Notes under the pieces: generated by a model
Database searches by the model: none
Told to the model about the DNA's origin: nothing
What the model saw: the letters and a program-made list of their open reading frames with translations, nothing else
Position numbers and translations under genes: made by a program
In this document: piece after piece, positions 1-64,000 of the stretch
Position numbering within the stretch: the first letter of the stretch is position 1
How the letters are laid out: each line of letters opens with the position of its first letter
NCBI GenBank assembly: GCA_964106645.2
Contig: OZ067040.1
DNA from: Podarcis pityusensis
Lineage: Eukaryota
Length of the DNA stretch: 64,000 nucleotides
Direction: 5' to 3' (one strand)

Positions 1-171
1 TGCAGCTGCTGGGTGACCTTGGACCAGTCACACTTCTCTGAAGTCTCTCAGCCCCACTCACCTCACAGAGTGTTTGTTGTGGGGGAGGAAGGGAAAGGAG
101 AATGTTAGCCGCTTTGAGACTCCTTAAAGGGAGTGAAAGGCGGGATATCAAATCCAAACTCTTCTTCTTCT
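1..171 (+). mobile_element. 3' part of a CORE-type SINE with L2-like tail (Squam3-like), cut by the window edge
   Basis: CORE-like TGGGTGACCTTGGACCAGTCAC...ACCTCACAGAGTGTTTGTTGTGG, then GTTAGCCGCTTTGAGACTCC...GGCGGGATAT and a (TCT)n tail. Confidence 0.7.
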
Positions 172-3100
172 TGAAATATCTGCCCAACCTGCCCTTCCCA
201 TTTACTACAGTTTCATTTCCTTCTCCTTCCTCTTTTGTTTCTCTTGTATCTGGTTTTTAGATAGAAATGTGGTTTGGATAGGGACCTTTCAAAGTGCCAT
301 GCACACAGGCACTGCTGCAGCAGCATTGTTCTTAATGGTGTTTTATTGTTGTACACCACTCTAGAATAGAGAACTGCAGTCTTTTTGTTTTTTTAATGCT
401 TATAAAGCTCTGCCTTTTTGCATGCTGTGCATATATTAAAAGACAAGACAGTCTCTGCATATAGGCTCACAATCTAATGGACTTACTGTAAAAAGAATGA
501 GGAGGAAAGACTTGATGGATAGGACCAGGTAGCCATTCCTCCTTGACCTGATGTCCATCCTGAGAGACAGGGAATACAGTCCCCCAGCACCTCTAAGCAA
601 GCTCCCTAGTGGGTGCCATTCTGCAGTCCTAGGCAATATTTATTTTTTTACTTCCTTCATTTTTATTTTTTTATTTTTTTTATTTTTTATTTCATTCATA
701 TCACCGCTTGATTGTAAAAACAACGACCCTCAGTGGTTTACAAAAAGATAAAATATGCCTTTATACAGTGAAAAGCAAGGTGGATTCTTATTTTCCTACA
801 AAAGGGTTATATCTCCAATATTAAAACGAAACCAGTCAGTTCATCTGGCAGCAGCTGTCTAAAATATGAGGCAGATATCTTGCCACCTAAGGTCTTTTAA
901 ACTCAGAACTGAAAATTGGTCCTTTTGCAAACAAACCAATCAATCTACTATGGTGGCCTTCATTCCAGTGTAATGATAGACCCATCCCCATTTGGAAGCA
1001 GTGTAACTTATTTCAGAGTAAATATGATTAGAGTTGGGATACATTATTCTTAATTGCTTTTTTTATAGTGTTACACAGAATTCTGTGAAGAGCCTATGGG
1101 GCCTTTGGCCTGTGAATCATGAAATTGGCCTAGAAAACTGCAATATGCAAAGGGAAAGCAAAGACTACCATGGGTTGCTTTGGGAATGGCAATTACCGTA
1201 GTTTATAGATTTCCTATTGTTACACATGTGGTTACCTTCACATGGATTGCTAGGGACAAATAATAAAAACAGCATCTCAGGAGAGATGCACTCAGACCAG
1301 TAGAACACAGTACTTTAGTTTGTTGTCCCATCAAGTTCTTTCCTTTTGAAAAAGATGACAATTTGTTGTTCTTAAGCATTTGTATCTAAAACAGATATAC
1401 GTGCCCTTGTGATTCACCTGTAACAAATGCAAAACAAGGAAATTAAGTAAGAGCTCAGAAATGAGAGGATAAGCAAACAATTCACCACATCTGTGGGAAA
1501 AGATGAAAGCACGAAGCTATAATGGGACCAAACCGAAGAATCTAAACAAGATACATCTCAGAACTGCAGTAAAAGTAATTTCAAAGAACACAATGTTCAC
1601 AGCAGACGTCACGACTGAACAATAAATTATTCCTCAATATGACTCCCACAGTTTTCCAAAGTCCAAATCTTATTCCAAAGACGAGTCTCCCGTGCCCACG
1701 TTCAGCAGTGGACTTCTTACAACTGTTTCAGTTCTCATTAAACTGATTTACTGGACTCGCTGGCTCTGTTCAGCTTCAGTTTATTCCTACTTTGTTTAAA
1801 ATTCGGGAAGTGCTGGGGAGGAGGGCACAGGACACTAATGGCTGCACTTGTGCAAATGGAGTGACAGCTGATTTATTACAAAGGTTATAAAGGAGAAGTA
1901 TTAAGTGTGTTCCATTCGACATGGTAAAAGACATCCTGCACAATGTCCAACAAACCCTGAGAGCACTGTTTTGTTAAAAGAGAGAGAGAGACGACTGTGA
2001 AGGGGGGGCAGCTCCAACAAATATGTGCTCTTCTTCTTTTGAGCAATAATTAAGATTGTAAATCACAAGCAACATGAAACAACTGTATCCGACAGAACAC
2101 GGACAGTTCTGGAGTTTTGCTGTGCTTGTGTGATCAGTCTGAATACCTACACTGAAGCACTAATGGGAGGGCAAACTTCAAAGAGGTATTTTGGCATGAA
2201 GGGGAGGCCTGTGAGACCATTACATGGATAAAGCTGTAAAATAAACTCCTCCATGCAAATTGGGCAGGGAGGGGGAATGGGAGGTTGAAAGGTTTGTGAG
2301 GATCCAGAGATTTTTCCTCTTTAAAGCACGTAGTAAGTTCTATATTTATTAATTCTTTATTGTAGGACCGTCTTTATTACAGTAAGGAATAGACAGCTGA
2401 GAATAAAAGTTGGGTTAGGCACCTTTAAAATTAAGTTGTTCACTCAGGTAGCCTGATAATTCAATGACTTCTAAAACATTAAAATGTTTATCTTGTTTAT
2501 GTTGGTTCATCAGTTACTTGACTAGAGGGGAAATATGGCCCATTTAAAAAAAGGACAAGGCCTGTTCTATCATGAATCGCTGGCTGAGTTAAAAAGAAGT
2601 CACAATACTATACGTATATGAACCATGCTGTTGACAAACAGCAAGCACAGTGCTATGAGCAGTTAATTCAGATGCAGCTTGTTTTCCAGAATGGAATATT
2701 TACAGCATTAGATGCAATCTCCTCTTTAGGTTGCCCATTTCTTTTTGTTCCTTCAGATGCTTACGATCTGCACTGAACGTAACTTCAGACGCAGCCCATA
2801 GTACTGGGTATTGGGGTTAGTATTGCTTCAAGTGGAACATTCTGTCATAACAAAGATGTTCTCTCTTTTGTTTTGTTGTACCGTATGTTAAGTGAAGGAA
2901 GGGGACGGGAAGGAGAATTATAAAGGCAAATAATTCATTAAAATCTGGAATGATTTATGGTTACTGCATCGGATTTGTGGGTTATTCACTACATGCACAC
3001 ACAACCACCCTTCCACTAGCCCTACTTTGTAGTTCTGTCTCCTTTAAAGAGCCACACAACAACACCTTTTAACGGTATCCATTGAAGAGTGCAAGAATCT

Positions 3101-3202
3101 GTTAAGAAGTGCATAGGGTTTGACGTGTTCTACATTAGCTAAATAGCAACGTTTTGGGTATGGTTGCTTTCTTAATACAGGTTTTTAATTCAGGAGCCAG
3201 AG

Positions 3203-3454
3203 CAGGGGTCAGCAACCTTTTTCAGCCGTGGGCCAGTCCACCGTCCCTCAGACTATGTGGGGGGCAGACTATATTTTGAAGGAAAAAAATGAACCAATTC
3301 CTATGCCCCACAAATAACCCAGAGATGCATTTTAAATAAAAGGACACATTCTACTCATGTAAAAACCACGCTGATTTCCCAGACTGTCCGTGGGTGGGAT
3401 TGAGAAGGCGATTGGGCCACATCTTGCCCCTGGGCCTTAGGTTGCCTACCCCTG
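3203..3454. mobile_element. hAT-type non-autonomous DNA transposon (MITE family A, copy 1)
   Basis: TIRs CAGGGGTCAGCAACC / GGTTGCCTACCCCTG; 8-bp TSD AGCCAGAG (3195-3202) / AGCTAGAG (3455-3462); second copy at 30168-30417. Confidence 0.85.
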
Positions 3455-4378
3455 AGCTAGAGTATGCCATGGTTTTGAGGATCAGGAATGTGCCACAGGT
3501 TCCTTATTCTTTCTATATTATGTGCCAATTCCTCCATTTCCATGTTTTTTCTAACTACACTTTACCTTTGTTTTCTAATTAGGAGGACCACAGTTTGCGA
3601 ACCTGATTTCAAAACACAGTTTGGAGTTTAGCATTAACTAGAGTGTATATCCAGTTTAGATGTTGTAATGAATCATGGCTACTACAGATGAAACCAGGAA
3701 ATGAAAAAGAGAATTGGTTTGAAGGATTGGAACATAATACCTGCACTATGTTAATGTGTTTTCTCATTGCTGCTACCATAATGTAGCAGGGTCTCCTACT
3801 TGCTGCCTATGGGCACCACACTGCCCTCAGCTATGCCCTTCTAAATTTTTAATTGAAGATGCAGTACATTTTATTTTGTTAACAATCTCGGTGGAGGAAA
3901 GGGGAATTACATATCTACTTTTCTGTTTAAACAACACCTATATTTTGAGGGAAAGTAGGTCATTACTTGCTTCAGGAAGCTTCCTTTCATCAAAGTTCTT
4001 TTTTCTTGCTAATATTCTAGATTCTTATCCCAAGGAGAAATGCTTTATCTATATGTCATAAAAAGGAAGCTTTATTTGATAAAAAAAGAGAGAGAAATAC
4101 TTGTATGTGTAAGCCTACAGAGGCTTTCTTGGAATACTATGATGAACTTCCTGATTTAAAAAGAGAAAGTGCAAGTCAGTTTCTGTTTCTCAATACTTTG
4201 CAAAAGGGGCACAAGTGTGTGTCGCATTTAGTTTTCAACTTTACCAGCAAACCAGTTTTAGCACTTTATTTGTTCTGGCAAGTTTGTTTTTATGCTAGCA
4301 GTTTTGCAAAATAATGATTGTGAGAGTAGGGCTAGTATAGAAAGTAGATATATATGTTTCTAATCATTTGTATATACG

Positions 4379-4524
4379 CAGTGCTTTTTTCTGGGGGGAT
4401 GCAGGGGTACGCATACCCCTAAATATTTTGTAAATCTATGTTTGGCCTCATTGAGGGGCAGTATTTCAATATGCGTAGGGAAATGAGAGTACCCCTAAAC
4501 ATTTGTTTTAGGGGAAAAGCACTG
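4379..4524. mobile_element. hAT-type MITE (family B, copy 1)
   Basis: TIRs CAGTGCTTTT / AAAAGCACTG; TSD TATATACG / TATATATG; inverted second copy at 22340-22488. Confidence 0.85.
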
Positions 4525-6507
4525 TATATATGTACAGGCAAATCAGATAAATGTAGTGCGAGATATTTTCAAAAGAGTTTGGGGTGATGCTAAAAGTGCT
4601 ACCAAAGCTGCAAATATAATTTCCATTAATAAACAGAAGGGGTTTTTTTGGGGGGGGGATGCCGGATTTAAGGTTGCTGAGTATGTGGTGAGAATCATCC
4701 TTCTGATCCTGTGAATTGGTGTTGGTAACATTTAAAGGTGTGGGGGTTTTTTGCCATTTTTTTCAGCTTTGTTATGTCTGTTCTTCATACTCCTTAACCA
4801 GTACAACTTGCAGTCTCCCAAGTTCTTCCATATGAAGTCAAGGAAACCCAGCTGAATCACTGAGGGTTGCTATGTTTTGTCATCTGTACAATTATTACTT
4901 TAAAACTTGTCAACCAAGATCATTCCCTTTGTGCCCAGTGACACACGATAAATGAGCTAAGCTCATTTGGAAAAAAGCTGGAAGAGAATATCAGTTCCAC
5001 ACTTGGTTGCACTGCCTTTGCTTATAATCTGTTTGCCAGTCTTCAGATGCTAACCCAGCCCTTGTTTAATCTATTTCCCTAATGGCAATTAAGAAATGTT
5101 TTCATTTCGCTGGCAGAGGATTGTCAATGAAATCCCTTGGCTGTTTGCACTCCTTCTCTCTGGGTACTTAAAGGTGCCCAAGTAATTTTTCTCTCTCTGC
5201 CTCCTTCCCCTTTCCCCTCACTTAGCCTTAAGGCATCCAAAGCATTCGCTGTATGTTTAAGCAGCAGCATGGAGTGAGGAAGAAATGATTAAGCAGCTGA
5301 ATGTTTAAAATCCAACTAAATGCACCGATTATTATCTGCTTAGGGCTTTCTTATCTTGCACTGTGTGGTGCTTAATGGCAGGCCCATTGTCTTCAGCTCA
5401 AATGCATTAATGAAGTAATCAGGGCAGCAGGCTGATGTCATAGGTGGTTGAAAGGTGACCTGTTGGACCGATTTCACTTACTCCACCCCTTTCTCAGATT
5501 TTTCCAACTAGTTCAGTAGGCGGGTTAGTATTTTAAGCAGTTAAAAAAAAAAGTTAGCTGGGTTGCATTTGTGTGTCTGGTAAAAGGATTGAAGAGGCTC
5601 GTAGATATCCTGCTTAAAAGATGTACTCTGCTTCTGTTCTACTTTCTTCGCTAGATAAAGACTCTTATCCGCTTCCAAGTAGCTCAGTGTGAAAGCAGTC
5701 TGCCCTTATTCACACCTGTGGTAGCTGCTGGCCAATTATATCCTGCAGCCTGTGCCTTGACCTGTGTAGAAGGTGAGGTTTGGTTTATGTATTGTCATTT
5801 TGTTGTAGATATTTAGACTGCAACCCTATGCCCAATGAACTCTTAGATCCATTGAACTCAATGGGGCTTTTGGATTGCACGGTTCACTATACAGTAATAG
5901 ATGTTAGAACTTTGTGAAAGAACTTGTTCTGTTTTAATGAGCGTTTTCTTTCTATACCAATAGCTGAGATTTAAAAATAGTATTTGCATAATGGTTAACT
6001 GTAAAACGTTCAATATTAAAAATCTGACTTGATGTAAAATAATATTTATTTAAATAGCCCATCATCATCTGTTTGTCTCTGAGGTTAACTTGGCACCATA
6101 TTATGCAAATCTACGTAATATGCCAAATCTTTAGTCGAATAATTTATTATGTTTCAGTCTTTTAAAATCTGTTGCTCTTTGAGGGAGATCACCATCTCCA
6201 TGTTTATAAAGATAGGCATTATATTGAAAGTATTATTCACCCTAATTTACCTTTAACCCTTACTTGTGGCCTAATAGAATACTGTTTTAGCTCATGTGAA
6301 ACAAAATGCCTAAAGCTTGATATGTATAGTGTTTTGTAATGTCTTTCTAAATGAAATAGGCATGAACATATTGATTGGATAAAACACAGCTTCACTTGCA
6401 TGCTTGGAAATCTTTTGAGTGCATTATATGAAACAAAAACTGTTTCTATGGTTTGGAACTGAAACAAAAGTTAAAAACTGGTTCTACCAGAAAGACCAGG
6501 TAGCAGA

Positions 6508-6548
6508 ATGTGTGTGTGTGTGTGTGTGCGCGCGCATGCGCGCGCGCA
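6508..6548. repeat. (TG)n/(CG)n alternating purine-pyrimidine tract
   Basis: ATGTG...TGCGCGCGCATGCGCGCGCGCA read directly. Confidence 0.95.
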
Positions 6549-8451
6549 AGTGAATATTGGAATAGAATTAAAAACATCCTTTTTGCCTTTGAATGAGAGA
6601 GTTTCTGTAGCACACATTTTCTCTGTCTTTGAAACATCGATCTCAGGCTCTCCTACCAAAAGGAATCCACAAGGATTCATTTTACAATCTCTATAAACAT
6701 TTTAAAATCCCAAAAAGTATTCAAAACTTTGTTTATAGCTTGCTTATGTGATTTATAATAGAACATATGGCAAATAAAGTATTTGGGTGTTATGTCAATT
6801 GCTGCAATTGTCTACATTCTAAAACACGGTTTTATATTAGCTCCACTGATTCATTCCATTCATTTCCCCCATGCAAACTTTTAGATTACTTCTATGGTTC
6901 TGCATTTGAAATCAAATGAAAAAGTTGTATTTACTACAATGTACATTTTAATTTAAAAATATCAGAGTTCATCCCTGCTAGCATATGAGAGAAACAAACC
7001 ATAGCTTAGCATTATGGACAAACTGAGGATTGTGGTTGTTTTTAGTCCCATGTCAAGAACAGACCTCGGCTCCAGATCATAGTTCTGAGCAAAACAAACC
7101 ACAGCCCTTTGTTATTTCATATTGCTAATGCTCAAAGTGTTCAGTTTGGATACAATAAATTCAGATTCAAATTCCTGCTTAGCTCCACTTCATACTACAA
7201 GTGCACTGCTATGATTAAGGAAATCACAGCAAACTTTAGTCATCTACATTTGTTTCGTTCACATGGTATTTTCTGCTAATGACAATAGTGCAGAGAGTAA
7301 AATTAGCCACAAGTAATTATTTGTATGCTGGAGAACAATACAGCAGCTTCATATATTAAAAAAAGAAAAAGGCTGAAAGCTGTGGGATGTTTATAGCTTT
7401 TCAAGGGTGCAAACTACTTCTGCTGGCTCTGACAATTTCCTTTTGTTTGTATGGAGTAACTCTCAGGCAAACTTAGCTTCTCTTAAGTTAACATTTATTT
7501 CCTTGCCATTCAAATGAAAGGAAGATAGCACTGATCAAATCATGTGATAATTTGAAGGGAAAAGTGCTAAGCTGCCCCCACCATCACCCCTTCCTCATTT
7601 GTCCTGATGTTGATTGTGAGTTAAATAAAAGAGTGTTGACACTGAAATTACTTTCAAGTCTGGAAAATTTAATCAGCAAAGACCTTGGTAGCTATAAATT
7701 TGTAGTAGCAGTCCCTAATTTATCTTGTAATTCCATGACAGGACCTGAATTCCCTGTATTTGGCCAGATCACTTCAGCAGACAGTTAATGAAAGAAGAGA
7801 GGGAACATGAAGGTCAAATGCACCAAAATCTTTTTCAACGTACCAACCGCCCCACTCTTTCTTTCTTACTATACCACATTTTGATTTATATGGGCTTGAA
7901 TCAAAAGATCTATCTGCTATTGGGGGGGTGGGCTGTCCACCAGTTTATTTCCCCCCTCAGCTGCAGCTATCCTTTCTGCATTGCATACTGTTCTTAAGGA
8001 TTCCTGACCCTGGCTGCAGCCCCCAAAACATGTGTGAGCAGACGTGCTTCCACCTATGGGGGGGATTTTAGATTTTAATTTACAGTTGCTTCATGCCCAA
8101 TTGGTTTCCACTAGAATGCTTTGATGAGATAGTGAAGTAAAGTTGAAACATTTGAAGCGTTGCTTTTACTTTGGAAAAAGTAGCAGTGCTAATCTAACGT
8201 GACTGATGTACACATCAATCTGTCACATTTCTTCCATGCTTATTCATTCAAAAGTACTAGGCAAGACCCAGCGTTTGCTAGTTTGTTGCCCAGGGACAGA
8301 TTTGCTAAACATGAACGAATGGTAGGATTAGCATTTTGGTAGCAGGATGTTTATCATATTCACTGTCTAGTGTCCTGCTACGTATGGCTGAGAAGCAAGC
8401 ATGAAACAACTAAAAATTGCTTACCTCTGTGTTAGTAGATATGGGCAGGTA

Positions 8452-8677
8452 CAGTGGTACCTCGGGTTACATACGCTTCAGGTTACAGACTCCGCTAACC
8501 CAGAAATAGTGCTTCAGGTTAAGAACTTTGCTTCAGGATGAGAACAGAAATCGTGCTCCGGTGGCGCGGCAGCAGCAGGAGGCCCCATTAGCTAAAGTGG
8601 TGCTTCAGGTTAAGAACAGTTTCAGGTTAAGTACAGACCTCCGGAACGAATTAAGTATTTAACCCGAAGTACCACTG
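8452..8677. mobile_element. Tc1/mariner-pogo (Tigger-like) MITE (family C, copy 1)
   Basis: TA TSD on both sides; TIR CAGTGGTACCTCGGGTTA / TAACCCGAAGTACCACTG; internal repeated CTTCAGGTTA; second copy at 38788-39013. Confidence 0.88.
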
Positions 8678-11584
8678 TAATCTCTTTCTGTTTTGTTTTT
8701 TTAAATCATGGACCATTAACAACAAGGCAATTTGGAAAAGAAAAAATGGTTTTTTGCTGCTCTTGAAAGGAGAAAGTAAGGTTAAGTAAAGATCTAATGT
8801 ATTTATTGTCAGTGCTGTCAGTCTTATGATTGAAGTGATTATGCTAGTTTCTGAACTCAGTATAAATATATTATTGTGAAGTAGCTGGTTGCTGCCAATA
8901 GACACTACTTTCACACATTATTCCTCAGCAGGACCCTAATCAAGTTTTTCAGAAGCAGTTTTAATTTAATTTGACCTTCCTAGGATGATCATATGCCTTG
9001 ATAGAGAAAATAAAGGTGATGCTTGTGTTACTGTTTCTGATATAAACTGCTTACAATAGTTTGAGGCCGATGGCATTATGGTCCCAAGCTTTCCTAAGTT
9101 TCATTTAGCATGTCTGAAACCACAGATGTAGAATAGCTGCACTGAGAAGACCACTGGGGAATAAATACCTCTTTGGTCGCTGAAGTAAAATAAAGCTCTT
9201 TTTGCTTGGGAATATTCCTCAGCCCCTACTGAATCATCAGTTCAGGTGGTTGTAGCACAGATCTACAATTCTGCTGTAAAGGAGCAGGATGATATCTACA
9301 TTTTTCATCAGTTTGCGACTTCACTGCCTTAATTATTGGCTATGACCACTGACACGCTGTCAAGTGAGAGGAAGACAAAGGGCCATGTGTCATGTGACCC
9401 TTATATTGCTATTGACACAGGAGACTTTAGGATCCACATTTTAGAGTGAATAACCACTGCACTGCGAAGAGAGAAGCGTTTGCTCAAGTGCACAGTTCTC
9501 AATGAACTGGAATTCATTGGAAACTTTTTAAGGCGGGAAAGTGAGTATTTAATGCAGGGGAAAGGGAAGGAGGAATGAAAGTCACTGCTCTTCCTGATTT
9601 GATAAAAGGGGAGGGGGAGAATATCAACTTGCTGGTGTCCAGGTTGGATTCTTTAATCCAACACTGTTACATTTTTTTCTCCTATATCACATACACTGTA
9701 ATAGATTCTCATGTGACAGTGGGTTACATTGGAAATAAGCATAGAATGGTACTGCTAGTGCACTTTTAAAAAGACATTGACGGGTACTAAATTGGTACGC
9801 ATGTGTCATATATTTGTCTCATCCACTCCCTTTTATACATAGTAGATGGATGGAGTTCTAGTGTAAAGAGAAATATACAGGAGTGAAACAAATGGAAAGT
9901 GACTTTTCAAAGAAGGCATTTTCTGGCATAAGTGGAATTCTTTGTTTGCTAAATGTAATAACGCAAACCTCTTTTTAGTATGACTGGAAAGTGGTAAGAG
10001 CAGGGCATAACTTGTGGAACCAAAAGACAGGGAACCAGTATTGTGATTTAGTACTGTTTTAAATTCCTTTTGATTTTTATTCTGGATTGAAGGTCTGCTA
10101 GCCAACATTCTTTAATGTATGTAAGCAAACAGGGGGTTTTTAAGTTGAAGTTTGTTTTAGGAAAGGTGCTGATATTTCTGTGTTTCATAGGATTGCTTTT
10201 CTAATGCAGCTTTAAAAAAAAAAAAAAGTATGCACGCATCAGAATACTTTTTATTGCTGCACATGTTTGCCTGGTCCATTTTCTGAGCTTGAAGCTGATG
10301 TAATGTCTTCCTTAGTGTCTGAATTAGTGTTTCCAGGTACTGCATTGTTCATTTATCAAAAAAGGACCACCCTCAAACCTTTGTTGAATGAGGTGTAACT
10401 GCTGCTCCACTGACAGAAGGGTAGACCCACTAACAGGACAGCACTTCAACTGCCAGTGGCCCATCCACATACCTGTTAGAAGTTCCACAGGTGTAGATCT
10501 CCTGCCAGTATTCTGGGAGAGTATGGCAGGGCAGCTGAAGATCTGCAGTGCCCTAAGCCCCATCAGTTCCCCAAAGTATTATGTTACACCAGCCCTGAAG
10601 CTGTTATTTTTAGTTCCCTCCCAATGACTGCAATGAGCCAGCAGTAGCTCCTCCACAGAATCTCACTACTGGAAGATTTTATGGCTTTTTAACACCCCAA
10701 CTGTATATCTATTTCATAAAATAAATAATAAAATAAGATTTATTCAGTTAGGCAGCAGCCCTAGTAATCCCTGCTTCAAACATGAAGGTATATTTCTACT
10801 CTTCACAGGGGAAATTGTTCTTCTGTGTGACTCCTATTTCACCAACCCCAGTAGTTTGTCTGAAAGGTAGAATTAATTAATGCCCCAAACAAAATACAAC
10901 TGTACATTACTCATGCATTTTGAAAATGTGGATGGTATTAAGTACTTCAATTCAATTCCTCCCCCCCCCCCTTTTTTTTTGCCTGAATCAAAATAAATTA
11001 CAGTAGATGCATTTGCTGGGGAGACCTTATGTGAAAACAACAAATTAATCTCCAGCTGCACTGATGATTCTCTCCTGTCCTGTATATGCACCTCTCATTT
11101 CTCTGGATCTCGCCCAGTATGGGCTGTTGGCAAAACAAGAATATTTCCACACTTCACATTCAGTGTTCCTATCTTCTTTTTAACTTCCCCAATTTTATGG
11201 TAGTTTCAGCTGAGCTGATATGGATATCCTTGAAGCAGACAAGGTGTCTTCAGTTTGAACAGTGAACCCAGCTGTAAGGAGGCATGTTTGGTCAGTATAA
11301 AGTTTTATCTCTAGAGAAACATGTTTTATTGAATGCACAAGGGTCAGAAGGGCAAGAGAGGCAAAAGTATAAGAAAATAAGGCTATTAACAAATTTACTC
11401 TTTGGGGAGGGATGCTGGGGCAGTAGGCTAGTCCAGATTTTTTAGTCTATTTTTGGAGTTTTCGGGATCCCCACCCCCACCCCCGTTCTGAATTGGAACA
11501 CTTTTCTATGTTTATAGAGAGGTGTATGAACAAGAACAGCGTTTCCATTTTCCCACTATTGCACATTTCCTTTCACATCACGGG

Positions 11585-11755
11585 AGCATAGGAAGCTGTC
11601 TCATTCTGAATCAGAAAGCTGGTCAATCTTGCTCAGTTTCCTCTACACTGACCAGCCATGGATGTTCTGAGACAAGGGTCCCTTCCAACAGTATCTAAAG
11701 ATCCTGGGGATTGAACATTTGAATGCAAAACATGTACTTACTACTCAGCTAATCC
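11585..11755 (-). mobile_element. degenerate tRNA-derived SINE with CR1-like tail
   Basis: CATAGGAAGCTG...TCAGA...GGTCAATCTTGCTCAGT tail motif and reversed box-B-like GGGATTGAAC; recognised by pattern only. Confidence 0.5.
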
Positions 11756-11811
11756 CCCACCCCAATTTGTTATGGTCTTTTATTGAATTTGGGGAATTAA
11801 TTTTGAAGCAG

Positions 11812-11915
11812 TGTCTGGATGGGTGACCACCTGGGAATAACATGTATGTCACCTCAGGCTCCATGGAGGGAGGAAATATTGAATATCAGTGTAAGCAAAC
11901 AAACAAACAAACAAA
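11812..11915 (+). mobile_element. 5S rRNA-derived SINE (SINE3-like) fragment
   Basis: TGGATGGGTGACCACCTGGGAATA resembles the 5S internal promoter region TGGATGGGAGACCGCCTGGGAATA, followed by an (AAAC)n tail. Confidence 0.55.
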
Positions 11916-13294
11916 TATCAACTTACAATACAGGGCAAATGGCACACAGCAGAACTTGGATATTTTAAACTTGCGCTCCTTCCTCTAGCATGAAATCATT
12001 GGGCCAGAAAAACTTTAACATCTGGAAAGTATGTTGATGAGGGAGGGGAATTCTAAACTCCTCTTGCCTCTAAGTTATGACTTAGGCTTTTGTCCAAAAA
12101 CACTCAATTATGATCTTAGTCAAGCATATGTAAAGTTATGCTTTGGCAATTTAGAATTATTTCCCATTAATAAATGTAATGTAGGGTTGGTTACATATAT
12201 TATTTCTGAACAACATATTTTGTTCCTTGTAAAGATACAAAACCTATTGGCAACACTCCATAGGAATGCCATATGCACAGTTGCATTTAAAATTAAGAGG
12301 ATTTTAACACTTCCCATGTATTTGTCCTATTAATTTCCTTGAAATTTAGTGCACCTTAACTTTCCAAACATTAGACCACAGAGATATTTCTGAACTTAGC
12401 AAGATGTAATTTTGTGATTCCGATATTTCGACATATATTGAAACAGGATATTTAATCAGTGTAGCAATACATACCCATTGCATTTAGGAACTGGAGTAAT
12501 ATTCAGGGAATCAAGTCTTGGCTTTGGTATAAAATTTCTGTGTAGTTACACCAGTTGTGATCATTCTGCTTTTACAGCAGGGCCCAATAACAATGACAAA
12601 CATAGGGGCAGCTTCCAAAAACATAACTCCTGCATCAGATTACTCCTCATCTGTCCATAACGTGCAGTTATAGAAATGTGTGATATGATGTCTTGTTCTG
12701 CCCCTATAGACTAGTGTTCAGCTGCTGCTGAAATAATCTGTTGGTTTCCCCCCCAAATGCCAAAGGTTCAGCTAACACATCATAAGTATTGTAAGCAATG
12801 GCAGTCTAGTTATATTCTCAGTTCAATATAACGTCACTTAATCACTTGATCTGTAGTGCCCATTAAAGAGTTCCTCCCCACTTCAGTATAATGTCCTTAT
12901 GCCCCAGGACCTTCATTTTCCTGAGCTGAGAGCACAGGAGTGGAATCTCACATCTCACCTAGGTACCTCTGGATTTCTGAACTCTTCCAGAACTTTTAGC
13001 TGAGGAAAGAATCACCCAGGCTTTGGATGAGTTTAAATAAACAGTAGTTAAAAATTGCCTTGCTGCAGCAGGCCAAGGGCCATCTCATCTAGTGTTCTGT
13101 TTTTGACCATTGGTGAGCTAATGGCTTCTGCAAGGCTCACATAATGGTGAAAGCCATTGTCTGCTGTTTGACTTTGCTATACTGTTAGTAAATTGGCTAT
13201 CATCATCATCATTCTTTTTAAAAATTATATTTCACCTTATTTTCAAAAGAAACAAAAAATAAACAACGTACAATATTACAGCATATGTTCAGAC

Positions 13295-13682
13295 GTAAAA
13301 GATAAAGGTAAAGGACCCCTAACTGTTAAGTCCAGTCGCAGACAACTCTGGGGTTGCAGCGCTCATCTCACTTTATAGGCCGAGGGAGCCGGCGTTTGTC
13401 TGCAGACAGGTTTTCCAGTTTTGTGGCCAGCGTGACTAAGCCGCTTCTGGTGCAATGGAACACCAAAACTAGAGCAGTGCACAGAAACGCTGTTTACCTT
13501 CCCGCCAGAGCAGTACCTATTTATCTACTTGCACTTTTTGATGTGCTTTTGAACTGCTAGGTTGGCAGGAGCTGGGACCGAGCAACGGGAGCTCACCCCA
13601 TCACGGGGATTCAAACCACCGACCTTCTGATCGGCAAGCCCAAGAGGCTCAGTGGTTTAGACCACAGCACCACCCGTGTCCC
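13295..13682 (-). mobile_element. full-length Sauria SINE (Squam1/POMSINE-type)
   Basis: Minus-strand tRNA head GGGACACGGGTGGTGCTGTGG (box A)...GGTTTGAATCC (box B); ACCTTT-type tail; TSD TATGTTCAGAC (13284-13294) / TATGTTCATAC (13683-13693). Confidence 0.9.
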
Positions 13683-13961
13683 TATGTTCATACATAGTAA
13701 CCCCCAATTCCAAACCCAGTCATGGAGCCCTAACCCACTCATGAAATAAGTTAGAACAGCTAGAATACAAGTTAGAACACCCTAGGCCAAAAATTAGGCT
13801 TAAGTTGTTGGTGTTTTTCTATGACAACACAAATTAGTCTGGCATAGTTTAGGTGGAACACTGGGCATGGGGGTTGATATTCATGCTTAGTGCAGTTTTC
13901 ACTTGTAAACCCTGCCAGAGTGCTTTAGTTGATGCATTATATGCTGGGCAGGTAGAAATAA

Positions 13962-14003
<42 letters not shown>
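13962..14003. repeat. (ATT)14 microsatellite, probably the tail of an L2-type 3' end (13900-13960)
   Basis: Direct reading; preceded by TGTAAACCCTGCCAGAGTGCTT...GGGCAGGTAGAAATAAAT. Confidence 0.9.
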
Positions 14004-14004
<1 letters not shown>

Positions 14005-14933
14005 TCATTGTGCTCCTGAATAGAGAATGGGTAACCCTGATGACAGGCTGCAGTAAAACTGCGCAGGAGTTGGAAAACATGTTAACGAGTATGTATGGCA
14101 AGAGAAATTTAACCACCATGAAGCTTAGTTAACGATTAATGCTAGCTGCTTGAACCTGTGCTTCTAAAGCAAACATTGCCAGTGTGGAGTTAGATGAGCA
14201 GTGTTTTCCCCTGTGCTCAGTGCAGGCTGAGAGGCTGTGTGTATATCTGTCATCTTTTGCGAAAGAGAGAAAACAGCAGCAGTGTATCAGAAAGTCTTTT
14301 GCTGCCTCTTCAAACGCATACAGGAGGCATCATATTACTAAGACTTGCTATTTTCAAATGAAGAAGGAAGGGTGGCCTGGTGAGGTGCCCATTGTATATG
14401 TCTTGAGGTTCATAGGGTAACTGACCTGACTTACCCAGCTGTTGTTTTGCTTGTTTAACTGACTGTTGCCCAAGCAGGTGCTGGTGTAGTGAGAAGCTGC
14501 TTAGGATAGCTTACATACTTTTGCTTTCACACTTCAAGGAGGAAAACGAAGAGAATGCTAGTCGAGTACATACTTCGTACAGACAGTCACTAGCCCAGTT
14601 TGCACTTCACATTAAACCGTAGTTTAAAATGAGCTGTGTGTGTATGTGGGTTTTTTTAAAAGATGTTGCACTGCTGGTACTTGACTCCTCTTTGTCTATC
14701 AAAAGATAATCTAATGTTTGCTGGAAATGTGGGGGGAGAAAAGTGGATTAGATACATGTACAGTGGACCTGTGGGAAAATCAGAGGTTTTGAGGGGGGAA
14801 TGTTAATATAATGATTTGAAACATTGTAATTTAGTGGAAAATCTGCTGACTGAATGAAGCCAGTACTAACCAAATTGCATATTCAAATAATTCCAACCAA
14901 GCAGGCAGGAGTGGTTTAATAAAATATGGTATA

Positions 14934-15146
14934 CAGTAGAACCTCGGGTTGCGAACGTGATCCATGCAGGAGGCACGTTCGCAACCCGCAGCGCCACATC
15001 TACGCATGTGCGTGATGCATTTTGGTGTCTCTGCACATGCGCGAGCGCTGAAACCCAGAAGTAACCCATTCCAGTACTTCTGGGTTCGGCACATCCGTAA
15101 CCTGAAAATGCACAACCCGCAGCATTCACAAACGGAGGTATGACTG
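14934..15146. mobile_element. Tc1/pogo-type MITE (family D)
   Basis: TA TSD; imperfect TIRs CAGTAGAACCTCGGGTTGCGAA / reverse complement CAGTCATACCTCCGTTTGTGAA; internal inverted GGGTTGCGAACGTG...CACGTTCGCAACCC. Confidence 0.8.
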
Positions 15147-16310
15147 TATTTACATGATGCCTTACTTGCTTACTGAGCTTACAGATGTGGTATGATTAGG
15201 AAGAAAGATGACAGAGCAAAAGAACAGTTTGAGAGAACGTGGCCTCCCTTTCACTGTTTTCATGAAGCAGTAGTTTGGAACTATTTATAACTTTTTCACT
15301 GCTGGTATAAATCTGAGACTGTATAAGATGTGAATAAACAGTGTGTTGCAGCATGCAGCTCAAATGTTCCCAGGGGTTTCCTCCTGCTGCTGCCATGCTG
15401 GGGATGAAGAAAAGCCAGTGCTTGTGTTGTTGTCTGAAAGCAGGCTTGTATTTTGTTTCCTGAAAATAAACCTTGGTTGCTATCATGGGTTCTTTTGGTG
15501 GAAACAAACCATGAGCCCAGGTTCAAACTACACAACACAACAGCAGCAGAAGAAGAAGCAGGCAAGGAATACCATGGGAACTTTCCAAGAGCATGCACTA
15601 GCATGCTGCATTTTCACATCAAGCCAGTTTGTTTAAAACTCTTCTTTCATGTGATATGTGAACCAGACCACTGTAGATGACAGGGAGCTGTGGAACAGCT
15701 GCCAGAGTGTTGGCTAGAAGCCTATCAACTGGAACATACAGTGCCCAACTTGTAGTAACTGAATTGGTTGTCTGTTTGTATCAGAGCCCAGTTTGAAGCG
15801 TGGTGTTTAACCTCCAAAGGCCTTAACATCTAGGACCAAGATACTTTGGGAACTGCTCTCTCACCAAACACCAGCCCAACTTTTAACCCTAACCCTGTAC
15901 TGTCCTCACCAAAGATTCAACAAATGGGTGAGAGATAAGACCTTTAAGTTGGTAGCACCCAAAATTTAGGTATGTACTCCTTGGGGAGTGACATCTTCCC
16001 ATATTCAGATGTGTTTTCATCTACTCATTGGGTAGACATGCTTTGAAAACAGGCTTTTAATATTTAGTGGTCAACAGCTTGTAAAGGGGGTTCAACCTGA
16101 TGCTACTACTCTACTGTTTTAAATGATAGGATTGTTAATTCTTATTTCTTCATTTAAGTTACACTCTGCTTTTCTATAATACTTTCATATTCAAAATGGG
16201 CTTACAAAGCATGGTAAGCAGCATCAAGCAATTGAAATAAAAGATAAAAATATAATTAATGATCCTACTATCTAAAATGATTAGTGTGTTGCAGTACTCA
16301 ACAAATTTAA

Positions 16311-16314
<4 letters not shown>

Positions 16315-16350
<36 letters not shown>
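16315..16350. repeat. (TAA)12 microsatellite
   Basis: Direct reading. Confidence 0.95.
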
Positions 16351-16352
<2 letters not shown>

Positions 16353-16780
16353 TTCAAAATCACTTAAGGCAGGATCCAAATATCTCTTTTAAGCATACCC
16401 AGTAGGATTTTTTTTAACTTTTTGTCTCCATCATTTGCTTTTGATTGCAAAGAACAAAGTTTAGACTATCCATGAAAATCATTTGGGGTGAAAAGTTACT
16501 TTTCTAACACTTTTATGACAATTTTATCAGTTTCAGTGTACTTCCAAATATTTACAATGCTTTGCCTGGGGGGAAAGTACACATGAAATCTCAAACTCTC
16601 ATAGCTAGAGTATTAATGCCAAAGACTGTCTGGAGGACAAAGGTTATGAAGTGCATGTTTAAAGAGTCTGCAGAATAGAAGGCCAGGGGCCATGCTGCCA
16701 AGTTGTTAGATTCATGACAGGGCAGGGGCTTCGTTGCAGTACCTAAAACTGAATAGAAAGAGAGTTTCAACAGATACATT

Positions 16781-16864
16781 GGCCTGGTTAGCACATAATG
16801 CTAAACCATGGTTCATTAAACCATAGCTTAACATTATGACTTGGATTTATGTGTGAACCCAGCC
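16781..16864. mobile_element. short TIR element (possibly PIF/Harbinger-like), in a cluster of AACCATGGTT-type remnants (16780-17270)
   Basis: Termini GGCCTGGTTAGCACATAA / TTATGTGTGAACCCAGCC are inverted. Confidence 0.45.
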
Positions 16865-19800
16865 TAGCAGATTACTTATGGTTACTATGATTAAAGGTCA
16901 CTCATTAACCAACATTTGCAGTTGGTTTATAAATCTTAGTTAACACTAACCATAGCTTAGTATTACTGGAGAACCAGGACCTCCATAGCTATGTTTAAAG
17001 AGACATCATCACCCAAAAGCTACAGAGCTGCAAATGAAAAGTGGCAAAAAATATTTTTTTAAAAACATCAAATCCGACTTCCCTCTGGGATGGGCTGCTT
17101 TCACTGATGCTCTTAACTACTGTATTCTGTGACATAATTAACTAAGGTTTAAGTGATCATACACTAGACACCTTAGCTTTCGCTATGGTTCATGGTCAGC
17201 TTTAGCTGTGGTTAACATTAACCATGGTTTAGTGTTAAGTGCAGACTAGGCAATCAGCTACCATTATAATGTGCAGCGTTCAAAGACCCTGAACATGCTG
17301 GTGTTAGCATGAGCCTCTCTGAAGCCATGTGATTTGAAAATGAAAGTAATAGAAGGAATAATAAAGATTTGCCCTTCTTTCTTTATCTTCTTTATTATTA
17401 CAACACATATAGCCTGTTTTTTTACATATAGGTGTCCAAGGTCAGTATAGCTCTGTTACTGAACTGATCCCAGAGGCAGGATTTTCCATAACAGAATATA
17501 CATGAGGCAGCCCATGTGAAAAACATTATGTCAGAATATAAAACACATGTGGCTTCTGCAGAAAAATGTTATATTGTTAGAAGGAACTTGTTATTCACAT
17601 TTATTTTTAGTTTAAAGCTTTTTTCAGTTTCAAGTTTTGAGGAAACTAAGTGTGCTGGCCAATCAAGGACTAATTCTTAAGGGGCTGCTTTGTGTCTCCC
17701 AGAGACTGCCAATATCTGTTTGTTGAGTGATGCAATGGTTTGCTGATTAAACAGCTCACCATAGGGTTTGGGGCAAAAACTGTGGACATTTAACCAATTT
17801 GAACAATTTATTGCTGTAATTGAAGGGTTTAGTTGGTGTTTATTAACTAACCTTCCTGCTATGTTTACTAACTTATCACGAGAATAACCCTTGGCCCTGA
17901 CTTTTTATTTTTTAGATTTTCCGTAGGTAGTATGGATACTTAAGTTGTCAGTAGTCAAGGTCAGGATTTCATATAATCCTGTTTTTCAAATTCAGAAGAA
18001 TTGCTGGCTTTCCCCCTCAGTGGGAAATACATAAATATTATAAGATATATGTTGCTGCACAAAAACTATCCTTTTACTTTTAAAAAAGCTTGTCGTTTTT
18101 CTTTCTTGACATAGACGTGACATCTGAAGGGTAGTCTAAAACTCACACTGTGCCACAGTGTGATCTGTGCGATAAGCGACGTGTGCCACTGTGTTTTTCC
18201 TTTATATAAGATTTGTAACCATTCCTGTCCTAATCATCGTTAAAATGGACTCGTAACTAGAAGAATGGCATTATTGCTGTGTTGTACAGCAGGAGCTCCA
18301 ATGAAATGTCAGAGGCACACGTCGCTTCTCGCACAGATCTATTCAATATAACAATGTGTGCTGGTGGCAATACCAGCCTACTTTCTCCCTCCTTCTTCAA
18401 AAGCTGTTTAACTAGAACTAATTGACCATTCCTAAAGTGCAATTAGCAAGGATATTAATCTATTTTTGACAGGTGTGGAAATTGGTTCCTTCTTGCCTAT
18501 TCAGTAGACACTGAATCTGAGTAACCATGCAGATGTCTGAAATGTTTCGCCTTTTACATTCGCATTGGATATGTCAAAACTGAATACTGTAGACTATGTT
18601 TGTCTGGTCTGATCAGCCATAGAGTATCAGGCCAAGAAAATAAATACACTTGGAGTTATCATAACAGTTGAAATAAAATGTTTTCACTCATCATTTGGAA
18701 AAAGAATAAAAATATTAAGAGTTTGGGTTTTCTTCGTAAAAAATTTTCAAACATTTTCCAGTTTTTCCTTTTTGGGCAGGGGGTGGGGGGAGAGAGAGAC
18801 AGACGTTCCTCAGTTTCCCATGTGTTCTCTCACCCTGCTCCCGCAAGCATCCACATCTCAAGAATTTATCCTTAGAACTAGACAAGGAAATTTGTATTTC
18901 CTCCTTTAATTACAAGGAACTTTCACAGTACATGAATGAAACACAAAGCCTACCCCAAAGACATACATCTGTTTTACATAAGAGGAATGCATTTAGGAGT
19001 GTGAGAAATTGCTTAAAGATTATCTTGATACTAAGAATATGCAGTTTATTTACTTTATAATTATGCAGGGTTTGCTTTTGAGAAGCCCTCTATAATTTTC
19101 ACTACTTAGTCAAAGATGTATAATAAGACATCAATTGCTATAGGCACCCACCCCAGAAGGAAGACATGAGACAAGTTATGGACTGAGCTAGGCCAAAACA
19201 TAATTAAACATCTGCAACAGTGGTATTAACAAAGGCCCCCTAAATATCCTGACTTCCTATGCAAGCCAATCTGTTGTTGATCCTCTGAGAAGGAGAAAAA
19301 CCATGGAGTCCTCCCACTCGTATTGTGAGTTAGTCTACCTGGCTCAGAAAATGAAACAGAGCCAACATCCCCATTTAAATTTCCTTGAAGTGGTTACACT
19401 GCTGAACTGCTGTTGCTGAAAGACTTCATTATGTCCAGGGGTCCCCAAGTATTCCAGATCCAATGATATTGCTTTTAGGATCACTATTTCACACACACAC
19501 AAAATTCAGGATACTCATCAATGACCCAACCTTCCCTAACTTTGCAGAGTCTCTGTGTATATGTGTGTGTATGCATATATGTGTATTTAAAACAATTTTT
19601 TAAAAGAGAACTCAGTGTTGTTATATGTTGTGCTCCAAATGTTATACATGGCTGATGTATACTTATTAATAATCTCACATACTATAAACCTGTTCACCTA
19701 CACTTCACTGCTTTGACTTGCAAAAGCTACAATGTTGCATGATTATTTTGACAATTGAGCCCCTTCAGTAACTCCAGACCACTCCTGAGGAATCAAGGCC

Positions 19801-19995
19801 AGCCCCCAAATTTGTCCTCAGCACAATACAACCTAAGCCTGGCTGCCAACATTCACATTTCACTAGCATTGCAACGGCTACCTTCATGCAAATCTAGTTT
19901 ATTTTTAAAAATACAGATCCTGCTTGCTTTATGTGAACTTCACAATACATTAATTACAGTTGAACCTGCCTGACAATTGCTATTTGTGTTGGAAG

Positions 19996-20226
19996 TAGAA
20001 TCACAGAATTGTAGAGTTGGAAGGGACCACAAGCGTTATCTAGTAGTCCAACCCTCTGCAATGGTAGGAATCTTTTGTCCAACATGGGGCTTGAACCCAC
20101 AACCCTGTAAATCACCCCATGGATGGACAGCTGTCTGTTCAGGATGATGTACCTATGAATTTCCTGCACTGAATAGGTGGTTGGACTAAATGACCTATGA
20201 GACCTATTCCAGCCCCATGAATCTTC
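19996..20226. mobile_element. two CR1-type 3' ends in opposite orientation (left one is a tRNA-SINE with CR1 tail on -, right one on +)
   Basis: AGAATCACAGAATTGTAGAGTTGGAAGGGACC plus GGGGCTTGAACCC (reversed box B); TTCCTGCACTGAATAGGTGGTTGGACTAAATGACC...TTCCAGCCCCATGAATCT. Confidence 0.6.
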
Positions 20227-21115
20227 AAAACAGGGACACTGTCAGAATAATAGAATACAGCAAAATGCACTCTGTGTACCACTGGGGGAAGTAGCTATTT
20301 GCTGTAAAAGTAAGAGGCAGAAGAAGAATCATAGATTCTTCTGTCTTTCATTTTGCAAGTCAAGAGGAAATGACAAAAAGTAAAAGCAAATGAAGATGGA
20401 TGAAACGCCAAAAGGGTGAAGGGGATTCTCCTGTACAGGGATCAAGAATTGACTCCTGGGTCACTTCAGCTGTTACTGCTCTTTGTGGTGTGTGTTTTTC
20501 AAAAGGCATTTCCAGAGGGCCACTTCCTGATGGTAGCTGAGGCAAAGACCTTTAAAACTTTGTCTATAGGTCATTCAGAGGTCATTGTAAATTGAACTCA
20601 ATATCTTTGATAGGAGGGAAGCAGAAAGCTCTAGGGAACAAACCTAGTTTACATATCATGTTATATTTGTAAAATTAGTTGGGTTCATTAAAGCCAAAAT
20701 GCCCTTACCAGGTAATGGAGGACATGTCTTCAACTTACAGCTGGGAAAGATAATTGGTACACTTCAGACCAATTAGCAATGAAGGAAGCTCAGTTAAAAT
20801 CTAGTTTTCTGCAGGTTGTAATAGAATAAAATCGATAAAATTATTCTGTACATGGTTTACAAAAAAGGGAAAATGTCATCATTGGAGGAAAATAATTGTC
20901 TTTGAGAGAGAAAGAACAAACTGGTGTTTAATGAGCAAGCTCTGCCTCATATACCAAAAATTTCAAAACACAGAAACATATCTATATTTCACGCCAGCAC
21001 TCTAAACATACTTACTATGAAGCAGATCACACGCTTCCATAATATATACATCCATTCAGTTAATCTTAAATTGAATTAAAATACTAGTGTAAATATATAC
21101 AGAATACAATTAGTT

Positions 21116-21340
21116 TGAATCTGGACTGCTCTCTGCCCCAGCCTCTTCCTGCTCACTAAATCCTGTTGCCTCTTCAGCTTCTGACACCTCCTCTTCCCAG
21201 TCTGTCCAGTCTTCTCCCTCTGACCACTCATTATCACCTCAACACAAATCCCCTGGCTCTGAGACACCTTCACCTGGGGATTCCCTTGGGGGCTGCCCAG
21301 CTGGTGCCCCCCCCCCACCACATCCAGCCAATCCATGACA
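21116..21340 (-). mobile_element. LTR-like repeat fragment
   Basis: Minus strand begins TGTCATGGATTGGCTGGATG and is purine-rich; resembles a dispersed lizard repeat by pattern recognition only; other end not found. Confidence 0.35.
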
Positions 21341-21541
21341 GCTACAGGAGAAAGGAGGGCATTTGCAAAAATTGCTTGCCCTTCCTCCTTTTGCTAGAAA
21401 CAAATATAGAATTGTTCTTGCTAGAAAGAGATTATAAACTATGATACCTTCTGCGTGGTCTGTCAAGTGGATTAAAAAAAAAAAAGTCCCTTAATTTTCC
21501 ACAGTACCTTGAATTTAGGTACAATAACTTGATTTCAATTA

Positions 21542-21787
21542 GTAGGGGCATGGCTTGCGTGCGAGGGCTACTGCGCTGCCAGCGTTGCTGCCACTGCTGA
21601 TGCTAGGCGTCAAAAGGGGCCACCAGAGCAAGTCCGGTCAGGTGGGTGGGCAGGCGGGCAGAGGAGATGGCGAACGAGGGCAGTGGCGCCAGGGCCGGTT
21701 TCCAGATAGCCACGAGTCTGGCAGAGGTAGCGAGCTTGATGGGTACTTCAGAGCAGGCGCTGTGCCTCATCCTGTCCATTTTCATGG
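21542..21787 (+). pseudogene. LPCAT3: tailless retroposed fragment of LPCAT3 (MBOAT5) 5' UTR plus first 40 codons
   Basis: ATG 21667 (GAGATGG) reads MANEGSGARAGFQIATSLAEVASLMGTSEQALCLILSIFMG, similar to recalled human LPCAT3 SLNKLATSLGASEQALRLIISIFLG; GC-rich with 14 CpG in AT-rich flanks; perfect 11-bp TSD GATTTCAATTA at 21531-21541 and 21788-21798. Confidence 0.82.
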
Positions 21788-22339
21788 GATTTCAATTAAT
21801 AACTATGAGGCCCATATTTCTAATATTGCATAATACCAATGACGGACTGGTTTGTGTTACTGAGGGCAGGGGTGGGGAGATGAAAAACTAGAGATACTGT
21901 CCTGACTAAAAATAAGGGGTTTTTTTTTATTAAAAAAACAACAACCAAGAAACATTTGGTATCAACTGGAGGCTGGTTTAGGGGTTATTGTCCAGAAGGA
22001 CACAATACGTGTGATTGTTTTCTCTCCGGAAGCCATGCCCAGGTGGTGAAAGTTAAGTATTGTTGCTCAGATAAGGTCTGAAAGCAGTTTTCCTGGATGT
22101 CTTCCTTGCCCTTCTGTCAAATGGTCTCTATGAATGCAAAGCTGTGGACAGACATAGTCCAGACCTATTGACAACTTTTGGAGGTGGAGCAGTGAGGATT
22201 TTGAGCCTGCATTTTGGATACGACACTACTTCATATTTCTGACTAGAAATCTAAACTAGAGATGCAGAGATCACAAGAGACAAGTGGTTTGAATTAGGAA
22301 ATTGCCTTTGCATCTGTAATACTGAGAGCATCCTAGCTG

Positions 22340-22488
22340 CAGTGCTTTTTTCTAAAAAAAAAAAATGTTTAGGGGTACTCTAATTTTCCTACTCCTATTG
22401 AAATACTGCCCCTCAATGAGGCCAAACTTAGATTCACAAAATGTTTAGGGGTATGCGTACCCCTGCGTACCCCCAGAAAAAAGCACTG
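22340..22488. mobile_element. hAT-type MITE (family B, copy 2, inverted relative to copy 1)
   Basis: TIRs CAGTGCTTTTTTCT / AGAAAAAAGCACTG; perfect 8-bp TSD CCTAGCTG. Confidence 0.9.
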
Positions 22489-22767
22489 CCTAGCTGTATG
22501 TGAAAGGGTATTATCCTAGAATGGTTTCTTTAAATGTTAACTTTTATGTTTGCTGCTGAAGCAACGTGTATGGGGAAACAACTGCACACAGCAAGCCTCT
22601 TTAAAAGATAGGGGGGACCTTGTTTATATATCTTTGGCTTTATATATCTTTATATATCTTTATCAACAACAATTTACATGTACTGCTCATAAGCTGTGAA
22701 TAAATCTGCATTGAAAAATATTATAGAACTTTTTAAAATCATGCCTTCTACCTTTCAGTCTACTAGC

Positions 22768-22814
22768 ATTATATTATATTATATTATATTATATTATATT
22801 ATATTATATTATAT
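22768..22814. repeat. (ATTAT)n microsatellite
   Basis: Direct reading. Confidence 0.95.
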
Positions 22815-23629
22815 CACATTACATATTTCAAATTGGAAATGCTTTAATCAGCGTTTATAACTGACTTGACAGCATAATTGTCCCATTTTTATGAGAAAGA
22901 ATTGTTACCTAAAAAGATAACTACAATGCTCAGATTTGCATTTCCTTGTCACCACTTTTTCTGAGTGAAAAAGTATTTTTTCTATCCACTCTTTTTTCTC
23001 ATAGTGAAAATGAAAAGTGTGTGGCTTTACCAAAGCCAGGATTATATATAAGTAAATATGGATTATTATCACCATCATCATTTTATAGCTGAACCTAATG
23101 ATGAACAGGTATTGTTCTTATCCTCATTTATAAACCTGAAATTAAGATAAACTTTATATTTTCAACAGTGCCCACTTGAATATCTATTTTTTCTTCTTGC
23201 ATTTGGTTTTATTGAAAATATAATTGTAGTATTTAACACTTCTGAAAAGAATTACAATTGAAAACTTCCTTCTATTAACAGACAAATAGTATAAATGCAG
23301 TACCAACAGAGGCTTCTTTCCCCATGTGCTATCAGCACATTTTCTGGTTTAATCATCTTGGGGTATTGAATGTTCAGTTTATTTATGATGCTGTATATCT
23401 CTGATACATATTGAATACTTAAAGGGGAGCAGTGAGATTTTTAAGATGATCCCAGAGTGATGAATAATGCGCTCGTTTGCTAAATATTTGTGATCTGATT
23501 TTTATATTGAGTACTAATAGTTATTAAAATTGGTTCTTTAAAGAGCATGTGATTACAAACCTCAGGAAATCAAATATTTTTGCTGGGCCTCCTGCCCAAT
23601 AATTTCTTCCAAATATTATTGCAAATGAT

Positions 23630-23634
<5 letters not shown>

Positions 23635-23662
<28 letters not shown>
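23635..23662. repeat. (TG)14 microsatellite
   Basis: Direct reading. Confidence 0.95.
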
Positions 23663-23668
<6 letters not shown>

Positions 23669-26109
23669 TGAAACAATAAGCCTTCAGAAAGAGGTTATAA
23701 TAAAGAGAGATTGTAAGATTTTATTATTTTTGTAGTTTTGACTTCCAAAATCAAAGGCCTGCCCCCCAATAATCCTAATGGATTGACTTCCAAAATTCCT
23801 TGGATTTGTAATGCTGGACTTGTTTCTCTCTGAGGCTTAGCTGGATTCCCTGCAGATAGATTTTCAGGTTTATAAACTGTAATACCACTTAGTCCAGCTG
23901 TAAATTTGTGGTGACTGACTTGATATAACATTATAGGAAGAGAGCAGTTTTACCTATAAAAGTCCAGTGTATCAAATACCAAGGGAGCAGGAACAGGGAA
24001 CGGACTTTTCAATTAGTTGGCTGTGTGGCCTGATTGAACAACTGCCCTGTGGCTAACAAAGCTTTGTCTGTAGTATCGGCTTGCTCCTCGTCCAACAGGG
24101 CAAATAGAGTGATTCTGTGATTGGTCATTAATGGGCTAGTCATCGGGTGGAGGTTTTGTTCTTAAATGGGGGCTTTGTCTTATCCCTGCTGTTTAAGCCC
24201 CCTCCAAGCACTCCTCACCTGTCATATCTGTCATACATTTAATTCATCACGCTCTCTGGTCAAAAGCTACACTGATAGTATCAAAAGCAAAAGAGGGGGA
24301 TTCTTATAACTTTAGCGATCAAAGGAGATTACCAGGCAAATAAGATTTTAATGAAGAAGGAAGGTTTGTGGAAGGACAATTTACTGCATTGTGATTCAAC
24401 AACTTGCATGTTTTTTAAACTCGTATTATTAAAACTCACCTGCAATGGTTCAAACATCCAATCACTGATAAATCTGCTGCTTCAGAGAAAGACATGTTTG
24501 TGTTTTCATTTAGACTTGCAAATTTTGTTTGCTGCTAAAAGAAAGAAGTCTGTATACATATTTCAAGCACTGTATTTAAATATAACAAATTTGGTAGAGC
24601 TTGTCTTACGCCACATATTTATCTCAACTCTAGATTAAATAAACCCTACTGGGGAATTATTTGAATGCTAGTACAACCCTAAACACTCTGATTTGTAATC
24701 ATTTCAGATGCAAAACAGATGGAAATTTGCCAGTTAAAAACATTGATTGATTTGGGCACAAGGTTAGTATCAAGAACATAATACTATGGTGGGCAAAGGT
24801 CCACTATGCCATATTTGTAAGGCTATATATCACATAAATATTTATTGGGTCAGGGCCTGGTTAAAGACTATTTTCTTATTTGTTTACAAGAGAACACATC
24901 CTCAGTGGTGGCGCCTTGTCTTAAAATTTAATGACCATTGCACTAATTCAGTTTTCCAACTGCATTTAAAAAGAAAAGAAAAACACCAGTCTGAATAGTA
25001 GAATGCTAACAGTTTGGGCTTTTTGCTTTTTCATTTGGCAATTTCAAAACCATTGATGGATTATCTGCAACAGATGCTGGTGCTGCAGAAGGTTGAGTGC
25101 AGCCCTGAATTTTCAGAGTCATTGGGGGGTGGGGATCAATTAATTGCAAAGATATTAAACATAATACAGAGATTCAGTAATTATTTAATCTCACTGATGT
25201 ATCATTCCAAATGTGTGTGTCGGCAGAATTGTATTTTATTTTTACCTTAAAGAACTGCCTTTGGGGTTGGAGAAAATTATCAGTTTTGTTTATCAGACTG
25301 TAAATATAGAAATAATTATATCACCACAAATTTGATTGTATTGTGGCAAGTCACAAGTACGAGCTGAATCAACAATAAATGGGCAACAATCTTCAATCCT
25401 GTAGCTAGATTTCACACATCCAATCATTGATGATTTCGCCCCAACAGAAAGTCAGAATTGGACAGAAAATGGGTTCAGAGTAATTGTCTATACTAGCAGA
25501 ACTGAAATATTCCATGTATGAAATTAAAACCTGCAGGATTACTGTCCCTGCCTATAGTGCATAATGGCAGATAAGGCAACAGGTGACAAATGGTATAGTG
25601 TCTTGGATGTCTAGTATCAGCCATTAGCACAAGGACAGAGAACTGTAGTCTGAGGGACACATTTCCTTCTAGGCAACCTTCTAGGAGCCTCATGTTAGTT
25701 GTATGTAGGGCCATGAATGTTAATTTTACGTTTGCATTGTTTCTACACACACTCACATGTCCGAACAGGCAAGGAAGAAACAGTATCAGAGTTCAAGGAC
25801 ACATTTGAGTGAAGCATAAATTCTCAAGACAGAAGAAAAGCAGGACTGATGGGGAGAAGCAACAGATTGGGAGTGGGTGTGGCCCGACAGAGAGGTCTGA
25901 ATGCTGCATTTTACCCTCGGAACAGGGGTTCCCCATCCCTCCATTAGTATTTTTGTGCGCACAGAATATAAGCAAGATTTATTGGAAATATAAAGTGCAG
26001 TTTTAATCCATCCAAAGCAAATTTTATTTTAGCATAATCAGAATAGTGTGAGAAATGCAACAGTTTGTGCCCATCCTGTGACATTCGGTTAACACTGGAA
26101 GGTCCAGGC

Positions 26110-26238
26110 TAGCCTTCCCCAACTTGGTGCCCTCCTAGATCCTTTAGATGACAATTTCCATCAGCCCTAGCCAGCAAAAGCCCTACTTGCTGGAGTTCAT
26201 TGGCGTTGTAGTCCAAAGAATCTGGCTGGGGAAGGCTG
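26110..26238. mobile_element. short palindromic hAT-like element (GGACTACAACTCCC family)
   Basis: AGCCTTCCCCA / TGGGGAAGGCT inverted ends; GTTGTAGTCCAA core; no clean TSD. Confidence 0.6.
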
Positions 26239-26627
26239 ACCTAGGTTATATGAGAAACACCCACGATATGGCTCCTTTGTGCACCAGAATTGCAGTATTT
26301 CCTAGGAAATGGTAATTATTGAGAAAACGTGTTTAGCTTTTTTGATTTGACCTATTGCATAGTTGAGTAAGATGGCAGATAATGCTGGTCCTGATACAGA
26401 GATGCAGTCAAAAGACAGCAAAACCGCCGACATTTTCAAGAATTTCCTCTTCCCACCATTCACTGCTGATCAAAAGGATAGTATTTCGAGAAGGAAGGGG
26501 AGAACAGTGAATCATGCATGCCTACCTGAGCCCTGCATTTTGCCATCCTTCCCCATTTACCCCCAGCACTTTAATGACTGCAGTGCAGATGAGCTGAACG
26601 TCCTGAGTGGTATCTTGAAATTATATA

Positions 26628-26904
26628 CAGTGGTACCTCGCAAGACGAATGCCTCGCAAGACGAAAAACACGCAAGACGAAAGAGTTTTCCGTTTTTTGA
26701 GTCGTTCCGCAAGACGAATTTCCCTTTCGTCTTGCTTTGCAAGACGAAACTTCTTGCGAGTTTGTTTCCTTTTTCTTAAAGCCGCTAAGCCACTAAGCCG
26801 TTAATAGCCGCTAAGCCGCTAATAGCCGTGCTTCGCAAGACGAAAAAACCGCAAGACGAAGAGACTCGCGGAATGGATTAATTTCGTCTTGCGAGGCACC
26901 ACTG
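26628..26904. mobile_element. Tc1/pogo-type MITE (family E), CpG-rich with internal repeats
   Basis: TA TSD; TIR CAGTGGTACCTCGCAAGACGAA / TTCGTCTTGCGAGGCACCACTG; GCAAGACGAA repeated throughout. Confidence 0.9.
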
Positions 26905-29900
26905 TATATTATTAAAGAATGCCACCAATTCCACTAAAATAGCTTGCTTATTGACTGTGTTATATACACTTCATTCACTTAACTGAAAGAAGCATACCTC
27001 TTCATTTATACCTCCAGGATGCTTTTTAAGTTAAAGTATAAACTCAGGAAAGACATGCATGCATGCACAGTATTGAATTGTAGCTGGTTAGAAGCTCTCC
27101 AATTTAATGCTGGCGAAGCCTTCCTTTATCTCTGTACAATATGTATAGTAGCACCATCTGTTGAACTATTAAACCATCATCCTAGCTTCTCACATTAAGA
27201 GCTCAGTCAGTGGCGATACAGGGTGCTTCCCGAACTGCCTTTTTTTTAATATTAACTCTTTCCGCCTTACTTGCCAATACAAATAAAACCAGGCCAGTCA
27301 AGAAGCTAGGAAATGTCATAAGAAAAACAAAGGAAAGCCCATATAAACACCCTGCAGTCACAGGACAGAACAATCCGCCTTGTTTATATCAACAAAGCTA
27401 AGTTTAGTATATTAATGTCTAGTGGGAATATGTTTTCAAATCACTAGCTCTTCTGTGAAAAGAATCTTTGCATAAAGTGAACGGTCCCTTAAAGAAAAAG
27501 AAAAAGAAACCTCTCACATGAAGTAGTGTACAAGACAAGCTAAGCTTTTCTAGGTGCAAAGGTTTTATTTCGACAGTAATGGGAAATGTCTACCTTGCAC
27601 AGAATAGCGCCACTGTGACCAAACTTGGTAACGTGTCGGCTCCTATTTCAGGCTGTACTTTTTTAACTGTAGGAGATATTTGATAAAGGAAAGAGAGGGG
27701 CGGGGAGGGGTGGGGGGGTGGAGAGAAAGAAAAGAAGCAAGCTCTTCAGTGACGCGTGCGGAGCACGTGGAAGGTAAATCCCCTAATTCATTCTATTCTT
27801 CCAGCATTCCTTGGCGGGTAGCCAAGCTAAATATTTCTGCTGGATAAAAATGTGCTGTTGTACGCAGCAGCCCTCTCTTAACTGGACAGCTAACTGTGGG
27901 AGAAGGGGGGCTTCTCCAAGCAGATGACGAGCCAACATGTGTGCCCCTTTATCTATTTATTTATTTATTTATTTTATTAAAAGGCGAGCTTTATGGGCTG
28001 TGATTGGATTAACAGTGAACCCTGGAGAAAGAGGAAAAACAAATTGGGAAACGGGTTTAGCACCCCCACCTTTTTGTCATCTTCTTTCAGGATTTCCTGG
28101 CTGGCTGCCACCTTGAGTCTATTGAATGTTCTTTAGATAAATCAATTAAAAAGGCTTTAATATTTGGGTGATTGGAGCGGAGCATATGGGCTGTGGTGCT
28201 GGTGTCATGCGGTGCTTGCCGTTAATTGAAATGATTAATAGAAGTGTTATTTTCCTTAAGACTAATTGACGAAAATAATGTAATTGAAAGCGTGGTCGGC
28301 TTCTCCTAAATGCTGTTGAATCCTTCTGGATAACCCATGTCCATCGACCATTTCCTGAAACTAGCAAATAATAGAAGTTTTTTAAAAAATCACACAATAA
28401 TTGTTGTTCTGTTTAACAATAAACGTAAAAGAGTGGGTTTTTTGTATTTCTGTTTCAACGAATAATTCCTAAATTAACGTGCATCATGCATTTAGTGACT
28501 TTTAATTAATGAAATTAAACAGTTATGTGGCTTGCTTGCATCGTGCAACGGAGACTGAGTTTTCTGTGACAAGCTAAGTCTTAACATTCCTGTTTCAGTA
28601 GTGTAAGTACAAGCCTTAGTGCTTATGAAGCCACTGCTGTTGTGTCATTTCCTAGCGCTGCATTTCAGAAACTGTCCCCAGACAACAATTCCGCCTTTGA
28701 AATCTCATGTCCTGGAAAATCCGGACGTATGGCAGCCCTACATTTCCTGGCAGCTTAACATGTAGGCCAGAGTATTTCAGCTGGCCCTTAACCTCTCTGT
28801 CATGCATTACATCAGCATGGTCAGTCCAGTCTTTTTGAACTTACTGCCAGCTCCACAGTGTATGTCTTGCCTTGATTCAACATTCCATTGTTTGCAGTTT
28901 GAACACTTACATGCTTCATTTACTCCTAGTGTAACAGCACAAGATATCAGCCAAAATCTGCAAGCATTTCTGCATGGCTACTGCAGAGTTTTTAATTGCT
29001 CCTTCTCAGAAGCAGCTGCTTTTTCCACCCTCCCACAACTTTTGCTGCATAAGCAAATTTCAAAAACAGTTTTTGATTGGCACATTCTGTTCCTGTTCTA
29101 TGGTTTGTGTATGTAATATTCTACCACTGTTGAAAGTTTAGGAATGGGGTGCTAATGCCAGATTTTTCCCAGTCTGGCAACAAAAAAAACCCTGATTTTT
29201 TTGTGCTGATAAATAATACTATTCAGCTTGTCATTTTTCCTGGTGGGGAGATCAAGGCAAGAGACAGAGTAGTGAGGCATCTTTCTCGGCTTATATGCTA
29301 GTGGCCAGGCTTTGCAACTTCTCCTTGAAATATCCTAACCCTTTTATAAGTGATGGTGTCCTTATATACATATGTGCAGAGGAGGAGCAAACATGTGATG
29401 TATCTGCTTTCCTCCTCTGCCGTAATCTAGATCATGTTGTGCATGATAGAGATCTCTGAGGAGCTGTCATCCAAAACACCTGGTGTGCGCTTCTGTATGC
29501 TATGATGTAAGTGCAGAAGCCCAGAAACAATCCAGTGCATGGTTAATACAGCAAATAAAATATATGAGGAAAGAGTTTTCTTCCTCAAGGCTTTACCTTC
29601 AGAACTTGGGAAACTTTTGTAAGCTTGGCTCAGCTGAGGAGCAGGCATGCCCTTTCAGGCACCACAAAATCAGCCAATGTAATCCTTTGTTACGAAACCC
29701 AGGCAATTGTGTGGTTTACATGATAGTGTCGGTTTTAAAGACTTCCCACACATTTCCAGTCTTTTTTTAATTTTTGGTTTAAAGAAGCTTTTGTATCATC
29801 AAAAGCTATAACCCCATTGAATAATGTAGCCTACTTGAATGGCTGAATTGGACTGTGGAAGGGAAGTCTTCAGGTTAGTGGCTGTTCTATGCAAGTAATT

Positions 29901-30167
29901 CTAGCTCCAGACTTACTTGCTACCAATTGCCTAACTTGTGAGAAGGTGCAAGCAAGAATATTATGGTGCACTGTACTTTTCATATAGAAAAATTTTTGGG
30001 GGGGGAATTGTATTCATAACAACATTATTTCAGAATATTCAGCATGCACTAATATACAACTGCACACTATAAAATGTTTGCCATAAAATTTATTTTTAAT
30101 AATTTATTTTATTTTAATCAGGTTTGAGGGTTGGAGGATATTGTGTCTGTGTGGCGTTGGTATAGAC

Positions 30168-30417
30168 CAGGGGTCAGCAAACTTTTTCAGCAGGGGGCTA
30201 GTTCACTGTCCCTCAGACCTTGTTGGGGGTCGGACTATTTGGGGGGGGGGGGGAATGAACGAATTCCTATGCCCACAAATAACCCAGAGATGCATTTTAA
30301 ATAAAAGGACACATACTACTCATGTAAAAACAGGCTGATTCCCAGACCACCCACAGGCTGGATTTAGAAGGCTATTGGGCCGGCGCCGGCCCCCGGGCCT
30401 TAGTTTGCCTACCCATG
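30168..30417. mobile_element. hAT-type MITE (family A, copy 2)
   Basis: TIR CAGGGGTCAGCAAAC / GTTTGCCTACCCATG; TSD GTATAGAC / GTATAGAT; internal AATTCCTATGCCCACAAATAACCCAGAGATGCATTTTAAATAAAAGGACACA shared with 3203-3454. Confidence 0.85.
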
Positions 30418-30542
30418 GTATAGATGTGTTACTGAGGAACTGCTCTGAGTTAAGTTAGTCGGACTTACCCTACAGATTAATTTATTTTATTTCTGTATAT
30501 AATCATTCTGTCTTATGAAGCAGTCAACAGTATAGATATAAG

Positions 30543-30886
30543 CAGCGGCGTAGCTAGCCATTCAGGCACCCAGGGTGGCTCGTTGGCATTGTGCTGGAGA
30601 GAGCCATCCATGGGGGTGAGGCAAGCTGCCCACTGGGCAGGTCAAGCCGGGGCAGGGCTCACTGTGTGGAACCTGTAGGGTGGCTGAAGGGGAGGTGGTG
30701 GGCAGAAGCAAGCCCCACGCTGCCGTTTCGGGCAGTGCAGAGCCTTCAGGCACCCAAGCCACTGTGTCACTTCCAGGTAAGACATGGCTCGGGTGTGTTG
30801 CAGGCCCCACAGTAAGTGCCGCCCCCCCATGGTGTGGCGTCCAGTGCTCCCTGCCCTGCCCCTCCCACCCCCTAGGTACGCCTCTG
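30543..30886. mobile_element. GC-rich hAT-like non-autonomous element
   Basis: TIRs CAGCGGCGTAGCTAG / CTAGGTACGCCTCTG; TSD not clean. Confidence 0.65.
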
Positions 30887-31173
30887 ATATATGGACATAT
30901 GTCAGCTCATTGTTTACTTTAAAGCCTTCATACTGGATGGAGAGGCAGGGTTGAAATAGAAAAATAACAGTTAAATTCTTTGGACGTGACATGGCTTTGC
31001 CCTAAACATTCTTATAGCAGCACTCCAGCTCTTCAGGGGAAAGTGCCTTACCTTCTTTGTCCTCACTCCAAAGTTGTTTGAGTAAAGTGGAAAGCTGCAG
31101 GCTCATCACTGCAGTCCAAACACCTCACCTTACCTGAGGTGGCTGGTCTGACGAGGCCAGTATCTTTTTTAAG

Positions 31174-31491
31174 TAGGATGGGGAACCTGTGGCCCTGCAG
31201 ACACAAGTGCCAACTTAAATATAATATTGGAGGGCCCAGGTAAGCCCTGCCCCGCACAATCATAAGATGCAGCACACACCCACACCATTTTATTGGCAAT
31301 GCCCATCAAGTTTGGGGAGGAAGCTAAAATATTGTATGGGGGGGTGAAGGGACCTCCGCTCCTCGGAGTTGGCTCCTATGCCTGCAAATGTTGCTAGACT
31401 ACAACTCCCATCATCCCTGACCATTGGCCATGCTCACTGGGACTGACTGGAGTCTAGCAACATCTGGAGAGCCACATGTTCCCCACTGCTG
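31174..31491. mobile_element. palindromic hAT-like element interrupted by a second hAT-like MITE (31202-31380)
   Basis: Outer GGGGAACCTGTGGCCCT...GACTACAACTCCC...GAGCCACATGTTCCCC; inner element with GCCAACT / AGTTGGC ends and TSD CCTGCAGA / CCTGCAAA. Confidence 0.7.
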
Positions 31492-34400
31492 TTTCCCACT
31501 TAAGGAAATTTAGTCTTCCTTGCACATTCCCCTTTTTCTCCGAACAAGTGATCAGAAAACAGTGCATATGGTTTGCATATGAGCAACGTATTATTTATTT
31601 CTGCTAATATAAATATCACCTAACGACAAGAGGAAACTGTTGCAGATTGTAGATATACAACACCAGCACCTGTTAACGCGAATCTCTGAACATTTTAGGA
31701 GAAACGGGGTTGCTGTGATCAGATGAATGTTATATATGTGCAAGTGTGGCAGTACACACACAGCTTTCAGTTGTTGCAGTAGTTCTCTGGATTGGGGTCT
31801 TTACGTTTTAGGTGAACTGTACTGCAGAAACAGAAAGTTGCCACAAACAGCTGATAGTTTACTGACATTTCTATCAGTAAGCTAAATCCATTGATACTTG
31901 GTTTTTGGTTTTGAAACAATTCCCATTAGTCCTGAATCCAATCCAGAAGTCAGGGATCAAAGCAAAGCCCATATTTTATTCAATCAATGTACATCTCAGG
32001 TAACTTGAAAAATGTCTTTATTACATAGGAAAGGCACCGAGTCTGTGTAGGAACACAGTATATTTATTAAGGATACTGTTTCATGATTTTTGTACTTGAG
32101 TGTCTTTTAACATTGATAAATAAATGAAAGATTTTAAAAAATCACTCAAGTCTGTATTTTAATGTCATATTATTATATAATGGAAAATTAAATCAGACAA
32201 AGTTTGTGCTGGTACCTTCCTTAATTTATTTGTCAAATGCATAGTCTGCCTTTCAAAAATAAAACACTTCCCAAGGTGGTTTACAGGAGTATATCAAAAT
32301 GCAAACAATAAAATGCAATAAATACAATTTAAAGCATTTTGATCATCTCAACACATTATTTATTTTGCATTATTAAATTATCTGATGTTATTAAACTATT
32401 GCAACTTTTCAGTAAAATTCAGTAAAATATAACATATTGAAGCCACTAGAATGAGATCACGCTAGCCAGTCTCCAACCAAACTGCAAATAATTGCAATAA
32501 GCTGTGGCAGAAAAGGTGGGTTTTTAAAGCCCCTGTGAAAGTATCTGTTTAAATATTTTTGATTATTTCCCAAAGGTCTTGGTAATCAGAATTATCAGAC
32601 CACCAGCCTAAGAAGAGTTTATTTTGTTAATTGCTCTTGTTAAGCCTAATTACTGAATGGGGTGGAGTAGAAGGAAAGGGGTGGGGGGAAATCTTCTCAC
32701 AGGAGGAAATTCTAAAATCCAAGGCTCGGCTCCAGACAGGGTTAGAGGAGTGTCTCAGTGTGAGAGGTAGAGAGCATGTGTCCTGCGTGTTAATGTGTGC
32801 ATGCGTGTGCGTGGTGTGTGAATGAGTGAGTGAATGAGTGAGTGACAGAAGACAAATATATGGACTAAAACCCTGGGATGCATGAACGAAGATTGGAAAC
32901 CTGTCCTACATGGCTGTTCAAAGGTACTGCTAAAGAATATACTGCATTAGATTAATATTTATGTATTAAATGACTGTGGTTTTAATTGTCTTACAGTATA
33001 CCTTTTGCTATGTTGTTGTTGTTTTTTACTTTAGTTTTAAAGAAAACCTCTTGTGTATGCACTCCAGTTAGCTTTGGCAACGTGCGTTTGTCTGTTTTCA
33101 TAACACTATTTCATAATGGAAATTATATGCAACTGTTCAAAACGAATGTCTTTGCAAAGAAAAGGGCCAGCATTTTAAAAAAAGTTTTCTGTTTTGTTTG
33201 GGTACAGTCCTAGTTCATAGCATTTATAGCACTGTATTGCATTCCTCTTTTTTGGTATCCCTCCTATAACATCAGTTTACTTCAGTAAACAGAAGTGCAA
33301 AACATAGATGGAAGTTTTAGTAGGTGTTACCTCATGTGTTTATGACCTGAAGTTTTATTGCTTTGAGATTAAAATGGTAGGAATTTGCATCTTGCCTTAT
33401 TTAACCACACTTTTTTTGTGTGTATGCTACTAAAACCTTTCAGTGCTGTGCATTAAACAACACTCCCGTTGTACACAAAAGAAAAATGCTACTGTTCTGT
33501 GACAAATGAGTGTTTGGGTGGCACGGGCAGTGAGTTACGTGAGTGATTCTTCTTCTGGCTAGCTGGAGATACTGAATAAATGTGTTTACTTTCTCCCTCC
33601 TCCCATGGTATTTATACTAGTTAATGTGTTGCGCCAGATAAATCTGTTTCCTGAGTCCATCTTTCAGCTCTGTTCTTTTCCTTCCCGGTTGACAAATGGT
33701 TTGAGTTTGACACAGTTTTATCAGCTGGGCCCCTGCTGGGTACTGCTTGCTTTTGCTTTTATCATGGAAAGTAAATTATTTGCAATATTCTAACTAGCAG
33801 TTGGCAGGTCCAATTTAGTATGAACTGCCTGTTGTCTTTTCTTTGCAAAGCCCAGTTGTTATCCTAAATGGAAACAAAAGATCCAGGACATTTTCTATTA
33901 CAAGCTGTTCCTCCCCCCTCCCCCTTTTTTATTATTATTCGAAAGCACTTCTTCATTTGTTTAGTTAACTAAAGCTTCATATGTTGAAATATAGGCTGGG
34001 CTGTCATTTCTAGTAACCTTATCTATAGTCTCCATAATTTCTTTGTTTAAAAGTATTGTTGTTTCTAGTACAGAAGTGTGGTGGTGGGGAGCTAGACTAG
34101 GATGCAAGTGAAATGGTAAACATAAGTAGGTTTCTTATTTTTCTTTTATTAGTAAGCTTCTATTAAAATAGAGAGAGACTAGTGACTTATTTTTAAAACA
34201 TTATTTAAAACAAATGGACATTAGTAATCCGTCTGACTTGGACAACTGAAAGAAGCCAGCGAACGGCATTACTGACAGCTTGACTGGGGGCAGCACAGTG
34301 GAACTCTCCACTCTCTGCACATGAAAGTATTCCTGGTAAAACTGTAAATGAAATGTTTTGAGAAGCCTGTGACAATTAGGACTCCAGTCCAAAAAATCCA

Positions 34401-35353
34401 ACAACAAGCTGTCGCAAAACATTAAGCCATGCTGCATGGGGAAATAAAATAAAAGTCTCTTCTGTCAGCTCTGCTAGCATAAGAAGGTAGGGGAAGAGGC
34501 ACTTAAGAAATAAGAGGGTAGAATGCTGCTAACTCGGAAATAGGCATTAGTTCCAAGATTATTCTCCAAAGTATGTTCAGATATAAATAAATGCATAGAA
34601 TTTTTTAAGACCAGTAGGCATTCCTACAACCATATATTTTTATTCCTGTGCTGCCAAATCCAGGCACCCTGAAATTATTAAGTGAGCTCTGCAAGGGAAT
34701 TAATTATGCTGTTTTGAATCTAGTAGATGCAGATATACAAAGTTTCCTCTGCTATTATGCACACTAACAAACATAAATAATTACCTGTCTTGTGAGAACT
34801 ATATGGAAAGCCTAGGATTCAATTTGCTGAAAGGCAGCACTCCTAGCTCCACTTACTGGGAGTAAACCCCATTTAAATTCAGCACGTCTTTCTTCTGAGT
34901 AGGTATGGTTAGAACTGCAGTGTTTGTTAGCATAACAGTATTCTTATGTATATAGCTTATCGGAAGAATAATGCACTAAAAAAACCCTATATAGTCTAGC
35001 TGAACACACACATATCAGTGAATGGATAGAAGTAAAATCTCAAAGTGTGTGGGTGGTGTATGAAAACACACACACACACACACACACAAGTGTAACGTGC
35101 AAGTTTGGCAGCCAGTATTGGTCAGACAATTTGGCTTGTCATTGTGCATGTGCTCCACTAGTCTTGAGCTTTTTTTAAAGTACAGTTTAGTCACAATTTT
35201 GCCAAACAACTGGCTGCTGTTTGCAGATTAGAATATTGTTTGGCGTTACAGAAATATTATCCTGGTGCTGAGTTCTGATGTTTTCTCTTTCCTCTCTGCT
35301 AACACTCCTCTGTGCTTTTGGAGGAGGCGGGAAGGGGTGGAGAGAGGTCCAGA

Positions 35354-35414
35354 TGGGAAGAAAACAGGTCCTGAAAAGACCACATAGGAACTAGGTCAGG
35401 TACTCTGGAGATTA
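35354..35414. promoter_or_regulatory. candidate enhancer: RBPJ-like, RORE and OTX motifs
   Basis: TGGGAA 35354-35359, AACTAGGTCA 35389-35398, AGATTA 35409-35414; about 6.3 kb upstream of the PRDM1 TSS; motif evidence only. Confidence 0.4.
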
Positions 35415-38247
35415 AAGAAGCATGCTTCATCCCTGTGTGCAGGAGGCAGGGACAAGCAGCACACAATTACAAGGAATTAGAACAGCAACAAGTAGTTCAG
35501 ATTTATCAGCTTTAATTGTCTATTGTCAGGACAGAGCTGCTCTTGTAGATCAGGCTGCTGCCAGTGCCTTAATACCTCTAATGGACTCTCCATTGTGGGA
35601 TTATCTCTTCTAGGGGACAGTGTCTTTCTTTAAAAGTTGTTGTTTTGGGAGATGCAAAAGAAGTAAAAATAAAAAACAAAAACAGGCCCAGCCTTTAGGT
35701 AGTCTCCAACACACACACATATATATATATACACACACACACCACTTCCTTGACATGTTGTCTGCTTAAGGAAGTCAGGATGAAGACCCTTGTGATGCCT
35801 TTCTGTCAGCAACCTGTATTCTTTTGCTGGAACTGAGAAACACCTATTTGAACATTAACCTTCCTTAGGTCAACCTTACTCAATGAGCCCCAGTGGGAAA
35901 ACAATAGCCTGTTGATAATCGAGCAGATAAGCAGAGATGCATCATTATAAAGGGGGAGTGGGAGGGAAGGAGGGCTCTCAGTTCTCTTTGTTTTAAAAGC
36001 TTTCCTGGATTTTGCAAAGCAAACATTTACAACATTTGGAAAGAAGGATAAGGTGTCAGCTATTTAATGAGAACAGATGAATTTTTTGTTTTGATACATG
36101 CCAGTTTGACTGGATTGAAAGGGTGCAACCACTATTGTCAGATAGGTAGGAAGTGAAAACCACCTCTCCAGAGAATGAGGAAAAGGGATAACTTTCTTAG
36201 AGTAAGAAAATGTGATCAATGGTAATGGAGTCCCTTTAGGAATTAAGGCAATTGGTTTCTATAGAGTATGTTTTGTTGTTTCATTCTGCTTAAGGGTTGG
36301 TTTTTAGGAGTAAGTGATGTTCATAAGTGCATTTCAGCTAGGACATTGTATAATGTTATTTCAAGAGACACTAAGACATGCACTTACTTAAAAACAAATA
36401 GCAATTGCAAAACTCCTTAAGGTTACCACTTATTACTCACCACTAAATGTAATGCAGCCACACCTCTTCAACCATTGATCACACTTTTAGTTCTAAGAAG
36501 TCTTTGTGCCTGTTCTCTTCCTTTGTTGCCAACCCTGTTTTAAAACAAAATGTACAGTATAAATCTTCAGAACATCTTCAATTAATTAAGTCAATTCAAT
36601 GGATAGAAATGTGTCCTGAGTTCAAATTACTGCTAATGCATGTACTTTGCAGGTGGCTTTGGAAAAGCTGCCATATATTAACTTTGATTCTCTATCTGTA
36701 AAGGGGCGAGAATATTTGATAGAAGAAGCTATAAAGAAATATTAAGAAGTGTATGTACATTGGTATGATTAATGACTGATTATATAGTCATTACATTAGG
36801 ATCCCTAATGCCACATCTGCTTGTTCATCCAGTGGGCAAGATTGAGAAAGGAGATACAAAACTTTACCTGTATTTATTCAGAGCTAACTGGTAAACCTAA
36901 GCATTTTATGTTAGAGTTATCTTGTTTTTAGAATCCCTTTAAGAAGGGAATGAATGTTAAACTAAGTGGAATTTAGCTAGTACTGGGTATTCCAGAACAA
37001 GTTACAATGCTTTGCACATTCATTTAGACTCACAATGAGGCAGAAGAAGGATCGTATATATTATAATAAAGCTAGCTCTCCCCCTGGATTGCTACCTCTG
37101 GGACATTTAGTATCTTTCCATGGGTGGAAAGAAAATAGCCAGTAGCATTGTCCCACAAATGCTTGCACGCTGCAGGCAACATCTATTGTTGCATAAGTGG
37201 ACTTGCCCTCTTACTCTTCCCCCTCACACCCCAAACCAGCTCCAGAGGGCCCCACAACCCCGCTGGTCATCCTGCATGATTTGATTTTTCTCATGCAACC
37301 CTTTAGCACAAGGTGTAAAAAAGCAATTCAGTGACATCTTCCACATCCAGATGGCAGCCTCTGACTTCAACATATGGCAAGGAATAAGATAAATAACGTA
37401 GCACCATGCACATTTTTTTTCTTTCAAAAATGAGGTGGGTGTTGACACTGTATAATACTAATAACAAACCTTAGGTAAATTTGGAATGCACTCTTATTCT
37501 TCATCTAAAAAGCTGCTTTCTCAAGAAAGCGTCTTGGAATACTATTGCTCTCAAGCTGGCATTTGAAGTGTGCAGAACATTTGTTGTTGCCAAATTTGGT
37601 GGGGCCTGAAGTGACCAGATTAATTTTCCTCATGCAAGGAAACGAACCATGTACACCACCTTATAGTCCTTGGAACAAAAAACGGGATATAAATGCAATA
37701 ATAAATTGGAGGAGAGTGCATTAGGATTTGTTTTTTAAGCACGTCACATTGTAAAAGGCATGCATCAGTGCCTTTATGCTCATTTTTAGGATCATGATCT
37801 GGTTGCCTCCCTAATGTTTACAGCCATAACAATGCCAATATGGAGGAGGAGGAAAATGAAGGGATTTGTTGCTTCTGTTGATGTGGTCATTCTGTCCCTG
37901 ACCTTCTTTGTGTAAGAAGGGGGAGGATGTGAAAATAGCTGTGTTTTAATCTTTGGGGCACTTTAAGGCCCCTAAAGAAAGTTTCTCCAGCCATTTTCCA
38001 GGTGCATTGCACTCTTGGTCCTGCTACCCCCCCCCCCCTTTTAAATGATGTATATGCATAGGCATAAAGAAAATGTTGAAGAAAACAGCAGCTGCAGCTG
38101 AAGCTTGAGTAGCATCAGTTTACTGTGGAGCTAGAGTGGCTGATACCATCAAAGGAAGTGGGGTGGGGGTGAAGAGAAAGAGTTTCTGACATCAGCGCCT
38201 GTTGGAGCCATTCATGATTTGCTGCTGGACTGCAAGCTATTGCACAC

Positions 38248-38251
<4 letters not shown>

Positions 38252-38292
<41 letters not shown>
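38252..38292. repeat. (AG)20 microsatellite
   Basis: Direct reading. Confidence 0.95.
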
Positions 38293-38297
<5 letters not shown>

Positions 38298-38787
38298 CTC
38301 AGAAATGCTGACTAATAAGGTAGTTGAGGTTTTCTGTGAGCAAAGAGGGGAAAATGAAAATGATTAAAAAGTCCTTTTTCTGAAATGAACAACACTGAGA
38401 CTGCAATTTCTAGATGACAGCACCTACTGCTATGAGAGAATCCTATGCAAAAACAAAAAAACTGCCAGTCAAGTCACTCACACCTTGATAAATATAGGTA
38501 CAAGCACACATTTGTGCGCGCACACAAGTCATGAAATCATTGGCTGTGTACATACATAAGGGACAGAAGCTATGTCCTATTTGCCACCTTTAATCTGATA
38601 TGTTTGCTATGTTATGTGTTCATCTTCACTTTGTTTTGCTGGAGATACTGATATTCTGATCCAATACTTTTACTAAGAAAGACCTACATATGAAGCCTTG
38701 GGGGGGGGGGGGGAATGTCACTAAAAAACTTCAATTCCTTCTGAACAGTCAGTTAGTGTTATGCAGTTCTTGCAACTCTCCATGATA

Positions 38788-39013
38788 CAGTGGTACCTCG
38801 GGTTACAGACGCTGAGGGTTACAGACTCTGCTAACCAGGAAGTGGTTGCTCCAGGTTAAGAACTTTGCCCCAGGATAAGAACGGAAATTGCTCGCCAGTG
38901 GCGCAGCGGAAGCAAGAGGCCCCATTAGCGAAAGCACGCCTCAGGTTAAGAACCATTTAAGGTTAAGAACGGACCTCTGGAATGAATTAAGTTCTTAACC
39001 TGAGGTACCACTG
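38788..39013. mobile_element. Tc1/pogo-type MITE (family C, copy 2)
   Basis: TA TSD; TIR CAGTGGTACCTCGGGTTA / TAACCTGAGGTACCACTG; colinear with 8452-8677. Confidence 0.88.
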
Positions 39014-41479
39014 TACACTGATGACAATGTAATCACAAGGCAAAAGGGGCAGGGGAAAGTGGTGTGTCTCAGTTTTCATTGTGGCATCACATATGAGCTC
39101 CACCTTTTATATAAAATTTCCTCAAAATTTTTTAACTAGCATACATGGTTTTCTCCCACCCGCATTTTAACTGCTGTGGTAGCTTAGTCTAGCATATATT
39201 GAATGGCTGAACAGAGATTGGATCCTAAGTGTCCTTAGTCCTAGTGTAACGCAGGTATGTGCACAGGAGCAGTAACTGCAACTGTGCTCTATAATGGTAA
39301 TTAATGCTGTGCCGGCAGCTCGCTTTTGTACTCTGCTGAATATCATCAGTGCCCACACTATCAATGGTGGGCAAACAGAGTTTAGCCTTCCAACGCCCAC
39401 CGTCATTGTTTCAATCAAATGAAAAGCAAAATAGCTATTTCATGATAGGCAAAAAGAATCACCATTCTTTTTTAGTGATAGGCAAGAAAAAGCCTGCGTT
39501 GAAAAGTTGTTTGTTAATAATTTTGTTTTTGTAATTTCTGCTTTTTATTTTTAAATTACCAGGGACCTAGAAAGCTCTGAGACATATCCATGTCAAAGTG
39601 AGACTTATATCTTGGTATAGTGGGTGGGGTAGACAGCTTCAGTATGACTACATTGTTTTTCCACTCCATGTGAAGTGACTCAGGCCACTTCATGTTACAT
39701 GAGTTGCATGTTCACTGCTTCTGTAGGACAAGTTCTGTTGCTTATTAGCAGCAACGTTTATAGGAAGCTGTCATGTCAGTTGCCATGGATATCTGAGGTT
39801 GCCCATCACTGTAGGACAGTGACATGGTGGGAAGAAACCATGTCAGTCACATGATTTGTTCCCACAGATGTTATGGAAGCAATAGACAGAAACTGATCTC
39901 TGGCCACCCTGAATGGGATGGTCATTTTAATTTATACTCCTGATTTGGAGAGCTAGCCTTCTGTAACTTCCAGCCATGTGATAAAGCTGAGGTTATAAAG
40001 ATCCCTCCCCAAATCAATGTATTTCTGAGTAGCTACAGGAATGTGTTGGTGTGTGGGTTACCATATCTCTATAGGCCACAGACTTACTATGTCAATGCTG
40101 AGTATGTTTTTAAGTAGCCTCTATTGTTGTTAATAGTCCTCTGATTCTATCTCAGCATCAGTTAATTACCCAAGTCAAGGTGGCCAGATTTCTTTACTTT
40201 AAACAAATGTTTCTTCCTACTGCATATCCAATTACCTTTATACCCATCAGCGTGATGCCCTTACCACCTTTCTTGTGGAATTACGTACCAGTAACAGTTA
40301 AGCCAGGACACTTGTTTGGCGCTGTTGTCCTACTTATGTCCAACGGTATGAGTACTTCTCTATTAGAAGATGCCAAAGGTCTTTACACAGATATGTACTA
40401 TTCTCAGTACTGCGTCACCTAGAATGACATATAATCCCTTTCACCTTCTTCTGTAAGAACTTCAGGAGGGTGATGGTACGGTGTATGCATCAGACAGAAT
40501 GGACATTTCTTCGAACAATGCAGATTTCCATATAGACAGGTAGTTGTGTTTTGCATTTTTATAGCAAGTCCAAACAAGTTTCTGCCCACGTAAGAGGAAA
40601 GGCATGATAATAATAATAAAAAACATGTCTGCTGATGTGATGTAAAAAGGAAAAGTAGGAGACTTGTCCTTTGGTGAACTGACTGGGTGATGTTTGTAAT
40701 ATTGTGAGTGACTATAATTGGAACTATGCATCATCATAACTGTTGTGAGCTGAAGGATTCCTCAATGAAGGACAAGGACCACTGAAGGAAGTTAGGCATC
40801 TGGTTTGTTTGGTAATGAGAAATAGGAATGCAAGGTCTGTGCGCTTAATAATAAACAAACAGGACACTGTATGCCATCATCACAGGATGTCCTTCCTTCA
40901 AGGCAATTCACTAACAGGGAGAGGAGGAAAAAGAAACAGCACATGTTCCTCTTAATTATATTCACACCAATACTTCTTTGATCAGCAACATGCTCTTTAA
41001 GTGATTGTGTCTAATGAAAGCATCACTGATGGAACTTTTCTTTCTGTTAGCATATGACCCATTCTCTCTTAAAGCAAGGACAGGCTTAGTTTCCACTTTG
41101 AAATGATGCACTTTTAAAATAGTGCAAAGTTAAGGCTGAAATCTTACATTCACTTACCTTGGAGCAAGTCCTGTTGGACTCAGTGGGGCTTACTTTTCAG
41201 CAGACATGTGTAAGATTACCTTGTAAAATATAAAACTACTCAGAATTGTAAGAAAATATGCAACCTGGAGAAAAATATTATTATAAATACTTTTTTTGGA
41301 AATTGTAAGCATGTTTGTTCGAAAAATGCCCAGTTAAAATAAACAGACTTAAGCACTAGGTAATAGTTTCTAGTGTTACACCACCAAATGTTTGTCCTTT
41401 TGCATGTGAGTTAAGCTGGATGCCAGCAGAATGTTAGCAGACATACGTGTTAACAGGAAAAACTGTATTGGTGTGATCT

Positions 41480-41650
41480 GCTGAAAGGAAAAATTCCTTC
41501 TGACTGGATCAGAGTTTCATTGGATATACCTGTGTGAGTTACAGGTATAGCCCCACCCCCTGCTCTTGGCAGCCGTGACTGTGAGTAAATCAGATGAGTG
41601 GCTAATAGGAAACCTGAAACAGGGAGGAGAAAGGAAGAGTCTGTTTGGTT
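41480..41650 (+). promoter_or_regulatory. PRDM1: PRDM1 proximal promoter (TATA-less)
   Basis: Directly upstream of the exon 1 homolog; GCCCCACCCC Sp/KLF box at ~41550-41559; kB-like GGAAAAATTCC at 41487-41497. Confidence 0.6.
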
Positions 41651-41898
41651 AACACAGACTGAAAGTATCGTAACATTCAGCCCTCCAGTGTTTCAAAGAA
41701 GTTGAAGCAGTAAGTGCAGCAGCACCTGTCTGACAGTAAAGACAGAGCCAGAAGCAGAAGCAGAAGCAAAAGAAGCTAGCTCTATTGGTATTACTTGAAC
41801 CCGGCCAGTGGAAGAAGTAATGTTTACTCTGTAGATATGTGTGAGACTTACCTGAAACGTCGGGCTGCCAGCTGGAATTATTTGTGGACTGTACCTTG
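41651..41898 (+). other. PRDM1: PRDM1 exon 1 (5' UTR, contains uORF starts)
   Basis: AACACAGAC...GCCCTCCAGTGTT...GCACCTGTC and ...GTAGATATGTGTGAGACTT...GTGGACTGTACCTTG resemble the recalled human PRDM1 mRNA 5' end; donor TTG|GTAAGA at 41898/41899; TSS approximate. Confidence 0.8.
41820..41834 (+). other. uORF1 (MFTL*) in the PRDM1 leader
   Basis: ATG TTT ACT CTG TAG; first ATG downstream of the inferred TSS. Confidence 0.7.
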
Positions 41899-43484
41899 GT
41901 AAGAAATTTTCTTCCTACTCCTGTCCGGGAGTAGGGAGATGATTTTAGCACTCTTTTGAATGGAGACGGCAAACCTGTTAAGGTTCTCCTTGGAGACTTT
42001 CTCTTTAAGTTCGAGAGACCTTTGTTTTTATGATGATTAATTCTTTCACTGTTAGTGGCAACTGCCGGTTCACTGAGTTTCAGTATTAGTTCTCTTGTCA
42101 TAGCCTACAAAGTGGTAAAGGTATTGTTCAGATTGTACTAGGGTTTGATCTCATCAAGCCCACTGAAAGCACCGTATGAAGAACTATTAAATCTGCTCAA
42201 TGCTGTGAGGAAGTGTGGAATTAAGTTGATAACTTTGTTCTTCCAAACACTTCATCTTCTGAAAAACACTTCTTTGAGTTGGAAATATGACCCTGCTTTA
42301 CTCAGATACAAATGAAAATCTCTGGTAGGATTAGCAGTACAATGCTGGAGCCTAAAGCCTTTGTTTTGGAAAATGCTGTAGTTTAATCCAGTAACTTTAT
42401 ACCTGGGGAAACAAAATGATATGTTAACATTATCTTTTTAATGGGTAAGTAAAACTTAATTCTGTAAGTGTGTTCTTCAGATATTTAGTTTTTCCACAGA
42501 ATACTATTACTCCGCTTCTTTTAAAATATGTTCTTTTCTGAATGAGAGTAGAACACAAATAGTATGTGCTAACAATTATAGGAGCCCTAAAAAAAATATT
42601 TTCCTGATATTGTAGATGGGAAACTGAAGCAGAGGGGAGGCTTGCCTGTGGAAAGAGAGTACATGGCTGAGGTTTAAAACAGTGAGCCAATGCCATACAG
42701 CATATCTAATGCAGTTCAATCCCTGTATTGATGGTAGATTTTGCACTTTGTATTTAATTCTGTTGGAAGGCACAGAAAACAATACTACTGTATTTTTGTC
42801 TCTTTCTGATCCAAGTGGATATTTCTAGTTATTTCAGACTGGCTGTTTTCAGACTGATGTTGGTAGGATACAGTCTCCCTCAGCTGTCTGTGTGTCAGAG
42901 GATAAGAGGATGTCAATAGAGGGGAGGGGAGCGTTGTTTTTGAAAGTTGTTTGTGTGTTAGAAGCCGGTGGGAAAGTTCAGCCTTCCCCATTTGGAAAAG
43001 GCAAGCCTGTGTTCCGCTCGTCCAACGTGCACTTTCCATTTTTAGCCCATTCAGACGCAGACAGCAGTTCCTTCCTTTTCCTTTCCTTGTTTATGACACT
43101 TTTCCAAGGCAGCTTTTCCACAGGCTCTTTTGCACACAAAGCCTTGAATCTGCAGATTCATCCCCCCACCCCTACTGTTCAGATACTGAGGGAAGGTTCT
43201 AAAGAGGTGTGCACAGGTGCTGTTCTCAGACATGCTTTTCCTATTACTTTTTGTGACTTTGTTATTTTTACCAGCCCCAGCTCTTGAAAGCATTCCTTCA
43301 AAGAAGGCAGCTCAATTTATAGGGTATAGGGTATATGGTGTCAGTCCTCAGCTATCCCACTAATGCCATCTATTTGCCAATAGACAGCATTTAGGTCACA
43401 ATGCTAGAGGTGCTGAGAAAGGAATGGGAAGTAAATTTTCTTTTCTTTTCCAGGCTGCCACACTGTGTAGCTCGTATATTGTGA
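41837..43484 (+). other. spliced uORF2, 30 aa (MCETYLKRRAASWNYLWTVPWLPHCVARIL*); 41837-41898 joined to 43454-43484
   Basis: Open frame across TG|G at the exon 1/2 junction; TGA at 43482-43484, 36 nt before the main ATG. Confidence 0.7.
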
Positions 43485-43520
43485 ATCCCAGAGCAGCGAA
43501 GAAAAGGACCAGAGTTGATA

Positions 43521-43703
43521 ATGAAAATGGACATGAAGGATGCTGACATGACTCTATGGACAGAGGCTGAATTTGAAGACAAGTGTACCTACATTGTAAA
43601 TGATCACCCCACGGAGCCCAGCACAGAAGGCTGCAATGTAACCCAGGCTGAGTCTTCCTTGCCAAGGAACTTGATTTTCAAATATGCAGGACATGGCAAA
43701 GAG
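43521..43703 (+). CDS. PRDM1: PR domain zinc finger protein 1 (Blimp-1), exon 2 coding part (exon 43454-43703)
   Basis: [30 protein letters not shown]...[10 protein letters not shown]; acceptor TTTTCCAG|; donor GAG|GTAAGA; an in-frame upstream TGA fixes the start. Confidence 0.97.
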
Positions 43704-46504
43704 GTAAGAACATGTTTGCAAAGGATGATTCAAACCACGTAGCCAGATCACATTGTTCTTGGAAGTGCGTTTGTCTTCTTGATTTCCACATTCTTTAATG
43801 TTTGGGTGCCACGGCTTTCCGAGGTTCATCCCTAGAAATGCACCTGGAGAAAATACCTTCTGCACAGGAAAGCACAAACATCTCCAAACTGGCATAAATC
43901 GACTTATGTCTGCGTTGCTAAATAGACAAGAATGTTACTTAATTTAGGAATGGAAATTTCTAAAGATTGTATTGTAGATTCGGGTTCTAAGCATACCTAT
44001 CTGTAGGAGAGAACAATATTCTCTACTCCTGGATCAGGTAGTGAAATACTATGGTTGCATTGAAATGGGTTGCTTTTCCTTGAATTATTAGACAAAGGTG
44101 TTTTTTTTAATAGGCTTATTGTATCAGTTCTTTATAGGGTTCCAAGAAGAAAGGATGATGTTAAGGCCAGGTCATTAAATAAGTAGCCTGTATTTATGTG
44201 ACTTGTTTATCTAGGGCAGTGCACCTTTATTTGTAGCTGGACGCACAGGTATATTTCATTCCATGTCTCTGGAGTGGGTACATTCTTTGTTGTTGTTTCA
44301 GAAGGGCTGGAAAAAATTATCCCAGATGAGCAATTGGTTGCCTGTTTATTCCTTCATATAGAGTAGCTATTATAGCTAGGCGTGAAGTTCAGCTAGTTAA
44401 TAATGGTAGGGACGGCCCATCATTTTTGTCCCTGTCCTGCAACTTGTGGTGGAACAGCTATAACCTGTGCTGCTACTGTGGCTAAATAAACTGACCACGG
44501 AGCTAAGGGAGGGTGTAAATTCATTCCTTTCTAGTTATTAAATGTATCCTCCTACAACAAACAGCATAGAAAGGCTTGCATGTAGAAAGGGGACCAGAAC
44601 TTCAACTGATATAAACTGGATCCGGATGTCACAGTTTTGGGGAATGACCAGGAAACTTGTAATAGGCTAGTTATCTCTATGGACTTACATTATTTCACAC
44701 TCCCATATAGCCCAATTAAATGATTAGCTATGAGAAACAGAATTAGAAGCTTTAAAATGTACCTAGTATATACCATGCACATGACTTAGGTGGGGATACT
44801 GTGAAACTGTTGACAAATGGCACTTAATTGATCAGCCTGAACATCAGCTAATTTGTAGGAAGCAGCTAACATCATTTTTCTGTGCTAGGGTGGCCTTGCT
44901 TGCTTGGTTTGATCTTCTTTGCCACATCACAAGCTGGCTGAAAAAACTTTTTTAAAATTGCTGGCTTTGTATTGGCAAACATGAATATGTGTAAATAATG
45001 GATTGGATCCAGAGTTAAGCACAGAGCTAGCTGACATTCCTGCTTGCCGTTGCAACCCACCCCCCTGCCCCCAAACATGCTTCACCAAGAGGTCTAAGCC
45101 TCTGCTGAGTGGGATGGACTGTGGGAGAAGGGGGGTCCCCCAAAATGAGGCAGAAGCACCTTCCACCTGTGGGAGTTCCACTTATGGAAGGTACCATGGC
45201 ATGATTTTGGGGGGGATCCCCCTTCCCCCGTAATCCATTCAGCAGAGGCTCCTAATCCTCAGTAGAGCTTTTTGGGCTCTCGTGGTTTGCTGTAGGGAAT
45301 AGGAAGTCCAGCTCCCATTTACTCTTTTATATACGCTGAACTCTGAGCATACTGGGTTACATCTGTCTTACTACACACAGGTCTGGAACTACTGCCGAGG
45401 CTGTTTTGAACAGTACTTTAAGTTCTTGAAATGTTTGTGGTTGTTTCTCATAATTAACTACTTATCTGGATTCTTCTAAGGAATCTGGATAGCCAGTATC
45501 CTCATTTGATTTCATTATAGTCTCCTTTGTCAAGTGAAAAGTTAGCAGAAGGAAATACTTATTCTTCCTTGATTCCATGCCCCTCACACTCCCTTTAGAA
45601 TTGAGATATCTGTAACTTTCTTCATTATGTGCTGCCACAGATTTAACTATGTTTGGGGCCTTTACCATGTTCCTTTTCACATTCTCATAATTGTCATTTG
45701 ATCGGCAGGGTGGGGTGGGGGGGCTAAGATCAAGAGATGGTGAGTTGCCCAATCTTGTGGCTAGCCCCAGATCAAAATCCAATAATCTGTTTACTGGTCT
45801 GGATTTCAGCTGATTCATTAATGGAAAACAAAATAAGAGATACCTGCTCTGCTTTCAAGAATAATGCCAATATAACTCAATAAATCTAATACTTACTCCT
45901 CATTTACAAAGAAATGGTTGGAGAACAGCATCTTTTATACGGGCATGGGCTAAACAAAGCTTTTGGTAGATTTTGGTAGGCTCAATTTGCACAAATAAAC
46001 ATTCTCTGTCATAATATTTTTGAGAGATTACTCAAATATCACCTCATGTAATTATGTAAGTAATGAGCTGATTTAATGGAGAAAAACATGCTTATGAAAT
46101 ATTAATGCTGTCATTAACATCTGTAGTTAGAGTAATGTTCCGAGATACACCTGTGTTGTGTATGTGCACATGCATGTGCTTGGATTGTATTTTTTTACTA
46201 ACCTTTCCATGACGGCTTGTCAATTACTTGGAGATTATGTAGTGGTATCATTTTAAAGTGACTGACTTCAGTTCTTATTTTTTGAGGCTTTGTTTATCTA
46301 TATAGGAACATTCATTGTAAGGTATATTCGGCTGTTTGATCACAGCTAAATAATTTAATTCAAGTGAAATTGGATAAATTGTTGGACATATGATCTGTGT
46401 TGTAACTACTCCTAAATCTTATTTATTTATACTATTTCTATGATCAACGATAAAATACTGAAAGCAGGCTAGGGGGCAGTGGGGGGGGGGGAGCTAATAC
46501 ACAT

Positions 46505-46910
46505 TAAAAAGCCTGGGTAAATAGGTGTTTGCCTTGCCTGCAAAATAAAACAGAGATGGGACTAAGCAGGTCTTATTTGGGAGAACATTCTAAGCCAAGG
46601 CTGCTATGACAGAGAAAGCTCTATTGAGGGGTCATCATGAAGAACCTACAGAGTAGCTTCCAGTGAGGACGTTAATACCTGGATAGAATAATGTGGGAGA
46701 AAGCAGTCCTTTGAGTTATATTAGGTCCCACTATTTAAGGCTTTAAAAGTCAAAGCCAGCACCTTGAATTGGGTCCAGAAACCACTGCAGCTATTTTAAG
46801 AGTAGTGAGATGTGTTCCACACACATTGCTCCAGTATATCCTAGCTGCCGTATTTTGTACTAACTGCACTTTATGAGCAGTCTTCAAAGGTTAGCCCACA
46901 TAAAACACAT
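46505..46910 (-). mobile_element. L2 LINE 3' fragment, followed by a CORE-SINE fragment (~46945-47018)
   Basis: TTTAAGGCTTTAAAAGTCAAAGCCAGCACCTTGAATTGG and CTAGCTGCCGTATTTTGTACTAACTG (reverse of QLVQNxAAR); CCCACAACAACCCCATGA. Confidence 0.65.
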
Positions 46911-47532
46911 TTTATTTATTACATGGCATTTACATCTTACCTTGGTGCGCATTGTTCTCCCACTCATCATTTAATCCCCACAACAACCCCATGAATTAGG
47001 CTAGGCTGAGAAGCAGTGTTAGATTTTTATAAACATAAAATTTATCAAGGTGGCTTGAAGAAAGTCAGTATTTAAACCTTTATATAACATAGTATGCTGA
47101 CCCATGAGCTAGACATCCATCACTTACGTGCCTTCTTTATGTATAAAAGGATAGCTGCTAATGCTGTTGCTATGTGTATTTGTGAAAAGGAAACAATAAG
47201 AAAACATTTCCTCTCGCTCCACCCTTCTAAAAAGAATAAATTATAGGATGTAGGCCCTCTTTTCAGCTGCATCATTCTTTCAGTCACCATAGCTGAAAAA
47301 CAAAAGAACGAAAGTTTTCATTGTTCAAAACAACATGCTAAGTGAACAAGTCATCATGGTAATACTGGGGAAGTGGAAGTTAAATTAACAGGGAGTTAAA
47401 ATTAAATCATTCTTTCTCGACACCTGGCTGTCAATCCAGTTCCTACTTGTTTGGTTAAGTATTGTTTGATTCGGTATTATATTAGGGCCCACTGAAATAG
47501 TAATAGCATGTGTGTTTAACTACATACATACT

Positions 47533-47724
47533 TCCAGTAGCACCTTTAAGACCAACTAAGTTAGTTCTTGGTATGAGCTTTCGTGTGCAAGCACACTTCT
47601 TCAGATGAAGAAGTGTGCTTGCACACGAAAGCTCATACCAAGAACTAACTTAGTTGGTCTTAAAGGTGCTACTGGAAGGATTTTTTTATTTTGACTATGG
47701 CAGACCAACACGGCTACCTATCTG
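47533..47724. mobile_element. Penelope-like element remnant: inverted pLTR pair with hammerhead core
   Basis: Perfect inverted repeat 47531-47603 / 47606-47678; TGAAGAAGTGTGCTTGCACACGAAAGCTCATACC; ends CAGACCAACACGGCTACC; 16-bp direct repeat TAACTACATACATACT at 47517-47532 and 47725-47740. Confidence 0.85.
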
Positions 47725-48567
47725 TAACTACATACATACTGCTCTTGATGGCAGTTATTTCTAAAGCTATTTTTAAGAAAGAAAGAACTCTTCAGGAGAC
47801 ATATTCCCATTTCTTTCACCTTAAAAATTAAAAAAAAAAAAAAGAATTGGAGAGAAAACTATGGGGTACCATATCTTGTCCAGAGGCTCCCATCATGTCA
47901 GGCACAGGCTAGTGACAGAGACAAATGTAGTGAAATAGCTGAAAGGTCAGGGATGCCCATAAAGTATCTTTGGAAGTGGCTTCTGTCAGGACAGATGAAG
48001 AACGAGAGAACTGAATCTTTTCAACTGCACACTGAAGTGTTTATAGAAGGCATACAGTAGCTCCGGCAATAATTCATTAGGACCCTGGTCAGTTCCAACA
48101 GTTGTTTTCTTCCTGAGTTCAGAAAATGTGTCATCTTTTTAAAGGGCCTTTTTAAAGGGCCTTTTAAACACCACTTGAGTAAAGAAGTAATTCTGTAGCT
48201 TGTACACCTGAAGCACTAGTAAAAGCAGAGTGGGGATCTTTTTACAAACCAGTATGAACTGGAATATTTGAGATCCTGTTGCTTTCTGATAGTAAAGAAA
48301 CAGCTGCCTGCCTCTTCGTAGTTGGCTTTCAGCTGACTGTCACAGGATGATGTTAGTGTCGTTATGCCACATAACATGTTAAACTCACTAGGCAGGGGGA
48401 CACGTTAACTCCACCTTTTAGTGCTATGGAACTCTGGCTTTATATACTTCAGGTATGTAATTCCTAAGCACTGAGGGAATAATTGGGTAGTATTTAAGTG
48501 TAAAAATATTTCATTGGGAGAGGTATGCATGTTTCCAGGTGTTGATGTCGTGGCTGTATTTTTAGAG

Positions 48568-48689
48568 CAAGGATAAGGAAACCTCTAAATGTTGTTGGAC
48601 TTCAATTTCCATCAGCCCTAGCCAATAGTTAAGGATGATGGGACTTGTTGTCCAGTAGGATCTGGAGGACGACTAATTCTTCACCCTTG
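48568..48689. mobile_element. short palindromic hAT-like element
   Basis: CAAGG...CCTTG ends; TSD TTTTAGAG / CTTTAGAG; GGACTTCAATTTCCATCA...TGATGGGACTTGTTGTCC core. Confidence 0.65.
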
Positions 48690-51600
48690 CTTTAGAGGGG
48701 GGGGAAGAAAATGTCCTTAACTGTTATCATTGGAGGTAATGTTAAACTGTAACAATGTAGTGAACTTGAAAAAATATGCCATTATGATTGACATGAGAAT
48801 CTGGAAGAAAACAGATGCTAAAGAGGGGTTTTTAACATTCATAAGAGCACCTATATAGTTTTTACAGGGTCTGTCATATATTTGATGTTCTAAGTTTGTA
48901 CAGTGTCATTTATAAAACAGGTGTGCCTAATGACACCTTGTGGACAAATGCGAAATGTCAGTTTATGCCTGGAGTAGCCAATAAGGCCTAATTAACTTCC
49001 ATTTCTGTCTTTTGGTTTGTAATGGGAGTATTTTTCTGGTGTTTGTGTACAAGCTAAGGCCTCTGTGATGACTAATAACAATAATATGGTCATGAAATAG
49101 GCCAATTCATCATGATATGAACTTTCTTGTGAACCCCAGCCAAAGTCTTTCCCCCAGTTTGGGCAGAATCTTGGGTGTATACAGAAGGACTGTAACATTC
49201 AGAATCTCCTGTTTTAGTACTTTAAGCTTTTCCCTGTTGTTAAATCCCTAGAAACCACAATTTAGATATAGCTGTTCTAAAATGTATTTGTTAAAACATC
49301 TGCTTAATTACTGGTTAATGACCTATGACAATATTCTGCATATTGTGAAAGAGGTACGTGCTGTTTACAGTAAATATTGAACTAAAATAGGCCTTTGCAG
49401 ACAAGACGTTTTTCATGCATCTTTCTGATGCACACTTTCCCAGCCCTGGATACATTTGTATTGCTCTTCCCTCTCAGAAAGCACATCTGATGGTATTGCC
49501 TTGCCTTCTGGAATACCATGCAACTGTAAAGGGCACCTGTTGGTTACTGCCCTTGAAGTGAATTGCAAAAAGTGACACAGCTTTCTCTCTCTCTCTCTCG
49601 TTCTCCCTTTTCTTCTTCAAGCAATAATCTACCACCTGAGAAGTTTTTATAGGATGGGATTTTTTAAAAGGAAAAAATCTGGGAAGGTTGTGTATTTCGT
49701 TTCTGTTTAGAGTTTGCAACCTTCAGGCAGTATGGTCCAAATTGGCAAGGGTTCTGAGCAAGATGCAAACATTCTACTCTGTCCTCATTTCCCTTGCCAC
49801 CAATAGGCTTAACTCGCCTATTTGCTGCCCATTCCCTCCTCCATATGCACACACTATGGGAATAGGATATCACACAGTCATCTTTCCAAAGGGCATAGTG
49901 CAAAGTATAAAATACTGTTGGGGCATGCATGCTTTGTATGACTGTACAAAAATCCCCAAACTGTTTCTATTTGACAAGTTCCAAGTAATACTGATTCCTA
50001 GACGTTCTGAAAACCTCAGTATGCTTTGAATTAAACTTAAAAGATATCAGAGTGTGTATGTGTGTGTATTAACTGCATTAAGAGCAAAGACCTATCTTAC
50101 GTTCAAACTGCAAGTACACGTCGTATGCTGGCTGTGAACTTTTCTTGAAAGTTTAACAGAATGTAAATCAAGAAAGATGGGGAAAGCAAGAAGAACATCT
50201 GCCTTTTTCACCTCTCTATGAAAAATGCACGGGAATGACAAAAATAAACACAGTCATTAGGCATGTTTCTACTTGTTTTTGAAAGTCCCTGTTCATTCTG
50301 TTTTCAGTGCAGATGCACAACTGGTTTGACTTAAAAAAAAAAAAAAGACTTTGAAAACATACATGAAACAATAGCTACAAACTCTCCAGTCAGAGTCATG
50401 GCAGGCAGAATCCTACATTTCAGTGTTTGTTCTTGTTCTGTTCTGTTAAGGGTATTTCCACTCTGCCGACATAAACTGCTTTAACAGAGAATGCTAGCAG
50501 TTGTAGTTTTGCAGGAAGGGCAAGGACTTCTATCAGAGAAGTCTCAGGCATTGTGCAACTACAATTCCCATAATTCTTTGAGAAGCCATACCAGTAAAAT
50601 TATGTTTCTGTAGTAGAGACAGGGCCTCAAGAGTTTAGCTGGTAGACTGTGGAGTATTTAGTGGGGTGTGTGTGTCAGCACAAAGAATTGGCAAAGCAGG
50701 CAGGCAGGCAACAGTATGATCAGTTGGATAATGCTAATTATAGACTCAAGCAGCTAGATGTCCTTTATCTGAAAAAGTATAACATATCTGAATACTTAAG
50801 AGATGTGTTCGTTTCTGAATAAGTTCTTCAAAGACCAGGTGGAGGATAGTTACAGGCATGGGAAGGATGCAGAAAGTTAAACCTTTGCTGCCTGCCCATG
50901 AAGCAATAATCCTTTCCATAAATAAAAATAAAATAAAGCAAGAGAGTTGCCTCTGGTCTTCCAGTATAAAAACAGTAGATAGTTACTGTGGCTCAAAAGC
51001 TAGTTAATTTTGCAAAATAGTGAATATATTACATTCACTAATAATTGCACACTGTAATTTAAGTACAGTACTTATATTACAGTAGACTTGAGTAAAGGGA
51101 GAGGCCATACTGGGATGTTACGTTGTAGTTAATATGTCTATTTTCAAGTTAAGTACAGTGGATCCATAATGCAATTTTGTCCTTTCATTATTTTGGCAGA
51201 CATAATGAAACTGGTTAGTAATGTGAGAAGAACATGACTCATTAGCTTTAACATGAATGTTTACTAAGTCTGTGGAACAAATGTCTTATATTCATCCCCC
51301 ACTTTCCATTCAAGCTGCAGACACCAGTATTTTGAAGTCCTTATTCATGTTTCCTAGTTTACTGACTCTGTTGGTATATACAATATAGAGAGCAAATTAA
51401 AATTTAGCAGGCTTAGTGGAGGTGAAAAGAATGAGAGGAAAGCCCCTTTACTTAAGCACTGTATTGTAAAGGAGATACTGACAGGCATGCCTTTCTGATA
51501 AATAATGACCTTATTCCTGTTTTGGGATGCATGGTTTAATTACTGGTAAGGAGGAAGCTGAAGTGCTAGTATATTTTACACTTCCCATAGTGACTCTGTT

Positions 51601-51724
51601 TTTCCTTGATCATATCCACATCAAGAAAGTTAAAGATCTACATACAAAGGTGATCAGTGACTATACTATTTAGATTTAAGACACATTTGGTGTGAGATTT
51701 ATTTATGCTCACTGGGTAGAGCAC

Positions 51725-52675
51725 ATTTATTTATTTCAACATTTATATACTGCCTTTCACTGTAAAACAACAAGGAGTTTACAAGATAAAAGCAACAAAA
51801 CAAACAGACATTAAAACAGAAATACCACTGATATTCTAATAGAGCTGTTATAAGAAATCGCTTCTCGGAAACGACCTCACAAATAGATACATCTTCAGGA
51901 ACTGGTAGAATACCACCATTGCAGATGCCCACCATGTCTCCAAGGAGAGGTTATTCCACAGCATGGGGGCCACTGCAGAGAAACCCTTTCTCAGGTCACC
52001 ACCAGATGCATTTCCAATGGGCACAGTGAAATTGGAAGGGCATCCTCCTACGATCTCTGTGAACAGACTGAAATGTGCGGAAGGAAGGAGGCACTCTGTC
52101 AGAGATCCTGGTCCTGAACATTTCAGGGCCTTACAAGTCAGTGACAAAACCTTACATTTGGTTCAGTAGTGAATTGGCAGCCAGTGCCTTTTAGCACAGA
52201 TGCAATGTGTGCCTTGGGGGAAGCTCCACTAAGTATCCTAGCTGCCACATTTTGCACTAGCTGCTGATTCCATACCAACTGTAAGGGCAGTTTCATATAG
52301 AGCACATTGCAATAATTCAATCCAGAGGCTACTATTAGTGCATGGGTGACTCTGTCCAGGAAAGAGCATAGCTGATACACGAGCCAAAAGTGGTAACCAG
52401 CACTCTGGACCAGCAAAGTCACCTGAGCCTCCAGTGACAAAGATCAAGCAGCACCCCAAGCTATAAAACATCTACTTCAGGGATGTGCAACTCTAGCCAG
52501 GCCCAGATCCTGAATCCATGAACCACTCACCTGCAGAGCCTCCATCTTGTTAGGATTCCACTCCAGCTTTTATTGGCCCTCATCCCGCCCACCAATGCAT
52601 CCAATAACTGGTTCAGGACCTGCACTGTGACACCTGACTCAAATTAACAGAGAAACAGGGCTGGGTGTCATCAGA
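51725..52675 (-). mobile_element. degraded L2 LINE 3' region (ORF2 C-terminus and tail)
   Basis: Minus-strand translation HALIVASGLNYCNVLYMKLPL...QLVQNVAARILSG and GFSAVAPMLWNNL is typical of L2 ORF2; frameshifted; (TAAA)n-type tail. Confidence 0.85.
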
Positions 52676-53251
52676 ATTCCAGGATTATAAACATAAATAT
52701 GTAACTAGCAAGGTAGATTTCAAATGTCATGTCTGCAGGCTTTATTGGTCTCTATTTCTCCACAGAAATTTCATTTTTTAATGGGTATTATAGCATGTGA
52801 TAATTGCATCTCAATGTCACATTCAAGTTCTGAGTTCATTTCTTCCATGCAAAAATCAGGTAGTTAGACCATTGGTCACTAGTGTTTCTCAGCTTTCTCT
52901 CTCTCTAATCTCCTAAGGCCACTTTTATAGTTCATTCACCTATAAGATCTTTGAGAGTGAGCCAGTAGTCATGTCATACTGTCAGGTGATCACAGAAACA
53001 AATAAACAAATTCTACTCAGCTTTGCAATGCTTTTTGGTATGTGTTATTTCCAAAAGATTATAGTTTTGCAACATCACTAAGTGCTGAAATAAATGCCAC
53101 TCTAGAGACAAAGGAGGGTCGGGGATCCCTTGCCTTTACATTGACTGCTTCCCTGTAATAACAATGTAGGGCACTTTTGTATCAAACTGTTTTTCCTGTG
53201 TGAACGCATAAACTTATTTAAATGGTTTGACATGTGCTCTTTTCCTTTCAG

Positions 53252-53371
53252 GTTATTGGAGTTATTAGCAAAGACATTATCCCTAAAGGAACACGCTTTG
53301 GACCCCTGGTTGGTGAAATCTATACCAATGGCACAGTTCCTAAGGATGCAAACAGAAAATACTTTTGGCGG
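53252..53371 (+). CDS. PRDM1: Blimp-1 exon 3 (PR domain)
   Basis: [40 protein letters not shown]; TTTCAG| and CGG|GTAAGT; 120 nt, phase 0-0; absent from the ORF track. Confidence 0.97.
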
Positions 53372-53899
53372 GTAAGTAGGAAAAACTAATGGTTATGCGT
53401 AAATAGTTCGTTAAATAAGCACCACTGAAAAGAAACCACACTTCAGTGTTGACACCTGCTTAAGTTGTGATGGTTGAGGTGGCAATATGTTAACAGAAAT
53501 ACAGGTGAACTGAGTGAACATACACTGAGTGAAATACAACTGAGTGAACTGAGAATGATAGAAAGCATCTTTTTTAGTTGTCCTACAATACATCATTGTT
53601 AGATCAGATTTTTTTAAAGCCTGCTGATTCACAATCCTATACAGTGGCAGTTTGTTTTTTTTAATCATCTATCCCTTAATTTCACTATGAACCTTACCCT
53701 AGGATGCTTCTCAGACTAATTAGTAATATTTCTCAATCTTGTACTCTGTGATGAATTACTTTTTGAAATACTGAACTATTGTAATAAGCTATTTGTTTTC
53801 CATTGCACAAGTTAATAGGGCAACTTCCTAAAATGCTGCCAAGCCTGTTGTCTCAAGATGCCCTTATTTAATAGTTGTGATAAAGGGAAATAGCACCTC

Positions 53900-54236
53900 C
53901 TGGCTGGAGTACTGGGCTTGGACACTCACTGACCAGATAGTTTTGAGCAAGGCCCTGTCTCTTAATCCAGGGTGCCCTTCAGATATTGTTGGACTCCCAT
54001 CTTCCAAGAGCTGCAGCCAGCATGACCAATGATGGGAGCTGTAGTCCAACAATATCTGGAGGCATAATGTAGGCTACACCTGTCTTCATCTAACTTACCT
54101 CACAGGATTGTTGTAAGGTTAAAAATTCAGAAGTTGTTGGACTACAACTCCCACCATCCATGACCACTGGCCATGCCAGGACTGATGGGAGTTAGAATGG
54201 AAACACATCCAGAAAGCCAGACATTCCCCATCCCTG
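53900..54236. mobile_element. CORE-SINE remnant interrupted by a hAT-like element (53968-54082), followed by a second palindromic hAT-like fragment
   Basis: TSD TCTTAATC / TCTTCATC; SINE resumes with ACCTCACAGGATTGTTGTAAGG; GGACTACAACTCCC core. Confidence 0.6.
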
Positions 54237-55456
54237 GGCTAAAATAACAGATATGTGCCTCTGTAATGCCTTAGGCAAGATGTCACTTCTTAGCGCAATA
54301 AATATTATAAAAAGAATTTAGCTTTAAAAAAACAACAACAACACACATCATTCTTTTTTTTAAAGGCTGCAGGAAGAAAATTTCCGAAGACATGAGTGTC
54401 TAATGTCAAAGCTATCAGGTTTCTTCCATGCTAGAGGCTTACTAAAGTATACCAACTGCAATCCACTTTACCCAACCCAATACTTCAACAAAAGGGCTGC
54501 ATTCCAAGTACAAATAAGTTTTAATTTAGGGTTCAGGGTGGGGGATAGTCGCATAGCTTAAACCTTTGTGTGGCGGCAGCAGGAAACTGTCCTGCTGCAT
54601 CTGAGCACTCCAACATCACATGTCATTCTGAAAGGTGGCTGTTTAAACATTGTTTCCATGTTTTCCTTTGTTACATCTTAATGATTCAATAGAAACAAGT
54701 GTGACTTGATTCTCTGTTCTCCTTAACCATTAGTATTTTTTCAATAAAATACACTTTAAGGAATCTCCTGCACTGGGAGATGCCAGTTGGCATCTGTCAT
54801 CAAGTCTTTTCAGTACTCACATCGGGAGAACTAAAGAAAGGTTCAGGGCTGGCCCTACCATTAGACAGAGTAAGACAGCTGCCTTAGGCAGCAATTGCTA
54901 AGTGGCAGAGAGCAGTGGTGAGGTGTTGAAGGGTAGACTTTTGTATGCCATGCGTCAGTACATGGAATGGAGTAGGGTGCCATTTTTTCCTTCATCTCAG
55001 GCAGGAAAATATCTTGGCCTCACCCTAGAAGCATGCATGCTTTCAGACTAGTCATTAGCACATTTAAGTAATTAAACAAATCTTACAAGAGGATTCTGAC
55101 TATGTAACAGGATGTTATTCCAGACTTTCATTGAGGAAGCTAACATCATGCTTGTGTTATGTGCCTTCTGAAAAGTCTTGGTATTTACTTTTGTTTATTC
55201 TTTTGCTTCACACACTCTCCAAGTAGAAAAGGTTCTTTCCTAAGGGCCTGAAAACAGTCTTGCACATGCAAAGGAAATTGTGGAAGATAATTTCCCACAT
55301 GTCATATAAAAGACATCCTGATTTGGCTGGCAGGAACAGGAACATCTGTTGTATGTAAGCATAAATGTTCCATTCAAAATATACCCTCTAAAAAGAGAAG
55401 GCATGAATATGCTGTGCAAACTCCAGGGTGATGTCATTTCTTGTAATTGCTACAGT

Positions 55457-55691
55457 ATGACTCAGCACATTTTTAATCTTCCACACGATACACGGAAATC
55501 TGGTGAGGTGGCAAAATAAAGTTTTATGAGGCCATTCGATCTTACTGCAGTGAAATGTGTGTGTTTTGAAGAAAGCAATACAGTAAATTCTACTAGCTCT
55601 GGAAAGATGACTGGAAGTCACTTGGTCTAACTTCGGAAAGTAGTTTCTATCTGTAATAGAAGTGTACATCAATGGAACTCAGTTCCTGGAA
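55457..55691. promoter_or_regulatory. candidate intron 3 element: CNC-sMaf (MARE/ARE) and BCL6/STAT motifs
   Basis: ATGACTCAGCA 55457-55467; TTCCTGGAA 55683-55691; motif evidence only. Confidence 0.4.
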
Positions 55692-57036
55692 GCTTGCAAA
55701 TCGGAGCTAACAAACTCCTCTTGAGTGCATAATTCTTCAGGCTTTGTTCCATCTTTCTCATAACAAAAACACCGCAAAATCTCTCAAGCTTCTTTGATGA
55801 AGCCACATGTATTTCCTCAGCCTCAAATGACAGGAAGTAAGAAAGTGATTCTGGTGTTTACTGCCTGTGTTAAAAGGCCAGCTTTTGTTGCTGCTTTTTT
55901 TTTAATGACTTCTCAGTCGATTCTTACATCAAACAGCATTCAGAAGAAATTGAACGTGCATGTCAAAAAGCACAGGGAAATGGTGCAACATTGCATTCGG
56001 ACATGGGAAAGCCAAACTGAAATCCTATCCCAGCCATTACGCTAATCTATGGCACTAACTTCATGGGGATTTTATTTTTAAGTAAAACAAAACAGGGATG
56101 CATATTGTCACTGGCCCAGAGCCCTTTGGAACAAGGCAGGAAAGAGGGGAAAAACAAATATTTCCTATTTGAACATGATGACTTGTGAAACTTTTTTTTA
56201 AGAAACCTCACAACCTTATAGTTACCAGTTAACTATAGTTAACTGTGCCATAGTTTCAGTGGTAAACTGAAAGCAAGGCTACACTACAGTCTACAGGTAC
56301 AGCTTTGTCAGGAGTTTTCTATATTCACTTTCATATTCTCAGATGCGCACTGGAAAACAAGGATATATTGAATCAGTACATTATTTGTTCTTCCGTCACA
56401 TGCTGTAGAGTTATATTTTCTCAAACATACCAGCTGAGAGAGAAAAGTATTTCTCTTACTGTCACAATCTGGCCCCCTTCCAGATCTCCAGTTAGTTATA
56501 CAAAATACAGTTCACTTTACCCCACCAGTCCTTTAACAAAAGGGCTACATTCCAAGTATGCTCAAGTGTCATTTTAGGACTTTGGGGTGGTTGATATTTG
56601 CGTAACTTAAAGCTTTGGGTGGTGGTGGTAGGAAACAGCAAGTAAAGAGGCCATGGGGGGGGGCAGGAAGACAAGGGCAAGGAATTGGTTGTGACATAAC
56701 CATGCTAATCAGTCTTTACAAAAGTGACTCACCACATTATTGCAAGCACACAGTCAGACCTTAAGTCAATAATACCACCCACTTGTTGACCAGCAGTCCA
56801 AGAGTCTTAAAGCAGAGGCACTGGATACTGAACTTTTAAGTAGTATGCTTTCATTTGAATGCTAAGCATCAAAATACACATGGCATCAGAAAAAAGTTAC
56901 AAAGCATATTCCATTTGGATCATCTCCTACAGTCTATAAAGGGTACTTACCATCCACTAGTATATTTCATTGCCTTTTTTTAAAAAAGGGTTCTTTTCCA
57001 TTTATACCTTACATTTCTATCTTCCATTCTCTGCAG

Positions 57037-57286
57037 ATATATTCTGGTGGTGAACTTCTCCACTTCATTGATGGATTTAATGAGGAAAAGAGCAATTGGA
57101 TGCGTTATGTAAACCCAGCACATTCTGTTCAGGAGCAGAACCTGGCTGCTTGTCAGAATGGAATGGATGTCTACTTTTATACTATCAAACCCATACCACC
57201 TGGCCAGGAATTGCTTGTGTGGTATTGCCGGGACTTTGCGGAAAGGTTACACTATCCTTCCACTGGAGACCTGGTGATGAATATAA
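57037..57286 (+). CDS. PRDM1: Blimp-1 exon 4 (PR domain C-terminal half)
   Basis: [42 protein letters not shown]...[17 protein letters not shown]; CTGCAG| and A|GTAAGT; 250 nt. Confidence 0.97.
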
Positions 57287-58670
57287 GTAAGTAGATTACA
57301 GCAGACTTGCATGCAAATAATGTCTTTTGCCAATGGGGTGTGTGTCTAAAATATGCATTATACCTACACACAAAATTTATCATGAAGTTTGCTATAATTT
57401 AGGGCCTTGACACGAGAAGATAGTAGCTTTCACCCCGCTGCAAATTGAAGGCTGCAAATTGGGGGCCTCTACCTGGATCATGACCACAGGGATGACACCC
57501 TCCTGGTAACTAGAGTAGGTCACCCAGCACACTCATGGTGGTTCTAGATCATGGCCAAACACTTCAGCAGAATTTGTTGTGAACGTAATTTGTTTCTAAA
57601 TGGGTCATGAATGATGTAACGATAAACATCATCTCCATTCTTAGCTTGTCTGGAAATTCTTTTACCTCAGAACTTCTAGGTTCTCATTCATCTCACAAAA
57701 CAGATGCCTTATTTAGAACAAAAATGTGAATCAGCATTATTAAAATCCTCTACTCAAAATGTTCAGCAGCATTTACTCAAGAAATTACTCTGCACGCCCA
57801 CAGCTATTTTTCAAGGTCTCAGGGGAAAGAATTAGAATTAAATCTCTCAGGCAACTATTAGGAGGGCCACAAAAGAAAGGTTCTTTAAACTAGATCTGGG
57901 CAGAAAACGATTCACTGTACATTTGTCATTTATGTTGTTTCACTGAGCACTAAGTGGCTATACTGGTAAAAATGCTCCTCAGATTGGGTGTAACTTGTGA
58001 TGAAGATATGCTAACCTTACAGTTGATCTGTATGTATTAAGACAAGGAACAGCATTTTTTTGGGCATAGAGTGAAAACTCGTAGAAACCATGGCTTAAAT
58101 TTAGTTTATGAATGTGAAATGGGGGAAGCAGGTGCTTTTTGTAGGCGAGGATATAGGCTTAATAGGGATTTTTGCACAAATGACACTGAACATAAAGCAT
58201 ATTGTGAAGGGACCACAAAAGACTCACTTCAGTACTTCACTGCATGTAGCGTGAACATACTGGACCAGTATGTGAACCAGCAGAAACGTGCTCTGGTTCT
58301 TGTAACTTATCTAGGAGTGTTGTGTTTCTCTCTGATATTTACCTTGGGGTGTGTGTGTGTGTAAACCACCACAAATGACAATTTTAACTTCTTGCCTTTC
58401 TGACAAGACTTTGCTAGAAGGCTGATAGGAGCATGGCAGACTGTCTGTCTAATAGCTCCACATCTATCACTCCATTCTTCTGCTATGCATGTACGCATAC
58501 ACACATCACTTTTCATCTGTTCCTCTGAATTTTTTTTCTAAGTTGCTGGCTTAATGAAGAGCTAGCTGATCAAAAGCAAAAAAATAATAAAAAATAGGAA
58601 GATAACTCTCTCTCTCCCCCCCCCCCCCCAATGCCTCTAGGAAAATGTGGAACTAGCAAACTCTAGACCA

Positions 58671-58805
58671 AGTGTTGTGTAGTAGTTAGAGTATTGGACT
58701 AGGGCATGAGAGATCAGGGGAGACCAAATCCCCACGCAGTCTTGAAGTTCATTGGGTGAACTTGGGCCAGTCACTTACTGGCCCACAGGGTTGTTGTGTG
58801 GATTA
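58671..58805 (+). mobile_element. old tRNA/CORE SINE (MIR/Squam3-like)
   Basis: Box-A-like GTGTAGTAGTTAGAGT; TGGGTGAACTTGGGCCAGTCAC; CACAGGGTTGTTGTG. Confidence 0.65.
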
Positions 58806-59193
58806 CTAGGTATGAAGCCTAATTCAAAATGTTAGATTTTGGACAAGAGTAAGACTCACAGCAACAAATGAATCACGAAGTTCAATGCTATCACTTTTGG
58901 GGTTATATATCACACTACATGTGTTAATTAGTTTACCAGTGACAGTATATTTGTCATTGGTAAATTAATCATGACTGTTTCTTGAGAATGGTATTTTGGC
59001 TCACTACAAGTTTTAATGCAGTTAGCAATGTTGAAGCAATTATCACCAATCTGCTACTGTAAAAGGTGTGCCTACTTAATATTTGTTTAAGCTCTGATTA
59101 TCACTAATTGTAATTTTTGCATCTTATTACCATTCAGTTCCCACCTTACAATTTTCTCTTTTATGTATACCTGCCTAGTAAGATTTCATTTCC

Positions 59194-59315
59194 TGCATCA
59201 GAGGAAGTGGGTATGAGTCCACAGAAGTTCATGCCACAATAAATTTACAAAATTATTAGCTAAATCAACAAAGTCTTTAAGGAGCTACAATAGTCTTTTT
59301 TTGCTTTTAGTAGCA
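59194..59315 (+). mobile_element. degenerate Penelope-like pLTR fragment
   Basis: GCATCAGAGGAAGTGG...CCACAGAAGTTCATGC...AATAAA...GTCTTTAAGGAGCTACA parallels the element at 47606-47680. Confidence 0.5.
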
Positions 59316-59796
59316 CCTCTTGTGTGTCTCATCCATAGTTCTGTTATTCATGCATGATTGCAAGGCACTCAGTCACCTTTTAAAGTGACGAGTGTTGAAA
59401 CTTGTTTGTTTTCGTTAGAAGCAGTTGAAGGAGCTGGAACAGCCAAATCCTTTTGCCTTGGAAAGGTATATAGTAAGCTGCCTTGTTATCTACAAAGTAT
59501 GCATCAGGTGCTACTGTGTTTTCTGTAATCAGTTTAATCCAATAATATACAAGAAAGGTGAGACTAGAACAAATGTAGCAGAAATGAACTGACTGGATCA
59601 TGATAATCACCCAGGATTTAATAAGTAGCTACTGAGTTTATTTCTGTTGAGTATAATGCTGTGCTATTCCTTCCACCAATGCAAATACCTAGGAATGACT
59701 ATTTATATGTGTGTTTTAAGGCAGAGGCTAATGACCAATGTCTGTAAATTGTCTTTATTGGCCTTAAAAATTCATTGCCTTGTTTTTATATTTCAG

Positions 59797-60842
59797 CACA
59801 AAGCCATGTTAATCCAAAGCAGCCAGCTAATGACAAAGATGAACTTTATCTAAAAACTGTTCCCAGAAGAGAGCACAGTGTGAGGGAAATCCTGAAAACT
59901 GATTCCAGTAATCCCAAAGGAAAGGAATTATTTTATAGCCACATTTATCCACATACTCAAGAAAAAGACTTGGAGGGCTTGAGAAAAAATTGTAGTCCTG
60001 AAAAGCCTTTCTATCCTCGTATTGTCTACCCAATCCGACCGCCCATCCCTGAAGATTACCTGAAGGCTTATAGGATTGAGAGGCCAAGTTACATTGCCCA
60101 CTCACCTATCCAGTCTTCTACCACACCAAGCCCCTCAGCAAGAAGTAGTCCAGACCAAAGTTTGAAAAGCTCAAGCCCTCACAGCAGCCCAGTTACAGTC
60201 TCACCCCTAGCTTCTATGACTCAAGAGCACAGAGAACCTTATCCTTACTTGAATGGACTCTATAACTCAGAAGGATTAGGGGCATATTCTGGGTATGCAC
60301 CTTCAAGCCATCTCCCGCAAGCCTTTCCCTACCACAAATTTTTGTTACCACCATATGGCATGAGCATCAACAATTTCAACCTCTTTCCAAGGATGTATCC
60401 TTTCTACAGCAGCCTACTCAGTGGAGGAAGCATCCCCAATCATATGCTGAACTCCTCTCCAGGACTTCCAAGTTCCTTGCCATCTGATGGAAGCCGACAG
60501 CTGCTGCAACCTGACCATCCAAGGGACTTCCTCATCCCTGCACATAACAGTGCCTTCTCTATCACAGGGGCAGCTGCCAGTATGAAAGACAAGCCATGTA
60601 GCCCAACTAGTGGATCGCCCACAGCGGGCACAGCAGCCACTTCAGAACACATAATGCAACCTAAACCTACCTCAGCAGTGTTGGCTGCCACCAGCAATGA
60701 AGAAGCCATGAATCTTATCAAGAACAAGCGAAACATGACTGGTTACAAAACCCTCCCATACCCACTGAAGAAACAGAATGGGAAAATAAAGTATGAATGC
60801 AATGTCTGCTCCAAAACCTTTGGTCAGCTCTCTAATTTGAAG
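59797..60842 (+). CDS. PRDM1: Blimp-1 exon 5 (Pro/Ser-rich region, start of ZF1)
   Basis: ...[26 protein letters not shown]...[34 protein letters not shown]; TTTCAG| and AAG|GTAGGC; 1046 nt, phase 1-0. Confidence 0.98.
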
Positions 60843-61465
60843 GTAGGCCTTTGAAGGAAAATATCATTTCTAGACCTCATGGATAAACAAACAAAACCCC
60901 AAACCAATCTGGTTACTGTCTCTCTGGAAAGTCTTTCTTAAGCACCTGTTTCTTCTAGGCTTTAATCACCTATGTTGGTTTTAGTATAGTATCTTGATAT
61001 TGTGGTAATAACTTTTGAGGTTTAATAAACCTTTGGGGTTTAATTACCTTTTGACATTTTCAAAGGATAACTCCCTGCAACAATTGAGCAAGTTGATTTT
61101 AGCATGTAGTGGACATAATCTTTTCATTCTCATTCCTTGTGGGGCTTTTGTTCTGATAACTGCTAAGTGAGAGCATCCATGGAATAGCCAGATTTAATTT
61201 GTGTTCTTCATTGGATCATCAATAAGTGCAAAATGGCCCTAGAAACTTGGAGAACAGTTCCAATGCTGCATTTTTAAAAAACATACTTTTTAGGGAGCCT
61301 TTTTTAAAGCCTATCCAAGTTAACTGTATATTGTGCAACTTTGGGCAAAAGTAATAAAAGCAACAGTGCCTGGTATTTTAGATACTCAATAAGTAGATTA
61401 GGATATTTAACACACTATCTTGGAAGCTATTACGAAAGTATAATAAATGTTCTGTTTCTTAAAAG

Positions 61466-61594
61466 GTTCACCTTCGAGTACACAGCGGAGAAAGACCATT
61501 CAAATGTACTACTTGCAATAAAGGATTCACTCAGTTGGCTCACCTCCAAAAGCACTATCTGGTACACACAGGAGAAAAGCCCCATGAATGTCAG
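61466..61594 (+). CDS. PRDM1: Blimp-1 exon 6 (end of ZF1, ZF2, start of ZF3)
   Basis: [43 protein letters not shown]; AAAAG| and CAG|GTATGT; 129 nt. Confidence 0.97.
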
Positions 61595-61830
61595 GTATGT
61601 CACAATTAGTATATAATGAGATCATGACTTGGGTGCAAAATAACATTGAGGCAGACTTGAGCACACAACTGGAACACACAACTGTTTGTTGCAGTCAGTT
61701 GTGGTTTTCTAAATGGAGATCAATGAGAAAGTAAAAGACTGGATGACACCTTTTCAGAATTACTTATGCATTTTCAAAGAGCAAACTACCACCTTTCTTC
61801 TAAGGTTCTCATTCTCTCCTCCCTGATCAG

Positions 61831-62406
61831 GTCTGCCACAAGCGATTCAGCAGCACAAGCAACCTGAAGACCCACCTGCGGCTACATTCTGGAGAGAAGC
61901 CTTACCAGTGCAAGCTTTGCACTGCTAAATTTACCCAGTTTGTGCACTTGAAACTGCACAAACGGCTCCACACCAGAGAGCGCCCGCACAAGTGTATCCA
62001 TTGCCACAAGAGCTATATCCACCTTTGCAGCCTCAAGGTCCACCTGAAAGGCAACTGCCCTGTTGTCCCTGAACCCACCCTTTCGACAGAGGACCTCAAC
62101 CGGATCAATGAAGAGATTGAGAAATTTGACATTAGTGACAGTGCAGACAGGCTGGACGATGTTGAGGACAACATTGACATGGCATCTATAGTAGAAAAAG
62201 AAATACTTGCTGTGCTTAAACGAGAGATGGAAGGAACTACTCTTAAAGCATCGCTGCAGAGGAACCTGGGAAATGGGCTGGTTTCCTCAGGATGTAACCT
62301 TTATGAATCATCAGATATGTCAGTTGTGAAGTTGCCTCAAGGTCATCCACTACCTCGGGTACCTATAAAGGTCAAGCAAGAAGCAGTTGAACCAATGGAC
62401 CCTTAA
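61831..62406 (+). CDS. PRDM1: Blimp-1 exon 7 coding part (ZF3-5, acidic C-terminus, IKVKQE SUMO motif, stop)
   Basis: VCHKRFSSTSNLKTHLRLHSGEKPYQC...VKQEAVEPMDP*; ATCAG|; TAA at 62404-62406; total CDS 2304 nt = 767 aa. Confidence 0.98.
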   Translation, partial: VCHKRFSSTSNLKTHLRLHSGEKPYQCKLCTAKFTQFVHLKLHKRLHTRERPHKCIHCHKSYIHLCSLKVHLKGNCPVVPEPTLSTEDLNRINEEIEKFDISDSADRLDDVEDNIDMASIVEKEILAVLKREMEGTTLKASLQRNLGNGLVSSGCNLYESSDMSVVKLPQGHPLPRVPIKVKQEAVEPMDP

Positions 62407-64000
62407 ATGCTGTGGGGTGTGCGTGTGCGAGAAAGAAGTGAGTGTGTGTACACATGTGCATACTTACATGTGCATTCGTATGTATGGCAAAGTGGTTTGT
62501 GTTGTTGTTTTTTAATTTATGACTTGGCAAGTCAGGGTGCCTGTAGCAATTGCTTGTATATAGTGTCAATGCTGCAAAGCAATCTTGGCTTACAGTAGTT
62601 TATCTTACTCCATGTGAAAGAAGGAACTCCAAAGTTGTATTCTCAGGGCATGAAAAGAGGCAAGGACTGTGTATTACCTCTGCTACTTCCAAAAAAGACA
62701 ATCTTTTATCCATAATCATTTTCCAGTAATAATTTATTATGCAATTTACCATTAACAAAGCAATAGATAGAAAATATTCACAATGATAGGAAGTTTCATT
62801 ATAAGGTTGAATATAAGTGTTCATATATATATTGTCTTGTGGCCATTCTTTGTATAATTTCTTCCTGTGCATCTGTTTAGCAAATTAAAAACCAGCAACC
62901 TAAGATTGATGGGGAAGCAAAGGGGGGAATGTTACATTCCTGATTTAGAAATTAGGTTTTTGTTTTGCCAAAGGTAAATACTAGAGTTTCCTCCAGTTAG
63001 AACAGTGCTGTATAACTGAACAAAGTGGGTAGAAGTGTGAAATTGCCCCAAAATGTATGCAGCAGCCAAGAGGAAAACATCATACTGGTATAGGGATAGA
63101 AAAGAGTGATGCGGTGATTTTCTGTCTACAGTACCTCAATGTCTAAGATGAATAGGAAAGTAAAATCATCTGCCAGAAATAATGCATCAAATAGGTTTTC
63201 TAAACAAACATGTTGCATACCTTGACATTGAGAGCAATAGTATTACAAAATTATTTTTCTTCTTCTCACAAACTGTTTGTATACATATGCAAGGAATAAT
63301 ATCCCAAAGATGCTGTCTGAAAGGAGAGTATTGCTGAGATTTTTGCCAGTGAAGTACTAGGGGGGAATCTGATTCCTAGGCTCCCCGGGAAAGATGTGCC
63401 AGATCTCCCCCAACCCCATTCCCTCTGTCTACTTTCCTTGGGTAGAAGTTGCTAACAAAGTCCTTTCTTGGCATACTTTATTGGTTCCCCACCCTTTCCC
63501 TATATGACTAAAGATTTCGCTCAGTATTTGTATTAGTACGTTTTGTGGTTAATTTAATTAAAGATAAAAAGGGCATTGCAAAGTTGCTGAACAACAGTTA
63601 CCTCATTGAGTGTGTCCAGTGGTGCAGAAGATGTTGTTTTATCTAATGCTTTGCTACTTTAGAGAACAAACCAAAATGTGCAGAGGAGAAGATAGAAGGC
63701 ACATTCTTTTCTTTTTTGTAAATCTTTTTTGTTTTGCTAAGCCCAAAGATACCATGTCGGCATACAAGGTGTAGCAAAGAATACATGTATATTTATAGAT
63801 ATTTATGCCAATATACCATGTATGTATGTGTGTGCATGCGTATATTTTATACCACTTAAGTTTGTGAGACAAACCTTATAATGAAATCTTACTTGCATAG
63901 CTTGCTTCACCTTCCAAAGGTATGACTTAACAGCCTCCAGCCCATGCTACTGTGCTAAGGAAATCAGTAATTTAATCCCGAGTCTTAATCCTCCAAACCA
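62407..64000 (+). other. PRDM1: PRDM1 3' UTR (probably continues past the window)
   Basis: Follows the stop codon; no AATAAA seen; contains let-7, miR-125 and miR-9 seed matches. Confidence 0.75.

What the first reader, a model, noticed from the sequence alone, without database searches (positions are those of the whole stretch)
21531..21798. Exon-1-only, tailless LPCAT3 retrocopy with perfect TSD: possible retrotransposition of a splicing intermediate
Seen: a 246-bp GC/CpG-rich insert between two perfect GATTTCAATTA repeats, with no poly(A) or LINE tail. It holds ~125 nt of leader, a strong-context ATG and 40 codons plus one G (…TCC ATT TTC ATG G). Recalled: the peptide matches the LPCAT3/MBOAT5 N-terminus (SEQALRLIISIFLG; R>C here fits CpG decay), and human exon 1 ends in phase 1 within that Gly codon. 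Ordinary retrocopies keep the 3' end and lose the 5' end; this is the reverse. Inference, two models: (a) LINE machinery copied the free 5' exon released after splicing step 1; (b) the nicked target primed inside the mRNA, because target GATTTCAATT could resemble an exon 2 start encoding G-Y-P-F (e.g. GATATCCATT). Either route would move promoter-proximal CpG-island sequence into the PRDM1 regulatory domain.
Basis: partly seen in the sequence, partly recalled or inferred. Interest (0 to 1): 0.82.

Follow-up and report, generated by a model that had tools for sequence, protein, structure and literature searches.

The report
Tailless LPCAT3 first-exon retrocopy
[quoted passage not shown] It is real and shared by three related species, and most likely belongs to the known class of 3'-truncated "tailless" retrocopies rather than being a copied splicing intermediate.

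Summary
GATTTCAATTA occurs twice in the window, at 21531-41 and 21788-98. The two copies bracket a GC-rich block (GC 0.63, CpG o/e 0.60) in AT-rich DNA (GC 0.39, CpG o/e 0.22). There is no A-run before the second repeat.

An outgroup letter at 21542 suggests the duplication was originally 14 bp, GATTTCAATTAATA.

The 40-codon frame best matches the N-terminus of chicken LPCAT3 among solved structures: E 0.15, or E 0.0033 when the repeat-encoded residues are included.

It is not a misassembly. Single contigs from an independent sample of the same species and from two related species (1.5% and 4.1% diverged) span both repeats. No empty site was seen.

A second genomic locus, presumably the parent gene, matches only up to 21788. 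An LPCAT3 contig from a distant species matches up to 21790. This fits an end at an exon 1 donor, with exon 2 starting G-A-T (Gly-Tyr).

The repeat therefore starts with letters that look like the start of exon 2. That favours internal priming on spliced mRNA, a described mechanism, over a free 5' exon. I could not retrieve the parent's exon 2 sequence, so the free-exon model stays open at about 0.2.

The parts
21529..21531 (.). Inferred first-strand nick site in the empty target, top strand ...ACTT|GATTTC...
   Evidence: Direct reading. The TT before the nick fits the L1-type TT|AAAA and tailless TT|WAAAAWW motifs. The letters after the nick do not fit (motifs from PMC5322556).
21531..21544 (.). 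Target-site duplication, left copy: GATTTCAATTA exact, then GTA against ATA in the right copy
   Evidence: Organism C has A at 21542 and G at 21540, so the ancestral copy was probably the 14-bp GATTTCAATTAATA.
21545..21666 (+). Leader of the insert, presumed LPCAT3 5' UTR. It is GC-rich and holds a short upstream ATG frame (21550-21600) and in-frame stops before the main ATG.
   Evidence: No second-locus contig matched this part at 80% or better, so its origin in LPCAT3 exon 1 is inferred, not shown.
21667..21787 (+). ATG plus 40 codons plus one G: the N-terminal coding part of LPCAT3, ending where exon 1 is expected to end
   Evidence: Translation. Chicken LPCAT3 7f3x residues 40-64/66 match at E 0.15 and 0.0033, and 7ewt at E 0.041. 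Second-locus contigs in X2 and X6 lie on about 21685/21688-21788, and the organism F contig lies on 21751-21790.
21763..21763 (+). T in the window (TGC, Cys). It is C (CGC, Arg) in organism B's copy, in the second-locus contigs and in organism F.
   Evidence: table 3.
21788..21801 (.). Target-site duplication, right copy: GATTTCAATTAATA. Its first letters GAT TT read in frame as Gly-Phe, where LPCAT3 has Gly-Tyr.

Best explanation
This is a decaying, 3'-truncated, poly(A)-less ('tailless') retrocopy of the 5' end of LPCAT3 mRNA. A LINE enzyme inserted it by target-primed reverse transcription before organisms A, B and C diverged.

Proposed steps:
1. The enzyme nicked the bottom strand at ...ACTT|GATTTCAATTAATA.
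2. The freed 3' end, which is the complement of GATTT..., annealed inside the spliced mRNA to the first bases of exon 2 (G-A-U, the Gly-Tyr codons) instead of to a poly(A) tail.
3. Reverse transcription ran from there to the 5' end of the mRNA.
4. A staggered second nick produced the 14-bp duplication.

Shown here: the insert, the duplication, the absence of a tail, the LPCAT3-like frame, the presence in three species, and the end of similarity to a second locus at 21788.

Inferred: the RNA intermediate, which enzyme acted, the annealing at exon 2, and that 21545 is the transcription start.

The insert has no sign of function.
For: - Structure: searches show an exact flanking repeat that coincides with a sharp GC/CpG step, and no A-run before the second repeat.
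- Identity: searches give LPCAT3 as the top two of 177,635 PDB sequences, and the match ends at ...SILMGY. In one search the organism F contig continues upstream with letters that I translated by hand as ...SLGSS before EQALRL, close to chicken ...ALGSS-EQALRL.
- RNA origin: the second-locus DNA contigs of A and C stop matching at 21788 (from_end 26 at 21763, plus bin-depth arithmetic). That is expected if an intron (G-T...) follows there. The organism F contig matches through 21790 (G-A-T), as spliced sequence would.
- Microhomology: adding the repeat-encoded residues raises the LPCAT3 score from 15.7 to 20.9 bits, with MGF aligned to MGY.
- Precedent: tailless retropseudogenes are 3'-truncated and TSD-flanked, and their target is complementary to the terminal 2-18 nt of the copied RNA. 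They derive from mRNAs among other RNAs and were found in therian mammals and the green anole (PMC5322556). Notes by other first-stage readers report Sauria SINEs and L2 in this genome (unchecked).
Against: - The parent gene's exon 2 could not be read. The secured microhomology is only G (second base of Gly) and T (first base of Tyr), plus an A inferred from one distant-species contig.
- Under internal priming it is a coincidence of roughly 1 in 500 to 1 in 2000 that annealing began exactly at the first base of exon 2.
- The target lacks the A-rich WAAAA motif typical of tailless insertions.
- X20 is only guessed to be RNA. It also holds an intergenic conserved element at similar depth, so it may be DNA.
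- The leader 21545-21684 has no detected counterpart at the second locus.
Confidence: 0.5

Rival explanations
1. Free 5' exon template, the reader's model (a). After the first step of splicing, the released exon 1 (capped, with a 3'-OH at the donor) was used directly as the template for target-primed reverse transcription. That would explain why the copy ends exactly at the donor and has no tail.
For: - The end of the insert coincides with where the second-locus DNA contigs stop matching (21788). It also coincides with the position where chicken LPCAT3 continues with Gly-Tyr.
- The exact coincidence with an exon end is expected under this model and is a rare accident under internal priming.
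- There is a precedent for first exons entering LINE-mediated insertions with ends exactly at splice donors. Of 17 mRNA/LINE-1 chimeras in primates, six ended precisely at splice donors, some without any acceptor on the LINE side (bioRxiv 10.1101/2025.02.02.635956).
Against: - No stand-alone case has been described, and my literature searches found none.
- Free 5' exons are short-lived and held in the spliceosome (general knowledge).
- The duplication begins G-A-T, like the start of exon 2. Under this model that is a chance match of 1/16 to 1/64.
- For small RNAs, Noll et al. found no truncated RNA species that could serve as templates, and they favoured internal priming.
Confidence: 0.2
2. 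A longer, ordinary retrocopy (exon 1, exon 2 and onward, poly(A)) was inserted first. It later lost everything from exon 2 to the tail by a deletion between the similar short sequences at the start of exon 2 and at the right-hand duplication.
For: It relies on the same G-A-T similarity as internal priming. The final sequence would be indistinguishable.
Against: It needs two events. The deletion would have to restore an exact copy of the duplication, yet the right repeat copy is identical in A, B and C. No remnant of other exons or of an A-run lies beside the insert.
Confidence: 0.07
3. DNA-level event. A fragment of the LPCAT3 promoter and exon 1 genomic DNA was captured at a staggered break, or copied in by template switching during repair, with no RNA step.
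For: There is no tail, and no exon-exon junction inside the insert has been shown. The leader has no proven match to a transcript.
Against: Similarity to the second genomic locus ends at 21788, exactly at the insert's end, rather than running into intron sequence. The insert starts about 120 nt before the ATG, a length plausible for a 5' UTR. A 14-bp duplication is typical of LINE nicking.
Confidence: 0.04
4. The resemblance to LPCAT3 is fortuitous, and the block comes from another GC-rich gene or an unknown repeat.
For: The PDB E-values are weak (0.15 and 0.0033). Pfam, Rfam, the 1.84-billion-protein scan, the word-indexed search and the Atlas all gave nothing.
Against: Both top PDB hits are LPCAT3, at the expected N-terminal position and ending at the same residue. 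The organism F contig that shares the last 40 nt continues upstream with letters that translate to a sequence like chicken LPCAT3. The blank searches are explained by the 40-aa query length and by the tools' length windows.
Confidence: 0.05

Closest known systems
Tailless retropseudogenes (Schmitz et al. 2004; Noll et al. 2015, PMC5322556)
   Same: It is copied from a cellular RNA, 3'-truncated, without an oligo(A) tail, with a complete or nearly complete 5' end, and flanked by a target-site duplication. TT stands before the nick. The start of the duplication resembles the RNA just beyond the copied part. The class has been reported in a lizard as well as in therian mammals.
   Different: The source is a spliced mRNA rather than a small RNA. 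The target is not A-rich after the nick (GATTTC instead of WAAAAWW). The truncation point coincides with an exon-exon junction. The complementarity is only partly documented.
Classical processed pseudogenes / mRNA retrocopies
   Same: LINE-type duplication of 7-20 bp, an mRNA source, and decay after insertion (CpG to TpG at 21763).
   Different: Classical copies keep the 3' end and poly(A) tail and lose the 5' end. This one keeps only the first roughly 245 nt, has no tail, and shows no internal exon junction that could be demonstrated here.
First-exon / LINE-1 chimeric insertions ending at splice donors (bioRxiv 10.1101/2025.02.02.635956)
   Same: The first exon of a gene, in sense orientation, ends at its splice donor and lies inside a TSD-flanked retrotransposition product.
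   Different: In those cases the exon is fused to a nearly full-length LINE-1 carrying a poly(A) tail, and trans-splicing was proposed. Here nothing lies between the exon end and the duplication.

Membership tests
Tailless retropseudogene | Derived from a cellular RNA | tested here: met
   The frame matches the N-terminus of LPCAT3. A second genomic locus and an organism F LPCAT3 contig share its last 40-100 nt. The strength is moderate, with a best E of 0.0033.
Tailless retropseudogene | No oligo(A) at the 3' end | tested here: met
   The insert reads ...TTTTCATGG directly followed by the repeat.
Tailless retropseudogene | Flanking target-site duplication | tested here: met
   11 exact letters, or 13 of 14. 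Organism C supports a 14-bp ancestral form.
Tailless retropseudogene | 3'-truncated relative to the source RNA | tested here: met
   Only 40 codons are present, while the chicken LPCAT3 chains in the PDB are 448-501 residues long.
Tailless retropseudogene | Target complementary to 2-18 nt of the RNA at the truncation point | tested here: inconclusive
   The duplication starts GAT TT and LPCAT3 continues with Gly-Tyr (GGN TAY), and the score rises by 5 bits. The organism F contig matches through GAT. The parent's exon 2 nucleotides were not obtainable.
Tailless retropseudogene | Target motif TT/WAAAAWW | tested here: not met
   The site is ACTT|GATTTCA. Only the TT fits.
Classical processed pseudogene | Poly(A) tail and retained 3' end | tested here: not met
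Free-5'-exon retrocopy (hypothetical) | 3' end exactly at the exon 1 donor of the parent gene | tested here: inconclusive
   Second-locus DNA contigs stop matching at 21788 in two species, and a likely spliced contig runs on to 21790. The parent's intron sequence was not seen.
Free-5'-exon retrocopy (hypothetical) | No more than chance similarity between the duplication and the start of exon 2 | tested here: inconclusive
   There is a G-A-T / Gly-Tyr resemblance. A three-letter match has a chance of 1/64.

The most novel reading that the evidence does not exclude
The insert is a direct reverse transcript of the free 5' exon released after the first catalytic step of splicing. It would be a stand-alone counterpart of the first-exon/LINE-1 chimeras that end at splice donors. 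It would show that spliceosomal intermediates are accessible to LINE reverse transcriptases in the germ line.
Probability: 0.2. Interest if true: 0.8.

Novelty: new member of a known kind. Interest (0 to 1): 0.38.

Why it matters
If internal priming is right, this is one more tailless retrocopy. It is useful mainly as a clean mRNA-derived example outside mammals, and as a presence marker shared by three related species.

Its one unusual feature is an end exactly at a first-exon donor. That makes it a good test case. Reading 14 bases of the parent's exon 2 and running a genome-wide census of such ends would tell whether splicing intermediates are ever reverse-transcribed into the germ line.

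There is no evidence that it alters PRDM1 regulation.

Tried and rejected
**Attempts to retrieve the parent LPCAT3 (all failed):**
- The search for homologous proteins with the 40-aa peptide and with the 81-aa ORF returned no candidates. Its length window excludes full-length LPCAT3.
- The search of protein representatives with 40 aa returned 0 hits.
- The ESM Atlas gave no usable hit.
- Pfam gave nothing on the 44-aa frame.
- Rfam gave nothing relevant on 21000-22600.

These blanks say nothing against the LPCAT3 identity.

**Other checks:**
- No empty site was found. Organisms B and C both carry the insert.
- Misassembly is rejected by the spanning contigs in X2, X3 and X6.
- The Bov-B/RTE 'Tn-TA' insertion signature (PMC13295347) was compared with the site. 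The T-run lies 15-17 nt upstream rather than about 10, and the duplication starts with G. There is no clear fit, so the responsible LINE clade is left open.
- No tRNA-like SINE heads were found in the window.
- No LINE protein domains were found in the long ORFs tested.

- I did not scan metagenome or prokaryote collections for LPCAT3 patterns. They would not hold this animal, and a degenerate pattern could fetch human contigs.

Full report
**1. What is in the sequence**

Direct reading shows GATTTCAATTA at 21531-21541 and again at 21788-21798. A 246-bp block lies between the two copies.
- The 11-mer occurs nowhere else in the 64 kb, against 0.14 expected from dinucleotide-preserving shuffles.
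- Exact 11-mers 100-1000 bp apart are not rare in themselves: my script found 51 such pairs in the window. This pair has by far the largest inner-minus-outer GC contrast, +0.26.
- The block has GC 0.63 and CpG o/e 0.60. The window as a whole has 0.395 and 0.22.
- The block ends ...TTTTCATGG directly against the second repeat. There is no A-run and no LINE tail.
- The repeat finder extends the repeat to 14 nt with one mismatch, GATTTCAATTA-GTA against -ATA.
- In organism C the mismatched position 21542 is A, the same as the right-hand copy. The more economical reading is therefore an original 14-bp duplication GATTTCAATTAATA and an insert of 243 bp (21545-21787).

**2. Identity of the insert**

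The frame from the ATG at 21667 has 40 codons plus one G. It is preceded by in-frame stops and a short upstream ATG frame.

Against all PDB sequences the best hit is chicken LPCAT3:
- 7f3x matches query residues 16-40 to chain residues 40-64, at E 0.15.
- Reading on through the repeat adds GFQL. The score then rises from 15.7 to 20.9 bits (E 0.0033), with ...SIFMGF aligned to ...SILMGY.
- The second hit is another LPCAT3 entry, 7ewt, at E 0.041.

A 97-nt contig of distant organism F shares 21751-21790 with the insert. It continues upstream with letters that I translated by hand as ...SLGSS before EQALRL, close to chicken ...ALGSS-EQALRL.

All other searches were blank. That is expected for a 40-aa query and for tools that only look at proteins of similar length. 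I put the LPCAT3 identity at about 0.9-0.95.

**3. Reality and age of the insert**

Contigs from public runs were laid on 20800-22600.

| Run | Organism | Contig span | Differences from window |
|---|---|---|---|
| X2 | A, independent sample | 21209-22365 (1154 nt) | 6 |
| X3 | B | 21206-22216 | 15 (1.5%) |
| X6 | C | 21199-22386 | 49 (4.1%) |

- All three contigs contain the insert and both repeat copies. The insert is therefore no misassembly, and it predates the split of these species. No empty site was seen.
- Between A and C the insert carries at least 13 differences in 246 nt, against 4.1% for the whole contig. It is therefore not conserved more than its flanks.
- Position 21763 is T (Cys) in the window.
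- Position 21673 A (Asn3) is private to the assembled individual. All other runs have G (Asp).

**4. The 3' end**

Besides the locus itself, X2 and X6 each hold one further contig that lies on the insert.
- From the bin depths, and from the value from_end = 26 at 21763, that contig covers about 21688-21788 in A and 21685-21788 in C (my arithmetic).
- I take it to be the parent gene.
- In both species, similarity stops one base after the insert. That is expected if the parent continues with an intron (G-T...) at this point.
- The organism F contig runs two bases further, to 21790 (G-A-T), as spliced sequence encoding Gly-Tyr would.
- The tool only guesses that X20 is RNA. X20 also contains an intergenic conserved element at similar depth, so this point is suggestive only.
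- Taken together, the end of the insert is consistent with the exon 1 donor. I could not read the parent's intron or exon 2.

**5. Mechanism**

The 14-bp duplication and the TT before the nick point to a LINE endonuclease and target-primed reverse transcription. Two routes give a tail-less, exon-1-only copy.

(b) Internal priming.
- The nicked target, the complement of GATTT..., anneals inside the spliced mRNA at the first bases of exon 2.
- This is the described route for tailless retropseudogenes. They are 3'-truncated and TSD-flanked, and their target is complementary to the terminal 2-18 nt of the copied RNA.
- They derive from mRNAs among other RNAs, and occur in therian mammals and the green anole (PMC5322556).
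- Other first-stage readers' unchecked notes on Sauria SINEs and L2, together with the chicken-like LPCAT3 frame, suggest a squamate genome.

(a) A free 5' exon as the template.

Weighing the two:
- Under (a) the exact end at the donor is expected, but the G-A-T match between the duplication and exon 2 is a 1/16 to 1/64 accident.
- Under (b) the match is expected, but annealing exactly at the first base of exon 2 is a 1/500 to 1/2000 accident.
- The likelihood ratio of about 10-30 for (a) is offset by a much lower prior. No stand-alone case is described.
- That prior is raised a little by primate mRNA/LINE-1 chimeras in which first exons end exactly at splice donors, sometimes with no acceptor on the LINE side (bioRxiv 10.1101/2025.02.02.635956).
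- My estimates are (b) about 0.5, (a) about 0.2, and the remainder on a later deletion, DNA capture, or wrong identity.
- If the parent's exon 2 matches the duplication at 7-8 of 10 positions, (a) is effectively refuted.

**6. Context**

PRDM1 lies on the + strand.
- 57100-57291 matches the PRDM1 PR domain at E 1.9e-32.
- The last exon, with zinc fingers and the C-terminus, is at 61942-62406.
- The insert lies about 35 kb upstream of the PR-domain exon and 9 kb upstream of a GC-rich block at 30.5-30.95 kb.
- Nothing indicates that the insert acts on PRDM1.

**7. Unexplained**

- The leader and first six codons (21545-21684) have no second-locus match at 80% or better in X2 or X6. Possible causes are a contig break in a GC-rich promoter, an indel, or an extra exon junction near GGCAG|TGGC.
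- The second-locus contig in X6 has four times the locus depth.
- The T/C pattern at 21763 does not follow the A-B-C divergence order. Parallel CpG decay or lineage sorting could explain it.

**8. Verdict**

The insert is old enough to be shared by three species and is decaying. It is best filed as a new member of the known tailless-retropseudogene kind.

Noticed in passing
window 21105-21320 and 22325-22507: Two very high-copy repeats flank the locus. Summed contig depth reaches 10^4 to 10^6 in three species, against 10-90 for unique DNA. The right one follows an A-run and contains TGTTTAGGGGTA twice. Neither was classified, and no tRNA-like head was found.
   Followed up: partly
window 22002-22279: A 989-nt contig of distant organism F matches this stretch at about 88% (34 differences in 278), while its flanks do not match. 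It looks like a conserved non-coding element about 200 bp to the right of the insert, upstream of PRDM1.
   Followed up: no
window 30500-30950: This is the most GC-rich block of the window (GC 0.63-0.65). It may be the PRDM1 promoter or first-exon CpG island.
   Followed up: no
window 57100-57291, 59775-60854, 61942-62406: PRDM1 coding exons on the + strand: the PR domain (E 1.9e-32 to PDB PRDM1), a long Pro/Ser-rich exon running into the first zinc finger, and the last exon with zinc fingers and the C-terminus.
   Followed up: partly
window 21673 and 21763: 21673 A (Asn3) is private to the assembled individual, while another individual and two related species have G (Asp). 21763 T is shared by the A and C copies but not by B, against the divergence order. 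This suggests recurrent CpG decay or lineage sorting.
   Followed up: no
window 21472-21486 and 21920-21945: An A13 run lies 45 bp left of the insert, and a T9/A7 run lies 120 bp to its right. They form an imperfect inverted pair, and the second has modestly raised depth. They are not part of the insert.
   Followed up: no

Follow-up and report, generated by a model that had tools for sequence, protein, structure and literature searches.

A conserved pair of upstream open reading frames in the PRDM1 (Blimp-1) leader of amniotes that probably acts by position rather than through its encoded peptides

In the mRNAs of C/EBP-alpha and C/EBP-beta, an upstream open reading frame (uORF) directs which of the in-frame start codons (LAP*/LAP/LIP) is used. 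In the ATF4 mRNA, which has a uORF2 overlapping with the main ORF, tens of nucleotides separate uORF1 from uORF2, and ribosomes reinitiate at uORF2 as long as eIF2-alpha is not phosphorylated. More generally, 40S subunits often go back to scanning after uORFs of the size class of four codons. Blimp-1, the product of PRDM1, acts as a master regulator in plasma cells, in effector and resident T cells and in primordial germ cells, and it is dose-sensitive. To our knowledge, nearly all work on its control has dealt with transcription. The uORF of C/EBP-beta is the subject of one paper (PMC4552494), and DENR/MCTS1-dependent reinitiation after very short uORFs is mentioned for ATF4 in another (PMC12804389). 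For uORFs in the PRDM1/Blimp-1 leader we found no paper among those searched, and a full-text search with uORF terms gave unrelated matches only. The divergence of the amniotes dates back over 300 million years, and a leader module kept for that long would offer a handle on the translational control of Blimp-1.

The window analysed here is a stretch of 64,000 nucleotides from Podarcis pityusensis (GenBank assembly GCA_964106645.2, contig OZ067040.1), and it carries the 5' end of PRDM1/Blimp-1 of this lacertid lizard. The identity of the gene is given by the exon ORF at 59775-60851, which matches Rhineura PRDM1 at 85%, and in tblastn Podarcis PRDM1 and the exons of the window were 95-99% identical. 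The coordinates of the leader are summarized in Table 1. uORF2 comprises 30 codons across intron 1, with the TGA as codon 31, and the G at position -3 of its ATG comes from the stop codon of uORF1. The predicted intron 1 has the donor TTG/GTAAGA at 41899 and the acceptor ...TTTTCCAG/G, with the next exon starting at 43454 (slashes indicate splice junctions here and below). The orthologous junction is used by annotated python and Podarcis models and by a salamander mRNA contig (L008). An earlier note on this DNA had described uORF1, the 2-nt gap and the spliced 30-codon uORF2, and all of this was confirmed in the sequence. It had also stated that uORF2 stops 36 nt before the main ATG and in the same frame, with only the TGA between them. 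This applies to the window and to Rhineura, but in the other six species of our set the distance is 35 nt and the two frames differ.

Table 1. Features of the PRDM1 leader in the window (positions are those of the whole window)
Feature	Position	Strand	Remarks
uORF1, ATG TTT ACT CTG TAG (MFTL, stop)	41820..41834	+	purine (G) at -3; stop TAG 41832-34
2-nt spacer (AT), uORF1 stop to uORF2 AUG	41835..41836	+	sequence
uORF2 exon-1 part, 62 nt, MCETYLKRRAASWNYLWTVP plus first 2 nt (TG) of a Trp codon	41837..41898	+	
Extension-CDS remnant TSGCQLELFVDCTL, other frame than uORF2	41857..41898	+	tblastn of Liasis P0262 and Podarcis P0249 N-termini (41857/41863-41898)
Intron 1, GTAAGA ... TTTTCTTTTCCAG	41899..43453	+	predicted from donor and acceptor in the sequence
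Intronic ATG, extension frame through the acceptor (MGSKFSFLFQ/AATL...)	43424..43453	+	sequence
uORF2 exon-2 part, last Trp base (G), LPHCVARIL, TGA 43482-84	43454..43484	+	sequence
Extension frame (frame B) in exon 2	43454..43546	+	one extra nt puts frame B out of frame with MKMDM
36-nt spacer, uORF2 stop to main AUG	43485..43520	+	sequence
Main start cluster ATG AAA ATG GAC ATG (MKMDM)	43521..43535	+	A at -3

For comparison, we used genomic sequences of eight amniotes, which included five squamates (the window, Tiliqua, Sceloporus, Rhineura, Liasis), one bird (Taeniopygia), one monotreme (Tachyglossus) and one bat (Myotis daubentonii, L007) as placental representative; turtle, crocodilian and marsupial DNA was outside this sample. 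Exons were compared and translated one by one, the split Trp codon was taken as 2 + 1 nt, and one human protein among the matches (P0216) was excluded throughout. Here, we found that in all eight species both upstream ATGs and the stops of both uORFs (TGA in uORF2) are kept at the same positions, with 2 nt between the uORFs and 62 nt of uORF2 in exon 1. Thus, the amniote-wide two-uORF architecture, which the earlier note had proposed with the help of a human layout, is present in real sequences, and the start and stop retention that it had suggested checking holds for all four triplets in each of the eight amniotes, the bird included. At the 12 bases of these triplets not a single parsimony step was required (12/12). 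Background triplets of the same leader were invariant in 6 of 82 cases (7%), with a mean of 1.14 steps per site, and at this background rate the chance of four invariant triplets (f^4) is about 3e-5. As expected of an evolutionarily conserved uORF, starts and stops are therefore retained beyond background in the eight amniotes.

All eight species have the same start (ATG), third codon (ACT) and stop (TAG) in uORF1, and codons 2 and 4 vary (MFTL, MCTV, MWTV); fixed start and stop codons with changing codons 2 and 4 are the pattern expected if the frame and not the peptide is selected. The spacer always measures 2 nt, and its second base varies (AT, AA, AG). The exon-1 part of uORF2 is 62 nt long and stop-free with an invariant ATG (8/8), the TGA is likewise invariant and always forms codon 31, and both upstream ATGs have a purine at -3 in every species (n=8). 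In Myotis, we found MWTV with its stop, the 2-nt gap and then MSDTDLRCWIFAWKNVWVRP-R-LPRSVTPAL with its stop, which essentially matches the human layout given in the earlier note. In seven of the eight species, at least the 220 nt before uORF1 are free of other ATGs, and in this otherwise ATG-free leader the two upstream ATGs stand out. The cassette was missing from one salamander mRNA.

The DNA of the exon-1 half of uORF2 has a second reading: in another frame, it is the ancestral N-terminal extension of PRDM1. This extension reads MPGCQLEVFVDCTL in python and MLDICLEKRVGTTL in mammals, both run on into AA(P/T)xCSS... in the next exon, and the mammalian annotated start is MLDICLEKRVGTTL/AAPKCSS. 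The uORF2 TGA corresponds to ..GTG A.. of a conserved Val codon in the extension frame. Since the exon-1 DNA is read in two frames, the resemblance of the lizard and mammalian peptides is partly tied to the second frame. Mammals and python have the long-isoform ATG at nt 21-23 of uORF2, and echidna and Myotis have a C at its position -3. This AUG is enclosed by uORF2 in Rhineura as well as in Myotis, echidna and python. It has been lost elsewhere: python, Rhineura and the mammals have an ATG where the window has ACG (41857), Sceloporus and Tiliqua also have ACG, and the finch has CCG. As the cassette is kept where the long-isoform ATG is lost, it is not a by-product of the extension CDS. The exon-2 leader measures 66 nt and is in frame in Sceloporus, Tiliqua, Liasis, finch, echidna and Myotis, and it measures 67 nt (+1 nt) in the window and Rhineura only. 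An assembly error behind this frameshift is unlikely because the 67-nt state is common to the window and Rhineura. With the ACG and the shifted frame, a single isoform is available in the window. We also considered that MLDxCLEK might come from a separate intronic 'exon 2', but the peptide maps to exon 1 in another frame.

When PRDM1 of mammals and python is compared with C/EBP, both mRNAs encode transcription factors and have a short uORF, out of frame, among alternative in-frame AUGs. In C/EBP, translation of the uORF decides on the downstream AUG; in PRDM1, where the next AUGs after that of the long isoform are those of the MKMDM cluster, the geometry would allow a similar choice. Unlike C/EBP, PRDM1 has two uORFs 2 nt apart, uORF2 is spliced across an intron, and the long-isoform AUG was lost in several sauropsids with the uORFs kept. 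With ATF4, ATF5 and GCN4 it has in common that a very short 5' uORF precedes a longer one in a stress- or differentiation-related transcription-factor mRNA. However, neither a uORF spacing of reinitiation length nor an overlap of uORF2 with the main ORF was found in the eight species. The uORFs are spaced by 2 nt throughout and 35-36 nt lie between the end of uORF2 and the main AUG, so that the eIF2-alpha logic of ATF4 does not transfer, and the 2-nt spacing makes an eIF2-alpha-sensitive switch of the ATF4 style, which the earlier note had raised, unlikely. The four codons of uORF1 are also reminiscent of the DENR/MCTS1 systems, and dependence on these factors is a candidate lead only.

Our preferred reading, with a probability of roughly 0.6, is that the cassette represents an ancient amniote uORF pair that acts by position rather than through the encoded peptides. 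Functionally, it would probably be an old translational brake or start-site selector. From the arrangement of the leader we infer that the uORFs are translated, and also the direction and size of their effects. Scanning ribosomes that initiate at uORF1, with its four codons and its purine at -3, would terminate 2 nt before the uORF2 AUG. Since initiator tRNA should not be reloaded within 2 nt, these ribosomes are proposed to skip uORF2 and, in mammals and python, would also pass the weak-context long-isoform AUG inside it. They could then resume initiation at the three AUGs of the MKMDM cluster, about 130 nt further downstream. Ribosomes leaking past uORF1 would initiate at uORF2 and read its 30 codons; between its stop and MKMDM lie 35-36 nt, which is proposed to leave little room for reinitiation. 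Thus, uORF2 would be the brake and uORF1 the bypass, and the pair would set the amount of Blimp-1. Where a lineage has kept the upstream ATG, the pair may also determine how much long (MLD...) protein is made relative to the short (MKMDM) form, because uORF2 encloses the long AUG and uORF1 ends 2 nt before uORF2, so that one split of ribosomes would determine dosage and ratio. This extended version, an amniote-specific start-site selector in which the uORF1/uORF2 choice sets Blimp-1 dosage and the long/short ratio, with pure dosage control in lineages without the long-isoform AUG such as lacertids and birds, is a tentative proposal that we consider possible but doubtful. A main start site downstream of an AP-1-like TGAGTCA, which is found at -43 from uORF1 in five species, and near uORF1 might leave some transcripts without uORF1.

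It is conceivable, but in our view unlikely, that the uORFs are incidental and that promoter-proximal or exonic DNA elements, the extension frame and splice signals account for the conservation, with the ATGs and stops as passengers. Promoter, exon 1 and proximal intron are 72-85% identical among squamates, so that conservation within squamates is not uORF-specific, and non-ORF sequence upstream of the cassette is invariant in this group. Conserved non-ORF motifs flank the cassette (TGAGTCA; CACCTG in 8/8; GAAAGT in 7/8, at comparable positions in 6). From the uORF1 ATG to the uORF2 ATG, 14 of 20 bases are invariant in the eight amniotes, which would allow for a DNA-level element there. The sharing of the uORF2 exon-1 DNA with the extension frame, the position of the TGA within the conserved Val codon and the lack of a coding signature in all three frames also fit the passenger explanation. 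However, the uORF1 and uORF2 ATGs lie upstream of the extension ATG, so the extension frame cannot explain them, and a purifying signal is absent from this frame (pN/pS 0.84). Those of its 4-fold-degenerate sites that contribute to the TGG codon and the TGA of uORF2 are invariant. Moreover, the cassette persists where the extension ATG or frame is lost or shifted, and uORF1 varies at internal codons and is fixed at start and stop.

A functional Trp-patterned micropeptide of 30 residues, which the earlier note had offered as an option, is highly improbable on the present data. The length of 30 codons is constant (8/8), W13 is invariant and W17 is present in 7/8. The pN/pS of the uORF2 frame (0.61) is the lowest of the three frames, but in this small test (8 species, 20 + 9 codons of uORF2) it is indistinguishable from the control frame (0.77; third frame 0.84) and far from codons 1-10 of the main ORF (0.15), and within squamates it amounts to 0.86. 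Substitution steps at codon positions 1/2/3 were 27/20/26, which means that there is no third-position excess. Neither pN/pS nor the codon-position steps in these 8 species and 20 + 9 codons thus identify uORF2 as a conserved-peptide uORF. The finch peptide (MSQVCRRRWASVWKRARTLP...) has few residues in common with the others, and the invariant TGGAA also serves Leu-Glu codons of the overlapping frame. The cassette is probably, as judged from the letters, a position-dependent, peptide-independent uORF pair and not a hidden peptide gene. Distinctly unlikely, too, is that the uORF2 AUG serves mainly as an alternative start for an extended Blimp-1, either via frame-shifting splicing or, in the window lizard, via TGA read-through. 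uORF2 shares its frame with MKMDM in the window and Rhineura, where the TGA alone separates the two, but this state is confined to these two Lacertoidea and arose through a 1-nt insertion; moreover, TGA A is not known as a read-through context. The N-terminus of mouse Blimp-1 isoform 1 (UniProt Q60636-1) is MREAYLRCWIFSWKNVWVRP-CQRL... and uses the uORF2 AUG and frame (UniProt table in PMC4009873), just as the earlier note had stated for MREAYLRCWIFSWKNVWVRP. Similarly, the models of Peromyscus (P0160), camel (P0181) and Hipposideros (P0131) start at the uORF2 AUG and run into MKMDM. These annotated starts indicate that the AUG lies within real mammalian transcripts. However, the fusions rely on differing, lineage-specific extra exons or acceptors, none was seen among the sauropsid models examined, and the uORF2 peptide carries no purifying signal. 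In mouse isoform 1 an extra exon shifts the frame into the main ORF, whereas the same AUG and frame give a closed 30-codon uORF when the exons are joined directly, as they are in the lizard, the python, the salamander and the majority of mammalian models.

If the reading as start-site selector is true, a translational layer would be added to the fate decisions of plasma cells, T cells and germ cells that are sensitive to the Blimp-1 dose. The cassette also bears on the annotation of the PRDM1 start, which in mammals is either MLD... (825 aa) or MKMDM (789 aa). For micropeptide calls in general, cross-species peptide resemblance on DNA read in two frames calls for caution when it comes without a coding signature.

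Two further candidate features of the cassette were rejected. A conserved RNA structure as reason for the conservation found no support (RNAalifold 0 pairs, no relevant match in Rfam), and a forkhead site TGTTTAC within uORF1 is restricted to sauropsids, the mammals having TGTGTAC and TGTGGAC. Bird X1 isoforms (MRIKGCFLFFQ/AATQ) and models from Varanus (P0285) and Logan (P0289) are annotated to start at the homologue of the intronic ATG at 43424, and this ATG is conserved in the DNA of echidna and Myotis.

We read and translated window positions 41600-43700, treating the exons one by one and taking the split codon as 2 + 1 bases. Every coordinate that an earlier note had proposed for two putative upstream open reading frames (uORF1 and uORF2) in the PRDM1 leader, their predicted splice and their stop was borne out. 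The large downstream exon is PRDM1 (85% identity to Rhineura), and the well-aligned exons share 95-99% identity with PRDM1 of Podarcis, Zootoca and Lacerta, which places the window in a lacertid lizard.

Features of the PRDM1 leader in the window (extension, ancestral N-terminal stretch upstream of the main start cluster MKMDM; slash, exon boundary)
Feature	Position	Strand	Basis
GAAAGT, conserved motif site upstream of uORF1	41661-41666		
CACCTG E-box, conserved motif site upstream of uORF1	41723-41728		
uORF1, MFTL-stop	41820 (ATG) to 41832-34 (TAG)	+	sequence reading and translation
Spacer AT, 2 nt	between uORF1 TAG and uORF2 ATG	+	sequence reading
uORF2 ATG, opens MCETYLKRRAASWNYLWTVP	41837	+	translation
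Extension, first half, TSGCQLELFVDCTL	41857-41898		tblastn
ACG replacing extension ATG	41857-41859		
Exon 1 end TTG/GTAAGA, TG of split codon left over	donor GT 41899	+	sequence reading
Intronic ATG, 30 nt inside intron	43424-43453		
Acceptor ...TTTTCTTTTCCAG/G, first G completes Trp codon	next exon from 43454	+	sequence reading
Extension frame, second half, at next-exon start	43454-43546		
uORF2 second-exon part, LPHCVARIL-stop	ends TGA 43482-84	+	translation
1-nt insertion	near 43498-43512		
Main start ATG, 36 bases past uORF2 TGA, same frame	43521	+	translation

For comparison we used PRDM1 loci with 10 kb of upstream flank from Tiliqua (L001), Sceloporus (L002), Rhineura (L003), the python Liasis (L004), zebra finch (L005), echidna (L006) and the bat Myotis daubentonii (L007), and together with the window this gave an eight-species set of five squamates, one bird, one monotreme and one bat. 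A pattern search for ATG-NNN-ACT-NNN-TAG-NN-ATG returned exactly one copy in each of these loci. The five squamates share the uORF1 peptide MFTL with the finch; echidna has MCTV and the bat MWTV. The changes are confined to codons 2 and 4, and start and stop are constant. The 2-nt spacer and the 62-nt length of uORF2 up to the GTAAG donor are also constant among the eight species, and uORF2 has 30 codons in all of them, with nine codons past the split codon and then TGA. The human uORF2 layout proposed in the earlier note is essentially matched by the bat (MSDTDLRCWIFAWKNVWVRP-R-LPRSVTPAL-stop). When steps were counted by Fitch parsimony on the eight-species tree, all 12 start and stop bases showed zero steps, and the background of the same leader had a mean of 1.14 steps per site and 6 of 82 triplets invariant. 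Both uORF starts carry a purine at -3 in all species. At least 220 nt upstream of uORF1 lack a further ATG in seven of the eight, and thus the two uORF starts are exceptions in a leader otherwise without ATG. In the python (L004 13952), an additional ATG (in cCATGAGTCAG) 44 nt upstream of uORF1 opens another uORF, which is not conserved elsewhere. It had further been claimed that uORF2 stops 36 nt before the main start, in the same frame and with the TGA alone between them. This applies to the window and Rhineura, but the other six species have a distance of 35 nt and place uORF2 in a different frame from the main ORF. The frame match is a lineage quirk, produced by one extra base before MKMDM that is common to the window and Rhineura.

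What is conserved here might be a peptide, and the earlier note had considered a Trp-patterned micropeptide. This reading is not supported by the substitution data, although eight species and 29 codons provide low power: parsimony steps at uORF2 codon positions 1, 2 and 3 (27/20/26) showed no periodicity, and pN/pS (Nei-Gojobori proportions, all species pairs) in exon 1 was 0.61 in the uORF2 frame (0.86 in squamates only), 0.84 in the extension frame and 0.77 in the third, control frame. The main ORF gave 0.15 over its first ten codons, and in no frame does the leader look like protein-coding sequence under purifying selection. Moreover, the invariant TGGAA and TGG blocks behind the Trp pattern double as Leu-Glu and Val-Asp codons in the other frame. 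RNAalifold found no consensus RNA structure in the leader, and Rfam gave no relevant match for it. Promoter-proximal DNA constraint is a live rival explanation of leader conservation, because the interval 43-270 nt ahead of uORF1 contains conserved motifs. The CACCTG E-box is present in all eight species and GAAAGT (an IRF/Blimp-like half-site, ACTGAAAGT) within 400 nt in seven, at comparable positions in six. Sceloporus, Rhineura, python, finch and echidna have a consensus AP-1 site, TGAGTCA, at precisely -43 relative to uORF1; the window lost it through a deletion of about 12 nt. Judged from the sequence comparison, the features under selection are most likely the positions of the two starts and two stops.

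The earlier note overlooked that the extension frame overlaps uORF2. Across about 200 PRDM1 orthologues compared at the N-terminus, the extension is encodable in most vertebrates: MLDICLEKRVGTTL/AAPKCSSSAVRFQGLAEGTEGT in placentals, MLDFCLEKLVDTTL/AATQCSS in a marsupial, MPGCQLEVFVDCTL/AAAQCSSYIVN in python and MPQMPDLCLDRLLDSTL/AATQCS in salamanders. In exon 1, the last two-thirds of uORF2 and the first half of the extension are one stretch of DNA in different frames, and therefore uORF2 encloses, out of frame, the ATG of the long isoform (MLD...). The uORF2 stop is formed by GTG-A at a Val codon of the extension. The enclosed ATG, which has C at -3 in echidna and bat, is the canonical mammalian start in UniProt and RefSeq-style models. 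In the window lizard the extension is disabled. Its ATG is replaced by ACG in the window, Sceloporus and Tiliqua and by CCG in the finch, and the 1-nt insertion, present in the window and Rhineura, shifts the extension frame off MKMDM. Rhineura retains the extension ATG, which gives a 45-codon uORF overlapping MKMDM. The Podarcis Ensembl model (P0249) has the extension in frame, and thus its state varies within Lacertoidea. In echidna (L006 11800) the first MKMDM codon is ACG (STKMGME), so that translation must begin either at MLD upstream or at the second ATG. From the intronic ATG, the extension frame stays open across the acceptor (MGSKFSFLFQ/AATLCSS...). The homologue of this ATG and its surroundings (ACAATGGGGATTAAAGG) are kept in finch, echidna and bat, and this homologue is the annotated start in bird X1 isoforms, Varanus (P0285) and Logan (P0289) models. 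The intronic ATG may mark an alternative start site or an isoform that retains the intron.

If selection acts on the start and stop positions, the gap of 2 nt between the four-codon uORF1 and the AUG of uORF2 would make translation of the two uORFs mutually exclusive. After uORF1, a ribosome would lack the time to regain initiator tRNA within 2 nt, would scan on over the AUG of uORF2 and that of the long isoform inside it, and would have about 130 nt to regain competence before the three AUGs of MKMDM. A ribosome leaking past uORF1 would initiate at uORF2 and mask the long-isoform AUG; termination 35-36 nt from MKMDM should then allow poor reinitiation there. Lineages that have lost the long isoform still keep the cassette, which argues for a core role in the dosage of the MKMDM protein. 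This proposal is closer to C/EBP, where uORF logic governs start-site choice and dosage, than to ATF4, which needs a long spacer between uORF1 and uORF2 and a uORF2 overlapping the main ORF. PRDM1 has neither: its spacer is 2 nt, and its uORF2 stops 35-36 nt short of MKMDM. The literature has carried the uORF2 AUG as the isoform 1 start ever since the first mouse cDNA, as tabulated in PMC4009873; our literature search found no paper handling the PRDM1 leader frames as uORFs or testing them. We rate the cassette as a conserved, probably regulatory pair of uORFs in the leader of a transcription-factor mRNA.

The two-uORF cassette was not found in a salamander PRDM1 mRNA contig (L008), which has the equivalent exon junction in a real transcript (...DSTL/AATQCS...). 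Here, a single 31-codon uORF (MPTAPRARINAS..., L008 178-273) runs in the third frame across both in-frame start ATGs to a TAG that the next exon supplies in ..GTG TAG C... The salamander has another solution at the equivalent place of the leader, and on present sampling the two-uORF module looks amniote-specific.
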